A DNA stretch of 64,000 nt from Oceanispirochaeta sp. (GTDB taxonomy: Bacteria > Spirochaetota > Spirochaetia > DSM-2461): contig CAXXXD010000004.1 in NCBI GenBank assembly GCA_963663385.2, positions 800,001 through 864,000 on the forward strand, given 5' to 3'. The number at the start of each line of letters is the position of its first letter. The first letter of the stretch is position 1. Both the position numbers and the translations under genes were made by a program. The notes under the pieces were generated by a model that was given only the letters and a program-made list of their open reading frames with translations, had not been told where the DNA came from and made no database searches. Of the stretch, positions 1 to 64,000 are shown piece after piece.

Positions 1-5
1 TGGGA

Positions 6-239
6 ATGATTTTGATTATGGGAGGATTGCTGATACTGAAAGTCCTGTTTCTTCTGCTTGGACTGATCTTTACGGGAGTCGGTTTCTTTCTGAAAATAAT
101 ACTGACGGTTGTTTTCTGTGTCATATTCTTTCCCCTGGCGGCTACCGTACTGGGTGTTGTCTTTTCAGGAGGATTTTTCATTGTCCTTATGATATTGATC
201 GGTCTGGGGGCTCTGGTCGGAGAGAAGAACCCCGGCTGA
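6..239 (+). CDS. small hydrophobic membrane protein (may extend upstream of window)
   Basis: 77-aa ORF that is almost entirely hydrophobic; its stop abuts the stop of the convergent SulP gene. Confidence 0.6.
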   Translation: MILIMGGLLILKVLFLLLGLIFTGVGFFLKIILTVVFCVIFFPLAATVLGVVFSGGFFIVLMILIGLGALVGEKNPG

Positions 240-241
240 TG

Positions 242-1918
242 TTAAAGGGTTTCCCCGTAGGCAATGGCATCCTGTATTTCAGGAAATATATTTGTTTCCT
301 CAATGGTACCCATTTTGTTAAACTTCTCTTTTAATCGGTCATTAACCCCCGAAAAGAGGATATGAATGTTCTTTTTTTTCATATCTTTCAGGAATACCTC
401 CAGTTTCGTGAGACCTGAAGTATCAATCAGAGGAACATAACGGAATCGGAGGATCAGAACCCGGGTGTCTTTTTTTATACTCCCTTTCAGGTTGAGCAAA
501 TGATGAACCGAGCCGAAAAACATGGGGCCGTTCAGCTCGAAAATCCGGATATGCCGGGAGTATTCTCCGATTTCCTGGGAGAATATCTTCTGGTCATTAA
601 CCTTTGATGTCATCAAAGGTGTGAGTTCCATGGAATCCGACATCCTTTTCATAAAGAGGATGGTCGACAGGATAAAACCGGCCGGAATGGCAACGGTCAA
701 ATCCGTTATCAGAGTGAGGGCGAATGTGGTCAGCAGAACAATTGACTCATAGCGGTTGATTTTCAATGTGTTTCTGAATACATGGAGTTCGCTCATATTC
801 CAGGCAACAATTATCAGGATACCCGCCAGGGTGCTCATGGGGATAAAACCCACGACAGGCATGGCCACCACGTAAATCAGAAGCAGGGTCGCGGCATGAA
901 TAATACCGGCCAGGGGCGTTCTGCCGCCATTATTGATGTTGGCAGCTGTCCGGGCTATGGCCCCTGTTGCCGGTATGCCCCCGAAAAGGGGCAGGATGGC
1001 ATTGGCGGTGCCCTGGGCAATCAGTTCAATATTGGAACGATGATGGCCGCCGATCATGCTGTCTGCCACAACGGCAGACAGAAGGGATTCCAGAGCGCCA
1101 AGCAGGGCAATGGTAATCGCCGGAGGGAGGAGCTCTGCGATACGGGACGGATTAAGATTGAAGTGCTGCAGATGAGGCAGGGAAAAAGCCAGATTGCCAA
1201 AACGGCTTCCGATCGTTTCTACAGGAAGCCCGGCCAGTTTCGCCGCCAGTGTGGTAAGGATAAGGGCGGCAAACGCAGGCGGAACCTTCCCGGATATTCG
1301 GGGTATTAAAAGGATCAGTATTATGGTTGTCAGTCCGATGGTGAGAGACCAGGGATCGGCGCAGTGGATATGGCTGATGTAATACCCCCACTTTCCCAGA
1401 AAGGATTCGGGTATCCCCGCAGCAGGCAGACCGAGGAAGTCCTTGATCTGTGTTGTAAAGATAATAGCTCCGATGGCAGTGGTAAAGCCGGTTATCAGGG
1501 TCTGGGGGATGTATTTTAAAAGAGAGCCCATCCTGAAGAGTCCCATTAATATGAGGATAATGCCGGCCAGAAAGGTGGAGATAAGCAGGCCATCCATACC
1601 ATACCGTTTTATAATTGAAAAAATAATGACAATAAAAGCCCCCGTTGGGCCTCCTATCTGTACGCGGCTTCCTCCCAGGATGGAAATGATTAAACCGCCG
1701 ATGATGGCTGTCTGTATCCCTACTTCCGGAGAAACACCTGATGCGATAGCAAAAGCTATGGCCAGGGGAAGGGCGATAATCCCTACCATAATTCCGGCTG
1801 TTATATCTTTCTGTATCTGTTTTTTAGTTATCCCTTCTTTTAAAAGGGTAAATAGTTTTGGCTGCCATTCTGTGGATATCATGGTTGATGGTTTAATCCT
1901 TTTTTCAGGATTAGGCAA
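242..1918 (-). CDS. sulP: SulP/SLC26 family anion permease with C-terminal STAS domain
   Basis: DITAGIMVGIIALPLAIAFAIASG, GGSRVQIGGPTGAF, ATGAIARTAANINNGGRTP and STAS-like NGPMFFGS...IDTSG. Confidence 0.93.
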   Translation of the reverse strand: MPNPEKRIKPSTMISTEWQPKLFTLLKEGITKKQIQKDITAGIMVGIIALPLAIAFAIASGVSPEVGIQTAIIGGLIISILGGSRVQIGGPTGAFIVIIFSIIKRYGMDGLLISTFLAGIILILMGLFRMGSLLKYIPQTLITGFTTAIGAIIFTTQIKDFLGLPAAGIPESFLGKWGYYISHIHCADPWSLTIGLTTIILILLIPRISGKVPPAFAALILTTLAAKLAGLPVETIGSRFGNLAFSLPHLQHFNLNPSRIAELLPPAITIALLGALESLLSAVVADSMIGGHHRSNIELIAQGTANAILPLFGGIPATGAIARTAANINNGGRTPLAGIIHAATLLLIYVVAMPVVGFIPMSTLAGILIIVAWNMSELHVFRNTLKINRYESIVLLTTFALTLITDLTVAIPAGFILSTILFMKRMSDSMELTPLMTSKVNDQKIFSQEIGEYSRHIRIFELNGPMFFGSVHHLLNLKGSIKKDTRVLILRFRYVPLIDTSGLTKLEVFLKDMKKKNIHILFSGVNDRLKEKFNKMGTIEETNIFPEIQDAIAYGETL

Positions 1919-2054
1919 TATGTTCTGTAATACTTTTTATGGATATAAAATATTCCGGTATTACTAATATTTTGATAGATGACGGGAAGATCAGGAGCCG
2001 AAACCGCAGGTATGGGATCTTGCCTGTTTTGCCGAAGCGTGATTTGATAGAGAC

Positions 2055-3509
2055 ATGACCTTACTCTGGTACGACCTTGAAACTTTCGGGAAAAATCCCC
2101 GCTGGGACCGTGTGGCTCAGTTTGCCGCTGTCAGAACAAATGACCGGTTTGAACCGGTAGAGGACCCCATCGTCCTTTACTGCCGGATTACTCCCGACTA
2201 TGTACCCGATCCCTATGCCTGTCTGGTCACAGGCATCACTCCCCAGGAAACCCTTGATAAAGGCCTTAGAGAGTATGATTTTATCAAGGCTATCGACAAG
2301 GAGTTCTCCCGTCCGGGGACCTGCACTGTAGGGTACAACAGTATCCGTTTCGATGACGAGTTTATCCGCAACCTCTATTACAGAAATTTTTTCGATCCCT
2401 ATCGAAGGGAGTGGGCAGATGGGAATTCCCGCTGGGATATTCTGGATCTTGTCCGGGCAACACATGACCTCAGGCCGGAGGGGATCAACTGGATTAAACA
2501 TGAGGACGGGCGACCCCTGTTCAAGCTTGAAAAACTGACAGAAGCAAACGGCATTTCCCATGAACATGCCCATGACGCCCTCTCCGATGTTTATGCAACC
2601 ATTGCCATGGCAAAACTTATATCCGACAAGCAGCCCAAGCTGTTCCGCTGGGTATTCCATAACAGGAAAAAGGACGATCTGCGGCGGATAATCAATCTGG
2701 ATACCAGGGAGCCTGTCGTTCATACCTCGGGTATGCTGACCGGCATGAAAGGCTGCACGTCTCTGATGGCTCCTCTGGTAACAGACCCGGTTGTCCGCAA
2801 TATGGTACACTGTTTCGATCTGCGTTACAGTCCCATCCCCCTGATGGAGCTGTCTGTCGAGGACATCCGTCACCGTCTGTTTACACCCCGTAAACAGCTG
2901 GAAGAGGAGGGGGTTGAACGCATTCCTCTTAAGGGAATTCATCTTGGCAAGTGCCCGGTTGTGGCTCCTCTCGGTACTCTGGACGATGAAGCGGCGGAGC
3001 GTCTTGAGATTGACCGCAGTAAATGTATGCAGCACTGGGACATGCTGCAGAGTGATCCCTCCCTGCTGCAGAAAGTTCGTAAAGTATTCGAAAAAGAGAA
3101 GCCTGCTTTCCCTTCCGAGGAAGATCCTGATATGCAGATCTATTCGGGAGGGTTCTTCCGGGATGACGACAAGGCACGCCTGAGTATTATCCATGAAACC
3201 GAACCGGAGGAACTGAAAAATCTGACCCTCAATTTTCATGATCCCAGGATATCCGAAATGCTCCGCCGTTTTATCGGACGGAATTTTCCCCAGACTCTGG
3301 ATGAAGAGGAAATGCGCATCTGGAAGAGTTCCTGTGCTGCCCGCATCCTCTTTCCCAAAGGGAAAGGTTTGATGGATCACGGGGAGTTTCTGAAAATTCT
3401 GGAACAGCTTAAGTATTCCACCGATGTCACACCGCGGCAGAAAGTCGTGGTTAAAGCCCTGGCCGATTATGAACAGATTCTTCAGAAGCAGGTTCTGTCG
3501 CATAAGTAA
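2055..3509 (+). CDS. sbcB: exodeoxyribonuclease I
   Basis: DEDDh motifs WYDLETFG, GYNSIRFDDE and HAHDALSDV; C-terminal QIYSGGFF; 484 aa. Confidence 0.93.
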   Translation: MTLLWYDLETFGKNPRWDRVAQFAAVRTNDRFEPVEDPIVLYCRITPDYVPDPYACLVTGITPQETLDKGLREYDFIKAIDKEFSRPGTCTVGYNSIRFDDEFIRNLYYRNFFDPYRREWADGNSRWDILDLVRATHDLRPEGINWIKHEDGRPLFKLEKLTEANGISHEHAHDALSDVYATIAMAKLISDKQPKLFRWVFHNRKKDDLRRIINLDTREPVVHTSGMLTGMKGCTSLMAPLVTDPVVRNMVHCFDLRYSPIPLMELSVEDIRHRLFTPRKQLEEEGVERIPLKGIHLGKCPVVAPLGTLDDEAAERLEIDRSKCMQHWDMLQSDPSLLQKVRKVFEKEKPAFPSEEDPDMQIYSGGFFRDDDKARLSIIHETEPEELKNLTLNFHDPRISEMLRRFIGRNFPQTLDEEEMRIWKSSCAARILFPKGKGLMDHGEFLKILEQLKYSTDVTPRQKVVVKALADYEQILQKQVLSHK

Positions 3510-3531
3510 TTGTTTTTTTGGGGGACTTTTC

Positions 3532-4365
3532 GGGGACGGAGGTTACATTTTTGTTTTATTTTAATAATTTCTAACGATATTAGCAGGGCTGATGGCTCGA
3601 AAGGATTTCAGGATGCTGGAAGGTGCTGTTGATATTATTAGAATCCGGCTGATTAATGAACAATAGAGCGGATCTTCTTGTTAATTGATCGGTTTGAATT
3701 AGGTTTGCTTTTGAAGTTGACGGTTCTCAATTGTTTTCATGATTTAGTGGGAAATCGATTATAGAGAATATTTTGGAAAGCTTGACAGGATATTTTGTTA
3801 GCTGAATACCAGTTTTATCCAGTCATCGGGAGGATCCATTATCTTGTATCTTCCCCTGACTAATTCATATAGACCACAATAGATGTATTTTCTGGCATCC
3901 ATACAAATTCCGGCTTTAACGGGATTGTTGGTAATATAGTTGAAGGTGTTGATAAACTGAATGAAGTTTCTGACTATGACACTTTTAAAGCGGTCATACC
4001 ACACATGTCCTTTAAAGCCGTTTATTTTATTAAAGCGGATGGCAAAAACACTCAAAATCCATTGCATCAACTTTGACAGGCTCGTTCCGGTTCCCGGTTC
4101 TATCAACAAATGAATATGATTACTCATTACACTGTAATGCAATATCTTAAAGCTGTACTTCTTTTTCGCAGAAGATAAAACGGTTATGAACAGCTCTTTG
4201 ATTTCATCGTGATCCAAAACGAATTCTCCTCGATTGATTTTAGCCGTAATATGGTAAGTGGCTCCTGCCTGGATGATTCTTGCCTTTCTCATACTGAATT
4301 AACTGATGAATATTTAGTGGTGATTCAATCCTGTTGCAAAAGTTAAAAACAAAACCTCCGTCCCC
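3532..4365. mobile_element. RAYT/IS200-like HUH transposase element bounded by inverted repeats
   Basis: GGGGACGGAGGTT at 3532-3544 and its exact reverse complement AACCTCCGTCCCC at 4353-4365 enclose an AT-rich segment containing a Y1 transposase. Confidence 0.7.
3798..4292 (-). CDS. REP-associated tyrosine transposase (Y1_Tnp family)
   Basis: YHITAK, VMSNHIHLLI (HUH motif), GHVWYDRFKS, YITNNPVKAG (catalytic Tyr). Confidence 0.88.
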   Translation of the reverse strand: MRKARIIQAGATYHITAKINRGEFVLDHDEIKELFITVLSSAKKKYSFKILHYSVMSNHIHLLIEPGTGTSLSKLMQWILSVFAIRFNKINGFKGHVWYDRFKSVIVRNFIQFINTFNYITNNPVKAGICMDARKYIYCGLYELVRGRYKIMDPPDDWIKLVFS

Positions 4366-4379
4366 TCCAGAAATTCCTC

Positions 4380-4419
4380 TTGACCTCCGGTATAGACCAT
4401 GCTATTAATGGACTATACC
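4380..4419 (+). promoter_or_regulatory. sigma70 promoter overlapped by a GntR-type operator
   Basis: TTGACC-N17-TATTAA (4380-4408); inverted repeat GGTATAGACCAT-N7-ATGGACTATACC (4389-4419) with GT-N-TA-N-AC-like halves. Confidence 0.65.
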
Positions 4420-4437
4420 AATTTTACGGTGGTACAT

Positions 4438-5427
4438 ATGATCAAGGTGGAAATAGATAAAAGCAGCGCTGTCCCCGTCTACAGGCAGCTTATGCAGAAT
4501 ATTGTCCGGCAGGTTAAAGACGGGCAATTGAAGCCGGGGGACAAACTGCCTCCCGAAAGGGAGCTGGCCCTTGAGCTGGATGTGGCCCGGGGGACGGTAA
4601 AGAAAGCCTACAGCGAGCTGGAAAATACCCGCATTATTGACGTTATTCAGGGGCGGGGCAGTTTTGTCGCCAGAGCTCAGGATGTGGTTGTTCAGAGCCG
4701 GAAAGACAGGGCTGTTTCCCTGATCGATCATGCCCTGGACGAGCTGGAAGATCTGAAATTCTCCAGGCAGGAAATCCAGACTTTTTTTCACCTTCTGATG
4801 ATGAAGCGGGAGCAGCGTATCCTGGATTTCAATGTGGCCGTTATCGACTGCAATATGGAAGCCCTTTCTGTTATAGAAAAGCAGCTGCAGTATATTTCCC
4901 GCATTAAAATTCATAAATACCTGCTGGATGATCTGAATAACGAAAACGATCCCCAGCAGAGGCTGAGCGGGTTTGACATCATCATTACAACATCCACTCA
5001 TTTCAGTGAGTTGACGGGACTTCTTCCCGATCTGGCGGACCGGATTGTGCAGGCGGCTCTCTCTCCCAGTCAGCAGACAATTATTGATCTGGCTTCCATC
5101 AAGTCGGAGAACAGTATCGGTATTATCTGTCACAGTAACCGCTTCCGGGATATTATTAAATCCAGACTGAAAACCTTCGGAATCCCCACAAAATCCATTC
5201 CCACCCTCAGAGCGGAAAAGGAGAAGGATTACCATGCTTTTCTAAAGGATAAACAGGTTATTATCGTTCCTCCCGACAGTTCGATCGGAGAAGGAAAAAT
5301 CCGGGCCGCCGCTCTGCAGGATTTTACCACACGGGGCGGGACGGTTATCCCTTTCAACTATCAGATAGACAGGGGCTCCCTGATCTATATCGAGGAGCAG
5401 ATCTCCGAAAGGCTGAATAAAAAATGA
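4438..5427 (+). CDS. GntR family transcriptional regulator of the glutamate mutase operon
   Basis: PVYRQL...[28 protein letters not shown] winged HTH; start moved to ATG 4438 because 4399 lies inside the promoter. Confidence 0.9.
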
Positions 5428-5846
5428 GTGCAGAAGGAAGAACGATTGTATTGGGTGTAATCGGGGCGGATTGCCACTCCGTAGGGAACAAGATCCTGGA
5501 CCGCTTTTTTACAGAGGCCGGGTTTAGGGTGATTAATCTGGGAGTCATGGTCAGTCAGGATGAATACATTGATGCGGCCATTGAGACAGATGCGGACGCC
5601 ATCCTGGTATCTTCCCTCTACGGCCATGGCGAGATCGACTGTCAGGGATTCCGGGACCGCTGCATTGAACGCGGACTGGAGGATATAGTGCTCCATGTGG
5701 GGGGGAACCTGGTTATCGGAAAAGCAGATAAAGAGGCAGTCCGGAAGAAATTCCATGATATGGGATTCGACCGGGTTCATATTGCAGGGACACCTCTGGA
5801 GACAGCTCTGGCGGACTTGAAAACAGACCTGCATATTCAGGACTGA
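5424..5846 (+). CDS. glmS: glutamate (methylaspartate) mutase, B12-binding S subunit
   Basis: [15 protein letters not shown] (DxHxxG), [21 protein letters not shown]. Confidence 0.95.
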
Positions 5847-5861
5847 AGGCAGCGCAGGCAG

Positions 5862-7253
5862 ATGGTTATCAGCATCGACATCGGTTCCACCTGGACGAAA
5901 GGGGCTCTCTTCAAACCTGTCCGGGGGCGTCTGGCTATGAGGCAGCGGGAAGTCCTGCCGACCACAGTCCGGGACCTTTCCCGGGGATTTCAGATTGTTC
6001 TGGAACGACTGAAAGGGAAAGCCGAAGCAGATCCCGGCTGGGACGGGAGTCTTTCGGTCTGCTGTTCTTCCTCCGCTCACGGCGGACTGAAGATGGCGGC
6101 TATCGGTGTGGTTCCGGGATTAACCCTTAAAGCCGCCCGGCTGGCTGCGCTTTCGGCGGGGGCTAAACTGGTTTTTTCCCGTTCCTACAGGATGATTCGG
6201 GATGATCTGACGGCTCTGGAAGAAGCCGGTCCGGATATGATACTGCTTACGGGAGGTACCGACGGCGGGAACAGAAGTTTTATTCTGCATAATGCCGAAC
6301 TTCTGAATGAATTGTCCCTGTCGGTTCCCATTCTCTATGCGGGCAACAGGGATTTGAGGGATGATGTAGCCCGCATACTGAAAAACAGGGAGCTCCACCT
6401 GGCGGAAAATGTCCTGCCGGACCTGGAGAACCCCCGTCCCGATGAAGCCAGAGGGCGGATCCGGGAACTTTTTCTTTCCCGGATTATTCAGGGGAAGGGA
6501 TTAACCGGTGTCCGTGATCTGTCCGGTGCTGATCCGGTTCCGACCCCGGCTTCCCTCTATGATTTTCTGCGTCTGGTTGATCAATCCGGAAAGGTGAAGG
6601 AGCCCTTCTGTCTGGTTGACATGGGCGGAGCAACCACCGACTGTTATTCCGTTCGAAGGGATATCCCCGATTCCCGTACGGTGCTGAAGGGCTTGAGGGA
6701 GCCGGATCTGAAGCGGACCGTTGAAGGAGACCTGGGCCTCCGGGTCAGTGCTGCCTCCGTTCTGGAGGCTGAAGACGGGAGCATCTTTTCCGTTATTGAC
6801 CGGGAAGGACTTGACCGGGAGGAATTCAAATCCTATGTAAAACGGATCAGTGCTTCAACCGAATACCTCCCGCAGAATACAAAGGAAAAATCCTATGACC
6901 GCATTCTGGCTGATTTCTGTTTCAGGACAGCCCTTCAGCGCCATGCCGGCCGTGTCCGGGAGGTCTATACCAATCAGGGACAGACCTTTCTGCAGGAAGG
7001 AAAAAACCTGAATGCAGTAAAACTGATTATCGGTACGGGAGGGTATCTTGCTGCATCAGAAGACTATCATCCGGAACAGATACCGCTGACCGGTTTGGAC
7101 AGAAAGGGGCTTCAGATACTGGGACCTGAAGAATTTACATATAGAACGGATAGGGGGTATGTCCTTCCTCTGCTGGCCAATGCCGGCCGGGTCTATCCGG
7201 AAGAATCAGTTAATACAATGCTTGCTCTTTGTGAGGGGAATCTATGGAATTAG
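5862..7253 (+). CDS. glmL: glutamate mutase reactivation factor GlmL/MutL
   Basis: DIGSTWTK, SSAHGGLKM, GGTDGGN, DMGGATTD, KRTVEGDLG; lies between the S and E subunit genes. Confidence 0.92.
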   Translation: MVISIDIGSTWTKGALFKPVRGRLAMRQREVLPTTVRDLSRGFQIVLERLKGKAEADPGWDGSLSVCCSSSAHGGLKMAAIGVVPGLTLKAARLAALSAGAKLVFSRSYRMIRDDLTALEEAGPDMILLTGGTDGGNRSFILHNAELLNELSLSVPILYAGNRDLRDDVARILKNRELHLAENVLPDLENPRPDEARGRIRELFLSRIIQGKGLTGVRDLSGADPVPTPASLYDFLRLVDQSGKVKEPFCLVDMGGATTDCYSVRRDIPDSRTVLKGLREPDLKRTVEGDLGLRVSAASVLEAEDGSIFSVIDREGLDREEFKSYVKRISASTEYLPQNTKEKSYDRILADFCFRTALQRHAGRVREVYTNQGQTFLQEGKNLNAVKLIIGTGGYLAASEDYHPEQIPLTGLDRKGLQILGPEEFTYRTDRGYVLPLLANAGRVYPEESVNTMLALCEGNLWN

Positions 7254-8692
7254 AGAATAAAAATCTGAGCCGGGAAGAGTATCTGTCGGAGCGGGAGTCT
7301 GTCATGACCGGCTGGCGAACCGGTGAGGGAGTCTCTCTGGAAGAGGGCTTCCGTTACCAGCACAGCCTTCCGGAAGGGAAGAAATTCGCCCATGTGTTAA
7401 ACAAGGCTGTTGAGAACAATAAGGTGCTGATTCAGCCACGGGCGGGAGTAGCTCTTGTGGACGAACACATTAAACTGCTGAAATATCTGGAGGAGGAATC
7501 GGATCTTCTCCCCACGACAATAGATGCCTATACCCGGCAGAACCGTTATGCCGAAGCGGAAGAGGGAATCAGAAAATCCCGGGAGGCGGGGCACTCCCTT
7601 CTTAACGGATTTCCGGCGGTCAACCATGGACTTGATTCCTGCCGTCGTATTGTGGAAGCCCTGGATAAACCGGTTGAGATCCGTCACGGAACCCCCGATG
7701 CCCGGCTTCTGGCGGAAATATCTTTTGCCGCCGGATTCAACTCCTTTGAGGGGGGCGGGATCTCCTACAATGTTCCCTACGCCAAAAGTGTTCCCCTGGA
7801 AAAGTCCATCCGGGACTGGCAGTACTGCGACCGCCTTGTGGGGATATATGAACAGGAGGGGATCCGGATAAACCGGGAACCCTTCGGGCCTCTTTCGGGG
7901 ACGCTGGTTCTGCCCTTTATCAGCCACTCCGTTGCCATTATCGAAGGGCTCCTCGCCCTGGAGCAGGGGGTGAAATCCCTGACCCTGGGGTACGGACAGG
8001 CCGGAAATATGGTTCAGGATATCGCAGCCATTCAAACCCTGCGTGAATTGGCTCATAAGTATTTCGGAGAAGCCGGTTATGAGGATTATGAACTCTCTAC
8101 CGTATTCCATCAGTGGATGGGCGGATTCCCCGAGGATGAAGCCCGGGCCTTCTCGGTTATCTCCTGGGGCGGAGCTGTGGCGGCTTTTGCCGGAGCTACC
8201 AAGGTAATTGTTAAAACTCCCCATGAGGCAATGGGAATCCCTACCAGGGAAGCAAACCTGCAGGGGCTCAAGACGACCCGGCAGATTATTCAGATGCTGG
8301 GGGATCAGTGTCTGATCAATATCCGGGAACTGGAGCAGGAAAAAGCCATGATCCACCGTGAAGTGGATGCTGTTCTGGATGCTGTGTTCAAGGCGGGAGA
8401 CGGGGATATCGCCAGAGGGGCCGTTAAAGCTTTTGAAGGAGGCATTATCGATGTTCCCTTTGCCCCGGCTGCCTGTAATGCGGGAAAACTTCTTCCTGTC
8501 CGGGATGATCAGGGAGCTGTGCGGGTCTTTGATCCGGGAAACACCCCTTTCCCGGCGGATGTTCTGGATTTTCACAGGGACAAGGTTCGGGAACGGGCGG
8601 ACAGCGAAGAGCGGGAACCCTGTTTTCAGATGGTAATTGATGATATCTACGCCATAAGCAAAGGGCGACTGGTTGGGAGGCCGCAGAATTGA
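7244..8692 (+). CDS. glmE: glutamate (methylaspartate) mutase E subunit
   Basis: QPRAGV, TIDAYTRQNRY, LNGFPAVNHG, RHGTPDARLL, EGGGISYNVPY, FHQWMGGFP. Confidence 0.96.
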   Translation: MELENKNLSREEYLSERESVMTGWRTGEGVSLEEGFRYQHSLPEGKKFAHVLNKAVENNKVLIQPRAGVALVDEHIKLLKYLEEESDLLPTTIDAYTRQNRYAEAEEGIRKSREAGHSLLNGFPAVNHGLDSCRRIVEALDKPVEIRHGTPDARLLAEISFAAGFNSFEGGGISYNVPYAKSVPLEKSIRDWQYCDRLVGIYEQEGIRINREPFGPLSGTLVLPFISHSVAIIEGLLALEQGVKSLTLGYGQAGNMVQDIAAIQTLRELAHKYFGEAGYEDYELSTVFHQWMGGFPEDEARAFSVISWGGAVAAFAGATKVIVKTPHEAMGIPTREANLQGLKTTRQIIQMLGDQCLINIRELEQEKAMIHREVDAVLDAVFKAGDGDIARGAVKAFEGGIIDVPFAPAACNAGKLLPVRDDQGAVRVFDPGNTPFPADVLDFHRDKVRERADSEEREPCFQMVIDDIYAISKGRLVGRPQN

Positions 8693-9942
8693 AGATTGTA
8701 AAAGTACTGTTTTCTCCGGGTGTGACCGGATTCTTTTTTGATGATCAGAAAGCTATAAAATCGGGTGCCGAACACGATGGGTTTATCTATAAGGGCGAGG
8801 CTGTGACTCCCGGATTCCGGAGTATCCGTATGGCCGGAGAGTCCATTTCGATTCAGCTTGTAATGGAGAACGGCCGGATAGCCCGTGGGGACTGCGCAGC
8901 AGTTCAGTACTCCGGGGCCGGAGGACGGGACCCCCTCTTTCTGGCGGAAACCTATATCCCTTTTCTGGAGAAACATATCAAACCCCCTCTGGAAGGCCGG
9001 AACATCCTCTCTTTCCGGGAGGAAGCTGAGTATTTTGATGCTCTGGAAGTGGAGGGCGGCAAGCTTCACACAGCCCTGCGTTACGGGATTTCCCAGGCCC
9101 TGCTGGATGCGGCGGCTATCGCTTCGAATTGCCTGAAAAGCGAAGTTATCTGCCGGGAGTATGATCTGCCTGTCGTAGCCGAAGGAGTTCCCCTGTTCGC
9201 TCAGACCGGAGACGACCGCTACAATGCGGTGGATAAAATGATTCTGAAAAATGTGGATGTCCTGCCCCACGGGCTTATCAACAATGTGGATGAGAAACTG
9301 GGCCGGAAGGGTGAGAAACTCCTGGAATATGTGGCCTGGCTCCGGAATCGCGTAGGGACTCTGCGGCAGGATGTTTCGTATAAACCGGATCTCCATATCG
9401 ATGTGTACGGAACAATCGGGCTGATTTTTGAGGGTGACACGGATAAAATGGCCGATTATTTCCTGCAGCTGGAAGAGGCGGCCGGAGATTTGCAGCTCTA
9501 TATCGAAGGCCCCGTGGATATGGGAGAGAAACAGGCTCAGATCAAAGCCATGGGAGACCTGAAGAGGGCTCTTGAAGAACGGAACTGCCGTGTTAAAACC
9601 GTAGCGGATGAGTGGTGCAATACCTGGGAGGATATCCGGGATTTTACCGATGCGGGCTGCTGCCATATGGTGCAGATTAAAACCCCCGACCTGGGGAGTG
9701 TGCATAATATTGTGAAAAGCGTGCTCTACTGCCGGGAGAAGGGGATGGAAGCCTATCAGGGGGGGACCTGTAACGAAACGGATATTTCGGCTCAGACCTG
9801 CACCCATATTGCCCTGGCGGTAAGAGCCGAGCGTCTACTTGTTAAGCCCGGGATGGGGTTTGACGAAGGGTTGACTATCGTCAGAAATGAAATGGAACGC
9901 ACCCTTGCGGTTCTTAAATACAAAGCCGGGGAGGACGTCTGA
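8689..9942 (+). CDS. mal: 3-methylaspartate ammonia-lyase
   Basis: FFDDQKAIK, GDCAAVQYSGAGGRDP, LPHGLINN, DVYGTIG, ADEWCNT, QIKTPDLG, GGTCNETD, KPGMGFDEG. Confidence 0.96.
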   Translation: MKIVKVLFSPGVTGFFFDDQKAIKSGAEHDGFIYKGEAVTPGFRSIRMAGESISIQLVMENGRIARGDCAAVQYSGAGGRDPLFLAETYIPFLEKHIKPPLEGRNILSFREEAEYFDALEVEGGKLHTALRYGISQALLDAAAIASNCLKSEVICREYDLPVVAEGVPLFAQTGDDRYNAVDKMILKNVDVLPHGLINNVDEKLGRKGEKLLEYVAWLRNRVGTLRQDVSYKPDLHIDVYGTIGLIFEGDTDKMADYFLQLEEAAGDLQLYIEGPVDMGEKQAQIKAMGDLKRALEERNCRVKTVADEWCNTWEDIRDFTDAGCCHMVQIKTPDLGSVHNIVKSVLYCREKGMEAYQGGTCNETDISAQTCTHIALAVRAERLLVKPGMGFDEGLTIVRNEMERTLAVLKYKAGEDV

Positions 9943-9943
9943 A

Positions 9944-11308
9944 ATGGAAAACAAAGTGAAAAAAGAATTTACCGTGCTGTCTCCCACAGCTATTCTGGGA
10001 TACGGGTTTCCTGAGGAATCCTTCTACAGGGGGCTGGAAGCTTCTCCCGATCTGATTGCCGTAGACGGCGGTTCAACCGATCCCGGCCCCTACTACCTGG
10101 GAGCGGGAAAGTCCTTTACAGACAGGACCGGTGTAAAACGGGATTTGCGCTATATGATTACCGAAGGGGTCAAGCGGGGTATCCCCGTGGTTGTCGGAAC
10201 AGCGGGCGGCAGCGGGGCGGCTCCCCATCTGCAGTGGTGCCGGCAGATCGTGGAGGAGATTGCCCGGGAACAGGATCTCTCCTTTAAACTGGGGCTGATT
10301 CACTCGGATATAGACCGGGAGGTTGTCCGCACAGCCCTGAAAGCCGGGAAGATTACCCCTCTGGAATATGTGCCGGAGCTGACGGAAGAGGCTCTGGATG
10401 AAACGGATAATATTGTTGCCCAGATAGGCGTGGAGCCCATGATACGCGCCCTGGAAGAGGGGTGTCAGGTTATCCTTTCGGGGAGAGCCTACGATCCCGC
10501 CTGTTTCTCCGCTCTGCCCATTATGAAGGGGTATGATCCGGGACTGGCGACCCATATGGGCAAAATTCTGGAGTGTGCCGCCATTGCCGCTTCGCCCGGT
10601 TCCGGTTCCGACTGTGTTCTGGGCATACTGGAGGAGGACTCTTTTCGTCTGGAAACTCTCAGTCCGGAGCGCCGTTTTACCGCAGAATCGACGGCAGCCC
10701 ATACGCTTTATGAAAAATCCGATCCCTATCATCTGCATGGTCCGGGAGGTATCCTGAACCTGGAGAGTTGCCGGTTTGAGGAAATCCCGTCCGGAGTCAG
10801 GGTGAGGGGCAGCCGGTTTGAACCCTCAGGTTCCTATACGGTAAAACTGGAAGGAGCCCGCCTGATAGGTTACAGAACCATCAGTATTGCCGGAACCCGT
10901 GACCGGATCCTTATCAATCAGATCGAATCCGTGGCGGATCTGGTAAAGAAACGGGTGGAGGACCTTCTTAAAAAAGAGAACCTTCAGGGGGATGTCTCTT
11001 TTCATCTCTACGGAAAAAACGGTGTTATGGGAGATCTGGAACCGGAGAAGAACTCAGTCGGCAAAGAGCTGGCCATTGTAATTGAAGCGATAGCCCCGGA
11101 ACAGGAGATGGCCGACACCATCTGCAGCATGACCCGTTCAACCTTTCTGCATTACGGGTACGACGGCCGGATCTCTACAGCCGGAAACCTGGCTTTTCCC
11201 TTCTCTCCCTCGGATATCCGGGCGGGAGAGGTGTATACATTCTCCCTCTATCATATAATGGAAGTAAATGATCAGGAACTTTTCAAAGTCGAGGTATGCG
11301 AATTATGA
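9944..11308 (+). CDS. AtuA/DUF1446-like protein
   Basis: LSPTAILGYGF, DGGSTDPGPYYLG, GRAYDPA, HMGKILECA, HTLYEKSDP; start at MENKVKK after GGAGG. Confidence 0.85.
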   Translation: MENKVKKEFTVLSPTAILGYGFPEESFYRGLEASPDLIAVDGGSTDPGPYYLGAGKSFTDRTGVKRDLRYMITEGVKRGIPVVVGTAGGSGAAPHLQWCRQIVEEIAREQDLSFKLGLIHSDIDREVVRTALKAGKITPLEYVPELTEEALDETDNIVAQIGVEPMIRALEEGCQVILSGRAYDPACFSALPIMKGYDPGLATHMGKILECAAIAASPGSGSDCVLGILEEDSFRLETLSPERRFTAESTAAHTLYEKSDPYHLHGPGGILNLESCRFEEIPSGVRVRGSRFEPSGSYTVKLEGARLIGYRTISIAGTRDRILINQIESVADLVKKRVEDLLKKENLQGDVSFHLYGKNGVMGDLEPEKNSVGKELAIVIEAIAPEQEMADTICSMTRSTFLHYGYDGRISTAGNLAFPFSPSDIRAGEVYTFSLYHIMEVNDQELFKVEVCEL

Positions 11309-11619
11309 GAAAAATAACCGATCTGGCCCGTGTTATCCGGTCCAAAAATGCCGGTCCCTTCGAACTGACACTGGATGTTATATTCCGGGAAGCCGCCGAT
11401 TATAATAAAATCAAGGAGAGAAAGCTTATCAATGAGGAGCTCATAGCCGGGTTGTACAAGATAGAGCCTTCTCTGGTTAAAAATCTGGTCTATTTTGATC
11501 CCGCCCATGCGGTGAAGGTTACCATGAAGCGGGAAATCCCCTCCGGTTCTCCCGGCGATACGGATATCTACGGGGCACAGCAGCATGCGCCGCTTCTGGA
11601 TCTGGAGTTTGATATTTAA
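11305..11619 (+). CDS. DUF4387-like small protein
   Basis: IRSKNAGPFELTLD...GDTDIYGAQQHAPLL; ATGA overlap with the preceding gene. Confidence 0.85.
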   Translation: MRKITDLARVIRSKNAGPFELTLDVIFREAADYNKIKERKLINEELIAGLYKIEPSLVKNLVYFDPAHAVKVTMKREIPSGSPGDTDIYGAQQHAPLLDLEFDI

Positions 11620-12561
11620 ATGTATACCCAGAGCAATCCTGTCAGTGAAAACCTGATCTATTCCACCTATTATGCCCCCCGGGGGAGGAAACGACTCTAC
11701 CAGCTGGGAAGTATGCTATCCCAGCGGTATATTTCGCCGGAAGATAAGCTGATAGGTGTGATCGGAGCGGAGGGCGCCGGGAAATCAACCCTGATCAAAG
11801 CCCTGTTCCCCGGTCTGGAACTGACCAATGACGATGACGGTGTCAATCTGAGACCCACTCCGATCTACGATTTCGATCAGGGGAATTTCTTCTCCGGCCA
11901 GACCTTTCATATTGACTACCGTTACGAATCGGCCTTTCATCAGAAGTTCGAAATTCTTGATGCCATCAACCGGGCCATTGAAGACGGGCGGCGGGTCATA
12001 ATTGAGCACTTCGATCTGGTCTATGAAGCCCTGGGGTACAATGCCCAGATTCTGTTCGGTATAGGGGAGGAAGTGATTGTTGCACGGCCAACCGTATTCG
12101 GACCATCCCCCCTCTCGATTCGTGAAATTGTTAACCGTACCATAAAATACCGGTTGATGGCCCATACGGCAGAAGACATAACCAGCATGGTTCTGGAAAA
12201 AGAGTACAACTACCATAATCCGGTCCTCCACTCCGATGTAAAACACGGTTTTGTGATCAGTTTTCCCGAAGAACCGAAAATCCCGATAGCCGAGCTGGAA
12301 GCCAAGGTCCTGGATATCATAGCGCAGGATGTCAAAGTGACCATAGCCCGGGATAAGCATATCCATATCGGGGATTACGATATGTTCTGCACCGGTCCCC
12401 GGACCCACGTCAAGTCCTCCGGTCAGATCAGGAACTTCAAGCTGCGGAAGGAGTACTCCTACGATCCTCTGACCAGGCAGTACTATCTGATCGGAAGGGT
12501 GGGGAACCGGGAAATCGCAGGGTATGAGAATATACTTCAGGAACCCGACATCCCCACTTAG
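11620..12561 (+). CDS. P-loop domain plus tRNA_SAD (AlaX/ThrRS editing-like) domain protein
   Basis: Walker A GAEGAGKS; C-terminal HTAED...CTGPRTHV resembles the HxxxH/CxGxH motifs; ATG directly follows the previous TAA. Confidence 0.75.
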   Translation: MYTQSNPVSENLIYSTYYAPRGRKRLYQLGSMLSQRYISPEDKLIGVIGAEGAGKSTLIKALFPGLELTNDDDGVNLRPTPIYDFDQGNFFSGQTFHIDYRYESAFHQKFEILDAINRAIEDGRRVIIEHFDLVYEALGYNAQILFGIGEEVIVARPTVFGPSPLSIREIVNRTIKYRLMAHTAEDITSMVLEKEYNYHNPVLHSDVKHGFVISFPEEPKIPIAELEAKVLDIIAQDVKVTIARDKHIHIGDYDMFCTGPRTHVKSSGQIRNFKLRKEYSYDPLTRQYYLIGRVGNREIAGYENILQEPDIPT

Positions 12562-12692
12562 GAGCACAGGCGGTACAGCTGCCGCGTCGTTCCTTATCCG
12601 CCGTATAATTCGGATTCGTCTCTTCTTGCGTTTGAACCGTCTGTTGTCCTCTGTTTTCTTTTCTAGACGGAGAAGGCGCTGTGTCGATCCTG

Positions 12693-12721
12693 TTGACGGC
12701 CTGCCTTTCCGGGAGTAGTAT
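12693..12721 (+). promoter_or_regulatory. sigma70 promoter for coaX-pdxST
   Basis: TTGACG-N17-TAGTAT. Confidence 0.65.
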
Positions 12722-12840
12722 GGGACTGTAGTCCGGGTCGATTCCTGTGAACGGTACCGGACGGAAAAATATCTTATCACTATCAAATCAGGCTTGATTC
12801 GGGGAGGACAGGTGCTGAAAAACGTAAAGACGAAATTGCC

Positions 12841-13614
12841 ATGATCCTGGCGCTGGATGCAGGGAGTTCCCGCCTGTTCGGCGGGATTCTGCAAGAGGGC
12901 ATACTGATTGCTTCATTCAGAAAAAACAGCTCAACCGGTATCACCGCCGATGAGATAGGTCTCTTTCTGCTGCAGTGGCTGCAGGCTAAAGACATGGATG
13001 CTTCCGATGTGGAAGGCTTTGTTTTCTGCTCTGTTGTCCCGGAGCTGAACGGGATTCTGGAAGAGTGCAGCCGGATCTATTTCGGCCTGGATGCTCTGAC
13101 CCTGAGAGCCGGAGTTAAAAGCGGGCTGCAGGTAAAGTATACCAACCACCATGAGTTGGGTGCTGACCTTATTGCCAATGCTGTAGCCGGTGTAAAACTG
13201 CATCCCGGAAAGAATCTTATTATTGTAGATTTTGGAACAGCTACCAGTCTGTGCGGGGTCAGTGCTGCCAGAGAGTATCTGGGAGGCACCCTTATCCCGG
13301 GGCTGGATATTACCATGGAGGCCCTGGCTGATAGAACAGCCAGACTGCCGGCGGTGGAAATCTGCCCGGTACAGAAGGTCTGCGGAAGGGATACGGTCAG
13401 CGGTATTCAGGGGGGACTGTTTTTCGGAACCCTGGGGATGCTTAAAGAGCTGATCTACCGGATGCGCCGCGAGTGCTTTGCAGATGATGAAGTAACTGTT
13501 ATTGCGACGGGGCAGCATGCCGGCCTGTTCAGAAAATTTCGTTTATTCGATTACATAGTACCGGAGCTTGTACTCCTCGGTTTGGAAGAAATCAGAGAAC
13601 TCAACCTGATTTGA
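12841..13614 (+). CDS. coaX: type III pantothenate kinase family protein
   Basis: [41 protein letters not shown]. Confidence 0.85.
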
Positions 13615-14537
13615 CTAGGCTGGAGGACGCTTTGAGCGAACAGACCTGGTCTGAGAAACAGACCGCAACATGGAAGAGTAAAGTAGGATTGGCAGAGATG
13701 CTGAAGGGCGGAGTTATTATGGATGTGGTAACTCCCGAACAGGCTGTCATAGCAGAAGAAGCCGGAGCATCGGCTGTAATGGCCCTGGAACGGGTCCCTG
13801 CTGATATCAGGCAGGACGGCGGGGTGGCGAGAATGTCCGATCCCGAAATGATCAGGGGAATTCAGGACGCCGTCAGCATACCTGTTATGGCAAAATGCCG
13901 AATCGGCCATTTTACCGAAGCCCGCATACTGGAAGCTCTTGAAATTGATTTTATTGATGAATCCGAAGTCCTTACTCCGGCGGATGACCGCTATCATGTT
14001 CTAAAGGATGATTTTCGGGTCCCCTTTGTCTGCGGATGCCGGAACCTGGGAGAAGCCCTCAGGCGGATCGGCGAAGGAGCCGTTATGATCCGGACGAAAG
14101 GAGAAGCCGGAACGGGAGATATTTCCGAGGCCGTCCGGCATATGCGGACGCTTAAGGAAGATATCGCCCGTCTGGCAGGGCTTCCGAAAGAGACCCTCAT
14201 GACTGCCGCAAAAGAGATGGGGGCTCCCTACGATCTGGTTCTCGAAGTAGCCCGTACGGGAAAGCTGCCAGTTCCCAATTTCTCGGCAGGAGGGGTAGCA
14301 ACACCGGCGGATGCCGCATTGATGATGCATCTGGGGGCGGAAGCCGTATTTGTCGGTTCGGGGATCTTTAAATCTGAAAATCCGGCTAAAAGAGCCCGCG
14401 CGGTTGTAGAAGCTGTCACTTTCTATCAGGATCCCTGCAAGCTGGCTGAGATCTCACGGAATCTGGGTGCCCCCATGACGGGTATCGGAATGGATGATCT
14501 GCCCACAGATCAGCGTCTGGCAACAAGGGGCTGGTAA
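13611..14537 (+). CDS. pdxS: pyridoxal 5'-phosphate synthase lyase subunit
   Basis: [49 protein letters not shown]-terminal RGW. Confidence 0.97.
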
Positions 14538-15097
14538 TGACGGTTCCCGGGATATTGGCTCTTCAGGGAGGATACGCGGCCCATGGTCAAGTTCTGAAAA
14601 GGATGGGATATAATCCTGTCGAAGTCAGAACCCCGGAAGATCTGAAAAAGGCTGATTGCCTGATTCTGCCGGGAGGTGAAAGTACGGTGATGATAAAACT
14701 CCTGAAGCGTTGCGGTCTTTTCATACCCCTGAAGAGGAGCATTCAGGAGGGGATGCCTGTGTTCGGAACCTGTGCCGGCATGATTCTTCTTTCTTCCGGT
14801 ATCGAAGGTCTTGCCCAACCGGTGCTGTCAGCTATGGACTGTAGAGTCAGGCGGAATGCATACGGACGGCAGATCGACAGTTTTGAGGCACAGTTGAATT
14901 GGGGAAAGCATTCTATCCCTGCGTTATTTATACGGGCTCCGCAGGTAAGCAGCACGGGAAAGGATGTGGAAATCCTGATTCGTTTTGAAAACAGTCCCGT
15001 ACTGATAAAACAGGGGAAAAGACTGGCTGCCAGTTTTCATCCGGAATTAACCGGATCAGACCTGGTACACCGGTATTTTATGGAATCAATCTGCTGA
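14537..15097 (+). CDS. pdxT: PLP synthase glutaminase subunit
   Basis: GILALQG, LPGGEST, GTCAGMI, RNAYGRQ, FIRAP, FHPEL. Confidence 0.96.
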   Translation: MTVPGILALQGGYAAHGQVLKRMGYNPVEVRTPEDLKKADCLILPGGESTVMIKLLKRCGLFIPLKRSIQEGMPVFGTCAGMILLSSGIEGLAQPVLSAMDCRVRRNAYGRQIDSFEAQLNWGKHSIPALFIRAPQVSSTGKDVEILIRFENSPVLIKQGKRLAASFHPELTGSDLVHRYFMESIC

Positions 15098-15109
15098 TGT
15101 TCTGATTTA

Positions 15110-15146
15110 TAATTAACCGGTTCCTTTTTGGGGATCCGGTTAATTA
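15110..15146. terminator. hairpin after pdxT
   Basis: TAATTAACCGG...CCGGTTAATTA inverted repeat; no clean U-tract. Confidence 0.5.
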
Positions 15147-15238
15147 CCCTTCTGAAATTTGCGTTTTTTTCAAATAAACTGGAATCCATTATTACTTTCA
15201 CCTTATAATTTGTAATGAGAGAACCGGGGAAAATATAA

Positions 15239-15793
15239 ATGGATGAATATATTAAAAAAAAAATAGGCGACGGTCAAAAATTGATTGAAACAAGAATTTT
15301 TATCAAAAAAAGGGATTTCAAATATATTTACTGTAATGATATTTTTGCAGCGGATCTTTGCATGGAAAAAGAGGATATTCTTGGAAAGGATGATTTTTTC
15401 CTCTACCCTGCAGGGATCGCAGAAAAATATAAGTATGATGATGGAAAAGTCTTCCAGTATGGAAAATTTCATGATTGTCATGAAATGTATATGCTTTCAG
15501 GGAAAATGTACTGGGCTAATACAGCCAAGATTCCCATCTTTGATCAGGATGGGAATGTTACCGGGGTTCTGGGTCTTGTTTCGGTAGCCGTGAAAACGCA
15601 TTCCCGAACAGAAGAATCCTCCTCGGTACAAATTTCGAACCAGTACGAAGGGTTCAGTAAAGGGGAGTTTCGAAAACACTTTACTGAAGAGGATCTGAAA
15701 GAGATTATGCATTTTTCCAGCTTCAATCAAACCGAACAGAACAGAACAATCAGCGGGATTGTGGATGCGGTTCACTTCTATGAGGCTGTGTAA
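15239..15793 (+). CDS. stand-alone PAS (PAS_4-like) domain protein
   Basis: IFIKKRDFKYIYCN...EDILGKDD...KIPIFDQDGNVTGVLG. Confidence 0.75.
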   Translation: MDEYIKKKIGDGQKLIETRIFIKKRDFKYIYCNDIFAADLCMEKEDILGKDDFFLYPAGIAEKYKYDDGKVFQYGKFHDCHEMYMLSGKMYWANTAKIPIFDQDGNVTGVLGLVSVAVKTHSRTEESSSVQISNQYEGFSKGEFRKHFTEEDLKEIMHFSSFNQTEQNRTISGIVDAVHFYEAV

Positions 15794-15916
15794 AAAAGGA
15801 ATATCCCCTCTATATAAATTGATGCTTGTTCTGGATGTATTCTTGAATAAGCCCTCCCCCATGGAATGAGGGGCGCAATATGAAAGATCTACCTGTTATG
15901 GGTGTTATAAAATAGT

Positions 15917-16438
15917 TTATTTGAAAATACTGTTCCCCTTGCTGTCGATGGCAACGAATACGGGAAAATCGGTTACTTCCAGTTTATAGATTGCTTCAGG
16001 TCCCAGATCTTCAAATGCTATAAGTTCACAGGAGGTAATCCGGTCCGAATAGAGAGCCCCGCATCCTCCGAAGGCATAGAGAAATACAGCCCCGTTCCGT
16101 TTGATAGCCTCATAGACATCCCTGTTCCGGTTGCCTTTGCCGATCATTCCGGTAAGCCCCCGGTCAAGCAGGGCAGGGGCAAAGGGGTCCATCCGTCCGG
16201 CTGTCGTCGGCCCGGCGGAACCTATGACCCGTCCCTCCGGTGTAGGGCTTGGCCCCATGTAGTAGATGATGTTCCCTTTCAGTTCTATCGGGAGGGGTTC
16301 ACCCTTATCCAGAAGTCCTATCATCCTCTGATGAGCCTGGTCGCGGCCCACAAAAATGGTCCCGTTCAGCCTCAGTTCCTCTCCGGCTTTCAGTTCTTTT
16401 ACAAAGGATTTTTCAAGGGGGAGTTGTATCTTTCTCAT
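15917..16438 (-). CDS. class I Fe-S hydratase (fumarate/tartrate family) beta subunit
   Basis: GRDQAH, GSAGPTTAGRMD, MIGKG, EDLGPEAI, IDSKGN. Confidence 0.92.
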   Translation of the reverse strand: MRKIQLPLEKSFVKELKAGEELRLNGTIFVGRDQAHQRMIGLLDKGEPLPIELKGNIIYYMGPSPTPEGRVIGSAGPTTAGRMDPFAPALLDRGLTGMIGKGNRNRDVYEAIKRNGAVFLYAFGGCGALYSDRITSCELIAFEDLGPEAIYKLEVTDFPVFVAIDSKGNSIFK

Positions 16439-17277
16439 AGGGTTACCACCAGTTTTCTATCGGCCCAGCAGTTGACGCTTACCGCGACGGGGAGGCCTGC
16501 AATATGGGTCGGGTATTTTTCAATTTTCACCCCCAGGGCTGTTGTCTTTCCCCCCAGCCCGCCCGAACCGATCCCTGTCGCGTTGATGCGGTTCAGAATT
16601 TCATCTTCCAGTTCGGCGTACCAGGGGTCGCTGTGATGTTCATCCAGGTTCCTCAGCAGGGCTTTTTTGGATAACCGGGCGGCATAATCCATGGTTCCTC
16701 CCATTCCCACTCCCAGAACAACCGGGGGGCAGGGGGCTCCGCCGGCCTCTTTGACCACGTTGACAACCGATTCAATGACTGTTTCCCTGTCAGCTGTCGG
16801 TTTATGCATTATAATGCGGCTGCAGTTTTCACTGCCGAATCCCTTGAGAAGTCCCTGGATCACCAGTCTGTCTCCGGGGATGCTGTCATAGTAGATAATG
16901 GGGGGAAGGTTGTTCCCCGTATTCTTTCTCTCTTTAAGAGGATCCTCCACTACGGATTTTCTGAAAAATCCTTCTTTATAGGCATCTTCTACCGCACGCT
17001 GGATCAGGGCTTCCAGAGGCTCTCCCTCCAGTTGAAGTTCCCGCCCGGTAGAAACAAAGAGGATCACCATCCCCGTATCCTGACAGAGAGGTATCTTTTT
17101 TTCCCGGGCAATGACCAGATTTTCCAGGATATGTTCCAGGACGCTTCTGGCCGGTCCTTCCTCCTTGTGCTTTGCCTTCTCTATGCCGGAGAGGATGTCT
17201 TCAGGCAGAACGACACCGGCCTGTATGATCGCCTCTTTCAGGGGGGTGTAAATTTCCTGTGAGTTCAGCTTTCTCAT
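16435..17277 (-). CDS. class I Fe-S hydratase (fumarate/tartrate family) alpha subunit
   Basis: PLCQDTG, KGFGSEN, PCPP, GIGSGGLGG, HIAGLPVAVSVNCW. Confidence 0.92.
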   Translation of the reverse strand: MRKLNSQEIYTPLKEAIIQAGVVLPEDILSGIEKAKHKEEGPARSVLEHILENLVIAREKKIPLCQDTGMVILFVSTGRELQLEGEPLEALIQRAVEDAYKEGFFRKSVVEDPLKERKNTGNNLPPIIYYDSIPGDRLVIQGLLKGFGSENCSRIIMHKPTADRETVIESVVNVVKEAGGAPCPPVVLGVGMGGTMDYAARLSKKALLRNLDEHHSDPWYAELEDEILNRINATGIGSGGLGGKTTALGVKIEKYPTHIAGLPVAVSVNCWADRKLVVTL

Positions 17278-18086
17278 TTATTTGCGTATCCTTTAATATT
17301 TTCCAGTTCGGTTTTTGTCTGACTCAGTTCCTTCATAAGGGAGAGCATTCTGACGCTGTTTTTCATTCTGGCCATAAAAAGATTCACATCGAAGGGTTTC
17401 ATAATATAATCATCTGCTCCAAAGAGGAGAATCTGGGACATGGCTTTATAGCTTCTGATTCCGGATATGGCAATGATGACTTTATCTCCCTCCTGTTTCC
17501 GGAGTTCCATTACCACATCCTCCCCCGACAGGTCCGGCATTATCAGATCAACCAGATAAATGGCGTATTTTTTACTGCTTTTAAGCAGATCTCCGGGATT
17601 CTGGAAATAGTCCACATGCCGGATTTTATTCAGTTCGAATATGCTCCGTATGGCGCTCAGGGCCAGTTTGCTGTCATCCAGTACGGCTATTTCCAGTCCC
17701 TGCAGCTCCCGGGTGAACCCGTCTTCAGAAATAAAAATATCAAAATATTTATCCAGTCGGTTCTGGGACAGTTCCGATTTAAGAATATAGTCCACTACAC
17801 CCATATCAAAAAGTTCCTCCCTTGATTCCAGGGAGTTGTTGGATGTTACAGCGATGACAGGGACTTTTGCCCAGGGGGATTTCTTCAGGTTCCGGATAAA
17901 CTCCTCACCATGACAGTCTGCCAGTTCCAGTCCGGTAATTATCAGGTCTACTTCTTCCTTTTTTAATATCTCCATAGCAGTAGCGGCGCTGTCTGTCTCT
18001 TCAAACTGCAGCCCTTTTTCAATGGCAATATTACGGATAATTTTTCGTACGAACTGACTGTTATCTATGTGCAGTATTCTTTTCAT
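17274..18086 (-). CDS. dual receiver-domain response regulator
   Basis: two REC domains; the first has ITGLEL in place of the phospho-Asp, the second is canonical (LVDLIMP, GADDYIMKPF). Confidence 0.85.
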   Translation of the reverse strand: MKRILHIDNSQFVRKIIRNIAIEKGLQFEETDSAATAMEILKKEEVDLIITGLELADCHGEEFIRNLKKSPWAKVPVIAVTSNNSLESREELFDMGVVDYILKSELSQNRLDKYFDIFISEDGFTRELQGLEIAVLDDSKLALSAIRSIFELNKIRHVDYFQNPGDLLKSSKKYAIYLVDLIMPDLSGEDVVMELRKQEGDKVIIAISGIRSYKAMSQILLFGADDYIMKPFDVNLFMARMKNSVRMLSLMKELSQTKTELENIKGYANK

Positions 18087-18219
18087 TTGTTCATCCTTCC
18101 GTGAGTCTTTCCATTATAGTATGAGAGGCGTTCAGGATAAACATAAAAAGCAACAGAAACAATAAAAGAATTCAGTTTATGTTTATACTCTGTTCATATT
18201 TAGTTGTATAGTATTAATC

Positions 18220-18921
18220 ATGACGAGAATACTGGTTGCAGAAGATGAGAAGAAAATTAACGATATGATTTGTGACTATCTGGAGGCGCTGGGATTTGAA
18301 ACCGATTCCGCTCCGGATGGGCGGGAAGCCCTGAAACAGTTCCGGAAGAATCCCCCGGATCTTGTCCTTATGGATATTATGATGCCTGTTCTGGATGGTA
18401 CGGATGTCCTCCGGGAGATACGGAAGGAGAGTCGTGTCCCTGTAATAATGGTAACGGCCAGGGCAGATGAAGGGGATAAGGTCCTGGGGCTTGAACTGGG
18501 TGCGGACGATTATATAACCAAGCCTTTCAGTATGAAAGAGATGGCCGCCCGTATCAGAGCGGTTCTCAGACGGGCTGAGCCGGTTCCGGGTCCGGATGGA
18601 TCCGCAGCTGAAGAGGAACCAGTCTCTCTCCGGGAATTAACCCTCGATCCGGTCAAGAGGAGTGTCCGTATCGGCGGGAAGTCTGTGGAAATGACAGCCG
18701 CCCAGTTCAGTATTCTCCATAAGATGATTCGAACACCCGGCAGGGTCTATACCCGGATGGATCTGCTCAAGTCTTTTCAGGAGGATCCCTATGAGGGGTA
18801 TGAGCGATCGATTGATGTACATATCAAAAATATCCGGAAACTCATAGAGTCCGATCCGTCTCATCCCGGGTATATACAGACCGTATGGGGTGTCGGGTAT
18901 AAAATGAAGGAAGAAGAGTGA
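18220..18921 (+). CDS. OmpR/PhoB family response regulator
   Basis: REC (LMDIMMP, GADDYITKPFS) plus winged HTH (RSIDVHIKNIR, IQTVWGVGY). Confidence 0.95.
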   Translation: MTRILVAEDEKKINDMICDYLEALGFETDSAPDGREALKQFRKNPPDLVLMDIMMPVLDGTDVLREIRKESRVPVIMVTARADEGDKVLGLELGADDYITKPFSMKEMAARIRAVLRRAEPVPGPDGSAAEEEPVSLRELTLDPVKRSVRIGGKSVEMTAAQFSILHKMIRTPGRVYTRMDLLKSFQEDPYEGYERSIDVHIKNIRKLIESDPSHPGYIQTVWGVGYKMKEEE

Positions 18922-20336
18922 AGTTCTCCCTTTCGTTAAAACTGGTGTTTCTTATTGCCGGCACTATCCTGATCAGCAGTCTGGTTACAATTGTGCTGGT
19001 TAACTCCTACTCATCCCGCCGGTTCAAAGGGTACGCTCTGCAGCGTGATATCAATATTGCCCTGACCATCGCCGGATACCTTACCGATGCGGCGGAACAG
19101 GGACAGCTGGAAGAAGCCGTTCAATCCTTCTCCCTGATTCAGAACACTCCGGTTCCCGCCATGAACAGGGCTCCCGGAATGATGGGAGGCGGGCGCATGG
19201 GAATGAGACAGGATGAACAGCGGATCGCACCTGTCCCCTTTGTAATCGCCGATGAATCAGGCCGCATCCTCAGAAAGAACTTCCCCGATGTTGAAGATCA
19301 TAAATTTCATCTCTCCAGAGAGACTGTTTCAGAAGGGGTTCTGTATTATGATCAGAACCATCAGCCGGCCGGCTATGTACTGGCCGGTTCCATGATAGGA
19401 GGAAAACTGTCTGAAAATGAAGCTGTTTATCTGAAATCCCTGTCATCGGGTATCCTGTTTTCCTCCTTCCTTGCCTTGATTCTGGCATGTCTCATTGGTC
19501 TGGCTGCTCTCGGCAGGATTCTTAAACCCCTCAAATCCCTGAACGAAGGTGTCCGTCAGTTAAGCCGTGGAAACTACTCCTGTCAGGTCGAGAACCCCGG
19601 GAGCGGGGATGAAATCAGTCAATTGGCCGAAGGATTTAATGAAATGGCCCGCTCCCTGCAGGCTTCCGAACAGTGGAAGAAACAGATAATTTCCGATACG
19701 GCCCACGAACTGCGCACTCCTGTAAGTCTGATCATGGGGAATCTGGAAATGATGCTGGAAGGGGTTTATCAGGCAGATGAAACAAGATTGCGTTCTCTTT
19801 ATGATGAAAGCGCTCTTCTGGCAGAACTGATACAGGATCTGCATGAACTTTCAAGCGTTGAATCATCCATGACCAGCCTGGAGAGAGAGCCTTTTGAGCC
19901 GGATACCCTGCTGCGGCTCAGTGCAGAGGGATTCAAGGCGGTCTCGCGGGATAAGGATCTTAAGCTTGTGGTGGAGGCCGGCTTCGGGAGGTCCTGGAAC
20001 GGGGACCGCAGAAAGATTCAGCAGGTTATTAAAAATCTCCTGTCCAATGCAGTGAAGTTCACTCCTCCCAGGGGGACTATTTTTCTGCGATCCTACCAGT
20101 TGAACAGGGAGCTTGTCATTGAGGTGGAGGATACGGGACCGGGGATTCCGGAAGAAGAGAGAAGCAGAATATTTGACCGTTTCTACAGGATGGACAGGTC
20201 CCGTAACAGGAAAGACGGGGGGGCCGGTTTAGGGCTGGCTATCAGTAAAGCCATAGTAGAACTGCATAACGGAACCATTGGCGTGTACCCGGGAGAGAAG
20301 GGGGGAGCCCTTTTCAGGATAAAATTATCGATTTAA
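18918..20336 (+). CDS. HAMP-containing sensor histidine kinase (BaeS-like)
   Basis: two TM segments, HAMP (DEISQLAEGFNEMA), AHELRTP, NLLSNAVKF, DTGPGI, GAGLGLAI. Confidence 0.95.
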   Translation: MKFSLSLKLVFLIAGTILISSLVTIVLVNSYSSRRFKGYALQRDINIALTIAGYLTDAAEQGQLEEAVQSFSLIQNTPVPAMNRAPGMMGGGRMGMRQDEQRIAPVPFVIADESGRILRKNFPDVEDHKFHLSRETVSEGVLYYDQNHQPAGYVLAGSMIGGKLSENEAVYLKSLSSGILFSSFLALILACLIGLAALGRILKPLKSLNEGVRQLSRGNYSCQVENPGSGDEISQLAEGFNEMARSLQASEQWKKQIISDTAHELRTPVSLIMGNLEMMLEGVYQADETRLRSLYDESALLAELIQDLHELSSVESSMTSLEREPFEPDTLLRLSAEGFKAVSRDKDLKLVVEAGFGRSWNGDRRKIQQVIKNLLSNAVKFTPPRGTIFLRSYQLNRELVIEVEDTGPGIPEEERSRIFDRFYRMDRSRNRKDGGAGLGLAISKAIVELHNGTIGVYPGEKGGALFRIKLSI

Positions 20337-20343
20337 CATAATT

Positions 20344-20376
20344 CTTGACAGGAACTTCATGAAAACTTAACAGAAC
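20344..20376 (+). promoter_or_regulatory. 11-bp-period direct repeats, candidate OmpR-family binding sites
   Basis: CTTGACAGGAA CTTCATGAAAA CTTAACAGAAC followed by TATATT/TATTAT. Confidence 0.4.
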
Positions 20377-20452
20377 CGGTTTATATTATCCCCATCAAGT
20401 AGCTGAATGCATACAAAAACAGGGTCAAACATTGAAAAAATGCCTGACTTTA

Positions 20453-20481
20453 TTGACTTTTAGTCATGAGATTATTATATT
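20453..20481 (+). promoter_or_regulatory. sigma70 promoter for candidate sRNA
   Basis: TTGACT-N17-TATATT; the -35 sits inside palindrome TGACT-TTT-AGTCA. Confidence 0.6.
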
Positions 20482-20487
20482 TCAGGT

Positions 20488-20663
20488 ATTAGAGACGGTA
20501 TTTGCTGCTGTTCCAAGTTTTCCCTCCTTTTCTTGGCAGCAGTTAAAGATAAGGTAGGATTTGTTGTTAACTTATTCTATCGGAAGAAGAGCTTGATTAA
20601 CTTTTTTTCCATTTTGCTTTTGGGCCCCTGCAGTTTCCTCCTTTTCTGCAGGGGCTTTTTTTT
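20488..20663 (+). ncRNA. candidate sRNA with two anti-SD (CCUCCUUUU) hairpin loops
   Basis: promoter upstream, several hairpins, intrinsic terminator with T8, no credible + strand ORF. Confidence 0.6.
20624..20663 (+). terminator. intrinsic terminator
   Basis: GCCCCTGCAG-loop-CTGCAGGGGC followed by TTTTTTTT. Confidence 0.85.
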
Positions 20664-20767
20664 ATCCAAAATTATTTTCGCATCAGTTCTTACATTTGTA
20701 AAGGAAAAAAGATAAAATATTCCCGCTAGGTGTTTTAGTACACAGGGCGGGAATAAGAAAGGAAGAA

Positions 20768-21484
20768 TTATACAGGAAGAAGACTCATAACAAGACCGAT
20801 CAAGCCCCCGAATACACCGCCCCAGAGGACCAGCCATCCCAGGTGCTTGCGGATCATATCCTGTATTATTTCTTTAACCATCCCGGGAGTCAGTTCTTCC
20901 AGGCGTGTAAAAACAATATTTTCCACTTTTGAAATAATGTCTTCGGCAGCGGTTCCTGTATCAATCGCGGAGGCAAGGGTTTTGTGAAATTCAGGGGTGG
21001 CCGTTTCCGTCAGGATAACTTCCCTGGTTTTCTCCTTGAAAGGAGCTCTGAATCCCTCAATAACCGAGGCCCCTCCGAACATCCCCAGCATCCCTCCAAA
21101 GGAGGAGGTTAGAATCGTTTCACTTAGCCCATCAAAAATCCTGTCATAGTTTACAGCTTCAGCTGCTGCCCTGAAATCTACTTTTGCCGTCAGAACACCT
21201 GCCTCATCATTCATAATGCGGGAAACATTCTCTTCTGTAAAAAACTGATCCATTATCATCTGATGGATCCCTTTTTTAAAATCCTCAAAATGGAGGGGGA
21301 TGACGCCGGAACCATAAAGGCCGGGTACTCTTTCAAAAAGCATATGGATAGCCAGCCAGTTTGTTACGGCTCCGGAAAGGGCAAAGAATCCCATAGACCG
21401 GATCTGTTCCTGAAACCAGGGGCTGACATATCCTGCTGCAACAACCACAAGGGTAAAAAGGGTTGTCATACTGCTCATATTCAT
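20768..21484 (-). CDS. DUF445-family membrane protein
   Basis: FALSGAVTNWLAIHMLFE...GSGVIP; C-terminal HLGWLVLWGGVFGGLIG. Confidence 0.85.
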   Translation of the reverse strand: MNMSSMTTLFTLVVVAAGYVSPWFQEQIRSMGFFALSGAVTNWLAIHMLFERVPGLYGSGVIPLHFEDFKKGIHQMIMDQFFTEENVSRIMNDEAGVLTAKVDFRAAAEAVNYDRIFDGLSETILTSSFGGMLGMFGGASVIEGFRAPFKEKTREVILTETATPEFHKTLASAIDTGTAAEDIISKVENIVFTRLEELTPGMVKEIIQDMIRKHLGWLVLWGGVFGGLIGLVMSLLPV

Positions 21485-21541
21485 CTGTTTTATCCTGCTT
21501 CTCTGTCAAAAAGATTTTTCTTCCGATATATTAAATGAGTC

Positions 21542-22624
21542 ATGGTAGTAAAAGCAATACGGTCCTGCCGGGTATTTGTTCTCCTGTTTATTCTCTTCCT
21601 GGGGCAAGGTCCCCTGATCAGCGAAGATTCTTCTCCTGAGGGACCGGTTCCCATACCTGAATTCTCTTTTGATGTGCTGGATTTCTACTCTATAGGGTGG
21701 TCCAGGCAGGGGCGGATCGCCTTCGGCGTCAGTTCTCCCGGAGAAGGCGGGGGGCGTTCATGGATCTGGTATGTTCAGGATCTTGTGGAGGATAAACTCC
21801 TCTTCTCAAGTCCCCGCTGGACTTTGATGGACGGCCAGACCCCTGCTGATCTCTGGGTACGCCATCCGGAATGGTACTCCCAGTTGATTCGTTTCGGAAT
21901 TACGCCGGACGATACTATAATCCGGGGGGAAAAAATCTTCCGTCTGAATGATATCCCCTACAGGATGGAAGTGAGTATGGACCGGTCGGAAACAGCTGAT
22001 GAACCGGAAGGGCTGACCAGGAACATCTCCATACAGTTTTACCGTAATAATGATACAGTCAAGGCTATCTATACATATCAGCCGGATCCGGCCAGAGAGG
22101 TTGTGGATGATATGGTGCTGAAGGGGTATGTTAAAAATCCTTTTGAAAACAGGATCGCCGTTATCGCCCTGGAAAGATCCGGTCCCCGTTCCGGGGAGAC
22201 CGAGTGGAAGTACCGTGTTTTCGGCGCCCACCTCTCAGTGGGGTTCTCTCCCCTGATCAGAAAGGGCAGCGAGCTGGCTGAAGCTGTGTTGAACGGGCAG
22301 TATTACGTAAGCCGCATGTACCTTCAGAACGGCGCAGATCCTGATGAAGAGGATCTGCGGGGGTATCCGGCTCTTCTCCTGGCAGCGAGACGAGGCCTGT
22401 GGGATATCGCTTCCCTTTTACTGGATGCCGGAGCTGATCCGGACCGGGCTGATGATACGGGAAGGACCCCCCTCCACTATGCCGTGGCAGCCCAGGAGGA
22501 AGAGGTCGTATCTCTTCTGCTGGAGAGAGGAGCTGATCCGGATCGAAAAGATTCGAAAGGTCTTTCTGCCAGGCAGGAAGCCGCCATAAAAGGGAATCCG
22601 GTCATAATACGGGAATTCCGGTAA
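21542..22624 (+). CDS. exported protein with C-terminal ankyrin repeats
   Basis: signal peptide; GRTPLHYAV, LLDAGADPD and LLERGADPD repeats. Confidence 0.85.
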   Translation: MVVKAIRSCRVFVLLFILFLGQGPLISEDSSPEGPVPIPEFSFDVLDFYSIGWSRQGRIAFGVSSPGEGGGRSWIWYVQDLVEDKLLFSSPRWTLMDGQTPADLWVRHPEWYSQLIRFGITPDDTIIRGEKIFRLNDIPYRMEVSMDRSETADEPEGLTRNISIQFYRNNDTVKAIYTYQPDPAREVVDDMVLKGYVKNPFENRIAVIALERSGPRSGETEWKYRVFGAHLSVGFSPLIRKGSELAEAVLNGQYYVSRMYLQNGADPDEEDLRGYPALLLAARRGLWDIASLLLDAGADPDRADDTGRTPLHYAVAAQEEEVVSLLLERGADPDRKDSKGLSARQEAAIKGNPVIIREFR

Positions 22625-22649
22625 CTGTTCAGGAATTGCAGACAGATCC

Positions 22650-24146
22650 CTATAGGGAGAAGTTAAGACCTTCGGTTTTCAGTTCTTCAATAAAGAGATC
22701 AAAGTCCCTTTCCTTCTCCAATCTGAAAAACTGCAGAACCATATAGTTCAGATCATGAAAGTCCCGCTCTTTTCTATCATAGTAATAGATTTCGTTACCC
22801 AGATAAACGGCATAGGTCAGGGCCCTGTTCTCTTCACTGCACTCCAGAGGGGTATGATGATACAGGATAGCCTGTATGAATTTTTCCGGAAAATCCCATT
22901 TTTTCATCAATTCCGCGCCGATAATTGTATGGTTGTATCCTTCTGCCAGGTCTTCCAGCAGAGTAATGGGGATATGTTTTTCCTTGCATATTTCGGTCAG
23001 TTTTTTTTCAAGGTCCGCACTGAGAGCGTTCACAATGATTTTTCCAAAGTCATGAATAAGGGCTGATATGTAAATGTCTTCAGCCAGTGTGCGGAGACCC
23101 CTGTACTTCGCCAGAAAACTGGCAATCAGGGCGACATGGAAGGAGTGGCTGTTCACTTCCTTTACCATGTTTTTGTTGTACCGTTTTTCAAATACCTTTT
23201 TTGCGCCATAGTTATAGAGTATGGATTTTACACCGAGCATACCAATCATGCTGACTGCGGCGGAAACATCCGAGATCTTGTCTCCTCTTCTGTAAACAGG
23301 AGAGTTGGCAATCCTGAGAATTTCTGTGGCAAGGGAAGGATCGGATGTAATGGTTTCGGATACGGATTCAAAGGTGCAGGCAGGATTGCTGAGTTCTTTC
23401 TGAAGGATCTGTATATTTTCGGGAAACTGGGGCATCTGATCAACTTCCCTGACGATTTCTGCTGCCAGTATATTCCCCTGTTCTCTTGATACATGGTGCA
23501 ATGGGATTGTCATTCCGGTACATCCCGAATCCCCTACATTCTGAAAGGTGAGGGACTTTTCGTCCAGATTGACCTTCCGTAACATCTGAAGGATCACAAT
23601 CAGTCCATAACCGGCCCCCTCCGTATCGTCAAACCCGTAGGCGAGGACTTCAGCAAGGGACTGAAACTGTCTTGCGACTTTTATCCGTTCTGCAATTCTC
23701 AGTTTCTCTTCATAAACCATGGGACTGTTATTCAGGATCTTTATCTCAAGCTTTTCCTCATGGATTTCATATCTGATTCGTACATAGGTGTTCTGTTCCC
23801 TGTGGGCCGCCTCATATTTTTCAAAATGATCGAACACATCCTTTTTAAAGCTGCTCATCCCTTTTCTGTAATCGGCCTCGTTATTAATATCCAGGCCCTG
23901 CATCTGAAAATAGAGTCTTTTGGAATTGGCTTTGCTGGCATTCATGCAGAGTTCATTCTGGGCGTATTCCAGATAGGAGTGGAGCTTCTCCTGACTGATT
24001 TCTGATAATACGGCTTTTAATATACGGGATAGCCCCCTGTCGCTCTCCCTGTTTACGTAAGGGATTGTGCATATAAAGTGCCTGTTCTTTTTAAACTCTT
24101 CTCTTACCGTGTCTTCCGAAACACCCAGGATATCCGTGAATTCCAT
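22650..24146 (-). CDS. HATPase-like plus HDOD domain signalling protein
   Basis: NELCMNASKAN and GAGYGL in the N-terminal half; DPSLATEILRIANS, LIHDFGK, HTIIGAEL..KW and IlyHH in the HDOD domain. Confidence 0.88.
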   Translation of the reverse strand: MEFTDILGVSEDTVREEFKKNRHFICTIPYVNRESDRGLSRILKAVLSEISQEKLHSYLEYAQNELCMNASKANSKRLYFQMQGLDINNEADYRKGMSSFKKDVFDHFEKYEAAHREQNTYVRIRYEIHEEKLEIKILNNSPMVYEEKLRIAERIKVARQFQSLAEVLAYGFDDTEGAGYGLIVILQMLRKVNLDEKSLTFQNVGDSGCTGMTIPLHHVSREQGNILAAEIVREVDQMPQFPENIQILQKELSNPACTFESVSETITSDPSLATEILRIANSPVYRRGDKISDVSAAVSMIGMLGVKSILYNYGAKKVFEKRYNKNMVKEVNSHSFHVALIASFLAKYRGLRTLAEDIYISALIHDFGKIIVNALSADLEKKLTEICKEKHIPITLLEDLAEGYNHTIIGAELMKKWDFPEKFIQAILYHHTPLECSEENRALTYAVYLGNEIYYYDRKERDFHDLNYMVLQFFRLEKERDFDLFIEELKTEGLNFSL

Positions 24147-24159
24147 GTTTTCTCCATTT

Positions 24160-25404
24160 TTAAATAGTAACTCTGTTTTTTCCCAGTTCTTTTGCTTCGT
24201 ACATTTTTTTGTCCGCTGCAGTTATCATCTCGGAAAAAGTCGCTCTCTTCTCCAGGCAGAGGCCGATGCTGGCCGTCACATTAAAGACGGTTTCATTATT
24301 CTGGAATTCTATCTTGCTGATCTTGTCCCGTATTTCCTCAAAAAGCACAAGCGCATCCTTGGGGTGCATATTGTTTCCAACGATGCAAAACTCTTCTCCC
24401 CCGTACCGGCTGATTATATCAGACTCTCTTATACTTTTTTCCAGTACTTCCGAAACCTTTTTCAGTACCTGATCGCCCGCATCATGGCCAAGGGTATCAT
24501 TGATCCATTTGAAGTTGTCCAGGTCCATCATGGCAACAATCAGGTACTGACCGGTTCTCATGGCGGATTTGAGGAGAAGATCTCCTGTTTCGTAAAGGTA
24601 TCTGCGGTTGTGAAGCCTGGTTAACGGATCAATAAGCGCTTCCTCTTTTATCAGTTCAAAGCTGTCCACCAGCTTCAGATTCTGATAGATCCGGCAGAAC
24701 AGAAGATCGCTGATAAAGGGTTTTGTAAAGAAATCATTGGCTCCGTATTTGATGAATTTGATCATCATGGAGTGGTTTCCCTTTGCGGATATTCCGATAA
24801 TGGCAAGGCGGTCGGTGGAAAAACTCTGCCGGATTTTCCTTGTCAGGTCAAATCCGTCGCAGCGGGGCATGCTGTAATCGGTCAGAACCAGTTTAATATC
24901 CATCTGTCTTTCAAGGATTTCCATCGCCTCAATCCCGTCTCTGGCTTCATATACCCTGAATTGATGGATATTCAGAAGTTGACGGAGATGTTTACGGGCA
25001 ACAGTGGAGTCATCTACCACAAGAATTCCGACATCTTTATTTTTAAAGAATCGCTGTATCATTTCCAGCAGATAGTTAATACAGTTGCTGTCTTCTTTTA
25101 AGACATAATCAATAACCCTTCTCGACCAGGTGGATTCCTGCACGTCTGGAGAAAATCTGCCGGTCATGACAATGGTCGGGATCTTCTTTGATATGCAGAG
25201 GTCTACAATTTCCCCTTCCTGTGCATCGGGAAGGTGAAAATCCAGCAGGGCAAGGGACACCTTGCCGATTTCATCCAATGCTTCCCGGGTCTGGGCCAGA
25301 GTTTTATACCAGAGAACCGTGTATCCTAACCGTGATTCAATATTATGTTTTAATAATTTACCAAAGAATTGACTGTCTTCAACGATTAGAATCTTAACTT
25401 CCAC
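24160..25404 (-). CDS. REC-REC-GGDEF diguanylate cyclase
   Basis: two receivers, DPLTRLHNRR, DLDNFKWINDTLGHDAGD, RESD I-site, RYGGEEF. Confidence 0.93.
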   Translation of the reverse strand: MEVKILIVEDSQFFGKLLKHNIESRLGYTVLWYKTLAQTREALDEIGKVSLALLDFHLPDAQEGEIVDLCISKKIPTIVMTGRFSPDVQESTWSRRVIDYVLKEDSNCINYLLEMIQRFFKNKDVGILVVDDSTVARKHLRQLLNIHQFRVYEARDGIEAMEILERQMDIKLVLTDYSMPRCDGFDLTRKIRQSFSTDRLAIIGISAKGNHSMMIKFIKYGANDFFTKPFISDLLFCRIYQNLKLVDSFELIKEEALIDPLTRLHNRRYLYETGDLLLKSAMRTGQYLIVAMMDLDNFKWINDTLGHDAGDQVLKKVSEVLEKSIRESDIISRYGGEEFCIVGNNMHPKDALVLFEEIRDKISKIEFQNNETVFNVTASIGLCLEKRATFSEMITAADKKMYEAKELGKNRVTI

Positions 25405-25656
25405 TTTTTCACCTGTTTCTCAAGAATATAACTTTTCCTGCAAGTATCCAATATGTAATGAATTTTATCTGAATGCAATCCCGGATCACGATCTTTTTTC
25501 TGATCCAGGGTATGAAATAAAGATAATGCTAATAAACAGGCAATTCCAGAAGAACATAAAAATAATCCTGCCGGATTAATTGAAGAAGAACTGTGGAAAT
25601 AGTAATCTGAAATCATCTTTACAGTTATGTGTATTTTTATAAACGGGGGAGAAATT

Positions 25657-26682
25657 ATGAAAACAGCGGACTTCAGGAGTGATACGGTTACTCTGCCGAC
25701 AGAAAATATGTACAGGGCAATGATGAGTGCCGTATTGGGAGATGATGTCTATGATGATGATCCAACTGTTAAAGAGCTGGAAGAGTATGCGGCCAGCCTG
25801 CTTGGAAAAGACGCGGCCCTCTTTGTTCCTACTGGAACATTTGCCAATCAGCTGGCTATCATGACTCATACCCGGAGGGGGGATGAAGTTATTGTTGGAG
25901 AGAATACCCATATTCTCCAGCATGAAGTCGGGGGAGCCGCCGTTCTTTCCGGTGTTAATCTGAGGGCTGTTTCTCCCGATACGGGAATCATCTCCGCAGA
26001 AGCGGTAAAGCGGTGCATAAGGGATGAGGATATTCACTTTCCCCGAACAGGATTGATCTGCGTTGAAAATGCCCACTCTCTTGGTGTTGTTATGCCGGAA
26101 AAGGTCATGAAGGATATTAAAAATCTGGCTGATGAACGGAATATCCCTGTTCATATGGATGGAGCCCGTTTCTTTAATGCCGCCACGGCTCTGGAGCTGG
26201 ATTACAAGCTGATGGCATCCTATGCTCACTCCATTAATATCTGTCTTTCCAAGGGGCTGTGCGCTCCTGCAGGGTCCCTGCTTGTGGGAGAATCCGACTT
26301 TATAGGAAGGGCGAAGAAGAATCGGAAACTTCTGGGAGGAGGGATGCGGCAGGTCGGTATACTGGGGGCTGCCGGGTTGATCGCGCTGAAAGAGATGATT
26401 CCCCGTCTGGCAGAGGATCATGATAATGCCCGCTATATGGCTGAAAAACTGAGCGGTCTGCCGGGGATTTCCGTTATGAATAACCGTCTGGACATCAATA
26501 TGGTCTTTTTTACTTTAAAAGGGGCTTCCTGCAGTAATGATGACCTGGTCATAAAACTGAAGGGTAAGGGATTTAAGGTTAATGGCCCTGAGGGGGAAGA
26601 GTGGCGTTTCGCCGCCAACAGGGGGATCGATAAAGGTGATATCGACCGTTTAGTTTCCTGCCTGGCCGATTTCCTCGGGTAG
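25657..26682 (+). CDS. ltaE: low-specificity L-threonine aldolase
   Basis: DFRSDTVT, GDDVY, GTFANQLA, HMDGAR, CLSKGL, GGGMRQVG; GGGGAG RBS before ATG 25657. Confidence 0.94.
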   Translation: MKTADFRSDTVTLPTENMYRAMMSAVLGDDVYDDDPTVKELEEYAASLLGKDAALFVPTGTFANQLAIMTHTRRGDEVIVGENTHILQHEVGGAAVLSGVNLRAVSPDTGIISAEAVKRCIRDEDIHFPRTGLICVENAHSLGVVMPEKVMKDIKNLADERNIPVHMDGARFFNAATALELDYKLMASYAHSINICLSKGLCAPAGSLLVGESDFIGRAKKNRKLLGGGMRQVGILGAAGLIALKEMIPRLAEDHDNARYMAEKLSGLPGISVMNNRLDINMVFFTLKGASCSNDDLVIKLKGKGFKVNGPEGEEWRFAANRGIDKGDIDRLVSCLADFLG

Positions 26683-26685
26683 ATC

Positions 26686-27165
26686 CTACTTATGATAGGG
26701 TTCGTTCCGGTTAATCCTGTAGGCCCTGTATATCTGTTCCAGCAGTATTACCCTCATCATCTGGTGGGGAAATGTCATGGAGGAAAAGGAGAGGGCCATG
26801 TCACTCCTGGTGCAGATAGTCTCATCCAGACCGAGAGACCCCCCAATGACAAAGCAGATGTGGTCCTTTCCCTGATGGGGGACTCTGTCCAGCCAGGAGG
26901 CCAGCTGTTCCGAGCTGAAGGATTTCCCTCTGATCTCAAGGGTTACCAGGAGGGCCCCCCGGGGAATAAGCCGGGCTATCCGTTCGCCCTCTTTCTGTTT
27001 GACAATTTCCCTGTCTGCGGGGCTTATGTTTTCCGGGCATTTTTCATCCATTGTTTCCAGCAGTTTAATGGTGCAGTACCGTCCCAGCCTTCTGCTGTAC
27101 TCCTCAATAGCGCCTTTCCAGTATTTTTCCTTGAGTTTGCCAACGGATATAACAGTAATCTTCAA
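26686..27165 (-). CDS. rlmH: 23S rRNA pseudouridine(1915)-N3 methyltransferase
   Basis: VGKLKEKYW, FVIGGSLG, MTFPHQMMRVILLEQIYRA, PYHK; TTG start after GGGGAG. Confidence 0.95.
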   Translation of the reverse strand: MKITVISVGKLKEKYWKGAIEEYSRRLGRYCTIKLLETMDEKCPENISPADREIVKQKEGERIARLIPRGALLVTLEIRGKSFSSEQLASWLDRVPHQGKDHICFVIGGSLGLDETICTRSDMALSFSSMTFPHQMMRVILLEQIYRAYRINRNEPYHK

Positions 27166-27355
27166 AATTGTCTCCCCGGGAATTGTAGCATTTTCAGCTG
27201 AAAATGTGCAAACGCTTGCTTCGTCAGACAAAGGATGGAGCAACTCTTTACTACCGAACCCTTTGATTCAGTGAAATGAACAAACCAAATGTGCTGGACA
27301 GAAAGGGGCAGTCTGTGTATTTATATAAGGACGTTTAGTACGCAGGGGGAAGAGA

Positions 27356-28669
27356 TTGACAGCAGCAAAAGAAAAAGTAACGGCATTCCTGAAAAAGTAC
27401 GGGATGCATTTCGAAGATGTTGATATGAACCGGTGTGTCCGGGATTTTATGGATGAAATGGAAAAAGGGTTAACACCGGAAGGCAGTTCCATTGCCATGA
27501 TTCCAACATATATTGAAACAGGAAATCCCATTCCTGTGGGAAAGAAAGTAGTCGTTCTGGATGCGGGGGGGACTAACCTGCGTACAGCTCTGGTCTCCTT
27601 TGATGAAAACTATAAACCTGTAATTGAGAAATTTCAGAAGAATCCCATGCCCGGTACAGGAGGGGCTGTCAGTAAGGAAGATTTCTTTAAGATACTGGGA
27701 GACTATATTATTGATCTTGTCCCCGAGGGAGATAAAATAGGATTCTGCTTCTCCTATCCCACCGAGATATATCCCAGCAGGGACGGACGCCTGATTAAAT
27801 TCAGTAAAGAAGTTATGTGTCCGGAAGTTCATGGAGAGATGATAGGGGAGAATCTTCTGGCTTATCTTGAAGAACGAGGTGTAACGGAAAAAAGAGAAAT
27901 TGTTATTCTCAACGACACGGTTGCTACTCTTCTGACCGGGATGATCTCCTTTCCCGACGAGGTATTCAGCGATTATATCGGTTTCATTTTCGGTACGGGG
28001 ATTAATAGCTGCTATATCGAATCCAACCGGAATATTCTTAAAGCGGATAATCTTGATCCCGAGCATAATCAGATAATAAATACCGAGTGCGGGTCTTTCA
28101 ATAAACCCCCGAGGGGGTTTATTGACAGGACACTGGATGAGGGAACAAGTGACCCCGGAGCCTATCTGCTTGAAAAAATGACTACCGGAGGTTATTTCGG
28201 ACTGGTCATTACCAAAACCCTTGAGCAGGCGCTGACAGATGGATTATTCAGCGAAAAGGCTGCCGTGCTGTTAAGAGGCGCAGGTCGTCTGAGTACAAAG
28301 GATGTAGACGATTACTGCCATAATCCTCACGATAAAAGCAATAAACTGGTGAACATAATGTCAGATCAGTCTGTGGAAGACCGGGAAACCCTCTTCCTCC
28401 TGATTGATTATCTGCTGGAGAGAGCCGCCCGTCTGGCCGCATCCGCTATGGCCGGAACAATCCTGAAAGGGGGAAAGGGAATGTCTCCCCTGGAACCTGT
28501 CTGCCTGACTGTCGACGGCACAACATTCTACTGCTTCTTTCATTTCCGGTTCAGGGTGGAGGAGTATTTAAGAGAGATCCTCTCCGGAGAGAATCAGAGG
28601 TATTACAAGATTGTCCGTGTTGAGGATGCCCCTCTTCTGGGCGCTGCGATAGCTGCTCTAACCAATTAG
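27356..28669 (+). CDS. hexokinase (Hexokinase_1/2 family)
   Basis: MIPTY, LDAGGTNLR, GFCFSYP, NDTVATLL, GTGIN, INTECG, EKMTTGGY. Confidence 0.9.
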   Translation: MTAAKEKVTAFLKKYGMHFEDVDMNRCVRDFMDEMEKGLTPEGSSIAMIPTYIETGNPIPVGKKVVVLDAGGTNLRTALVSFDENYKPVIEKFQKNPMPGTGGAVSKEDFFKILGDYIIDLVPEGDKIGFCFSYPTEIYPSRDGRLIKFSKEVMCPEVHGEMIGENLLAYLEERGVTEKREIVILNDTVATLLTGMISFPDEVFSDYIGFIFGTGINSCYIESNRNILKADNLDPEHNQIINTECGSFNKPPRGFIDRTLDEGTSDPGAYLLEKMTTGGYFGLVITKTLEQALTDGLFSEKAAVLLRGAGRLSTKDVDDYCHNPHDKSNKLVNIMSDQSVEDRETLFLLIDYLLERAARLAASAMAGTILKGGKGMSPLEPVCLTVDGTTFYCFFHFRFRVEEYLREILSGENQRYYKIVRVEDAPLLGAAIAALTN

Positions 28670-28687
28670 GCACATCTTTAAGAATAT

Positions 28688-28719
28688 AACGGGGCAGTTC
28701 TTTTCTGCCCCGTTTTTTT
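28688..28719 (+). terminator. intrinsic terminator
   Basis: AACGGGGCAG-loop-CTGCCCCGTT plus T-tract. Confidence 0.85.
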
Positions 28720-28821
28720 GTAAAACTCTTCGTTTTTGATGGATTTTCATCTGGAATTCGCTAAGGATAATTACGATACTTATACAGGTAGGGAATACTG
28801 GCATATTCCGGGAGAATCTGA

Positions 28822-29217
28822 ATGGACGTTAACCCTGTGCTTAAGGGGAAAAAAATTATTATTGCCGATGACGAAGCGTTTATCAGACAGCATCTCACAA
28901 GAAAGCTTTCATCACTTGGTTTGACGGTATTTGAAGCGGGAACCGGGATGGAAGTGCTGAGTTTATTGTGCAGTAAGCCCGATCTGATTCTGATGGATGT
29001 CAAAATGCCTGGAATTGACGGCTATGAGACCACAAAACAGATCAAATCTCATCACACTACAAGCAATATACCTGTTATACTGATTAGTGCCCTTTCCGGG
29101 TATGATGATATTGAGTATGGGTTCCGGGTTGGTGCAAATGATTTTCTGACAAAACCTGTTACATTTGCCATTATTCTGGAAACCATCAACAGACAACTGA
29201 ATTCTGTCTGTATATGA
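28822..29217 (+). CDS. single-domain response regulator
   Basis: IADDE, DLILMDVKMPGIDG, GANDFLTKP. Confidence 0.9.
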   Translation: MDVNPVLKGKKIIIADDEAFIRQHLTRKLSSLGLTVFEAGTGMEVLSLLCSKPDLILMDVKMPGIDGYETTKQIKSHHTTSNIPVILISALSGYDDIEYGFRVGANDFLTKPVTFAIILETINRQLNSVCI

Positions 29218-29273
29218 TGTATTATTGAATATCCCCCCATACAACTGACTCTGGATAATGAGGATACTGAATA

Positions 29274-31295
29274 ATGAATAAAGAGCGGATGACCGAACTT
29301 GAGCGCAGAAAAATTCAAAGGCAGATGTTCGCTCTCGAAGATGAGAAGGAAGCTGTCGAAGCCCGGTATCGCTTCCTCCTGGAACAGGCTCAGGTCGGTA
29401 TTTTCAGAATGTCCCGCAACAGTGGAGAAGTACTTGAGGCAAATAATGAAGCAATCCAGATGTTCCATTGTGACAACTTCTTTGATCTGAAACAGTTCCT
29501 GTCTCCGTCGAATCCGGGGGATCCGCGGTTTGTAGACCCTCAGCAGTTTCAGAATATGGAAAACGGCGATGCCGTCTCTTTCTCCATGCATGCAACAAAA
29601 AAAGACGGCGAATCCTTCTGGGCACGGGTTATCCTTCAACGCCTGAATCATATTGACTACCTGGAAGGGATCATTTCCGATATTTCAGAACAGGTCAGGA
29701 TGGACATCGAACTCCGGAAAGCTATTGTTTCGGCAGAGAATGCCAGAAAGGATGCGGAAGAGGCCAACAAGGCAAAAAGTGATTTTCTGGCTAATATCTC
29801 CCATGAGATCCGTACCCCCCTGAACGGCATTATAGGCTTTACCGAGATTATAATGGCTTCCATCGACTCGCCCGAAGGCCATCTCTATGCGGGAAAGATA
29901 CTGGATGAATCAGATAATCTGATGACCCTCATTAATCAGCTGCTGGATATTTCCAAAATTGAAGCAAAACAGCTTCAGCTGAATAGGGAGCCGTTCTATT
30001 TAAGGAATCTTCTGGCCGAAACCATCAGCTTTATACGCCTGCGGGCCAGGAATAAAGGGTTAAAGCTGAGTGTCCAGTACGATGACAAGCTGCCTGTCTG
30101 CATACTGGGTGATTCTTATCGTTTAAGGCAAATTCTGCTGAATCTGCTTTCCAATGCACTCAAGTTTACCAGTCATGGTGAGATCAGTCTCAGCGCCTAT
30201 CTTGAAATGAAGACCGGTGAAGAACTGACTATCCGGTTCGAGGTTAAAGATACGGGAATCGGTATCCCCGCTTCCATGCATGATGCTATCTTTGAGAGCT
30301 TTGTTCAGGCTGACAGTTCAATCTCCCGGCAGTACGGAGGTTCGGGCCTGGGGATCTCTATCTCCAGGGAACTGGTTGAGATTATGGGTGGAAATATCTG
30401 GTTTGAAAGCCGGGAAAATGTAGGGACAACATTTTACTTCACAATAAAGAGCCGGAAGATGGAAGCCTTTAATCCGGATGATCCTGCTACAGGTGTGAAT
30501 AAAGGTGTTCAGACAAGGGAGTTAAACGGCGCATCGGTCCTGATTGTTGAGGATTACCCGACGAACAGGGAAATCGCCCAGCATCATCTTGAATCGGTTG
30601 GGTGCCTTGTGGATATGGCCTCCGACGGTTTTCGGGCCATCCATGCGGTACAGGAGAATCATTATGACCTGATTCTGATGGATGTCCATATGCCGGATAT
30701 GAATGGTCTGGAAGCAACCCGGAAGATCCGGGAAATGGATATCTGTTCGGACACTCCCATTATTGGAATGACAGCTAATGTCATGCCGGCAAACCGGCAG
30801 GAGTGCAAGGCTGCAGGGATGGTGGATTTTATCCCCAAGCCCCTGAGAAAAAGAGAGCTTCTGGAAACACTTGAATACTGGTACACCCATAAGCTTGGAA
30901 GTCCCCGGAATTCCAGTCCGGAGGCAGAAGAACCGGATTCCGGGAGTTCCCTTCTTCTTCCTTTTGATTTTGACCGTTTCCTTGAGGATATGGATGGGGA
31001 CAGATCCGGAGCCCTGGAGATTGTATATGGATTTCTGGGGGAACTGGACAGACAGATGGAGCTTATTGAAAAAGCCCTGGCTGAAGAGAACTGGGAGCTG
31101 CTGCACCGGGAAGCTCACTCCATAAAAGGGGGCGCAATGAATCTGGGCGCCGAAGAACTGTCAGAATGGGCCATGGCTCTGGAAAGAGCCGCAGGGGATG
31201 CTGTCCTTTCCGTAATCCCCCTATTATTGAGGAATCTTAAACAGTCTGTGGAAACCCTTAAAAGTTACTGCGGAGAATCTCTTCCATCCCTTTGA
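29274..31295 (+). CDS. hybrid histidine kinase PAS-HisKA-HATPase-REC-HPt
   Basis: FLANISHEIRTPLNG, NLLSNALKFT, GGSGLG, LMDVHMP, AHSIKGGAMNLG. Confidence 0.95.
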   Translation: MNKERMTELERRKIQRQMFALEDEKEAVEARYRFLLEQAQVGIFRMSRNSGEVLEANNEAIQMFHCDNFFDLKQFLSPSNPGDPRFVDPQQFQNMENGDAVSFSMHATKKDGESFWARVILQRLNHIDYLEGIISDISEQVRMDIELRKAIVSAENARKDAEEANKAKSDFLANISHEIRTPLNGIIGFTEIIMASIDSPEGHLYAGKILDESDNLMTLINQLLDISKIEAKQLQLNREPFYLRNLLAETISFIRLRARNKGLKLSVQYDDKLPVCILGDSYRLRQILLNLLSNALKFTSHGEISLSAYLEMKTGEELTIRFEVKDTGIGIPASMHDAIFESFVQADSSISRQYGGSGLGISISRELVEIMGGNIWFESRENVGTTFYFTIKSRKMEAFNPDDPATGVNKGVQTRELNGASVLIVEDYPTNREIAQHHLESVGCLVDMASDGFRAIHAVQENHYDLILMDVHMPDMNGLEATRKIREMDICSDTPIIGMTANVMPANRQECKAAGMVDFIPKPLRKRELLETLEYWYTHKLGSPRNSSPEAEEPDSGSSLLLPFDFDRFLEDMDGDRSGALEIVYGFLGELDRQMELIEKALAEENWELLHREAHSIKGGAMNLGAEELSEWAMALERAAGDAVLSVIPLLLRNLKQSVETLKSYCGESLPSL

Positions 31296-31339
31296 GCGGC
31301 GGGATTGCTCAGTCCGTCTCCATCCGGTAAGATGGTTAT

Positions 31340-33160
31340 ATGAAATTACAATCTCTTGTACTCTACAAACAGGTTCCTGCAAAGGTTGCAGAGATCAATA
31401 GTGATAAAATAACCATAACTCTCCCCGACGGAAAGCAGAAGAAAGTCCGTCCAAAGGATATCATTGTTCTCCATGACGGTCCGGTGGGAGAAACAGGGAA
31501 TATACAGGTCCCGGACGCCGATCCCTCCGAAGCCTGGGAACTCCTCCAGGGAGAATCTCCCTCGCTGGAAGAACTGGCCGAACTTGTATTTGGCTGTTAC
31601 ACTCCCGAAACCGCCTGGGGGGCTTTTCTGCTTTTGAACAGGACCCCCTGGTTCCGGGGAACCCCCGGTGAGATCCTTGTCCGTACACCTGAAGAGGTGG
31701 ACGCCATACAGAAAGCTGAAAAAGATAAAAAAGAGGCTGAACAGCGTTGGGCGTCCTTTATAGAGGCTTTAAAAAAAGGAAACATCCGGGAGGAAGACCG
31801 CGGGTTTCTTACCGATCTGGAACAGTATGCGCTCCAGCAGAGTAAAAAATCCCGTATCCTTCAGGACCTGGGAAAACAGCAGTCTCCCGAGAACGCCCAC
31901 CGTTTCCTATTGAAACTCGGTATCTGGGACCAGAGAAAAAACCCCTGGCCGGATCGGTATCAGATGCCGAAGGAAGCTCCCGAATTCCCCCTGGAAGAGG
32001 CTCCTGCTGTGGAACGGGAAGATCTGACATCCCTGGCTGCCTACGCCATTGACGATGAGGGGAACAAAGATCCTGATGATGCTGTCAGTTATACCGACGG
32101 CTGGATGTGGGTGCATATCGCCGACAGCAGTTCCCTGATTCCTGCCGGAGGAGCCGCAGACCGGGAAGCCCGTGGAAGGGCTGCCAATCTGTATCTGCCG
32201 GAGATGGTCATTCCCATGCTGCCTCCCGAAGCAACAGACCGTCTGGGGCTGGGACTGCAGGAAATCTCTCCCGCCCTCTCCTTTGGTTTTCAAATCGGCG
32301 ATGATTTTGAGATTACCGATTTCCGTATGACCTTTTCAACGGTAAAAGTAACACGTATGACCTATGCCGAAGCAGAGGAACTACTGGAGGAGGAGCCATT
32401 CAGGACAATAAAGAGGATCACCGACAGGTTCCATGAGCACAGAGTCCGGGACGGAGCCATCTCCCTGGTACTGCCTGAGGTAAAAACCAGGGTTAAGGAA
32501 AATGGCGAAATCTGCATCACCCCTCTGGCTGAATTTAAAAGCCGGGATATGGTTGCCGAATCGATGATGATGACCGGTACGTATACAGCCCGTCTGGCCC
32601 GGGATAAGGGCATCCCGATTCCCTATGTGACTCAGCCCGCTCCCGAAGGGGATGTTCCCAGAAGTGAAGAAGGGAATCTTGCGTCCATGTTTCAGCTGCG
32701 CCGTTTTATGAAACGGAGCCAGAACAGTACGGTACCCGGTCCGCACAGCGGGATGGGGCTGCCTGTGTATACCCGGGCCACCAGCCCTTTGCGGCGCTAT
32801 TCGGATCTGATGGTACAGCAGCAGCTTCGTCTCTATCTTTCCGGACGGGAACTGTTGACGGAAGAGGATATTCTGGAAGGTACCGCATCCTGCGAATCTG
32901 TAACAGGCCGGGTTTCCCAGTCGGAGCGTTCCTCGAACCTGCACTGGAAGCTTGTCTACCTTTCGGAAAATCCGGACTGGCAGGGAGATGCCGTTGTTGT
33001 GGGTAAAGCGGATAAGCAGGCAGTTGTGATGATTCCCTCTCTGGCAATGGAAACCCGTCTCTCCCTGAAAGAGAAACCATCGCTTAATACGGTTGTAAAA
33101 GTTGGAGTGGAGAGTGTGAATATTCCTGATCAGCAGGTTATTTTTAAAACTATCCCTTGA
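31340..33160 (+). CDS. RNB-domain exoribonuclease (RNase II family)
   Basis: AIDDEGNKDPDDA, VHIAD, LYLPE..PMLP, MVAESM, ATSPLRRYSDL. Confidence 0.92.
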   Translation: MKLQSLVLYKQVPAKVAEINSDKITITLPDGKQKKVRPKDIIVLHDGPVGETGNIQVPDADPSEAWELLQGESPSLEELAELVFGCYTPETAWGAFLLLNRTPWFRGTPGEILVRTPEEVDAIQKAEKDKKEAEQRWASFIEALKKGNIREEDRGFLTDLEQYALQQSKKSRILQDLGKQQSPENAHRFLLKLGIWDQRKNPWPDRYQMPKEAPEFPLEEAPAVEREDLTSLAAYAIDDEGNKDPDDAVSYTDGWMWVHIADSSSLIPAGGAADREARGRAANLYLPEMVIPMLPPEATDRLGLGLQEISPALSFGFQIGDDFEITDFRMTFSTVKVTRMTYAEAEELLEEEPFRTIKRITDRFHEHRVRDGAISLVLPEVKTRVKENGEICITPLAEFKSRDMVAESMMMTGTYTARLARDKGIPIPYVTQPAPEGDVPRSEEGNLASMFQLRRFMKRSQNSTVPGPHSGMGLPVYTRATSPLRRYSDLMVQQQLRLYLSGRELLTEEDILEGTASCESVTGRVSQSERSSNLHWKLVYLSENPDWQGDAVVVGKADKQAVVMIPSLAMETRLSLKEKPSLNTVVKVGVESVNIPDQQVIFKTIP

Positions 33161-33194
33161 TGGAGGGATACTCTGGGGGTAGTATAATTAAGGT

Positions 33195-33755
33195 ATGAAA
33201 CGAAAAATACTCCTGATTCTTGTCACTTCCCTCGTTTTTTCCCTTACCGGTCAGGAATCTGTCAGATTCCCGGATGATCTGGTTTATGATCCCTTCTATG
33301 CCATTTCGCTGACTGACAGCGACGGCGGGCAGTATACCCTGTTCAACAGTTTCTACCAGACCGCTGAGGGGGCGCTGAAATATTTTGTCTGGTTCAGGCG
33401 CGGTACGGCTCAGGGGCTGGCAGAATACCCTCTGGACCTGTTTAAAATCAAAAGACTGACACTTACGGGGAACTATGAAATTCCACCCGATGGTTTTACC
33501 CCCTGTGAAGTGGAACTTACATCAGGCAGTACGTTTGAAGGATTCCTGGATACAACCGGGTATCTGGCGGGAATTGACCAGGATTTCGGCTGCTTTGCCC
33601 GTATCTACCTTCAGTATAACGGTATTCGAACGGTAGAATTCCTTCATGATGGAACCTACAGCCGTTGTCCTTTCTGCGGAGCTATCTATTACAATGACAG
33701 GTATGAAGTCTGTCCTTTCGATCAGACTCCTCTGGAATCCCAGCATCCCGAATAG
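33195..33755 (+). CDS. exported hypothetical protein with C-terminal Cys cluster
   Basis: signal peptide; CPFCG-x9-CPFD. Confidence 0.7.
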   Translation: MKRKILLILVTSLVFSLTGQESVRFPDDLVYDPFYAISLTDSDGGQYTLFNSFYQTAEGALKYFVWFRRGTAQGLAEYPLDLFKIKRLTLTGNYEIPPDGFTPCEVELTSGSTFEGFLDTTGYLAGIDQDFGCFARIYLQYNGIRTVEFLHDGTYSRCPFCGAIYYNDRYEVCPFDQTPLESQHPE

Positions 33756-33758
33756 GAT

Positions 33759-35000
33759 TCAGATCTTTTCCACATCCTCGCTGGCCCAGGCATAGGAGGA
33801 GGGGAGCCCGAGTGTCCTCAGGGCGCAGAGCCATTTGTAACCTGAGAGGCGGATATCCCTGAAGGCAAACATATAGAGTGTCTTATGGTGGTAGAATTCC
33901 AGTTTCTGCCTGGTCATGACATGAATCCCCGAGAGTTCCTCCAGAGGGAGAAGGCGAACTTCTCCTGTTTCGGAGCGAAGCATGATATGATCTTTGAACA
34001 GTCCTATTTCCCCTTTTTCAGTCCAGACCCGGGGGGCATCCTGTTTGTATCCTGTCTGGATTTTCATTTCCGAATCGGTCATAAACGGTTTATGGGAGTC
34101 CTCTCTGATATAGTTGTCCAGCAGTTCTTTCAGTTCTGTCCTCTGCCACTCATTCCATGCCGCCGGTGTATCGATACCGGGGTAAATTCCCCCTTTTGCC
34201 TTAAAGCGGTACTGACTGTCCAGTTCCAGAGAGAAGCCGCAGCAGGTGCAGGTAAATGTATTCCTATGGGAACGCATCGAGGCGATCTCTTTGCATTCCG
34301 GACAGATAAAGAGGAAGTTTTCCAGGTATTCCGCCCGTTCCTCCGATTCATAATGCCAGTCTTTCGTCCGGATGAAGTCATATTCATCCGTCTGGAAGAG
34401 GGTCTCCATCTTATTAAAAATCTCATCCGGGGACATCTGCTTCAAGGATCTGCCGTCGGCGCTGAGAGTTTTTATGGTATATTCCACAGGTCCTTTTCTC
34501 CGGGCTTTCGCCCAGCGGGGCTGTGCGGCGAAGGCTCCATGGGTTACAACAACATAGGCAGGAATTTTCATCATTTTTATTAATTTTGCTGTAGAGTAAA
34601 ACAGGGGCAGATTCTGTCCGTCCCAGGACATCTGCCCTTCCGGATAAATGCATATGATTTTAGACTGTTCTTTAAGGCTCATCATATGCTTTATGGCTCC
34701 CAGATCACTTTTAGCCTTTGCCTTGGGAAAAGCCCCCAGCTTTTTCAGAAAGAAGCTGGACCATTTTTTCCGGAAATGGGACTCAGAGGCCATATAATGG
34801 ATGGGATCCCTGATTAAAATACCAATGAGCACCATATCCCACTTCATCAGGTGGTTGGGCAGCAGGATATAGGGAGGTTTCAACTCTTCCAGAATCTCCG
34901 GATTGGTAAGACGGAAGTCATATCTCTTTCTGAACCAGGGGGCTACCAGCCCCCGTAGAAAATGATGAAGGGCTGTGTTGAAGGTGTAGACTTTTGTCAC
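33759..35000 (-). CDS. PlsC-family lysophospholipid acyltransferase
   Basis: NHLMKWD (HX4D), IYPEGQ; internal CPEC...CTCC. Confidence 0.88.
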   Translation of the reverse strand: MTKVYTFNTALHHFLRGLVAPWFRKRYDFRLTNPEILEELKPPYILLPNHLMKWDMVLIGILIRDPIHYMASESHFRKKWSSFFLKKLGAFPKAKAKSDLGAIKHMMSLKEQSKIICIYPEGQMSWDGQNLPLFYSTAKLIKMMKIPAYVVVTHGAFAAQPRWAKARRKGPVEYTIKTLSADGRSLKQMSPDEIFNKMETLFQTDEYDFIRTKDWHYESEERAEYLENFLFICPECKEIASMRSHRNTFTCTCCGFSLELDSQYRFKAKGGIYPGIDTPAAWNEWQRTELKELLDNYIREDSHKPFMTDSEMKIQTGYKQDAPRVWTEKGEIGLFKDHIMLRSETGEVRLLPLEELSGIHVMTRQKLEFYHHKTLYMFAFRDIRLSGYKWLCALRTLGLPSSYAWASEDVEKI

Positions 35001-35018
35001 TGTTCCGCCTTTTCCGTG

Positions 35019-35423
35019 TCAGAATTCAAAATCCTCAGGCAGGGGATTATAGTGCATATCAATATCGTCAATTGTCCATTCAGGAGGGAGGTTGAAGGCT
35101 TCCATTACCTGACGATGCTCTTTCTCGCTGAAATCGTCACCGTGGTAGATAACGAACTTTTTCTTTCTGAACAGATAGACTACCCTTCCCCGGGGAATCA
35201 GGTCATACTCGGAACGCAGCTGAAGGGGTAATCTTTTCAGAACCCCCTTCTTTTCCATTAGAAACCAGGCGGCATAATGACCGACTTTATAGTCCACGCT
35301 GATGGTTGTAATCATTCCCTGGGTTACCGGGGAGGATTCATCATAATACAGACTGTTCTGGTAGCTCCAGAAAATTCCGACCCGCGGTTCCGGATCACAT
35401 GGTAAAAACGGGAAGTCGCTCAC
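35019..35423 (-). CDS. hypothetical protein
   Basis: 134-aa ORF in operon context, with VGIFW...H...PRGRVVY...DMHY. Confidence 0.7.
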   Translation of the reverse strand: MSDFPFLPCDPEPRVGIFWSYQNSLYYDESSPVTQGMITTISVDYKVGHYAAWFLMEKKGVLKRLPLQLRSEYDLIPRGRVVYLFRKKKFVIYHGDDFSEKEHRQVMEAFNLPPEWTIDDIDMHYNPLPEDFEF

Positions 35424-36637
35424 TTTTCAACCTCCATATTATTGATCAGGAGGATAGGCAATCCCCGTTGCAGCTGCTTCCATAGAGTATAGTTTTCATT
35501 ATTGAGAATAAATCCCTTCTTCCGCTCCTCAAGAAGGCTGTAATAGGCGGGAGTCTGCTCTCCCGGTATGTCTGCAGCAGGCAGATGACGCCTTTCTATA
35601 TCCAGGAGGCTGAACTGTATGCCGGGATGTTTCAGGTAGGACCTCAGACTATCCATGCGGCGGGATGAGACGGGGCTGTTCAGAACAATGGGAAGAACCC
35701 GGCCGGCGGATCCGTTCTCCATTCCCTCCAGGGGAGGAAGGGGGCCTGATATACCTCTCTGTTCCCTGTGATCTTCGGCAGGAAAAAACAGAGCCCTATT
35801 CCCATTTTTCAGATTTGCTTCGGTTTTTTCCTGAATTAGCCTGTCCGAAAGAAGCGAGTTATAGATTCTGGCAGTACTGTTCAGGATCTCCTCCGAATAT
35901 ACATAGCCGTAACAGGATGCCATCAAGCTGAAAAAGAGTTCCTCATGGGCTTCTTTACCGAGGGGAACAATCAGTCTGCCGGGAGAAGGTCCTTCCCTGA
36001 TTATAACACTCCTGAGCTGGTAGGAGATTGTGTTTTCCATGTTAAACTCATCGGCGGGATGGAGACGGGTAAGGGTAAAATCAGGCAGGTAATCTCCGGT
36101 CATCTTCCTGTGAATAATTTCATCCCGTATATTATCCCTTTCCTGAATGTTCAGTAACACCTTATGTCTGGTTCCCCAATACTGAAGCAGCTCTCTGTAC
36201 TGATTCAGTCCCGGTTCAGACCAGAGGGTCAGTTCCTTTACGGGATCTGTCTTTCCATACAGGCTGATCCTGAGGGGGTGACTGTAGATATCCTGTCCCG
36301 ATACGATCTGCCACCGGCCTGTTCCCGTTTGTTTCAAGGCTGTCGAATCCAGCCTCTCTTTCAGCTCATCTCCATCCAGGAGGATCTCTCCTCCGGGAAT
36401 GCGTATATTCATAGAGTGCCAGCTTTCCATTAGAGGAAGCAGTTCCCTGATAGGGATGAGAGGTTCCATGCCGCCCCGCTCATTTTCACCGGGGAGCATA
36501 ATGGAAAGGAGTTCTTCTTCAGGATAATTCTCCCAAAGTATATCATTCACGTAAATGTCCAGCATGAAAAGATCAGAAGCCGGAAGTACGGACAGGGGGA
36601 GTATAAGAAAAAATAAGAGGTGCAATCCCTTGTTCAT
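35420..36637 (-). CDS. exported hypothetical protein
   Basis: start MNKGLHLLFFLILP (signal peptide) just after TTGCAA-N17-TACAAT; the longer ORF would overlap the divergent gene. Confidence 0.7.
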   Translation of the reverse strand: MNKGLHLLFFLILPLSVLPASDLFMLDIYVNDILWENYPEEELLSIMLPGENERGGMEPLIPIRELLPLMESWHSMNIRIPGGEILLDGDELKERLDSTALKQTGTGRWQIVSGQDIYSHPLRISLYGKTDPVKELTLWSEPGLNQYRELLQYWGTRHKVLLNIQERDNIRDEIIHRKMTGDYLPDFTLTRLHPADEFNMENTISYQLRSVIIREGPSPGRLIVPLGKEAHEELFFSLMASCYGYVYSEEILNSTARIYNSLLSDRLIQEKTEANLKNGNRALFFPAEDHREQRGISGPLPPLEGMENGSAGRVLPIVLNSPVSSRRMDSLRSYLKHPGIQFSLLDIERRHLPAADIPGEQTPAYYSLLEERKKGFILNNENYTLWKQLQRGLPILLINNMEVEK

Positions 36638-36701
36638 TGTAGTTGAATTGTATCCTTTAGCCGCCTTGCTTGCAAGTCTTCTTTTATGATAGAAAATCTC
36701 T

Positions 36702-38057
36702 ATGTCCCCAGTTTCAGATAAACCGCACGTTCTGTTAATTAATCCTCCCATCTATGATTTTGCCCTTTACGATCTTTTTCTCAAGCCCTATGGACTGCTT
36801 AGAATCGGCCGCTGGCTGGAAAAATCCGGATATGAAGTGAGTCATCTGAATGCACTGGACTACAGGGATGAGCTTAGTCTGGAGCAGTTGGGTGCCCCCC
36901 ATCGAAGAAAAGACGGTACAGGGAAGTTTTTCAGACAGGAGCAGCCCTATCCGGATACTCTTGTTAAAATCCCCCGGAAATTCGCCCGTTACGGTATTCT
37001 GGAGGAGAGCATCTGCAGCCGTTTGAATGCTTTGGGGAGAGATCCGGATCTTATCCTGATTACTTCCGGGATGACCTACTGGTACCGGGGAGTGCAGGAG
37101 GCGGTTAAGCTGTGCAGGGAGGCTTTTCCTTCCGCTCCCATCGGGATCGGCGGGATTTATGCCACCCTTATGCCTGATCACTGCAGGCAGGTATGCGGGC
37201 CTGACTTTGTGACGAAAGGGTCTGTCTGGCCGGGGATTATCCCCGAGCTTGAGAAAAGGAGGCTGCCGGTTCCCGATGGCCCTCCGGGGCTGGATATTAT
37301 GAGGAACGATCCAGTCTGGCGGGACAGTGCGGTTTTGCGGTTAAACGAGGGCTGTCCCTTTCACTGTGACTACTGTGCCTCCAATCTTATCAGTCCCCGC
37401 TTCAGTTCCGGGCAGGTCTCTGAGGTGATTGATATGGTTGCATCCCTCTATAGGCGGTGGGGAACCAGAGACTTTGCCTTTTATGATGATGCTCTTCTGG
37501 TTAACAAACAGGAGGTCCTTGTCCCTTTTCTGGAGGAGATTATCCGACAGGGACTGCCTCTCAGGTTTTACAATCCCAATGCTCTTCACATCCGCTATCT
37601 GGATGAGGAGATCCTGAAACTGATGATGCGGGCGGGGTTCCGGGAAATCAGGATGGGATTTGAGAGTTCCGACGATGATTTTCATGAAAAAAAAGACGGA
37701 AAAGTAACCATGAGCACTTTCGAAGCTGCTGTGGATGCCATAAAACGTTCAGGGTTCCCTCCGGCCAGGGCCGCTGTCTATATCCTGGCCTGTCTGCCCG
37801 GACAACGCTGGGAGGAGGTGGAAAAGTCCATCCGCTACGCGGCCCGTTTCGGTCTGCGCTGCCGGATTGCCCAGTACTCCCCCGTACCGGGTACGGCACT
37901 CTGGGAGGAGAGTCTGAAGGCCAGCCCGCTCCCTCTGGCAGAGGAGCCCCTCTACCATAACAGCACGTTTCTTTCCATGGAGTGGGAGGGATTCACACGG
38001 GACGATCTGGAACGGCTGAAGAGGCTCACCCAGGACCTGTATCAGGGCTCCTTCTGA
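36702..38057 (+). CDS. B12-binding-domain radical SAM protein
   Basis: LLINPP, PYGLL, GGIYATL, GCPFHCDYC, FYDDALL, MGFES. Confidence 0.9.
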   Translation: MSPVSDKPHVLLINPPIYDFALYDLFLKPYGLLRIGRWLEKSGYEVSHLNALDYRDELSLEQLGAPHRRKDGTGKFFRQEQPYPDTLVKIPRKFARYGILEESICSRLNALGRDPDLILITSGMTYWYRGVQEAVKLCREAFPSAPIGIGGIYATLMPDHCRQVCGPDFVTKGSVWPGIIPELEKRRLPVPDGPPGLDIMRNDPVWRDSAVLRLNEGCPFHCDYCASNLISPRFSSGQVSEVIDMVASLYRRWGTRDFAFYDDALLVNKQEVLVPFLEEIIRQGLPLRFYNPNALHIRYLDEEILKLMMRAGFREIRMGFESSDDDFHEKKDGKVTMSTFEAAVDAIKRSGFPPARAAVYILACLPGQRWEEVEKSIRYAARFGLRCRIAQYSPVPGTALWEESLKASPLPLAEEPLYHNSTFLSMEWEGFTRDDLERLKRLTQDLYQGSF

Positions 38058-38060
38058 ATC

Positions 38061-38244
38061 AAACCCCTCTCCCCCTCGGCTCCACTTAATCTCTCTGGAG
38101 GGGAGACATCAATTTTGTTTCCCTCCTTTGGAATAGTTTAAGGGGAGGCAGGGAAAAGCAATACACTAGCCCCTCTCTGGCTTCTCCTTATAGAAGATTA
38201 TAAAGACATTTTCCCCCTCCTCGAGGAGGGGGCCAGGGGGAGGT
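38061..38244. repeat. REP-like cluster of C-rich/G-rich palindromes
   Basis: perfect 20-bp palindrome CCCCCTCCTCGAGGAGGGGG (38213-38232) plus degenerate CCCTCC...GGAGGG arms between convergent genes. Confidence 0.55.
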
Positions 38245-38257
38245 CCGGGAAGGCTGG

Positions 38258-39304
38258 TCAGGACAGGAAGCTGTCCATGGCATTTTCCGGTTTCAGCTCC
38301 CGGTTGAGAATTTTGTAAACCAGCTGGATAATGGGCAGTTTCAGGTTGTACTTTTCTCCGAATTCAACGGCATAGCGGGCGGCTACCGCGCCTTCGGGGA
38401 GGTAGCCGATGGAACCTATATTATCAATAAGATCATCAATCCCCTTAAACTGCTCGTGTATTCTTTTCAGAATGATATCTCTGCCGAAGCGTCTGTTTCT
38501 TCCGAAGGGAGAGCGGCAGGTTACATCCAGGTCTCCTACTCCCGCAATGGAGGTAAACGTTTCGGGGTGTGTGGATCCCAGGCTCTTGCCAAGAAGCTGA
38601 ATTTCATTCAGCCCGCCCGCAAAGAGAAAGGATTCCGTATTATCTCCCACCATGGCTGTGGTTTCTTTCAGGGCATCCAGTATCCCGAAAGCAATAGCTA
38701 CCACATTCTTAAGGGCCGCACTGGTCTGCACACCGATAACATCCAGGGATGAGAAGAGTCTGGTATAGGGAGAGCTTAAGAGTTCCCTGAACTCTATGGA
38801 ATTCCGCGGATTCAGGGAGGCGCTTATAAGTCCTGTGATTTTTTCCGCACCGATCTCCTCCGCATGACTGGGACCCGATATATAAACCAGATTCCCCTTA
38901 TAGGAGCCGGGCAGGTAGTTCTCCATAGTCTCAAGGATAAACCGGGGGCCGTTCTTTCCGGCCACGAATCCCTTGGTAATGGTCGCAATCAGGGTTTCGC
39001 CTTCCACAATGGAGGGAACAGACAGAATCTGTTTCAGCGTATCCACCAGAAAGAGGGAAGGGGTGGCCATAATAAGGTAGTCCTTTCCGTCTGCAGCTTC
39101 CCTGATATCACAGGTAGCGGTAACGGAAGGGGGAATCTCTGCTCCGGGGAGAAACTGTTTGTTTTCCCTCTCCTCATTGATTTCTCTGGTACCTTCCTCT
39201 GTAAAACTCCAGATTGTAACTGGTACACCCTTCTGTCCCAGTGTTTTCGCCAGGGCTGTACCGAATGCTCCGGCCCCGATTATGCCAACAGTTTTTTCAC
39301 TCAT
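38258..39304 (-). CDS. gpsA: NAD(P)H-dependent glycerol-3-phosphate dehydrogenase
   Basis: GAGAFGTALA, TKG, SGPSHAEE, ALKNVVAIA, AGVGDLDVTC, RNRRFG. Confidence 0.95.
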   Translation of the reverse strand: MSEKTVGIIGAGAFGTALAKTLGQKGVPVTIWSFTEEGTREINEERENKQFLPGAEIPPSVTATCDIREAADGKDYLIMATPSLFLVDTLKQILSVPSIVEGETLIATITKGFVAGKNGPRFILETMENYLPGSYKGNLVYISGPSHAEEIGAEKITGLISASLNPRNSIEFRELLSSPYTRLFSSLDVIGVQTSAALKNVVAIAFGILDALKETTAMVGDNTESFLFAGGLNEIQLLGKSLGSTHPETFTSIAGVGDLDVTCRSPFGRNRRFGRDIILKRIHEQFKGIDDLIDNIGSIGYLPEGAVAARYAVEFGEKYNLKLPIIQLVYKILNRELKPENAMDSFLS

Positions 39305-39316
39305 ATCATTATCCTC

Positions 39317-40042
39317 TTATTGAAAAGTTACGGAATAGAATAACTCCTGCCGGTGCAGAAGCAGATCCAGGAGGGGCAGCTGAATTTTCCACTCCCTGTC
39401 GCCTGTCCGCTCTCCGCCAATGGATGAGAGTATTCTTCCTTCTGTATGGATCGTCAGATCCAGAGAGGCTTTTTCCACTCTGGTCTGCAGTTCGTCTTCG
39501 TCTCCCTTGTGCTGATCTTCAAACAGGAAAAGGAGCATCTCCGTATATTCTGATCGGCTGATATCCGGTTCGGGCAGAAAGTACTGGAATCCCGGGTCCT
39601 GCAGCATGGGGAACAGGCGGAACATCTCCTGAAAATTATCGCTGTTTATCCGGAGATTCAGGGTGCTGCTGCCGCTGTTTCTCTCAAAACCCAGTATGGT
39701 TCCGGCTCTGCCTTCTTCGGTGGAAAAGAGGGCTTCCACATTATGAAACTGTAACCCGCCCTGATAGATTCCCGGAGCAGGCGAGCTGATCTGTACACCC
39801 CGGAAATAAGGGTTTGCAGAAAGTTCCGCAGCTATAGTGTCAGGATCCATGGGCGAGCTGCTTCCGGGAGCGGGAGAACTGAGATCTGTCAGATCTTCCA
39901 GGGTATTCAGGTAGAAATCATCCAGAAGAACACGTCCGGTTGCCTTACCCGAACCGTCTGAATCCAGGTAGATATCCTGATAGACAGAACAAGATGCCAA
40001 AAGAAAAAGGAGAGCAAGCACGGGGAATAGGGGAAGTTTCAA
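39317..40042 (-). CDS. lipoprotein of unknown function
   Basis: signal peptide with LLASC lipobox; GGAGG RBS. Confidence 0.75.
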   Translation of the reverse strand: MKLPLFPVLALLFLLASCSVYQDIYLDSDGSGKATGRVLLDDFYLNTLEDLTDLSSPAPGSSSPMDPDTIAAELSANPYFRGVQISSPAPGIYQGGLQFHNVEALFSTEEGRAGTILGFERNSGSSTLNLRINSDNFQEMFRLFPMLQDPGFQYFLPEPDISRSEYTEMLLFLFEDQHKGDEDELQTRVEKASLDLTIHTEGRILSSIGGERTGDREWKIQLPLLDLLLHRQELFYSVTFQ

Positions 40043-40260
40043 AAAATACCTCCAATTGTCTCTAAAACCTGTTTCGGTTTGTTAGATTATACTATTGAGA
40101 GTCTTAGGAAAAGGGCTGGTTACGGAAGTGTTCTTATTTTTCATGACAATACCGGGAATTCTGTCCGCTTTATTCCCGGATTGTAAAAGTAGGTTGGTAC
40201 ATCCTGCCTCTTATACTGTATAATAGGATAAATAAAATTGATGTGATCAAAGGACCCTCC

Positions 40261-41151
40261 ATGGATATACGTGAGCTCCAGCTCTTTATGAAACTGGCTG
40301 AAACCCTGCACTACACCCGGACCAGTCATCTTATGGCTATCAGCCCTTCTGCCTTAAGCCGTACCATTCAGCGTATGGAGGATCAGGTGGGACAGATGCT
40401 TTTCTTCCGGGATAACCGGGGGGTCATCCTCACTCCTGCGGGCCAGCGGTTCAGAGAGTATGCCAGGAATGTTCTGGATCTCTGGCAGACCATGCAGAAC
40501 GATCTGTCCGAAGATGATAATGAGGTCAGGGGAGAGCTGACCGTCTACAGCTCTGTAACCGGCTGTTACACGATTCTTCCTGAACTGCTCAGTTCCTGCC
40601 GGGAGAGGTTTCCCGGGATTCATATAGTATTGAAGACCGGTTCCGCCGCCGATGCGGTATCGGCTGTAGTCAATGGGATTACGGATCTTTCCGTGGCGGC
40701 CGAGCCGGATGTTATGCCCGAGAATCTGATATTCCTCAATGTAACCGAAACGCCCCTTCAACTGGTGACATCCTCCATGGCGTGTGAAGTCAATGCCATG
40801 CTTGAAGGAGGGGACAAACCATGGTATGAGCTTCCCCTTATCCTTCCGGAAAAGGGCCTGGCCAGAAAGAGGCTGGACAAGTTTTTCCGGAGCCGGCAGA
40901 TTCACCCTGATATTTACGCTGAAGCGGATGGAAATGAGGCAATTATCGCCCTTGTCAGTCTGGGATTCGGTGTGGGGATTGTGCCGTCACTGGTAAGAGA
41001 GAACAGCCCCATGAGGGAATATATAAATATTCTGGAGGAGGTGAATGAACTGGAACCCTATCGGGTGGGTCTTTGTGTAAACAGACGAAACAGTCAGACC
41101 CCCATTGTCCGGGCTTTTACATCTCTGGTTGAACTGATTGGAGAAAATTGA
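40261..41151 (+). CDS. ilvY: LysR family regulator, IlvY-like
   Basis: MDIRELQLFMKLAETLHY...SPSALSR.IQR.E....LF.RDNR; GEL..YSSVT; TGSAADA. Confidence 0.8.
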   Translation: MDIRELQLFMKLAETLHYTRTSHLMAISPSALSRTIQRMEDQVGQMLFFRDNRGVILTPAGQRFREYARNVLDLWQTMQNDLSEDDNEVRGELTVYSSVTGCYTILPELLSSCRERFPGIHIVLKTGSAADAVSAVVNGITDLSVAAEPDVMPENLIFLNVTETPLQLVTSSMACEVNAMLEGGDKPWYELPLILPEKGLARKRLDKFFRSRQIHPDIYAEADGNEAIIALVSLGFGVGIVPSLVRENSPMREYINILEEVNELEPYRVGLCVNRRNSQTPIVRAFTSLVELIGEN

Positions 41152-42170
41152 GTTTTATGGAGAGTCCTGACGAAAAAAAACTGCTTATAATGAAGATCCT
41201 CGGGGAAGAGGAACAACCCCTCTCCAGTCAGATAATTAAAGAGCGCCTGGAAGAGAGGGGAACCAAAATGAGTGAGCGGACAGTCCGTTTTCACATGCTG
41301 GCCCTGGATAAAGCGGGACTTACAGAATACAGGGAGAAGAAAGGGCGTTTTCTGACCTCTCTGGGGTATAAGGAACTGTCAAGGACGCAGGTGTATGAAC
41401 GGGTCGGGTTCCTCTCCGCAAGGATTGATGAGCTGTCCTACCAGATGAATTTTGACTGGAAGAAACGGAGAGGAAGCGTTCTGGTAAACGTCAGCCTGAT
41501 ACCTCAGGAGAAAAGCTCTATTGTTTATCATATGATAGCTCCTGTTTTTGAATCGGGGCTTACTATGGGACGCAAGGTCATTATCTTCCGTTCGGGAGAA
41601 AAAATAGGGGATTTTGAAATTCCTTCCGGATATTTCGGTTTTGGTACTGTAAGTTCCATTACTTTAAATGGAATTCTGCTGCGTTCAGGAATCCCTGTAA
41701 AATCCCTATTCGGGGGACTTCTGGAGGTCCGGGGCAGCCGGCCTGACCGATTTGCCGCCATTATTAATTATGATGGCACAAGCCTTGATCCTCTGGAGAT
41801 ATACATAAACAGTGGTATGACCCGCTGTAAAAATGCTGCGGAGGCAGGATTCGGGACAGTCGGAGCCAGTTTCAGAGAGATACCTGCAGCCAGTCTGGAT
41901 CAGGTTATGGATATTAATGAGGGCATGATTGATATGGGGCTGGGAGGCATTCTGAAGATAGGATATTCAGGGCATGCTCTGCTGGATATCCCTGTAGCGG
42001 ACAATCGGATCGGAATGGTTACGGCAGGAGGACTGAATTCCGTATCCGCTCTGGTAGAATCGGGCATACCCGTTAAACCCAAAGTCCAGTCCGGTCTGAT
42101 AGATTTCAACAGGCTGATTCCCTATAATGACCTTTTCGGGGAGCTGCAGAAGATCCGCAGCGGCCGCTGA
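41148..42170 (+). CDS. NrpR-family nitrogen regulator (HTH plus DUF128)
   Basis: SERTVRFHM..LD, GSVLVNVS, GTVSSITLNGILL, GTSLDPLEI, GASFREIP, GGLN. Confidence 0.8.
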   Translation: MSFMESPDEKKLLIMKILGEEEQPLSSQIIKERLEERGTKMSERTVRFHMLALDKAGLTEYREKKGRFLTSLGYKELSRTQVYERVGFLSARIDELSYQMNFDWKKRRGSVLVNVSLIPQEKSSIVYHMIAPVFESGLTMGRKVIIFRSGEKIGDFEIPSGYFGFGTVSSITLNGILLRSGIPVKSLFGGLLEVRGSRPDRFAAIINYDGTSLDPLEIYINSGMTRCKNAAEAGFGTVGASFREIPAASLDQVMDINEGMIDMGLGGILKIGYSGHALLDIPVADNRIGMVTAGGLNSVSALVESGIPVKPKVQSGLIDFNRLIPYNDLFGELQKIRSGR

Positions 42171-42172
42171 GC

Positions 42173-44020
42173 TTACAGTTCTTTAAGAATCAACTCGCGG
42201 ATTTCTCCCGTTTCCAGGTGAGTCAGGCTGCGGTGCAGGCCTGCATCAATCCCCTCAGTCCAGGTCTGGGTTATCTGAAGAGTATCCCCATGGGAAACCA
42301 GCAGTATCTTTTCGTTGCAGTACTCTTCTTCCAGCTGACGGATTAGAATCCTGACCCGTTCCTGAACTTCCTCAGGGCTTTCCACACCGTACTCCGTATT
42401 CCTGTCGTTCTTTTCATCCATCTGCCAGACCATCTTGTAGTAGATGTCCTCTTTTCCGTCATAGCGGCCGAAAAAGCGTTCCCTCAGGAGTACCGATGTC
42501 CGGGGCGGTTTTGTTTTAAGTACTTTAGCCGCTACATCTGCGGTTTCTCTGGCCCTGAGGAAATCTGATGAAATAATTATGGTAGAGCTGTCCAGTTCAT
42601 TCTGATTTTGCAGGGACTCCCGTATCTGCTTTTCACCCTCCCGGGTCAGGCCGTAGTTATTGAGCCCGTTGCTGAAGTGACTGACAATAATACCCTGATT
42701 ATTCGCCTCGCTTCTTCCGTGACGCATAACAAAATAGCGGTTATGCCAATTGGACAATTCCCCCAGAAAATTCTGGAGGGTTTCTTCCAGCAGGGGCAGT
42801 TCGTGTTTTCCCTTTTTGTATGTTCTTCGTCTTACAACAGATGAGAGTATATGGGCTGTGGAGCGGGGTTTATACCGGCTGAGGGTTTCACTGTAGAAAT
42901 CTTCCAGTTTTCCCGTACAAATGGAAATGGAATACTCTTCAGCCTTTAAACTGGCTTCCTTCTTTTTTTTGGCATAAAGGTCCGGGTTTTCCATCAGATC
43001 CAGAACCGTCCGGCTGAATACTTCGGGATCTTCCGGGACAGGGAAACCACCCTTACCGTCTGTCATTACATCACCGATACCTAGAGCATCCACAACAACG
43101 GCAGGGATTCCGGAAGCCATAGCCTCCAGCAGCACAAGCCCCTGTGTTTCCGTAACAGACGCAAAAACAAAGAGATCCGATTGGTGAAATATCTCCATAA
43201 CCTCCTCGTGCGGACGGAAGCCGGCAAAACTGATGAATCCGGAAAGATCCTTCAATACAGCCTTCTCTTCCAGTTCCTCTCTGACAGCCCCGTCTCCCAG
43301 AAGGAGGAGATGGTAATTTTCACTGTTCATTTTATGAACAATCTGATCCATCACCTCAAGAAGAAAGGGGACGTTTTTCTCCCTGACTATCCGTCCTGCA
43401 TAGACAAGAATTTTCCTTCCCTCAGGGATTCCGAACTTTTCATGCAGATCATTCGTTTTGCTGTCGGAAAAATCCCCGGTCTTAATCCCTGAGGGAATAA
43501 TCCGGATAGGGCTGCGGGTACCGTATTGAATAAGAGCATCCTGAATCTTTTTGGTAGGCGCCACGATTCCGTCGCAGCGATTACAGAACAGGGATGAGTA
43601 ACGTTCGGCGGTCATCTTTGTATACCTGGAACCCAGGGGGACATAATGGACATAATCCGGCCAGAAGGTATGGTATGTATGGATATGAGGAATTTTCAGA
43701 TACCGGCTGATGGGGATTGCTTTGAGTCCCATGGACCCCGGAACATGGGAGTGTATCAGGTCTATATCCAGTTGCCTGAGTTTTTGTATGATGCTGCCGT
43801 ATCCCCTGGATACCTGAAATTCCTTAATTGCCCTGATGGGAAACCCTGTCGAAGGAAAACGAAAAACATTTTCTTCTGAAGATTGACTCGAATTGAAATC
43901 GGGGGCAAGAATATATACTTCATGCCCCCTTCGGATCAGTTCCTCCGCAGAGGAGCGGATGGAAGTAACGACTCCATTAATCTGGGGAGTATAGGTATCG
44001 GTTAACATGGCTATCTTCAT
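42173..44020 (-). CDS. GT4 glycosyltransferase (diacylglycerol glucosyltransferase-like) fused to a histidine phosphatase
   Basis: TDTYTPQINGVVTS, GRIVREKN, ETQGLVLLEAMA; then MRHGRSEAN, SDFLRARETA, LRERFFG, LVSHGD. Confidence 0.9.
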   Translation of the reverse strand: MKIAMLTDTYTPQINGVVTSIRSSAEELIRRGHEVYILAPDFNSSQSSEENVFRFPSTGFPIRAIKEFQVSRGYGSIIQKLRQLDIDLIHSHVPGSMGLKAIPISRYLKIPHIHTYHTFWPDYVHYVPLGSRYTKMTAERYSSLFCNRCDGIVAPTKKIQDALIQYGTRSPIRIIPSGIKTGDFSDSKTNDLHEKFGIPEGRKILVYAGRIVREKNVPFLLEVMDQIVHKMNSENYHLLLLGDGAVREELEEKAVLKDLSGFISFAGFRPHEEVMEIFHQSDLFVFASVTETQGLVLLEAMASGIPAVVVDALGIGDVMTDGKGGFPVPEDPEVFSRTVLDLMENPDLYAKKKKEASLKAEEYSISICTGKLEDFYSETLSRYKPRSTAHILSSVVRRRTYKKGKHELPLLEETLQNFLGELSNWHNRYFVMRHGRSEANNQGIIVSHFSNGLNNYGLTREGEKQIRESLQNQNELDSSTIIISSDFLRARETADVAAKVLKTKPPRTSVLLRERFFGRYDGKEDIYYKMVWQMDEKNDRNTEYGVESPEEVQERVRILIRQLEEEYCNEKILLVSHGDTLQITQTWTEGIDAGLHRSLTHLETGEIRELILKEL

Positions 44021-44101
44021 ATTTCAACTCTCTATGGGATTTTTTCCCGGAAGGATTTTTTCTGTTAAATTACTTATTTATACAGTTTTCCGGGGCAAAA
44101 G

Positions 44102-45478
44102 TCAGTAGGCATTTTTATTGATGAATCCGTTCACTAGGGTAAGCAGAAGTATTTTGATATCCAGAAAAAAGCTCCAGTTCCTGATATAGTACATATCGAA
44201 CTCGATTCTTTTTTTCAGACTGGTATTCCCTCTCCAGCCGTTTACCTGAGCCCATCCGGTAATGCCGGCGGGCATCTTGTGACGCAGCATATAACCGGGG
44301 ATTTCATCTTTGAAATCCTTGATCAGTTCCGGCCGTTCCGGCCGTGGCCCTACCAGACTCATGGTTCCGGTCAGCACATTCCATAACTGGGGCAGTTCAT
44401 CAATGGAGGTTTTACGGATGAAAGTCCCAAAACGGGTTTTACGGGGATCATTTTCCGTTGTCCAGGTAAAACCTTTTTCTTTGTCAGCTCCCTGACGCAT
44501 GGACCGGAACTTCCACATTTTGAAAATTCTGCCGTTTGTTGTCATCCTTTCCTGTCCATAGAACACCGGTCCGGGGGATGTCAGCTTGACCAGAAGGGCA
44601 ATAATAAGGAGGAGGGGCGAAAGAAGGATTAATCCGACACCTGCTCCGAAAATGTCCAGCAGCCTTTTGGATATCAGGGAAAAATGCCCCTGAGTGGGGG
44701 TATTGATATTTATCAGGGGAACACCGTGGAAATCTTCAATTCTGGCCCCCAGGAGGGTGTAGTTTACCTGGGGAATCAGGATTATGGGAGTTACCTGGTT
44801 GTAGTGAGTTTTAATATATTTCTCCTGACGGCGTACCTTTTTGCCGGAATAGCCCAGAACGATATTATGGGGTTTGAGTCTTTCCACAGCCTCGTCAGCT
44901 TCATCGGCTGTATAGGAGGGGATACCCATTTCATCAGCCTTCCCTTTGGAGTCCGCCCAGCCGATAATCTTCATCCCTGTGGACGGGGTATCTATGATTT
45001 TATTAATAAAACGCTCCACATGTCTGCCCCGGCCTATGACAAAAAGGTTCTGAATCCTTTTTCCCCTTATCCGTTCCATTATTAAATGGTTGCGGAAAGC
45101 GATCCTGTTGGCAGTGAGGAATACCTGGCAGAATAAAAAGAAGAGGATCAGGGTCAGACGGGATATTCGTTCTGATTGAATATTGTATCCTGTCAGGATG
45201 AAAAAAAGCTGTATCTGAAGGTTTACAACCAGAAGACGGGAGAAATCCTTATGCCAGGCCCTTAGTGTGTTACTGGCGTAGAGCCTTTCCCTGTAAAGCA
45301 GAATGGCTGCGGCAATGACAGGTATGGGTGTAAGGCGGAGGAATTTGTAAAAATCCTGAATATTCTGGGCCAGCAGTATGAATCTGACCGAAGTAGCCAG
45401 AACCCATGAAAATCCGACGATCAGCACATCAAAGGTAAAGTGTAGAAATAAATATGTTTTAGACTGTTGATTCAGCAT
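44102..45478 (-). CDS. undecaprenyl-phosphate sugar phosphotransferase (WcaJ-like)
   Basis: [40 protein letters not shown]. Confidence 0.93.
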
Positions 45479-45615
45479 CTTCTGTTTGTTCCGTTTTAGT
45501 TATATTTGTTTAATAAAATAACACGATTCCCTGTATAAAATGTTACAAAAAAAAGTCCGTTATTTGTTTTTTTTGTGTTTTTAAACAGTATAGTTTATTA
45601 AAGGAGGCTTTGCCT

Positions 45616-46344
45616 TTGTGTTTCAGTGTTTCTTTAACAAAATCCGCTTTTGAACGGGATCCGCGTTTTCATTACCTCCTGGAGGAGTATACGGAAGGAA
45701 GTGGGTATCATTATTTCGGTTTTGATTTTCCTTCTCTTCCTGTCCTGCAGTCTGAATATCCCGACAGAGCCGTTCAGGCTTGCTGGGGATTGATCCCCCA
45801 TTGGGCCGATACAGTGGAGAAAGCCCGATCCATACGCTCAAAAACCCTGAATGCCAGGGGAGAAACGTTAGGGGAAAAGCCGTCTTTCCGCAGCAGTTGG
45901 CCCGGGAAACGCTGCCTGCTTCCGGTGGAGGGATTTTTCGGTTATCACAGGGATGAGTCGGGTAAGACCCCCTGGTATATAGCCCGGAAAGACAAAAAAC
46001 CTTTCTATCTGGGAGGCATATACCAGACTTGTCCGAAGGGGTTGGAGGGATTCCCGCTCCTAACTTTTTCTCTCATTACAGTTCCCGCAGTAGGGCTGAT
46101 GGCGGAAGTTCATAATGAAAAGCCCCGTATGCCGCTTATTCTGACAGGAGAAGCTGCTGAGTACTGGCTGGACCTTTCCGTTCCGGCCCCGGTTCCCCTG
46201 GAGCTGGGAAAAGGAATATCCCAGAGGGAACTGCATGCCTGGCCGGTGGATCCAGACGTTTTTAACAGCCATAGAGATACTCCCCGGGTTCGTCAGGGGA
46301 TAGCAAGATGGAACCAAAGCCGGCTTTTTCCTGATAATCCTTGA
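45616..46344 (+). CDS. SRAP (YedK/HMCES) family protein
   Basis: TTG start 8 nt after AGGAGG gives Met-Cys; WGLIP.W, NARGET...KPSF, RCL, H...RMPLIL. Confidence 0.85.
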   Translation: MCFSVSLTKSAFERDPRFHYLLEEYTEGSGYHYFGFDFPSLPVLQSEYPDRAVQACWGLIPHWADTVEKARSIRSKTLNARGETLGEKPSFRSSWPGKRCLLPVEGFFGYHRDESGKTPWYIARKDKKPFYLGGIYQTCPKGLEGFPLLTFSLITVPAVGLMAEVHNEKPRMPLILTGEAAEYWLDLSVPAPVPLELGKGISQRELHAWPVDPDVFNSHRDTPRVRQGIARWNQSRLFPDNP

Positions 46345-46458
46345 CTTATATAAACGCTGATGTACCTTTTGATAAAGGTATAACCATACCTGAACATTCT
46401 TCTAACAGGAACAGCTTATTTTTAAGCTCAGAAATCAAAGCTATTTTTGGGAGTAAAA

Positions 46459-47940
46459 ATGAAGAAAGTAAATCGTATCAAGGGGTTGGCCCTCGTTTTG
46501 TTTCTGCTGGTTTCTTCAGCAGTAATCGGGGAAGGTCAGAAGGAAGCAGCAGAGGCTGTTGTGGAAGAGTCTGTCAGTCCGGCTAAATATGTCTTCCTTT
46601 TTATCGGAGATGGAATGGCAATGCCCCAGATCAATGCGGCTGAAGCCTATCTGAATGAGAAAAACGGTTCCGCCATCGGCGTAAAGCAGCTGAATTTTAC
46701 CCGGTTTCCTGCTCAGGGGCTGACAACAACCTATGACGCCGGATCTTTCATCACCGATTCCGCTTCAGCCGGTACTGCTATTGCCACCGGTAACAAGACC
46801 CTCTCCGGCGTTATCAACATGGATGTTTCCAGGACCATTGAATACCCGACCATTGCGGAAATGGCAAAAGCCGCCGGTAAAAAGGTCGGTATCATCTCTT
46901 CGGTAGACCTGGATCATGCCACTCCTGCCTGTTTCTATGCTCATCAGCCCACAAGAAACAATTACTACGAAATTGGAGTACAGGCTGTTAACTCGGAGGT
47001 AGACTACTTCGGCGGCGGCAACTTCAGATTGGGAAAAACTCCCGAAGGAAAACCTGCTGTTCACGATCTGATGGCAGAAGCCGGATGGACCATGGCCGGC
47101 AGTAAATCTGATCTGAACAGTCTCGGTGCGGGAACTGAAAAAGTCTATGCCTACACCAAAGGCTTTACCGGAGATGCTCTTCCCTACGATCTGGACAGAA
47201 CGGATGATGAAATCTCTCTGGCTGAGTTTACTGCCAAAGGTATTGAACTGCTGGATAACGAAGAAGGTTTTTTTATTATGGTGGAAGGGGGAAAAATAGA
47301 CTGGGCCTGCCATGCGAACGATGCCGCTTCCTCCATCCATGATACTATTGCTTTTGACAATGCTGTGGCAGAAGCCATCCGGTTTTACAATCGGCATCCC
47401 GATGAAACTGTGATTATTGTAACCGGAGACCATGAAACCGGAGGACTGGCGCTTGGATTCGCCGGAACAAAATATGATTCCGCTTTCGAAAAAATCGACG
47501 GACAGAGTATGTCTTACGAAGCTTTTGATGAATACGTGATTGCTCCCTACAAGGCAAGTCACAGTGCTGCGGATGCCAGACTATCCGATCTGATACCCGA
47601 AATCCGGAAGGCCTTCGGAGTTTCCGAGTTCTCGGATCTGGAAATGAAAAAACTGGAAGATGCGTTTGCTCAGTCCATGATGGACAAAGGTTCCAGAGAT
47701 TCCAGTGAGGAAGCATACCTTCTGTACGGTGGATACGAGCCGCTTTCGGTTACTCTGACTCACATTATGAATCAGCAGGCCGGTCTGGCATGGACTTCCT
47801 ACTCCCATACCGGAGTACCTGTTTCAACCTTCGCCATAGGCGTAGGACAGGATATGTTCAACGGATACTATGATAATACTGACATTTTTAAAAAAGTGTC
47901 TGAAATCATGGGGCTGAATGCCAAAGTCGCTATGAAATAG
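46459..47940 (+). CDS. alkaline phosphatase (PhoA type)
   Basis: FIGDGM, TDSASAGTA, HATPA, VEGGKIDWACHAND, TGDHETGG, HTG. Confidence 0.95.
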   Translation: MKKVNRIKGLALVLFLLVSSAVIGEGQKEAAEAVVEESVSPAKYVFLFIGDGMAMPQINAAEAYLNEKNGSAIGVKQLNFTRFPAQGLTTTYDAGSFITDSASAGTAIATGNKTLSGVINMDVSRTIEYPTIAEMAKAAGKKVGIISSVDLDHATPACFYAHQPTRNNYYEIGVQAVNSEVDYFGGGNFRLGKTPEGKPAVHDLMAEAGWTMAGSKSDLNSLGAGTEKVYAYTKGFTGDALPYDLDRTDDEISLAEFTAKGIELLDNEEGFFIMVEGGKIDWACHANDAASSIHDTIAFDNAVAEAIRFYNRHPDETVIIVTGDHETGGLALGFAGTKYDSAFEKIDGQSMSYEAFDEYVIAPYKASHSAADARLSDLIPEIRKAFGVSEFSDLEMKKLEDAFAQSMMDKGSRDSSEEAYLLYGGYEPLSVTLTHIMNQQAGLAWTSYSHTGVPVSTFAIGVGQDMFNGYYDNTDIFKKVSEIMGLNAKVAMK

Positions 47941-47972
47941 GTAATTGAATCCGCTTTGTTGAAAAGATGGAG

Positions 47973-47999
47973 AGGCCCCGGTTTTATACCGGGGCTTTT
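47973..47999 (+). terminator. intrinsic terminator
   Basis: GCCCCGGT-loop-ACCGGGGC followed by TTTT. Confidence 0.7.
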
Positions 48000-48034
48000 G
48001 CCTCTTGAAAGAGCCTCTAACAGGAGTTTATTTA

Positions 48035-49243
48035 ATGATATTTGCCCTCGAAACTGTAAAAAAACGGGATGTCGTTTTTGTTCTTGTCATCTCTGTCCTG
48101 GTGCTGATCCTATCCCTTGTCCCCACAGGGTTTAAGGAAAAAAAATCCCCCTTGTCCATGACGGTGCGTGGAAAGGTATTAAATGCTGACAATTCGGATG
48201 TACAGCAGTTCGGAATTGTCAAGCAGGGTGATCAGGGTGTTACCATCGAAGTTCTGAACGGTCCCTTTAAAGGGGAACAGGTAGACGCCAACAATATGCT
48301 TATCGGAAAACTGGAGCTGGATAAATTTTTCAAACCGGGAGATGTTGCCCTGGTTGTTCTGGATCTGAATCCTGAAAAAAACAGAATCCTTTATGCTTCG
48401 GTGATCGATCATTACAGATTGGGGGTGGAGACTATTCTTCTGGCCCTTTTCGGTGGTATTCTGATCCTGTTTGCCGGTTGGACCGGCATGAAAGCTATTG
48501 TCTCCTTTGCTTTTACCGCTGTTATGATCTGGCGGATTATGCTTCCCCAGTTCCTCAATAACTGGAATCCCATTCTGCTTTCTCTGGGAGTTGTTTCCAT
48601 CCTTACAGGGGTGATTATTTTTCTTATAGGGGGATTTAACAAACGGGGCGGCGTTGCATTCCTCGGGGCTTTTCTCGGAATCCTTCTGACCTGCGTGTTA
48701 TCCCTTATTTTTGGAGCGTTTTTTAACATACACGGTGCGGTCAGGCCTTTTTCTGAAACCCTGCTGTATTCAGGTTTTCCTCATCTGGATCTGCGGGCTA
48801 TTTTTCTGGCCGGGATATTCCTTGCTTCCAGCGGAGCTGTTATGGATATTGCCATGGATATTGCCGCCTCAATGAACGAAATCTATCAGAAACATCCGGA
48901 TATATCCCGCAGGGAACTGCTTAACTCCGGTATAAATGTGGGCCGGGCTGTGATAGGAACCATGACGACAACCCTGCTTCTGGCTTATACCGGCGGATAT
49001 ACCTCCATGTTTATGGTTTTTATTGCCCAGGGGACACCGACGGTCAATGTACTCAATCTTACTTATGTTTCTTCAGAAATCCTCCACACCCTGGTGGGCA
49101 GTTTCGGGCTGGTGCTGGTCGCTCCTCTTACGGCCGTCGCCGGGGCTGTGCTCTACCCGATGCATTTTAAAAATAGTGAAACTTTGAAATCCGGGAAAAC
49201 ATTAAAGGACTCCTCCGAAGACAGGAAGCTTCGTTATTCGTGA
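48035..49243 (+). CDS. YibE/F family membrane protein
   Basis: GAVMDIAMDIA, GRAVIGTMTTTLLLAY.G, EILHTLVGSFGL...PLTA. Confidence 0.88.
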   Translation: MIFALETVKKRDVVFVLVISVLVLILSLVPTGFKEKKSPLSMTVRGKVLNADNSDVQQFGIVKQGDQGVTIEVLNGPFKGEQVDANNMLIGKLELDKFFKPGDVALVVLDLNPEKNRILYASVIDHYRLGVETILLALFGGILILFAGWTGMKAIVSFAFTAVMIWRIMLPQFLNNWNPILLSLGVVSILTGVIIFLIGGFNKRGGVAFLGAFLGILLTCVLSLIFGAFFNIHGAVRPFSETLLYSGFPHLDLRAIFLAGIFLASSGAVMDIAMDIAASMNEIYQKHPDISRRELLNSGINVGRAVIGTMTTTLLLAYTGGYTSMFMVFIAQGTPTVNVLNLTYVSSEILHTLVGSFGLVLVAPLTAVAGAVLYPMHFKNSETLKSGKTLKDSSEDRKLRYS

Positions 49244-49381
49244 TCCTGCTGATATTTCAGGCCGGGCTGTTCAATAATCTTTACAGCTGATTTTGCAAAT
49301 TGAAGTTGTCAGACCTTGCTCTGCGGAGCAAATGGCTCTATAATTATCTGATCAATCAGTCAAGAAATATAGAGGGGTGCT

Positions 49382-51625
49382 GTGAAAGCCTGTTTTAGAA
49401 ATGATGCCAGACAGAAGGTGTGTGGAGAGGCCCGCTTCGGTGACGATCTCCGTTTTCATGGGATGGTTCATGCCGTACCGGTATATACGGATTTTGTTCA
49501 TGCCGGTAACCTTTCCCTCGATACGGAAGAGGCTGCTGCCATGCCGGGGGTTCTGGCGGTTCTGACCTGGGTAGATGTTCCGGGTGAATTAACCGCCGGT
49601 CAGATTAATCAGGACTACCCGATCCTGGTGAAAGACCGGATCCGGTCAAACGGAGATGTGGCTGCCATCGTTGTGGCGGAAACACGAAAGCAGGCTCTGG
49701 CTGCTTCGGAAAAAATACATATGAAGGCTGATCCTCTTCCGCTTGTGCTTGATACGGAACTTGCTCTGAATCCGGATGCGCCCGTTATCCCCGAAGGGAA
49801 AGATAGTAACCTGGTAAACCGGCATATCGTCAGGAGAGGGGAGCCGGAGACAGCTCTTGCCGCCAGTTCTTTTGTGATTGAGCAGCGTTTCGAAACCCCC
49901 CTTGTGGAACATGCCTACCTTGAGCCTGAATGCGGGGTCTGTGTCCCCCGGGAGGACGGGGTTCTGGAAATTTACGGATCCATGCAGCATCCCTTCAGTA
50001 CCAGGCGGTTTGTCTGCGCCTATCTGGGGAAACCCCTTACATCGGTTGTCTGCTTTTCCCATGCGGTGGGGGGGAGTTTCGGCGGAAAGGACGATACGGC
50101 CTCTGTTGTCTGCGCCCGGGCTGCCCTGGCCGCTTTAAAGCTGAAAAGACCTGTGAAAATGCTCTATTCCCGGGAATGGTCCATGCGGGAGAGTTATAAA
50201 CGAGTGCCCTATAAAATGGATTATAAAGTGGGTTTTAATGAAGAGGGCCGTCTGACCGGTGCGGTAAGCCGGACCCTGGGGGATTCCGGAGCGTATACTT
50301 CCACAACTCCCTGGTCCACCTGGCGTTCCACGGTGCAGAATATCGGTCCCTACAGAGTGGATCATATCCGGGGGGAAGTCCTCGGTGTGGCTACCAATAA
50401 TGTATTTACCGGTGCCTTCAGGGGATTCGGTTCCCCCCAGACCAATTTTGCGATTGAACAGATTATGGATATGGCAGCAGAGAAACTGGGCATTACTCCC
50501 CTGGAAATTCGGAAAAGGAACGCGGTCGTACAGGACTCGGTCACCATAACCGGGCAGAAACTGGATGACCATACGGTGAGCCTGATTGAAGTTATGGAGA
50601 AAACGGCGGCCGCAGCGGAATTTGAAAAGAACTATGCCCGCTGCTCCCGCGGAAAGGGAAACAAGTGGTATGGCATCGGTATGGCCGCTTCCTACCGGGG
50701 CTGCAGCGTGGGGGCGGAAGCCATGGATTTCTGCTGTGCTTCCGTAAATATTCAATTTGACGGTTCTATCCTGCTGGATACGGCCGTATTTGAAAACGGT
50801 CAGGGGGCTCCCAGCGCTATGATGCTGATTGCCGCGGAAGAACTGGGTGTTCCCGTCGAGGCTATCCAATATCAGGAGTCATCCACTGCCTCCATCCCGG
50901 ACGGCGGAACAACCGTTGCATCCCGGGGAACTCTTGTGGGGGGCGGGGCTATCAAGGATGCCATGTCCAGATTGAAACCTCTTCTGGCGGAAACCCTCTG
51001 CCCTCTGATAGCCGAGTCGCCGGACCAGATCTCTTTTCATGATAACCGGGTCTGGGGGAGCGACAGCAGGTCTCTCAGCTGGCCGGAAGTGGGGCGGCAG
51101 ATGTATCTGGCCAGGGTTTACCCCTTTGCTTTCGGTTCCTTTCAGGCTCCCCGGGTCAGCTGGGATGAAGAGAACGGCCAGGGAACCGCCTACTTTTCCT
51201 ATGTTTACAGTTGTCAGGCTGTGGAAGTGGAAGTGGATCCTGTAAAAGGCAGCTGCCGTCTGTTGAATATTGTTGCAACCCACGATATCGGGAAAGCGAT
51301 TAATCCTCCCATGGTGGAGGGGCAGATTCACGGAGGAGTGGTTCAGGGGGCCGGCATGGCCCTGACCGAAGATTTTCTGGTGGAAGAGGGGAAGGTGAAA
51401 TCCCTCAACTTTTCGAAGTATAAAATTCCCCGAATGACCGATATTCCTGAAATAACAACACAGATTGTTGAGAACCCGGATCCTCTCTCTCCGACGGGAG
51501 CCAAGGGAATAGGTGAACCAGCTCTGGAAATTATAGCCCCGGCTATTGCCAATGCCATTGCGGCAGCAACAGGAAGGCGTTTTACCTCACTGCCCATCAA
51601 TCTGAAAAAGGAGTTCGCATCCTGA
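49382..51625 (+). CDS. xanthine dehydrogenase family molybdopterin-binding subunit
   Basis: HAYLEPE, GGSFGGK, AFRGFG, GQG, TVASRG, KGIGEP. Confidence 0.93.
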   Translation: MKACFRNDARQKVCGEARFGDDLRFHGMVHAVPVYTDFVHAGNLSLDTEEAAAMPGVLAVLTWVDVPGELTAGQINQDYPILVKDRIRSNGDVAAIVVAETRKQALAASEKIHMKADPLPLVLDTELALNPDAPVIPEGKDSNLVNRHIVRRGEPETALAASSFVIEQRFETPLVEHAYLEPECGVCVPREDGVLEIYGSMQHPFSTRRFVCAYLGKPLTSVVCFSHAVGGSFGGKDDTASVVCARAALAALKLKRPVKMLYSREWSMRESYKRVPYKMDYKVGFNEEGRLTGAVSRTLGDSGAYTSTTPWSTWRSTVQNIGPYRVDHIRGEVLGVATNNVFTGAFRGFGSPQTNFAIEQIMDMAAEKLGITPLEIRKRNAVVQDSVTITGQKLDDHTVSLIEVMEKTAAAAEFEKNYARCSRGKGNKWYGIGMAASYRGCSVGAEAMDFCCASVNIQFDGSILLDTAVFENGQGAPSAMMLIAAEELGVPVEAIQYQESSTASIPDGGTTVASRGTLVGGGAIKDAMSRLKPLLAETLCPLIAESPDQISFHDNRVWGSDSRSLSWPEVGRQMYLARVYPFAFGSFQAPRVSWDEENGQGTAYFSYVYSCQAVEVEVDPVKGSCRLLNIVATHDIGKAINPPMVEGQIHGGVVQGAGMALTEDFLVEEGKVKSLNFSKYKIPRMTDIPEITTQIVENPDPLSPTGAKGIGEPALEIIAPAIANAIAAATGRRFTSLPINLKKEFAS

Positions 51626-52101
51626 TGTCTGAAATAACTGTAAATGGCAATACATATGTCCTCAGCCCCGAACAGGAAGAGCTTTCTCTACTGGACTATC
51701 TCAGGGAAGAGCTTGATCTGGTGGGTACTAAAAACGGCTGCGGTGAAGGAACCTGCGGGGCCTGCACTGTTCTGATGGATGGAAAAGCTGTCCGGTCCTG
51801 CCGTACAAAAATGGCAAAAGCCGCAGGTAAGTCTGTTCTGACAATAGAAGGTCTTAAAGGGGAGAACGGATCACTTCACCCCATGCAGCAGGCCTTTATC
51901 GATGCCGGAGCCGTGCAATGCGGGTTCTGTACCCCCGGGATGATTATGCAGTCCCTGGATCTGATTGCGAAAAATCCCGATCCCTCACGGGAGGAGATCA
52001 GGGTGGCCATGCGCGGCAACCTCTGCCGCTGTACGGGGTATCAGAAAATTGTCGATGCGGTTGAGCTGGGCGCCCGGAAGATGAGAAACGCCGGAGAATG
52101 A
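51625..52101 (+). CDS. [2Fe-2S] subunit (CoxS/XdhC type)
   Basis: GCGEGTCGAC, QCGFCTPG, NLCRCTGY. Confidence 0.95.
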   Translation: MSEITVNGNTYVLSPEQEELSLLDYLREELDLVGTKNGCGEGTCGACTVLMDGKAVRSCRTKMAKAAGKSVLTIEGLKGENGSLHPMQQAFIDAGAVQCGFCTPGMIMQSLDLIAKNPDPSREEIRVAMRGNLCRCTGYQKIVDAVELGARKMRNAGE

Positions 52102-52103
52102 TT

Positions 52104-52148
52104 GTTAAGAATTCTTAACTTGTGAAATAGATATGCGGATTTTATCAT
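52104..52148 (+). promoter_or_regulatory. 16-bp palindrome adjacent to a sigma70 promoter
   Basis: GTTAAGAATTCTTAAC (52104-52119) then TTGTGA-N17-TATCAT. Confidence 0.5.
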
Positions 52149-52215
52149 TACTCTGAGTCCCTTTCGTGTTTACTAATAAGGTAAAAGCTGCCCGAAGGGA
52201 CCGGAGGAATGTATA

Positions 52216-53508
52216 ATGAGCGAATCTTCAAAGAAAAAAGGAATCCTTTCCCGGTATTTCAATACGAACCTGCTGCTTCGTATTTTAACCGGACTTATCC
52301 TGGGTGCCGTTGCCGGTATTGTTTTCGGACCTTCTGTTGCTGTGATTCAGCCTCTTGGAAGCGTACTGGTAAATCTCCTTAAAATGATTGTAATGCCCCT
52401 TATTCTGACATCCCTCGTTGTAGGTGCCGCCAGTATTCAGCCCAGGGAGCTGGGCAAAATAGGTATCCGAATCTTTGTCTATTATATGCTGACTTCAGCC
52501 CTGGCCGTAACGATCGGTCTTCTGGCTGCCAATATCTTTCATCCCGGTGCCGGGCTGCAGCTGGCTGCTTCCGTCGATGCCGCCGGTAAGGAACTGACTC
52601 AGCCCAGGTTTCTGGAAACCCTGCTGGCTATTATTCCCAAGAATCCCTTTGGTGCTCTGTCCCAGGGGCAGGTTCTTCCCATTATCTTTTTTGCCCTGGT
52701 ATTCGGAATCGGAATTTCCACTGTACGGAACTCGGATGATCAGAGGCTTCAGAAAAGCGGCGAAACCCTCTTCCGTATATTCGACGGAGCCGCAGAAGTC
52801 ATGTATGTGATTGTCCGCTGGATCCTTGAATATGCGCCTATCGGTGTATTTGCCCTGATTGCGGTTGTTTTCGGTAAACAGGGGGCCAGCGCTTTCGGTT
52901 CCCTCGGACTAGTCACTCTGACCACATATGCGGGATTTATCTTTCAGATTGCTCTGGTATACGGTGTCTTCCTCATTATCAACAAGCTTGGCTACCTGAC
53001 TTTCTTCAAGGGAGCCCGGGAAGCCATGATTACCGCTTTTGTCACCAGAAGTTCCAGTGGTACCCTGCCTGTTACCATGCGGAATATGAATGAAAATCTG
53101 GGGGTTCCCAAAAAAATATCATCCTTTACGCTGCCACTGGGAGCAACAATCAATATGGACGGGACTGCCATCTATATGGGTGTCTGCGCTCTGTTTATTA
53201 CAAATGCGGTTGGTATGGACCTGAGCCTGGCTCAGCAGTTCAATATTATTCTGACAGCCGTTCTGGCTTCTATCGGTTCGGCCGGGATCCCCGGCGCCGG
53301 TGCCATAATGCTTCTGATGGTTCTGAACTCTATCGGTATTACCATCGAGGCAGGGTCCGCCGTTGCGGCAGCCTATGCCATGATTCTTGGAATTGATGCC
53401 CTATTGGATATGGGGCGCACCATTACCAATGTAACCGGTGATATGGTCGGTACCATACTGGTTTCAAAGGGTGAAAAAGAGCTGGATCTTGCCATGTGGA
53501 AAAAGTAG
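52216..53508 (+). CDS. dicarboxylate/amino acid:cation symporter (GltT/GltP family)
   Basis: AFVTRSSSGTLP, PLGATINMDG, ASIGSAGIPG, DMGRTITNVTGD. Confidence 0.94.
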   Translation: MSESSKKKGILSRYFNTNLLLRILTGLILGAVAGIVFGPSVAVIQPLGSVLVNLLKMIVMPLILTSLVVGAASIQPRELGKIGIRIFVYYMLTSALAVTIGLLAANIFHPGAGLQLAASVDAAGKELTQPRFLETLLAIIPKNPFGALSQGQVLPIIFFALVFGIGISTVRNSDDQRLQKSGETLFRIFDGAAEVMYVIVRWILEYAPIGVFALIAVVFGKQGASAFGSLGLVTLTTYAGFIFQIALVYGVFLIINKLGYLTFFKGAREAMITAFVTRSSSGTLPVTMRNMNENLGVPKKISSFTLPLGATINMDGTAIYMGVCALFITNAVGMDLSLAQQFNIILTAVLASIGSAGIPGAGAIMLLMVLNSIGITIEAGSAVAAAYAMILGIDALLDMGRTITNVTGDMVGTILVSKGEKELDLAMWKK

Positions 53509-53535
53509 TCCGGTTTTACCTGATTTCTGAAACGA

Positions 53536-53563
53536 GGCCTGTCGGGGAGTTCCGGCAGGTTTT
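53536..53563 (+). terminator. probable intrinsic terminator
   Basis: GCCTGTCGG-loop-CCGGCAGGT followed by TTT. Confidence 0.55.
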
Positions 53564-53635
53564 ATACAACTACCCGCAGATTCCGGTCTCGGTCTCTAAT
53601 CTTTTCAGAACAGGCTCTGGTCTCTGGAGTTTCAT

Positions 53636-54664
53636 CTATTTCAGGACAAGGCAGTCTTCCGGTTTGACATGCCATGAAATGGTATCTTTCAAATTGTACT
53701 GTATGCTGTCCCGATTTTTGATTTTTACGATCCCCTCTCCGGCAGCAGCTTCCAGGTATTGAAAGTCTCCGCCGTATTCCGCATAAACGATCCGGCCCTC
53801 TCCGGAGATACTCTTTTCTGTGAAGCCAGTCATTATCCGGCAATCCTCCGGGCGGAAATAAATATAATTCCCCCGGCCGGTCTGTGCAGGGAGATCTATG
53901 GTTCCGATACCGGTATTATGCCTGATCATACCATCCGCCTTTTCTTCGAAGCTTTTTACGGGGATCATATTGGCGCTTCCGATAAAGCTTCCTGCAAAGG
54001 CGTTATCCGGTCTGGAATAGAGGTCGGAGGGTTTTCCTGTCTGGCTGATCCGGCCCCGGTCCATCAGAACAATGCGGTCGGAGATGGCCATGGCTTCTTC
54101 CTGGTCATGGGTCACATAGACGGCTGTAATACCTGTCTGCTGCTGAATCTCCCGGATCTGCCGCCGCAGAGAACGGCGGAGCTGGGCGTCCAGAGCACTC
54201 AAAGGTTCATCCAGCAGGAGAAGATCGGGTGTGCCCGCCAGGGCTCTTGCCAGGGCTACCCGCTGTTTCTCTCCCCCTGAAAGTTCTTCGATCCTTCTTT
54301 TTTCATACCCTTCCAGTTGAACCATTTCCAGAAGTTTCCGGGTTCGGTTTACTGCTTCCGGTCCTTTTTCTTCCATTCCGTAACAGATGTTTTTCTGAAT
54401 ATTCATATGGGGAAAGAGGGCGTAGTCCTGAAATACCATGCCGATTTTTCTGTACCGGGGATCCAGCGGTGTGACATCTCTTTTCCCCAGAAAAATTTTC
54501 CCCATATCAGGGTAGTGGAGTCCGGCTATGATCTTCAGCAGGGTCGTTTTACCGCATCCGCTGGGCCCCAGCAGAGTGACCAGCTCTCCCGAGTTTACCT
54601 TCAGGTCAGCCTCCAGGGAAAAATCATCCAGGCAAATTCCTACATTTTGAATAGTTAAATCCAT
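53636..54664 (-). CDS. thiQ: ABC transporter ATP-binding protein (thiamine)
   Basis: GPSGCGKTT, LSGGEKQR, LLLDEP; in the riboswitch-led operon. Confidence 0.85.
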   Translation of the reverse strand: MDLTIQNVGICLDDFSLEADLKVNSGELVTLLGPSGCGKTTLLKIIAGLHYPDMGKIFLGKRDVTPLDPRYRKIGMVFQDYALFPHMNIQKNICYGMEEKGPEAVNRTRKLLEMVQLEGYEKRRIEELSGGEKQRVALARALAGTPDLLLLDEPLSALDAQLRRSLRRQIREIQQQTGITAVYVTHDQEEAMAISDRIVLMDRGRISQTGKPSDLYSRPDNAFAGSFIGSANMIPVKSFEEKADGMIRHNTGIGTIDLPAQTGRGNYIYFRPEDCRIMTGFTEKSISGEGRIVYAEYGGDFQYLEAAAGEGIVKIKNRDSIQYNLKDTISWHVKPEDCLVLK

Positions 54665-54665
54665 T

Positions 54666-56342
54666 TCAGTTCTCCCATCCCTCAAAAGCATCAATCAGGG
54701 TAAAGGCCAGCAGGCATATCCCTATCAGTATGGTTCCCAGTGCACAGGCGCTGAAGAATCTGTATGTACCAATCAGCCTGAGAATGGCAATCGGTATGGT
54801 TGTGATCCCCGCATCCGAGAGGATCAGTGTGGCGTTAATTTCTCCCAGTGAAATGGCAAAAGCAAAAGCCCCGCCGCTGATCAGACCCGGCCGGATCAGG
54901 GGGAGTTCAATGGTTAAAAATCGTTTGAAACTTCCCGCTCCCATCATACGGGCCGCATCCAGCAGATCCTGCCGGATCCTCCTCATGGCAGGCGTGAGGC
55001 TCCTGAGAACAAACGGGAGGGCTATGACCGTATGGGCGCAGACAATGCTGATACGGGGAGGAAGATAGTTCAGAGCTTCATTCCTCATAAGCCACAGGTA
55101 GCCGATTCCGAGCACTACTGCCGATACGCCCATGGGCATCATAATCACCGATTCTGTCAATCCCGGGTATTTCAGCTTATGCCGTGATAATACCCAGGCC
55201 GTATAGGAGCCGATAATCAGGGTTAAACCCAGTGTTACAGACGCAATGCCCAGGCTGTTTCTGACTGCTTCGGCCAGAAGAGCCGCTCCGGAAAGCCCGC
55301 CGGGGGGGGCGAGCATCTCTTTGTACCAGCGCAGGGACCATACGGCCGGTCCCGTTCGGGTTGTCCTGACCAGAAAGGACTGGAAAATCACAGTCAGGAT
55401 GGGCCCCAGAATTATAAAAAAAACAGGAACCAGGTAGAGAAGGGAGCCTGCCAGTCTGGACTTGGAGAGTTTCCGCCAGGAAATCCGGGTGCGGATAACC
55501 GACTCCCTGTGAACATTATTCTGCTCCGTTCTGATATAGAAATAGGTGAGAAAGAGGGTTGCTGCTGTTTCCACCAGAGCCAGAGCCCCTCCTCTCCCGA
55601 AATCCAGGGAGTATTTTATAAGGCGGTAGACCTCCACTTCCAGGGTGGAGTAGCGGGGCCCGCCTCCCAGAACAAGGATAACCGCAAAACTCATAAAACA
55701 GTAGAGGAATATGAGGGAGGCGGCGCTGAGGAGGCCCGGAAGAAGCTGGGGAAGGGTCACGGTCCGGAATATTCTTATCCTTGAAGCTCCCAGGGTCAGG
55801 GCCGCCTGAGTCTGATTTTCCGGCAACCCCTGCCACCAGGCGGCTGTCAGACGAAGGGCAATGGGAAAATTGTAGAAAATATGGGCAAGAAGGATGGCTT
55901 TGAAAGAGTAGAGCACATCCAGAACGGGAGCGTCCGTATTCATCAACCCCGACAATACTTTGTTAACCACTCCCTGACGTCCCCAGAAGAGGATGAATCC
56001 CAATACGACCAGAATGGAGGGGAGTATAAAGGGGATAGTGGTCAGGGCTTTTACAACTCTCTTTCCAGGAAAATCCACATGCGACAGGAGCCAGGCTCCC
56101 GGCAATCCCGCCAGCAGGGAGAGAAGGGTGCTGAGCACCGCCTGGTAAAAAGTAAAAAGGAAGACCCGCCGGTAATAGGGTGAAGTTAAAAGTTCCTTCA
56201 TCCACTCCAGGGTCCAGCCTTCATTCCCCTGTAAACCCCGTACAAGGAGTACTATGACAGGAAGGTAGAAGGTAAGGCCGAGGAGTGCCAGAACGGGGAG
56301 GAGCCTGAGCTCTCCCCGGAAGGGTACGGCGGGTTTATTCAT
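54666..56342 (-). CDS. thiP: thiamine ABC transporter permease
   Basis: FTFYQAVLST, duplicated permease halves, VILVLGGGPRYSTLEVE. Confidence 0.88.
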   Translation of the reverse strand: MNKPAVPFRGELRLLPVLALLGLTFYLPVIVLLVRGLQGNEGWTLEWMKELLTSPYYRRVFLFTFYQAVLSTLLSLLAGLPGAWLLSHVDFPGKRVVKALTTIPFILPSILVVLGFILFWGRQGVVNKVLSGLMNTDAPVLDVLYSFKAILLAHIFYNFPIALRLTAAWWQGLPENQTQAALTLGASRIRIFRTVTLPQLLPGLLSAASLIFLYCFMSFAVILVLGGGPRYSTLEVEVYRLIKYSLDFGRGGALALVETAATLFLTYFYIRTEQNNVHRESVIRTRISWRKLSKSRLAGSLLYLVPVFFIILGPILTVIFQSFLVRTTRTGPAVWSLRWYKEMLAPPGGLSGAALLAEAVRNSLGIASVTLGLTLIIGSYTAWVLSRHKLKYPGLTESVIMMPMGVSAVVLGIGYLWLMRNEALNYLPPRISIVCAHTVIALPFVLRSLTPAMRRIRQDLLDAARMMGAGSFKRFLTIELPLIRPGLISGGAFAFAISLGEINATLILSDAGITTIPIAILRLIGTYRFFSACALGTILIGICLLAFTLIDAFEGWEN

Positions 56343-56345
56343 CGA

Positions 56346-57392
56346 TTAAAGACCGGACTTTTCGACCCAGTCCTGAACCCATTTCTGTTCGTTGTCGGCT
56401 ATATCCTGTTTGTCCAGGAGCAGGGGATTGTCAGAAATGAATGCCATATCAAAGGCCTCCGGCAGTTCTGTCCGGGGGAGTACGGGCATCATGATATTGC
56501 TGGTTGCAATAATGTTCTGTCCTTCCGGTGACAGCATGAAATCAAGAAACTTTTCGGCTCCTTCGGGATTGGCCGCACCCCTGATAATCCCTGCGCCCTC
56601 AATCTGCAGATAATTCCCCTCTTCGAAGGCAGCTGCTTTATAGCGGTCTGTTTCTTCCCACATTTTGTGGTAAACCGGCGAGGTGGAGTAGCTCAGAACC
56701 AGGGGGGCTTCTCCGCTGGTAAAGAGACCGTACCCGTTGCTCCAGCTTTCTGTTACGGATAGAACCGATCCGGAGAGTCTGTTCCAGTAGGCCAGGTAGT
56801 CATCCCCGTATACGGCCCGGGTCCATAAAAGGAATCCCATTCCGGGGCTTGAAGTCCGGGGATCCATAAGCACCAGGGATTTGGCAAACTCGGGCTTTGT
56901 CAGATCTTCCAGTGACGCCGGGGGCGTTTTAATTACTTCCGAGTCGTAGCAGATGGCGAAATACCCCCAGTCAAAGGGAAGGAGGCGGTTTGTATCATCA
57001 AACTTCAGTTCCTCCGGGATGGAGGACAGGGCCGGGGCGTTATAGGGTTCCAGGATATCTTCTTCCAGGGTTCTGGCCAGAAGGTTGTTATCAGGACCGA
57101 TAAGAAGGTCCCCGCGGGGATCCTCTTTTTCCATAATGACTTTGCTCAGGATGGTAACGGCGTCGCCCGGGGCTACAAGTTCAACCTGAATCCCGGTTTC
57201 TTCGGTAAACCGGGCAGCCAATGCCGGACCGGGGCCCCATTCTGATGCAAACGAGTCGTAACAATAGATTGTCAGCACCTGTTCTGCCGCATCCTGACTG
57301 CTTTCTGCAGGTTCGCTTCCGTCCTGCTGCCCGCCGGCAAAAAGGAGTGCTGTGCTAAAAAGCAGCATAAGAGATAATAGATATTTTTTCAT
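56346..57392 (-). CDS. thiB: thiamine ABC transporter substrate-binding protein
   Basis: YDSFASEWGPG, DWGY, DPRTSSPG, LSYSTSP, QIE. Confidence 0.92.
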   Translation of the reverse strand: MKKYLLSLMLLFSTALLFAGGQQDGSEPAESSQDAAEQVLTIYCYDSFASEWGPGPALAARFTEETGIQVELVAPGDAVTILSKVIMEKEDPRGDLLIGPDNNLLARTLEEDILEPYNAPALSSIPEELKFDDTNRLLPFDWGYFAICYDSEVIKTPPASLEDLTKPEFAKSLVLMDPRTSSPGMGFLLWTRAVYGDDYLAYWNRLSGSVLSVTESWSNGYGLFTSGEAPLVLSYSTSPVYHKMWEETDRYKAAAFEEGNYLQIEGAGIIRGAANPEGAEKFLDFMLSPEGQNIIATSNIMMPVLPRTELPEAFDMAFISDNPLLLDKQDIADNEQKWVQDWVEKSGL

Positions 57393-57472
57393 AATTCCTC
57401 TCCTGACTGCATGCCTGATCTCTGGTGCATGCAGTATGAAATTTAAAATTCCGGGGAAAGGTTGAGATATGG

Positions 57473-57560
57473 CCTATTTCCCTTCGCCGGCATTACCCGG
57501 ATCAGGTTCAAAGGGTATGATCTCAGGTTCTTATACAAGAACCACCCCCAGAGACGTGCT
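57473..57560 (-). promoter_or_regulatory. TPP riboswitch
   Basis: minus strand reads GGGGGTG...CTGAGATCATACCCTTTGAACCTGATCCGGGTAATGCCGGCGAAGGGAA upstream of thiB. Confidence 0.96.
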
Positions 57561-57620
57561 AAGCATAGCTTCAGGAGGTTGAAAGGTCAACCCGCTGTAA
57601 AGTCTGACAGGAAGACTATG

Positions 57621-59360
57621 CTACTTCTTTTTATTGACTGCATCGGTGAATTCGGCCCAGGCTTTCTTCTTTTCCCGGACTGAATGGATTTTATGCTGTT
57701 GTGTCTGCTGCCTGGAACGGGTGCGAATCCGGGACTGGGAAGTCATTTGCTGCTTTTCTGCATAGCCGGTACTTTCCCTTAATACAGAAGCCTGCCGCTT
57801 TTTACTGTTTGCCGCCCTGGCTATGGAAGATGTATTGGAGAATGAGCTGGTATAACTGTCATACCGCCCGGTTAACCGGAGTATCAATTTGCTCCACCAC
57901 CCCAGTTTGTCAAAGGCAATATCAAACAGGCTGATCAGGCTGAGCTGCAGTATGTCATCAATATTCTGAAACTGCTTCAGGTCGCTTTTCAGGTAGGTAT
58001 TGATCGTGTCTTTTATGGTATCGCTGCTTTTTATACCCTTCAGATCCTTCAGGTAATAGTAACCCACTGTTGCAATAAGGGCCGGTTTCTGCAGGAGTTC
58101 CTTCAGCTGGGGGGACTTATTCCGTATCCGGTTCATAATATCCGCCCTGAAATTATTGCGGCTGTAGAACTGGGAGTACTTATCGGGTTGATTATTCCTC
58201 AGCAGGTCATTCATCATTTCCTGATAGAGGACTGAAAACTCCTTCCCTGCATATTCCAGCTCTTTTTTAAAAAAGGGGAACAGGTAGTCTTTATGGATAA
58301 CCTGACTGTTTACAATGATCAGATCAGGCTGCTCCCCATTCTCCTGCCTTTTCAGTATGGTTTCCTGAAAATCCTTTCTGAATCCTTCCCATTTTTCTTC
58401 TTTTTCCTTTAATTCCTGATCAAGCTGCTTTACAGATGACCAGCGGGTTCCGTTCTCTCTTATCCGGTTTACAATCTCCGCCTGGTTCTTCTGTCGTTCC
58501 GCTTTTTCCTGCTGTTTTTCCTTCATTTCAGTCAGGCTGTTGAAAAAGTAGGAATAAAGCAGATGGGCCGATGTGAAGACCAGGGGAGACAATCCTTTAA
58601 TTCTGATCTTCAGATCCTCCTTATGTTCCAGAAGGCTTTTTGTTAGGGTTATCCAGAAGGAAGGGTCCCGGGCAGTCATGTTTTTTTGAAGCTCGCTGAT
58701 CTTTATCCCCGAAAGCCGGGATATATTCTCCAGCAATGTCATACTCTCGGATTCCCGTATCAGGTTTTTCATGAGAAAGAGAATATATTCATCCAGCAGG
58801 CCTGACGGGATGAGGATGGGAGACCGGTTACGCCTTGTAATTCCGAAAATCGTGCATTGGGGTATCATCTTTTTGTGGAACCCGGGGCTGAGAGACTTAG
58901 GTTCCAGGGGTGTGATCATCTCTCCCGGAAAGGTTATTCCATATTTATCGAAGGTCTTTACCGTGATAAAGGGGTGACCGTTTTCGTAGACATTCCGGTA
59001 CAGGACTTCCTCACAGACATAATAGTAAAAATAGATGGAATCTTTTTCTGTCAGGATCAGACGGGCCGGTTTCAGTTCCGAGTCGACCAGCCTGTACTGG
59101 AGCAGGCCCATATGGGCATCCTGGATTTTGTTCATCAGCAGTTCCAGCTGATTCCCGCCGGCCAGCGCCGGTCTTTTTGTTTTCAGTACATACTGGTTGT
59201 AATCCAGGGCAGGGTCCCAGAAATCACAGATATTATGAAAAATCTGATACTGGATCTGAGTAAAACTGCCTATTTGTGAAAGAACTTCCTCTCTTTTATG
59301 GGGTTCCAGATTAAAATAAAAGGGAGTTGCGTTTTGAGATGTCTGAATTTCCTTGCCCAT
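57621..59360 (-). CDS. hypothetical protein (579 aa, charged and helical)
   Basis: long uninterrupted ORF with no motif recognised. Confidence 0.75.
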   Translation of the reverse strand: MGKEIQTSQNATPFYFNLEPHKREEVLSQIGSFTQIQYQIFHNICDFWDPALDYNQYVLKTKRPALAGGNQLELLMNKIQDAHMGLLQYRLVDSELKPARLILTEKDSIYFYYYVCEEVLYRNVYENGHPFITVKTFDKYGITFPGEMITPLEPKSLSPGFHKKMIPQCTIFGITRRNRSPILIPSGLLDEYILFLMKNLIRESESMTLLENISRLSGIKISELQKNMTARDPSFWITLTKSLLEHKEDLKIRIKGLSPLVFTSAHLLYSYFFNSLTEMKEKQQEKAERQKNQAEIVNRIRENGTRWSSVKQLDQELKEKEEKWEGFRKDFQETILKRQENGEQPDLIIVNSQVIHKDYLFPFFKKELEYAGKEFSVLYQEMMNDLLRNNQPDKYSQFYSRNNFRADIMNRIRNKSPQLKELLQKPALIATVGYYYLKDLKGIKSSDTIKDTINTYLKSDLKQFQNIDDILQLSLISLFDIAFDKLGWWSKLILRLTGRYDSYTSSFSNTSSIARAANSKKRQASVLRESTGYAEKQQMTSQSRIRTRSRQQTQQHKIHSVREKKKAWAEFTDAVNKKK

Positions 59361-59447
59361 AACTGAGAATATTATAACGTATTATTCGAAAGTTTGGGAG
59401 ACGGTTTTTTTCCTCTCCTCAAAAAGAGAGAAGAGGATGTATCAGAT

Positions 59448-60743
59448 TCAGGATTTCAGTGCCTGATCAAGGTCTTTCCTGATATCCTCCAGGTTTTCAA
59501 TCCCTATGGAGAGCCGGATCATTTCGGGGGAGATCCCTCCGGATATCATGGCTTCATCAGATAACTGGGAATGGGTAGTGGATCCCGGATGGATTGCCAG
59601 GCTCTTGGCATCTCCCACATTTGCCACATGAGAGAAGAGCTGAAGATTATCGATAAACCTCTGTCCGGCCTCTCTCCCGCCTTTTATTCCGAAAACAACC
59701 ATACCCCCCGAACCTTTTTTCAGGTATTTCCGGGATCCCCTGTAAGCCCTGTCTCCTTCAAGCCCCGGGTAGCGGACCCATTTAACGCAGGGGTGATTCT
59801 GAAGGAAGCGGGCGGCTCCAAGAGCATTTTCCGAGTGCCTTTCCATACGGAGGGCCAATGTTTCCAGTCCCTGAAGGAAGATCCAGCAGTTGTCCGGAGA
59901 TATACAGCCTCCCAGGTTCCGCAGGGGAACCGTCCGCATCCTGATTATAAAAGCCAGCGGATTAAGGTCTCCCAGATCGCGGGCAAACCGCAGCCCGTGA
60001 TACCCTCCGTCAGGTTCGTTGTACAGTGAGAATTTCGGGTTTTTCCAGTTGAATCTCCCTGAATCGATGACAATTCCGCCGATTGCCGTACCATGCCCCC
60101 CAATCCATTTTGTCAGGGAATGAACAACTATGTCCGCCCCGTGTTCAATCGGTCTGAGCAGATAGGGGGTTGTGAAGGTGGAATCCACCACCAGAGGAAT
60201 TTCATATTCTTTTGCCAGACGGGAGAACTCCTCCAGATCCGCCAGATCCAGCGAAGGATTCCCTATAGTTTCAATGTAGAGAGCTTTCGTCTTTTCATTG
60301 ATCGCTTCCCTGAAGGTCTCGGGGTTGCTCTGGTCGGCGAAACGGACTTTTATTCCGAATTGCGGCAGCAGATCGTCGAACATTGTATAGGTACCCCCAT
60401 ACAGACTGGCGCTCGAAACAACCTCGTCCCCTGCTCTGCATATATTGATTATGGTGTAAAAAATGGCATTGGTTCCCGAAGCCAGAGCCAGGGCGGCGGC
60501 TCCGCCCTCCAGGGCTGCCATACGGTCTTCCAGGACAGCCTGGGTGGGATTCCCCAGGCGGGTATAGATATTCCCGGGTTCCTTTAAGGCGAAAAGATTC
60601 TGCGCATGTTCGGCAGAATCAAAAAGGTATGCCGTGCTCCTGTGAAGGGGGACTCCTCTGGCATGTGTTTCCCTGTCTCCCGAGTGACCTGCGTGTATGG
60701 CGGTTGTTTCAAACCCGGGATTTTTTATTTTACTGTAATCCAT
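59448..60743 (-). CDS. metY: O-acetylhomoserine sulfhydrylase
   Basis: IYTRLGNPT, LYGGT, HSLTKWIGGHG, ANVGDAKSLAIHPGSTTHSQL. Confidence 0.93.
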   Translation of the reverse strand: MDYSKIKNPGFETTAIHAGHSGDRETHARGVPLHRSTAYLFDSAEHAQNLFALKEPGNIYTRLGNPTQAVLEDRMAALEGGAAALALASGTNAIFYTIINICRAGDEVVSSASLYGGTYTMFDDLLPQFGIKVRFADQSNPETFREAINEKTKALYIETIGNPSLDLADLEEFSRLAKEYEIPLVVDSTFTTPYLLRPIEHGADIVVHSLTKWIGGHGTAIGGIVIDSGRFNWKNPKFSLYNEPDGGYHGLRFARDLGDLNPLAFIIRMRTVPLRNLGGCISPDNCWIFLQGLETLALRMERHSENALGAARFLQNHPCVKWVRYPGLEGDRAYRGSRKYLKKGSGGMVVFGIKGGREAGQRFIDNLQLFSHVANVGDAKSLAIHPGSTTHSQLSDEAMISGGISPEMIRLSIGIENLEDIRKDLDQALKS

Positions 60744-60771
60744 ATTTTATATCTCCAGTATTTTTCTTGAG

Positions 60772-61692
60772 TCATTCAAACAGCCATGTGCTGAGGTAGC
60801 GTTCCCCCGTATCACACCCTATTGTTACAATCCTTTTACCCCTGTTCTCGGGTTTCCGGGCCAGGATCTCAGCCGCCCGCACATTGGCTCCGGCCGATAT
60901 CCCGACAAGGAGCCCCTCCTGTGATGCCAGCTTCCGGGCCATCTCTCCCGCCTCTTCGGAGGGGACTTTTATTATCCCGTCATAGATATCCCTGTTCAGT
61001 ACTTCCGGAATAAAACCTGCCCCGATGCCCTGGATTTTATGGGGACCCGCTTTTTCGCCGGAGAGTACGGCCGATTTTTCAGGCTCCACGGCATAGACTT
61101 TTATTTCCGGATTCAGTTTTTTGAGAATCTCACCGTTTCCGGTCAAAGTTCCTCCCGTACCTACGGCAGCTACAAATATATCGACTTTTCCATCTGTTGC
61201 ATCCCATATCTCCCTGGCGGTTGTCTGCCGGTGGGCTTCAGGATTGGCCGGATTGGTAAACTGCTGGAGAATCAGGGAACGGGGGATTTCCGCTGCCAGT
61301 TCCTCAGCCCTGCTGATGGAGCCGTTCATTCCCTCACTGCCGGGGGTAAGCACCAGTTCCGCTCCGAATATCCGTAGCAGTTTTCTACGCTCTTCACTCA
61401 TGGTATCCGGCATGGTCAGTATCAGTCTGTATCCCCTTTGGGCACAGATATAGGCCAGGGCAATGCCTGTATTGCCGCTGGTCGGTTCAATCAGAGTTGT
61501 ATCAGTTGTCAGTTTTCCACTTTTCTCGGCAGCTTCAATCATAAACTTTCCAACTCTGTCCTTAACACTGCCAAGGGGATTGAAATATTCCAGTTTAAGA
61601 AGGATCTCTGCATCCTTTCCTATCCGGTTCAGTTTCACAAGGGGCGTGTTTCCCACCAGTTCCGTAATATTTTCTGCTATTTTCTGATTCAT
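60772..61692 (-). CDS. cysK: cysteine synthase A
   Basis: [45 protein letters not shown]. Confidence 0.96.
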
Positions 61693-61714
61693 CCGATACC
61701 TCCCGGTTTCTCTG

Positions 61715-62149
61715 TCATATGTAATACATAGGTCTGTCTGATTCATCGACCAGACCAGCCAGCTCTTCCAGTGTAATCCCATCGAGAGTCTCTTTGATTG
61801 CCCTGGTTACCTTGTCCCATACATGCCGGCTCACGCACTTTTCCGATTTGCTGCAGTATCCTGTGTCTCCCAGGCAGTCAACAATATTCAGTCCGCCTTC
61901 CATAGTCTCTACAATATCCTTCAGGCTTATGGCAGAGGGAGCCTTTGCCAGCAGGTAGCCTCCCTTCGCCCCGCGGATCGAACGTATAAGACCTGCCGCT
62001 CTCAGTTGTATAACCAGCTGGCTCAGATACTTTTCAGAGACATCCTCTTTTCTGGCAATTTCATTCAGCTGAATCGGGCCTTTCTGATAGGTAAATGCCA
62101 GATTCACCATAAGGCGTGTGGCATAGCGTGATTTTGTAGAAAGTTTCAT
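61715..62149 (-). CDS. Rrf2 family regulator (CymR/IscR-like)
   Basis: [28 protein letters not shown]-x6-C-x5-C. Confidence 0.93.
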
Positions 62150-62166
62150 ACTGATAATCCTTAATG

Positions 62167-62184
62167 TCTATTAAATCTATTAGA
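62167..62184. promoter_or_regulatory. candidate Rrf2 operator
   Basis: imperfect AT-rich inverted repeat TCTATTAAATCTATTAGA just upstream of the RBS. Confidence 0.35.
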
Positions 62185-62242
62185 ATAGTAGTGATTGAGG
62201 GTATAAAAAACAAGAGGGAATTGTATAATTATGAGTAATTTA

Positions 62243-62680
62243 TTAAGAATTAAGGTGTTTCTGACTGTTTTCCACCAGTTTGTCCAGAACATTCCGGAAA
62301 ATTCCCAGGTCTTTTTCGGGGATATCCGCAATTATATTCCGGTAGAAATCATCACATACAGGGAGCAGGGTTTCAAACATATCCATTCCTCTCCGGGTGC
62401 AGTAGAGTTTTACGGCCCTGCCGTCTTCGGTGCACTGCTTTTTTTCTAAAAGACCGTTTTTTACCATACGGGTAATCAGCCTGGCTATTGTTGTCTCCTG
62501 AGCCTGCATCAGATCTGCCAGGTCCATCTGGCGTATCCCCTGAGATTTTCTTATATAGTAGAGAGCAATCCATTGAACACGGGTGGCTCCATGTTTTTTA
62601 AAGGTTTCGTTATAGGTGTCTGTTACCTTTTTCAGACCAAGGGTCGCCATATAATAGACACATTCATCCAACTTAAACAT
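62243..62680 (-). CDS. MarR family regulator
   Basis: TRVQWIAL, QMDLADLM, RMVKNGLL, DGRAVKLYCT. Confidence 0.9.
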   Translation of the reverse strand: MFKLDECVYYMATLGLKKVTDTYNETFKKHGATRVQWIALYYIRKSQGIRQMDLADLMQAQETTIARLITRMVKNGLLEKKQCTEDGRAVKLYCTRRGMDMFETLLPVCDDFYRNIIADIPEKDLGIFRNVLDKLVENSQKHLNS

Positions 62681-62760
62681 GACTCATGTTACAATATGGC
62701 CGGAAAAATAGCAAATATGTTTTAATATAAACATTGAGTCTCAGGATGCCTGTCCCCGGT

Positions 62761-63999
62761 TTATCCCAGACAAAGAGACGTGATCTCCGGAATGGATCTC
62801 TCCAGTTTGCTCACCCTGCGGAGGATCTCCTCGTTTTGTGAGTCGTCCGGAGTTTCTGGAAAGAAGTCATTCTCTTTTATAAAGATCTCCAGATCCCCGG
62901 CAGATTCAGCAAATCCGGTCAATCCCAGATTCAAAGCCCCGCCCTTGATAGAATGCGCTTTTCTGTGAAGCACTTTGAAATCACGGTTTTTTATATATTC
63001 TTTCATGCCTGCTATGTCGACGCGGCAGTTTTTCAGGTACTCCTGAATTATCTCTATTCCCTCTTCTCTGTCTTCAAATTGTTCAAGAAAAGCCTCTAGC
63101 CCGGATAAACCGGAATCTTCCTGATGATCAGCGGCTTTGTGCAGGGCTCCAGGGTTTAATATTTCTGCAATGCTAAGGGATATATTGTTTAACTGTACGG
63201 GTTTATAGATAATGCCTTTTATAACACCACAGATTCTGTCTCTACTCTCATCGTAGAATCCTCCTGCCGTTAACATCAGTACAGGTGTTTTTTCATTTAT
63301 AGGGCATTTTCCTGTAATCTTCTCAACCGTGTCATAGCCATTGAGCATGGGCATCTGTATATCCATCAGAATCAGGTCGAATTGAATCTGATGACAGAGT
63401 GAAATGGCCTTATATCCGTCTTCCGCAATAAAAGGCTTGTATCCAAGTGACTGGAGATAGGTGGAAGCGATTTCCCGGTTTGTCTGGTAATCATCCACAA
63501 TCAGTATCTTTCCGCTTCCTTTAATAGGCTCTTCCGGTTCCTGCTTTTTCAGGGAATCCTTTGATCCGATCGAGAAGGGCAGTGTAAACCAGAAAATCGA
63601 ACCTGTCGGAGTATTGGGCGTATATCCTATCTCTCCGCCCATTAATTCAACCAGTTTTTTTGATATTGTAGTTCCGAGACCTGTTCCGTCATGATTTCTG
63701 GATTGACTATGGTCAATCTGGTAGAAGGGCTGAAAAATCTTGTCGGCCTGCTGCCGGGAAATCCCCATGCCTGTGTCCTGTATTTCGAAACGGATCAGGA
63801 CAAGGTCACCCACCGCGGGCAGTTCTGGTTCTATTACAACCCGGATCTGACCTTTGTGTGTGAATTTCTGGGCATTATTTGTCAGGTTCAGAAGAATCTG
63901 TCTCAGACGGTGATGATCTCCTATCAGTACTTCAGGAAGATTCTCCGATAGAACGAGTTCAAACCAGAGCCCTTTTTCCTTAATAAGAATGATCTGCCC
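62761..63999 (-). CDS. hybrid histidine kinase, 3' part (HATPase-REC-HPt); start lies beyond the window
   Basis: frame stays open to the window edge (GDHHRLRQILLNLTNNAQKFT); DTGMGI, GTGLG, LMDIQMP, AHSIKGG. Confidence 0.92.
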   Translation of the reverse strand, partial: GQIILIKEKGLWFELVLSENLPEVLIGDHHRLRQILLNLTNNAQKFTHKGQIRVVIEPELPAVGDLVLIRFEIQDTGMGISRQQADKIFQPFYQIDHSQSRNHDGTGLGTTISKKLVELMGGEIGYTPNTPTGSIFWFTLPFSIGSKDSLKKQEPEEPIKGSGKILIVDDYQTNREIASTYLQSLGYKPFIAEDGYKAISLCHQIQFDLILMDIQMPMLNGYDTVEKITGKCPINEKTPVLMLTAGGFYDESRDRICGVIKGIIYKPVQLNNISLSIAEILNPGALHKAADHQEDSGLSGLEAFLEQFEDREEGIEIIQEYLKNCRVDIAGMKEYIKNRDFKVLHRKAHSIKGGALNLGLTGFAESAGDLEIFIKENDFFPETPDDSQNEEILRRVSKLERSIPEITSLCLG

Positions 64000-64000
64000 G

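Follow-up and report, generated by a model that had tools for sequence, protein, structure and literature searches.

The window analysed here is a 64,000-nt stretch (contig 4, 800001-864000) of the genome of Oceanispirochaeta sp. (5.3 Mb, 98% complete), and the locus of interest lies in it between two convergent genes (Table 1). On the upstream side, the genes of an OmpR-type response regulator and a histidine kinase form one operon. Among NCBIfam models, YycF, RpaB and MtrA come closest to the regulator and BaeS to the kinase, though each stays far under its cut-off, and neither protein is an equivalog of a named system. On the downstream side lies a gene of the DUF445 family, whose terminator-like hairpin is missing from our terminator scan because its loop is above the scan's 8 nt. 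Since the DUF445 gene has such a hairpin of its own, the putative small RNA (sRNA) unit described below sits between two gene ends. The local neighbours by Pfam are the response regulator, the histidine kinase, the DUF445 protein and an ankyrin protein. Across the window, an Rfam scan found only a TPP riboswitch at gathering score (57461-57559, - strand).

Table 1. Features of the sRNA locus and its neighbours; positions are those of the 64,000-nt window.
Feature	Position	Strand	Description
Two-component operon promoter	18182-18222	+	TTTATA-N5-TTCATA, 8-9 nt, TATAGT (18207-18212), ATG 7 nt later
OmpR-type response regulator gene	18220-18921	+	Pfam
HAMP/HisKA/HATPase histidine kinase gene	18918-20336	+	Pfam; one operon with the response regulator
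P2, possible regulator-dependent distal promoter	20344-20387	+	Three direct repeats with an 11-bp period, then 9 nt, TATATT
P2 repeats	20344-20372	+	CTTGACA ggaa CTTCATG aaaa CTTAACA; TATATT at 20382-20387
P1, sigma-70-type promoter	20453-20458 and 20476-20481	+	TTGACT, 17-nt spacer, TATATT; 10/12 matches
Predicted sRNA, about 176 nt	20488-20663	+	5′ end inferred from the position of P1; 3′ end at the U8 run
Hairpin 1	20504-20543	+	GCTGCTG-tt-CCAAG, loop TTTTCCCTCCTTTT, CTTGG-CAGCAG
Hairpin 1 loop, first anti-SD motif	20518-20531	+	14 nt, UUUUCCCUCCUUUU
Hairpin 2	20553-20581	+	Variable stem, conserved loop GUUGUUAAC
Hairpin 3 (middle hairpin)	20582-20610	+	GGAAGAAGAG/CTTTTTTTCC, also written GGAAGAAGAG/CUUUUUUUCC
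Intrinsic terminator	20622-20663	+	GC-rich stem of 10-12 bp, 12-nt loop, then U8
Terminator hairpin arms and loop	20624-20655	+	GCCCCTGCAG, loop TTTCCTCCTTTT, CTGCAGGGGC; T8 at 20656-20663
Terminator loop, second anti-SD motif	20634-20645	+	12 nt, UUUCCUCCUUUU
Terminator-like hairpin of the DUF445 gene	about 20700-20753	-	TTCCCGC...GCGGGAA, T-rich tail, read from the sequence
DUF445-family gene, convergent	20768-21484	-	Pfam; downstream of the sRNA

An earlier note, made from the letters of this DNA, had proposed a small RNA here. Re-reading of 20200-20900 found its promoter, hairpins and terminator all in place, and a promoter scan of 19800-21300 ranked P1 first among promoter-like sites. Transcription would start about 7 nt past TATATT, around 20488, and end at the U8 run. 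The RNA of 20488-20663 is predicted to form four hairpins, with a folding energy of -55.7 kcal/mol (z = -3.98); none of 200 shuffled sequences was as stable. Hairpin 2 was absent from the list of elements in the earlier note. The loop of hairpin 3 reads (C/A)UUGAUUA(A/C)C.

Both hairpin 1 and the terminator expose CCUCC in U-flanked loops of 12-14 nt. The genome carries five 16S rRNA genes, whose product ends in ...GGAUCACCUCCUUUC, so both loops copy the CCUCCUUU core of the tail; the proposal that the two loops mimic the 16S rRNA 3′ end thus holds for the 16S rRNA of this very genome. Among 292 strict terminator-like hairpins of the genome, only 3 have a U-flanked CCUCC loop, the sRNA terminator being one of them. 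The CCUCC-loop pattern is beyond chance.

The locus is a constant feature of this marine genus, whose 11 sequenced species all have it. By BLAST, a 231-nt region is found in all 10 other genus genomes (75-86% identity) and in none of the 14 genomes of other genera in the family. A covariance model with all four hairpins, R1, scores 147-192 bits in each of the 11 genus genomes, and synteny is kept in all 11, with the kinase (40-58% amino acid identity) upstream and the DUF445 gene (70-85%) downstream of the sRNA. A pattern scan of genome contigs returned four records, all of them spirochaete MAGs (Oceanispirochaeta sp., Spirochaetaceae, Spirochaetales and Spirochaeta sp.), and the same kind of scan over metagenome contigs gave no match. 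The loop of hairpin 1, AGUUUUCC(C)UCCUUUUCU, is invariant in the 11 genomes apart from its CCC/CC length, and the terminator loop with its flanks, AGUUUCCUCCUUUUCU, is invariant throughout. The CCUCC motif is also predicted to be accessible in every orthologue, with an unpaired probability of 0.61-1.0 in loop 1 and of 1.0 in the terminator loop. A TGACT-N3-AGTCA palindrome, earlier read as a possible factor-binding site, is present in the source genome and in none of the 10 orthologues, and this reading was dropped.

The stems behave differently from the loops. For example, GCUGCUG/CAGCAG of one genome is replaced by GCUUCAG/CUGAAG in another in the alignment of 11. On a plain MAFFT alignment, RNAalifold finds 29 pairs in hairpins 2, 3 and the terminator, 9 of which have compensatory changes; hairpin 1 escapes it, because its loop varies in length by one letter and the columns are thereby shifted. 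We therefore also scored the 11 sequences after realigning them to R1. Here 92.2% of cells form a standard pair compared to 50-66% with partners slid, and 14 of the 42 pairs have changed on both sides compared to 4-8, counts to be read with the caveat that an alignment fitted to R1 leans towards the structure and that the 11 genomes, being related, are not independent. None of 500 shuffles reaches the observed values for pairing and double changes.

The double-sided changes are spread unevenly. They affect 5 of 11 pairs in hairpin 1 (helices 1-2), 6 of 8 in hairpin 2 (helices 3-4) and 3 pairs in the terminator (helix 6), and are absent from hairpin 3 (helix 5), in which 7 of 11 pairs never vary. 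In hairpin 3 the sequence itself is conserved, beyond its mere shape. The conservation of sequence in hairpin 3 and in the loop of hairpin 2 is unexplained by a model of pairing through two loops. Conserved loops on covarying stems are the pattern for which a covariance check had been suggested, and it is the one seen in the 11 genus genomes.

A protein-coding role finds little room at the locus. No ORF of at least 12 codons is common in place or sequence to the 11 orthologues on either strand. It is accordingly hardly credible that the locus encodes or opposes a tiny protein, be it through a small plus-strand ORF or through the minus-strand 13-codon TTG ORF (20516-20475) behind AGGAGG, to which the earlier note had thought the RNA might be antisense. 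The minus strand of each loop does spell a perfect ribosome-binding site (AAAAGGAGG), and in the source genome a TTG follows 6 nt past that of hairpin 1. This start codon is, however, kept in none of the 10 other genomes, and the + strand is indicated by the promoter as well as by the U-run.

The region could also be no more than the 3′ UTR of the kinase mRNA with its terminator, or a piece processed from that mRNA, with the promoter hexamers unused; we judge this very unlikely. There is no convincing plus-strand terminator between the kinase stop (20336) and 20453, so that read-through from the operon is possible and would stop at the sRNA terminator. Moreover, two further CCUCC hairpins of the genome, with weaker T-runs, end protein-coding genes (an E1-dehydrogenase-like gene and a sulfatase gene). 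Nevertheless, TTGACTT and TATATTT are unvarying and stand at a gap-free spacing of 17 nt in all 11 orthologues, while the sequence immediately upstream of P1 cannot be aligned across them, and a plain tail needs no four conserved hairpins with covarying stems. Even a processed tail RNA could act in trans likewise. Comparison across the genus thus bears out the free-standing non-coding unit of about 175 nt that had been proposed, whose promoter hexamers and exposed CCUCC loops are invariant while its stems covary. As far as sequence can tell, the locus has the marks of an sRNA gene: a promoter of its own, an intrinsic terminator, no conserved ORF and a structure with compensatory changes.

The neighbouring operon may be more than a bystander. 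Its promoter has the same layout in all 11 genomes: TTYAYA-N5-TTYAYA, 8-11 nt, TAnnnT and an ATG 6-9 nt on, with no Shine-Dalgarno (SD) sequence. With the ATG so close to the -10 box and no SD sequence in any of the 11, the regulator mRNA is probably leaderless. The earlier note had spoken of leaderless mRNAs in the window, and the response-regulator gene, with its layout kept throughout the genus, provides a probable case. That such a message would be immune to the sRNA is conjecture.

A similar arrangement recurs at the distal site P2. In 9 of the 11 genomes the stretch from kinase to sRNA contains, at the same place, a pattern of hexamer-N5-hexamer-N9-TAnnnT, which was not found in the other two; the pattern was written after the sequences had been viewed, so its shuffle control flatters it. 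The half-sites of the two promoters are similar (TTCAYA in the operon promoter, TTCACA/TTGACA in P2). However, with a matrix derived from the repeats of the 11 operon promoters, the P2 site of the source genome scores only 10.2 bits, which 1730 genome positions equal or exceed, and the strict repeat pattern has 4 sites in the genome compared to 1-6 in shuffles. Pho-box promoters have the same direct-repeat layout as P2. These counts lend no statistical support to assigning P2 to the neighbouring regulator, and control of the sRNA by the adjacent two-component system is plausible at most.

Next, we compared the sRNA with known systems. The Rfam scan suggested in the earlier note gave it no known family, as the region matches none at gathering score. 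There are 18 weak, sub-threshold matches in 20300-20800, including LhrC, Spot 42 and the atoC RNA, and the terminator hairpin carries them all. Our literature search found no small RNA for the genus and no anti-SD sRNA in spirochaetes. The locus is best read as an undescribed gene of a familiar kind, that of riboregulators with anti-SD loops such as Cuckoo/CcsR, LhrC and the csRNAs.

LhrC (RF00616) is the best of the weak Rfam matches; at 29.6 bits compared to a gathering score of 110, the sRNA is not a member. LhrC1-5 of Listeria monocytogenes are described as carrying UCCC in loop A, in a linker and in the terminator loop, all copies needing LisRK, and the loops, with the terminator loop, bind the ribosome-binding site of lapB (PMC4132741). 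The likeness lies in CU-rich motifs carried both by the loop of a 5′ hairpin and by that of the terminator, and in the existence of related copies. LhrC expression depends on an OmpR-type two-component system for envelope stress (PMC4132741); the sRNA lies beside an OmpR-type system that may control it. In contrast, LhrC as described has a UCCC motif, about 110 nt and two hairpins, whereas the sRNA has CCUCC, about 176 nt and four hairpins. UCCC occurs in loop 1 of only four of the 11 genomes.

The Cuckoo/CcsR/NfeR (alpha-r14) RNAs of Alphaproteobacteria, reported to be linked to stress, are similar in having several hairpins, variable stems with the same anti-SD loop motif and multiple copies or relatives per genome; CcsR RNAs are described with two hairpins each and an anti-SD loop (PMC8034643, PMC3927594). 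Their loop motif is given as CCUCCUCCC, whereas the sRNA loops UUUCCUCCUUUU and UUUUCCCUCCUUUU show U-flanked CCUCC. The reported Cuckoo/CcsR genes lie beside DUF1127 genes behind RpoHI/HII promoters, whereas the sRNA lies between a two-component operon and DUF445 behind a sigma-70-type promoter. No DUF1127 gene was found beside it among the Pfam-scanned ORFs of at least 40 aa, and no Rfam match to the Cuckoo/CcsR family up to E = 10.

The csRNAs of the streptococcal CiaRH regulon are likewise anti-SD small RNAs; they are under an OmpR-family regulator, with a CiaR repeat of TTTAAG-N5-TTTAAG placed ten bases from the -10 box (PMC3091779). This hexamer-N5-hexamer layout recurs 95 nt upstream of the sRNA in 9 of the 11 genomes. 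The distal repeat at the sRNA has another sequence in the same layout, CTTCAYR-N4-CTTRACA, and P1 has an ordinary -35 element, TTGACT. The anti-SD and anti-AUG motifs of the csRNAs are described in an unpaired linker between two stem-loops (PMC3091779), unlike the motifs of the sRNA, which are in loops, and no conserved CAU was found in the linkers of the sRNA.

RsaE/RoxS and RNAIII also pair ribosome-binding sites through exposed C-rich motifs, reportedly independently of Hfq in Firmicutes (PMC4409812, PMC4132741). RsaE/RoxS and the RNAIII of S. aureus differ by their CCCC/UCCC motifs and belong to other phyla, and the sRNA has no Rfam match to them. Finally, the atoC RNA motif (RF01733) resembles the sRNA over 20566-20663 in a terminator-like hairpin with CCCUCCU in its loop, but the match reaches 23.1 bits compared to a gathering score of 50 and does not make the sRNA a member. 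The atoC RNA is filed as cis-regulatory, whereas the gene downstream of the sRNA is convergent.

Similar hairpins occur elsewhere in the source genome. The two other strict U-flanked CCUCC terminator hairpins stand in tandem on contig 4, at 685099 and 685385 on the + strand; the minus-strand genes on either side of the pair encode a HEAT-repeat and a GNAT/HATPase protein. With R1, second loci are found in every genus genome at 31-50 bits. At E <= 1e-3, R1 matches none of the 27 genomes of the family's other genera, several of which are only 71-90% complete; the order-level set consists of the same 38 genomes as the family-level set. In an even sample of the class, R1 matches 18 of 147 non-genus genomes at 34-48 bits. 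The terminator loop shows CCUCC at 16 of these 18 loci, and the predicted RNA contains CCUCC at least twice at 13. Against Rfam at E <= 0.01, the 18 gave nothing save one sub-threshold LhrC match.

Eight of the 18 loci, from two families, are of a tight type of about 115-135 nt. Their hairpin 1 loop reads GUUU(U)CACCUCCUUUC, in which UCACCUCCUUUC is identical to the final 12 letters of the 16S tail of the source genome, and is followed by a small middle hairpin and a terminator with the loop UUUCU(A)ACCUCCUUUC. A model built solely from these eight RNAs of two non-genus families, R2, finds 59 of the 151 class-sample genomes at E <= 1e-5: all 4 of the genus and 55 of 147 others, including the 8 training genomes. 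Its single match in the source genome is the sRNA locus itself (820490-820667 on the contig, 39.8 bits, E = 1.5e-6). Twenty further R2 matches, drawn from 13 families, all show CCUCC in the loop of the terminator; a second CCUCC lies upstream in 16 of them, typically as ...CAUCG ACCUCCUUUU GAUG... just ahead of the terminator. In a phylum sample of 151 genomes, R2 gave none in other classes, matching only the source genome and two training genomes.

The sRNA is one of a broader group of Spirochaetia RNAs, so far undescribed, that show (A)CCUCCUUU in the terminator loop and usually again upstream. The likeness to RNAs of other families may reflect convergence on a terminator plus loop rather than common descent.

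We think it probable that 20453-20663 is a conserved non-coding unit, running from promoter to terminator, whose sRNA of about 176 nt pairs SD sequences through its two CCUCC loops and is likely to block ribosomes. Support for its acting in trans as a translational repressor comes from analogy. Each loop would begin a loop-to-single-strand contact with ribosome-binding sites that bear GGAGG, as the loops of LhrC and Cuckoo/CcsR do, and pairing there would hinder 30S binding. With two loops the sRNA could bind more avidly, or could engage two sites or two mRNAs. The sRNA would work independently of Hfq. Hfq was not found in the 98%-complete genome, and CsrA is present. This makes a loop-driven contact independent of chaperones, as in Firmicutes, the likelier mode. 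The second, repeat-bearing promoter 95 nt upstream may raise expression. The weakest step of the proposal is that this promoter might be driven by an OmpR-type regulator, possibly that of the adjacent operon.

The choice of targets is harder to account for. By a crude count the genome has 4919 sites with GGAG plus a start, and a duplex-energy ranking over them gave no outlier. Around 27 sites have at least 10 nt of contiguous complementarity to the sRNA, the longest having 12 nt, and the top four extended matches belong to a permease-like fragment, a BatD-like protein, sigma-54 and an FMN-binding protein. The best extended match among those tested is at rpoN (sigma-54), where the site reads GGAGGAAACU followed by UUG. 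As a conserved target, rpoN was rejected: the extended match is kept in about 2 of the 11 genomes only. Complementarity to a universal motif leaves specificity unaccounted for, and this is the weak point of the repressor model.

The same gap would suit an RNA that serves as a decoy of the 16S tail and binds not mRNAs but a protein recognising that tail, for instance a methylase or maturation nuclease, a ribosomal or an initiation factor, or an anti-SD-cleaving toxin. We consider this unlikely. Complementarity searches found no specific mRNA target, and the agreement between the loops and the rRNA tail extends past CCUCC to CCUCCUUU; in the related RNAs of the two tight-type families, loop 1 agrees with the tail in 12 of 12 letters. 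A small protein, CcaF1, is also reported to bind the CcsR RNAs (PMC8034643). On the other hand, a candidate protein partner is not encoded beside the sRNA, the loops of this genus are without the CA found before CCUCC in the rRNA, and the characterised RNAs with such loops all act by pairing in the accounts cited here (PMC4132741, PMC8034643).

Pairing with mRNAs, the reading that we prefer, has a bolder form to which we give little credence. The sRNA would then be a general mimic of the 16S tail that, when induced, outcompetes ribosomes at SD sites genome-wide and shifts translation to leaderless messages. The two-component operon, apparently leaderless in all 11 species, would escape and, if it drives P2, would close a self-reinforcing circuit, and the same device, with loops that copy as many as 12 letters of the rRNA tail, would be at work across much of Spirochaetia.

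To our knowledge, almost no riboregulators have been described in free-living spirochaetes, and Rfam 15 holds no family that matches the sRNA. The locus offers a clean, testable case: a strongly conserved gene for an sRNA whose two seed loops are redundant, next to a two-component operon that is itself conserved and apparently leaderless, in a genus with cultured representatives. It also leads to RNAs found across the class that copy the sequence with which the ribosome docks mRNA, and these are candidates for RNA family databases and for genome annotation. If the loops act generally and not on a few targets, they would bear on the balance that cells strike between SD-led and leaderless translation.

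The promoter of the two-component operon that lies upstream of the sRNA has the same layout throughout the genus. In a layout comparison of the 11 genomes, the ATG follows the -10 box by 6–9 nt and has no Shine-Dalgarno sequence in any of them, and for this reason the response-regulator mRNA is probably leaderless. The TTYAYA-N5-TTYAYA repeat pair ahead of the -10 box is likewise found in 11 of 11 genomes, and judging from the sequence the same mRNA is possibly autoregulated. Further downstream, the spacer separating the kinase from the sRNA holds a second set of direct repeats (see table), and its layout of repeats, N9 and TATATT is kept in 9 of the 11 genomes. These repeats and the TATATT may constitute a second, regulator-dependent promoter. 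The minus-strand hairpin that follows might halt antisense read-through arriving from the side of the convergent DUF445 gene.

Structured elements of the window and related loci of the same genome (GCA_963663385.2)
Feature	Location	Strand	Remarks
Two-component operon promoter	window 18182-18222		direct repeats TTYAYA-N5-TTYAYA, then -10 box, then ATG
Three direct repeats, 11-bp period, then N9 and TATATT	window 20344-20387		between kinase stop and sRNA promoter
Terminator-like hairpin	window 20424-20448	-	just upstream of sRNA promoter
Structured repeat, about 110 nt	window about 38040-38150		one of four copies
Structured-repeat copy	contig 1, 203154	-	
Structured-repeat copy	contig 1, 169524	-	
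Structured-repeat copy	contig 2, 61752	+	
TPP riboswitch	window 57461-57559	-	Rfam, 68.9 bits, above gathering score
50-nt gene tail	contig 4, about 418250-418320		near-identical to next, GTAGCTTCTGGCCCCGGGG TTCCTCCTTTT CCCGGGGCC
50-nt gene tail	contig 4, about 433080-433150		
Candidate sRNA L048	contig 4, 684978-685135	+	UUUCCUCCUUUU-loop terminator
Candidate sRNA L077	contig 4, 685260-685422	+	UUUCCUCCUUUU-loop terminator

The window also contains a TPP riboswitch and a structured repeat, in which a long outer stem (CCCCTCTC...GAGAGGGG) encloses the inner hairpins ATCTCCCC-GAAG-GGGGAGA and CCCTCC-TTTG-GAGGG; an Rfam search with this repeat gave no match at the gathering score.

Elsewhere in the genome, two candidate sRNAs whose terminators carry the same loop as that of the sRNA, L048 and L077, are arranged in tandem within the gap separating two minus-strand genes, and both have counterparts in every genome of the genus. 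Between them lies an inverted repeat, GGTTAACAACAGG ... CCTGTTGTTATAA (contig 4, about 685140-685290), with a first arm fully complementary to GUUGUUAAC, the conserved loop of hairpin 2 of the sRNA. This complementarity may reflect either chance or a pairing partner.

Two unrelated genes, one E1-dehydrogenase/transketolase-like and the other encoding a sulfatase, end in the near-identical 50-nt tails, and each tail may give rise to a 3′-tail-derived RNA with the same loop as the sRNA.

The 5′ part of L077, a U-run-UGUAAC followed by a hairpin, is also seen in many RNAs of other Spirochaetia families. Among the loci fetched from other Spirochaetia genomes (L080-L117) we found at least two additional RNA types with mimics of the rRNA tail, neither of which is in Rfam. 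One, of about 115–135 nt with loops UCACCUCCUUUC and ACCUCCUUUC, is found in two families. The other is more widespread, and its 3′ part reads ...CAUCG ACCUCCUUUU GAUG UU CCCCUCAGGG UUUUAACCUCCUUUU CCCUGAGGGG before a U-run.
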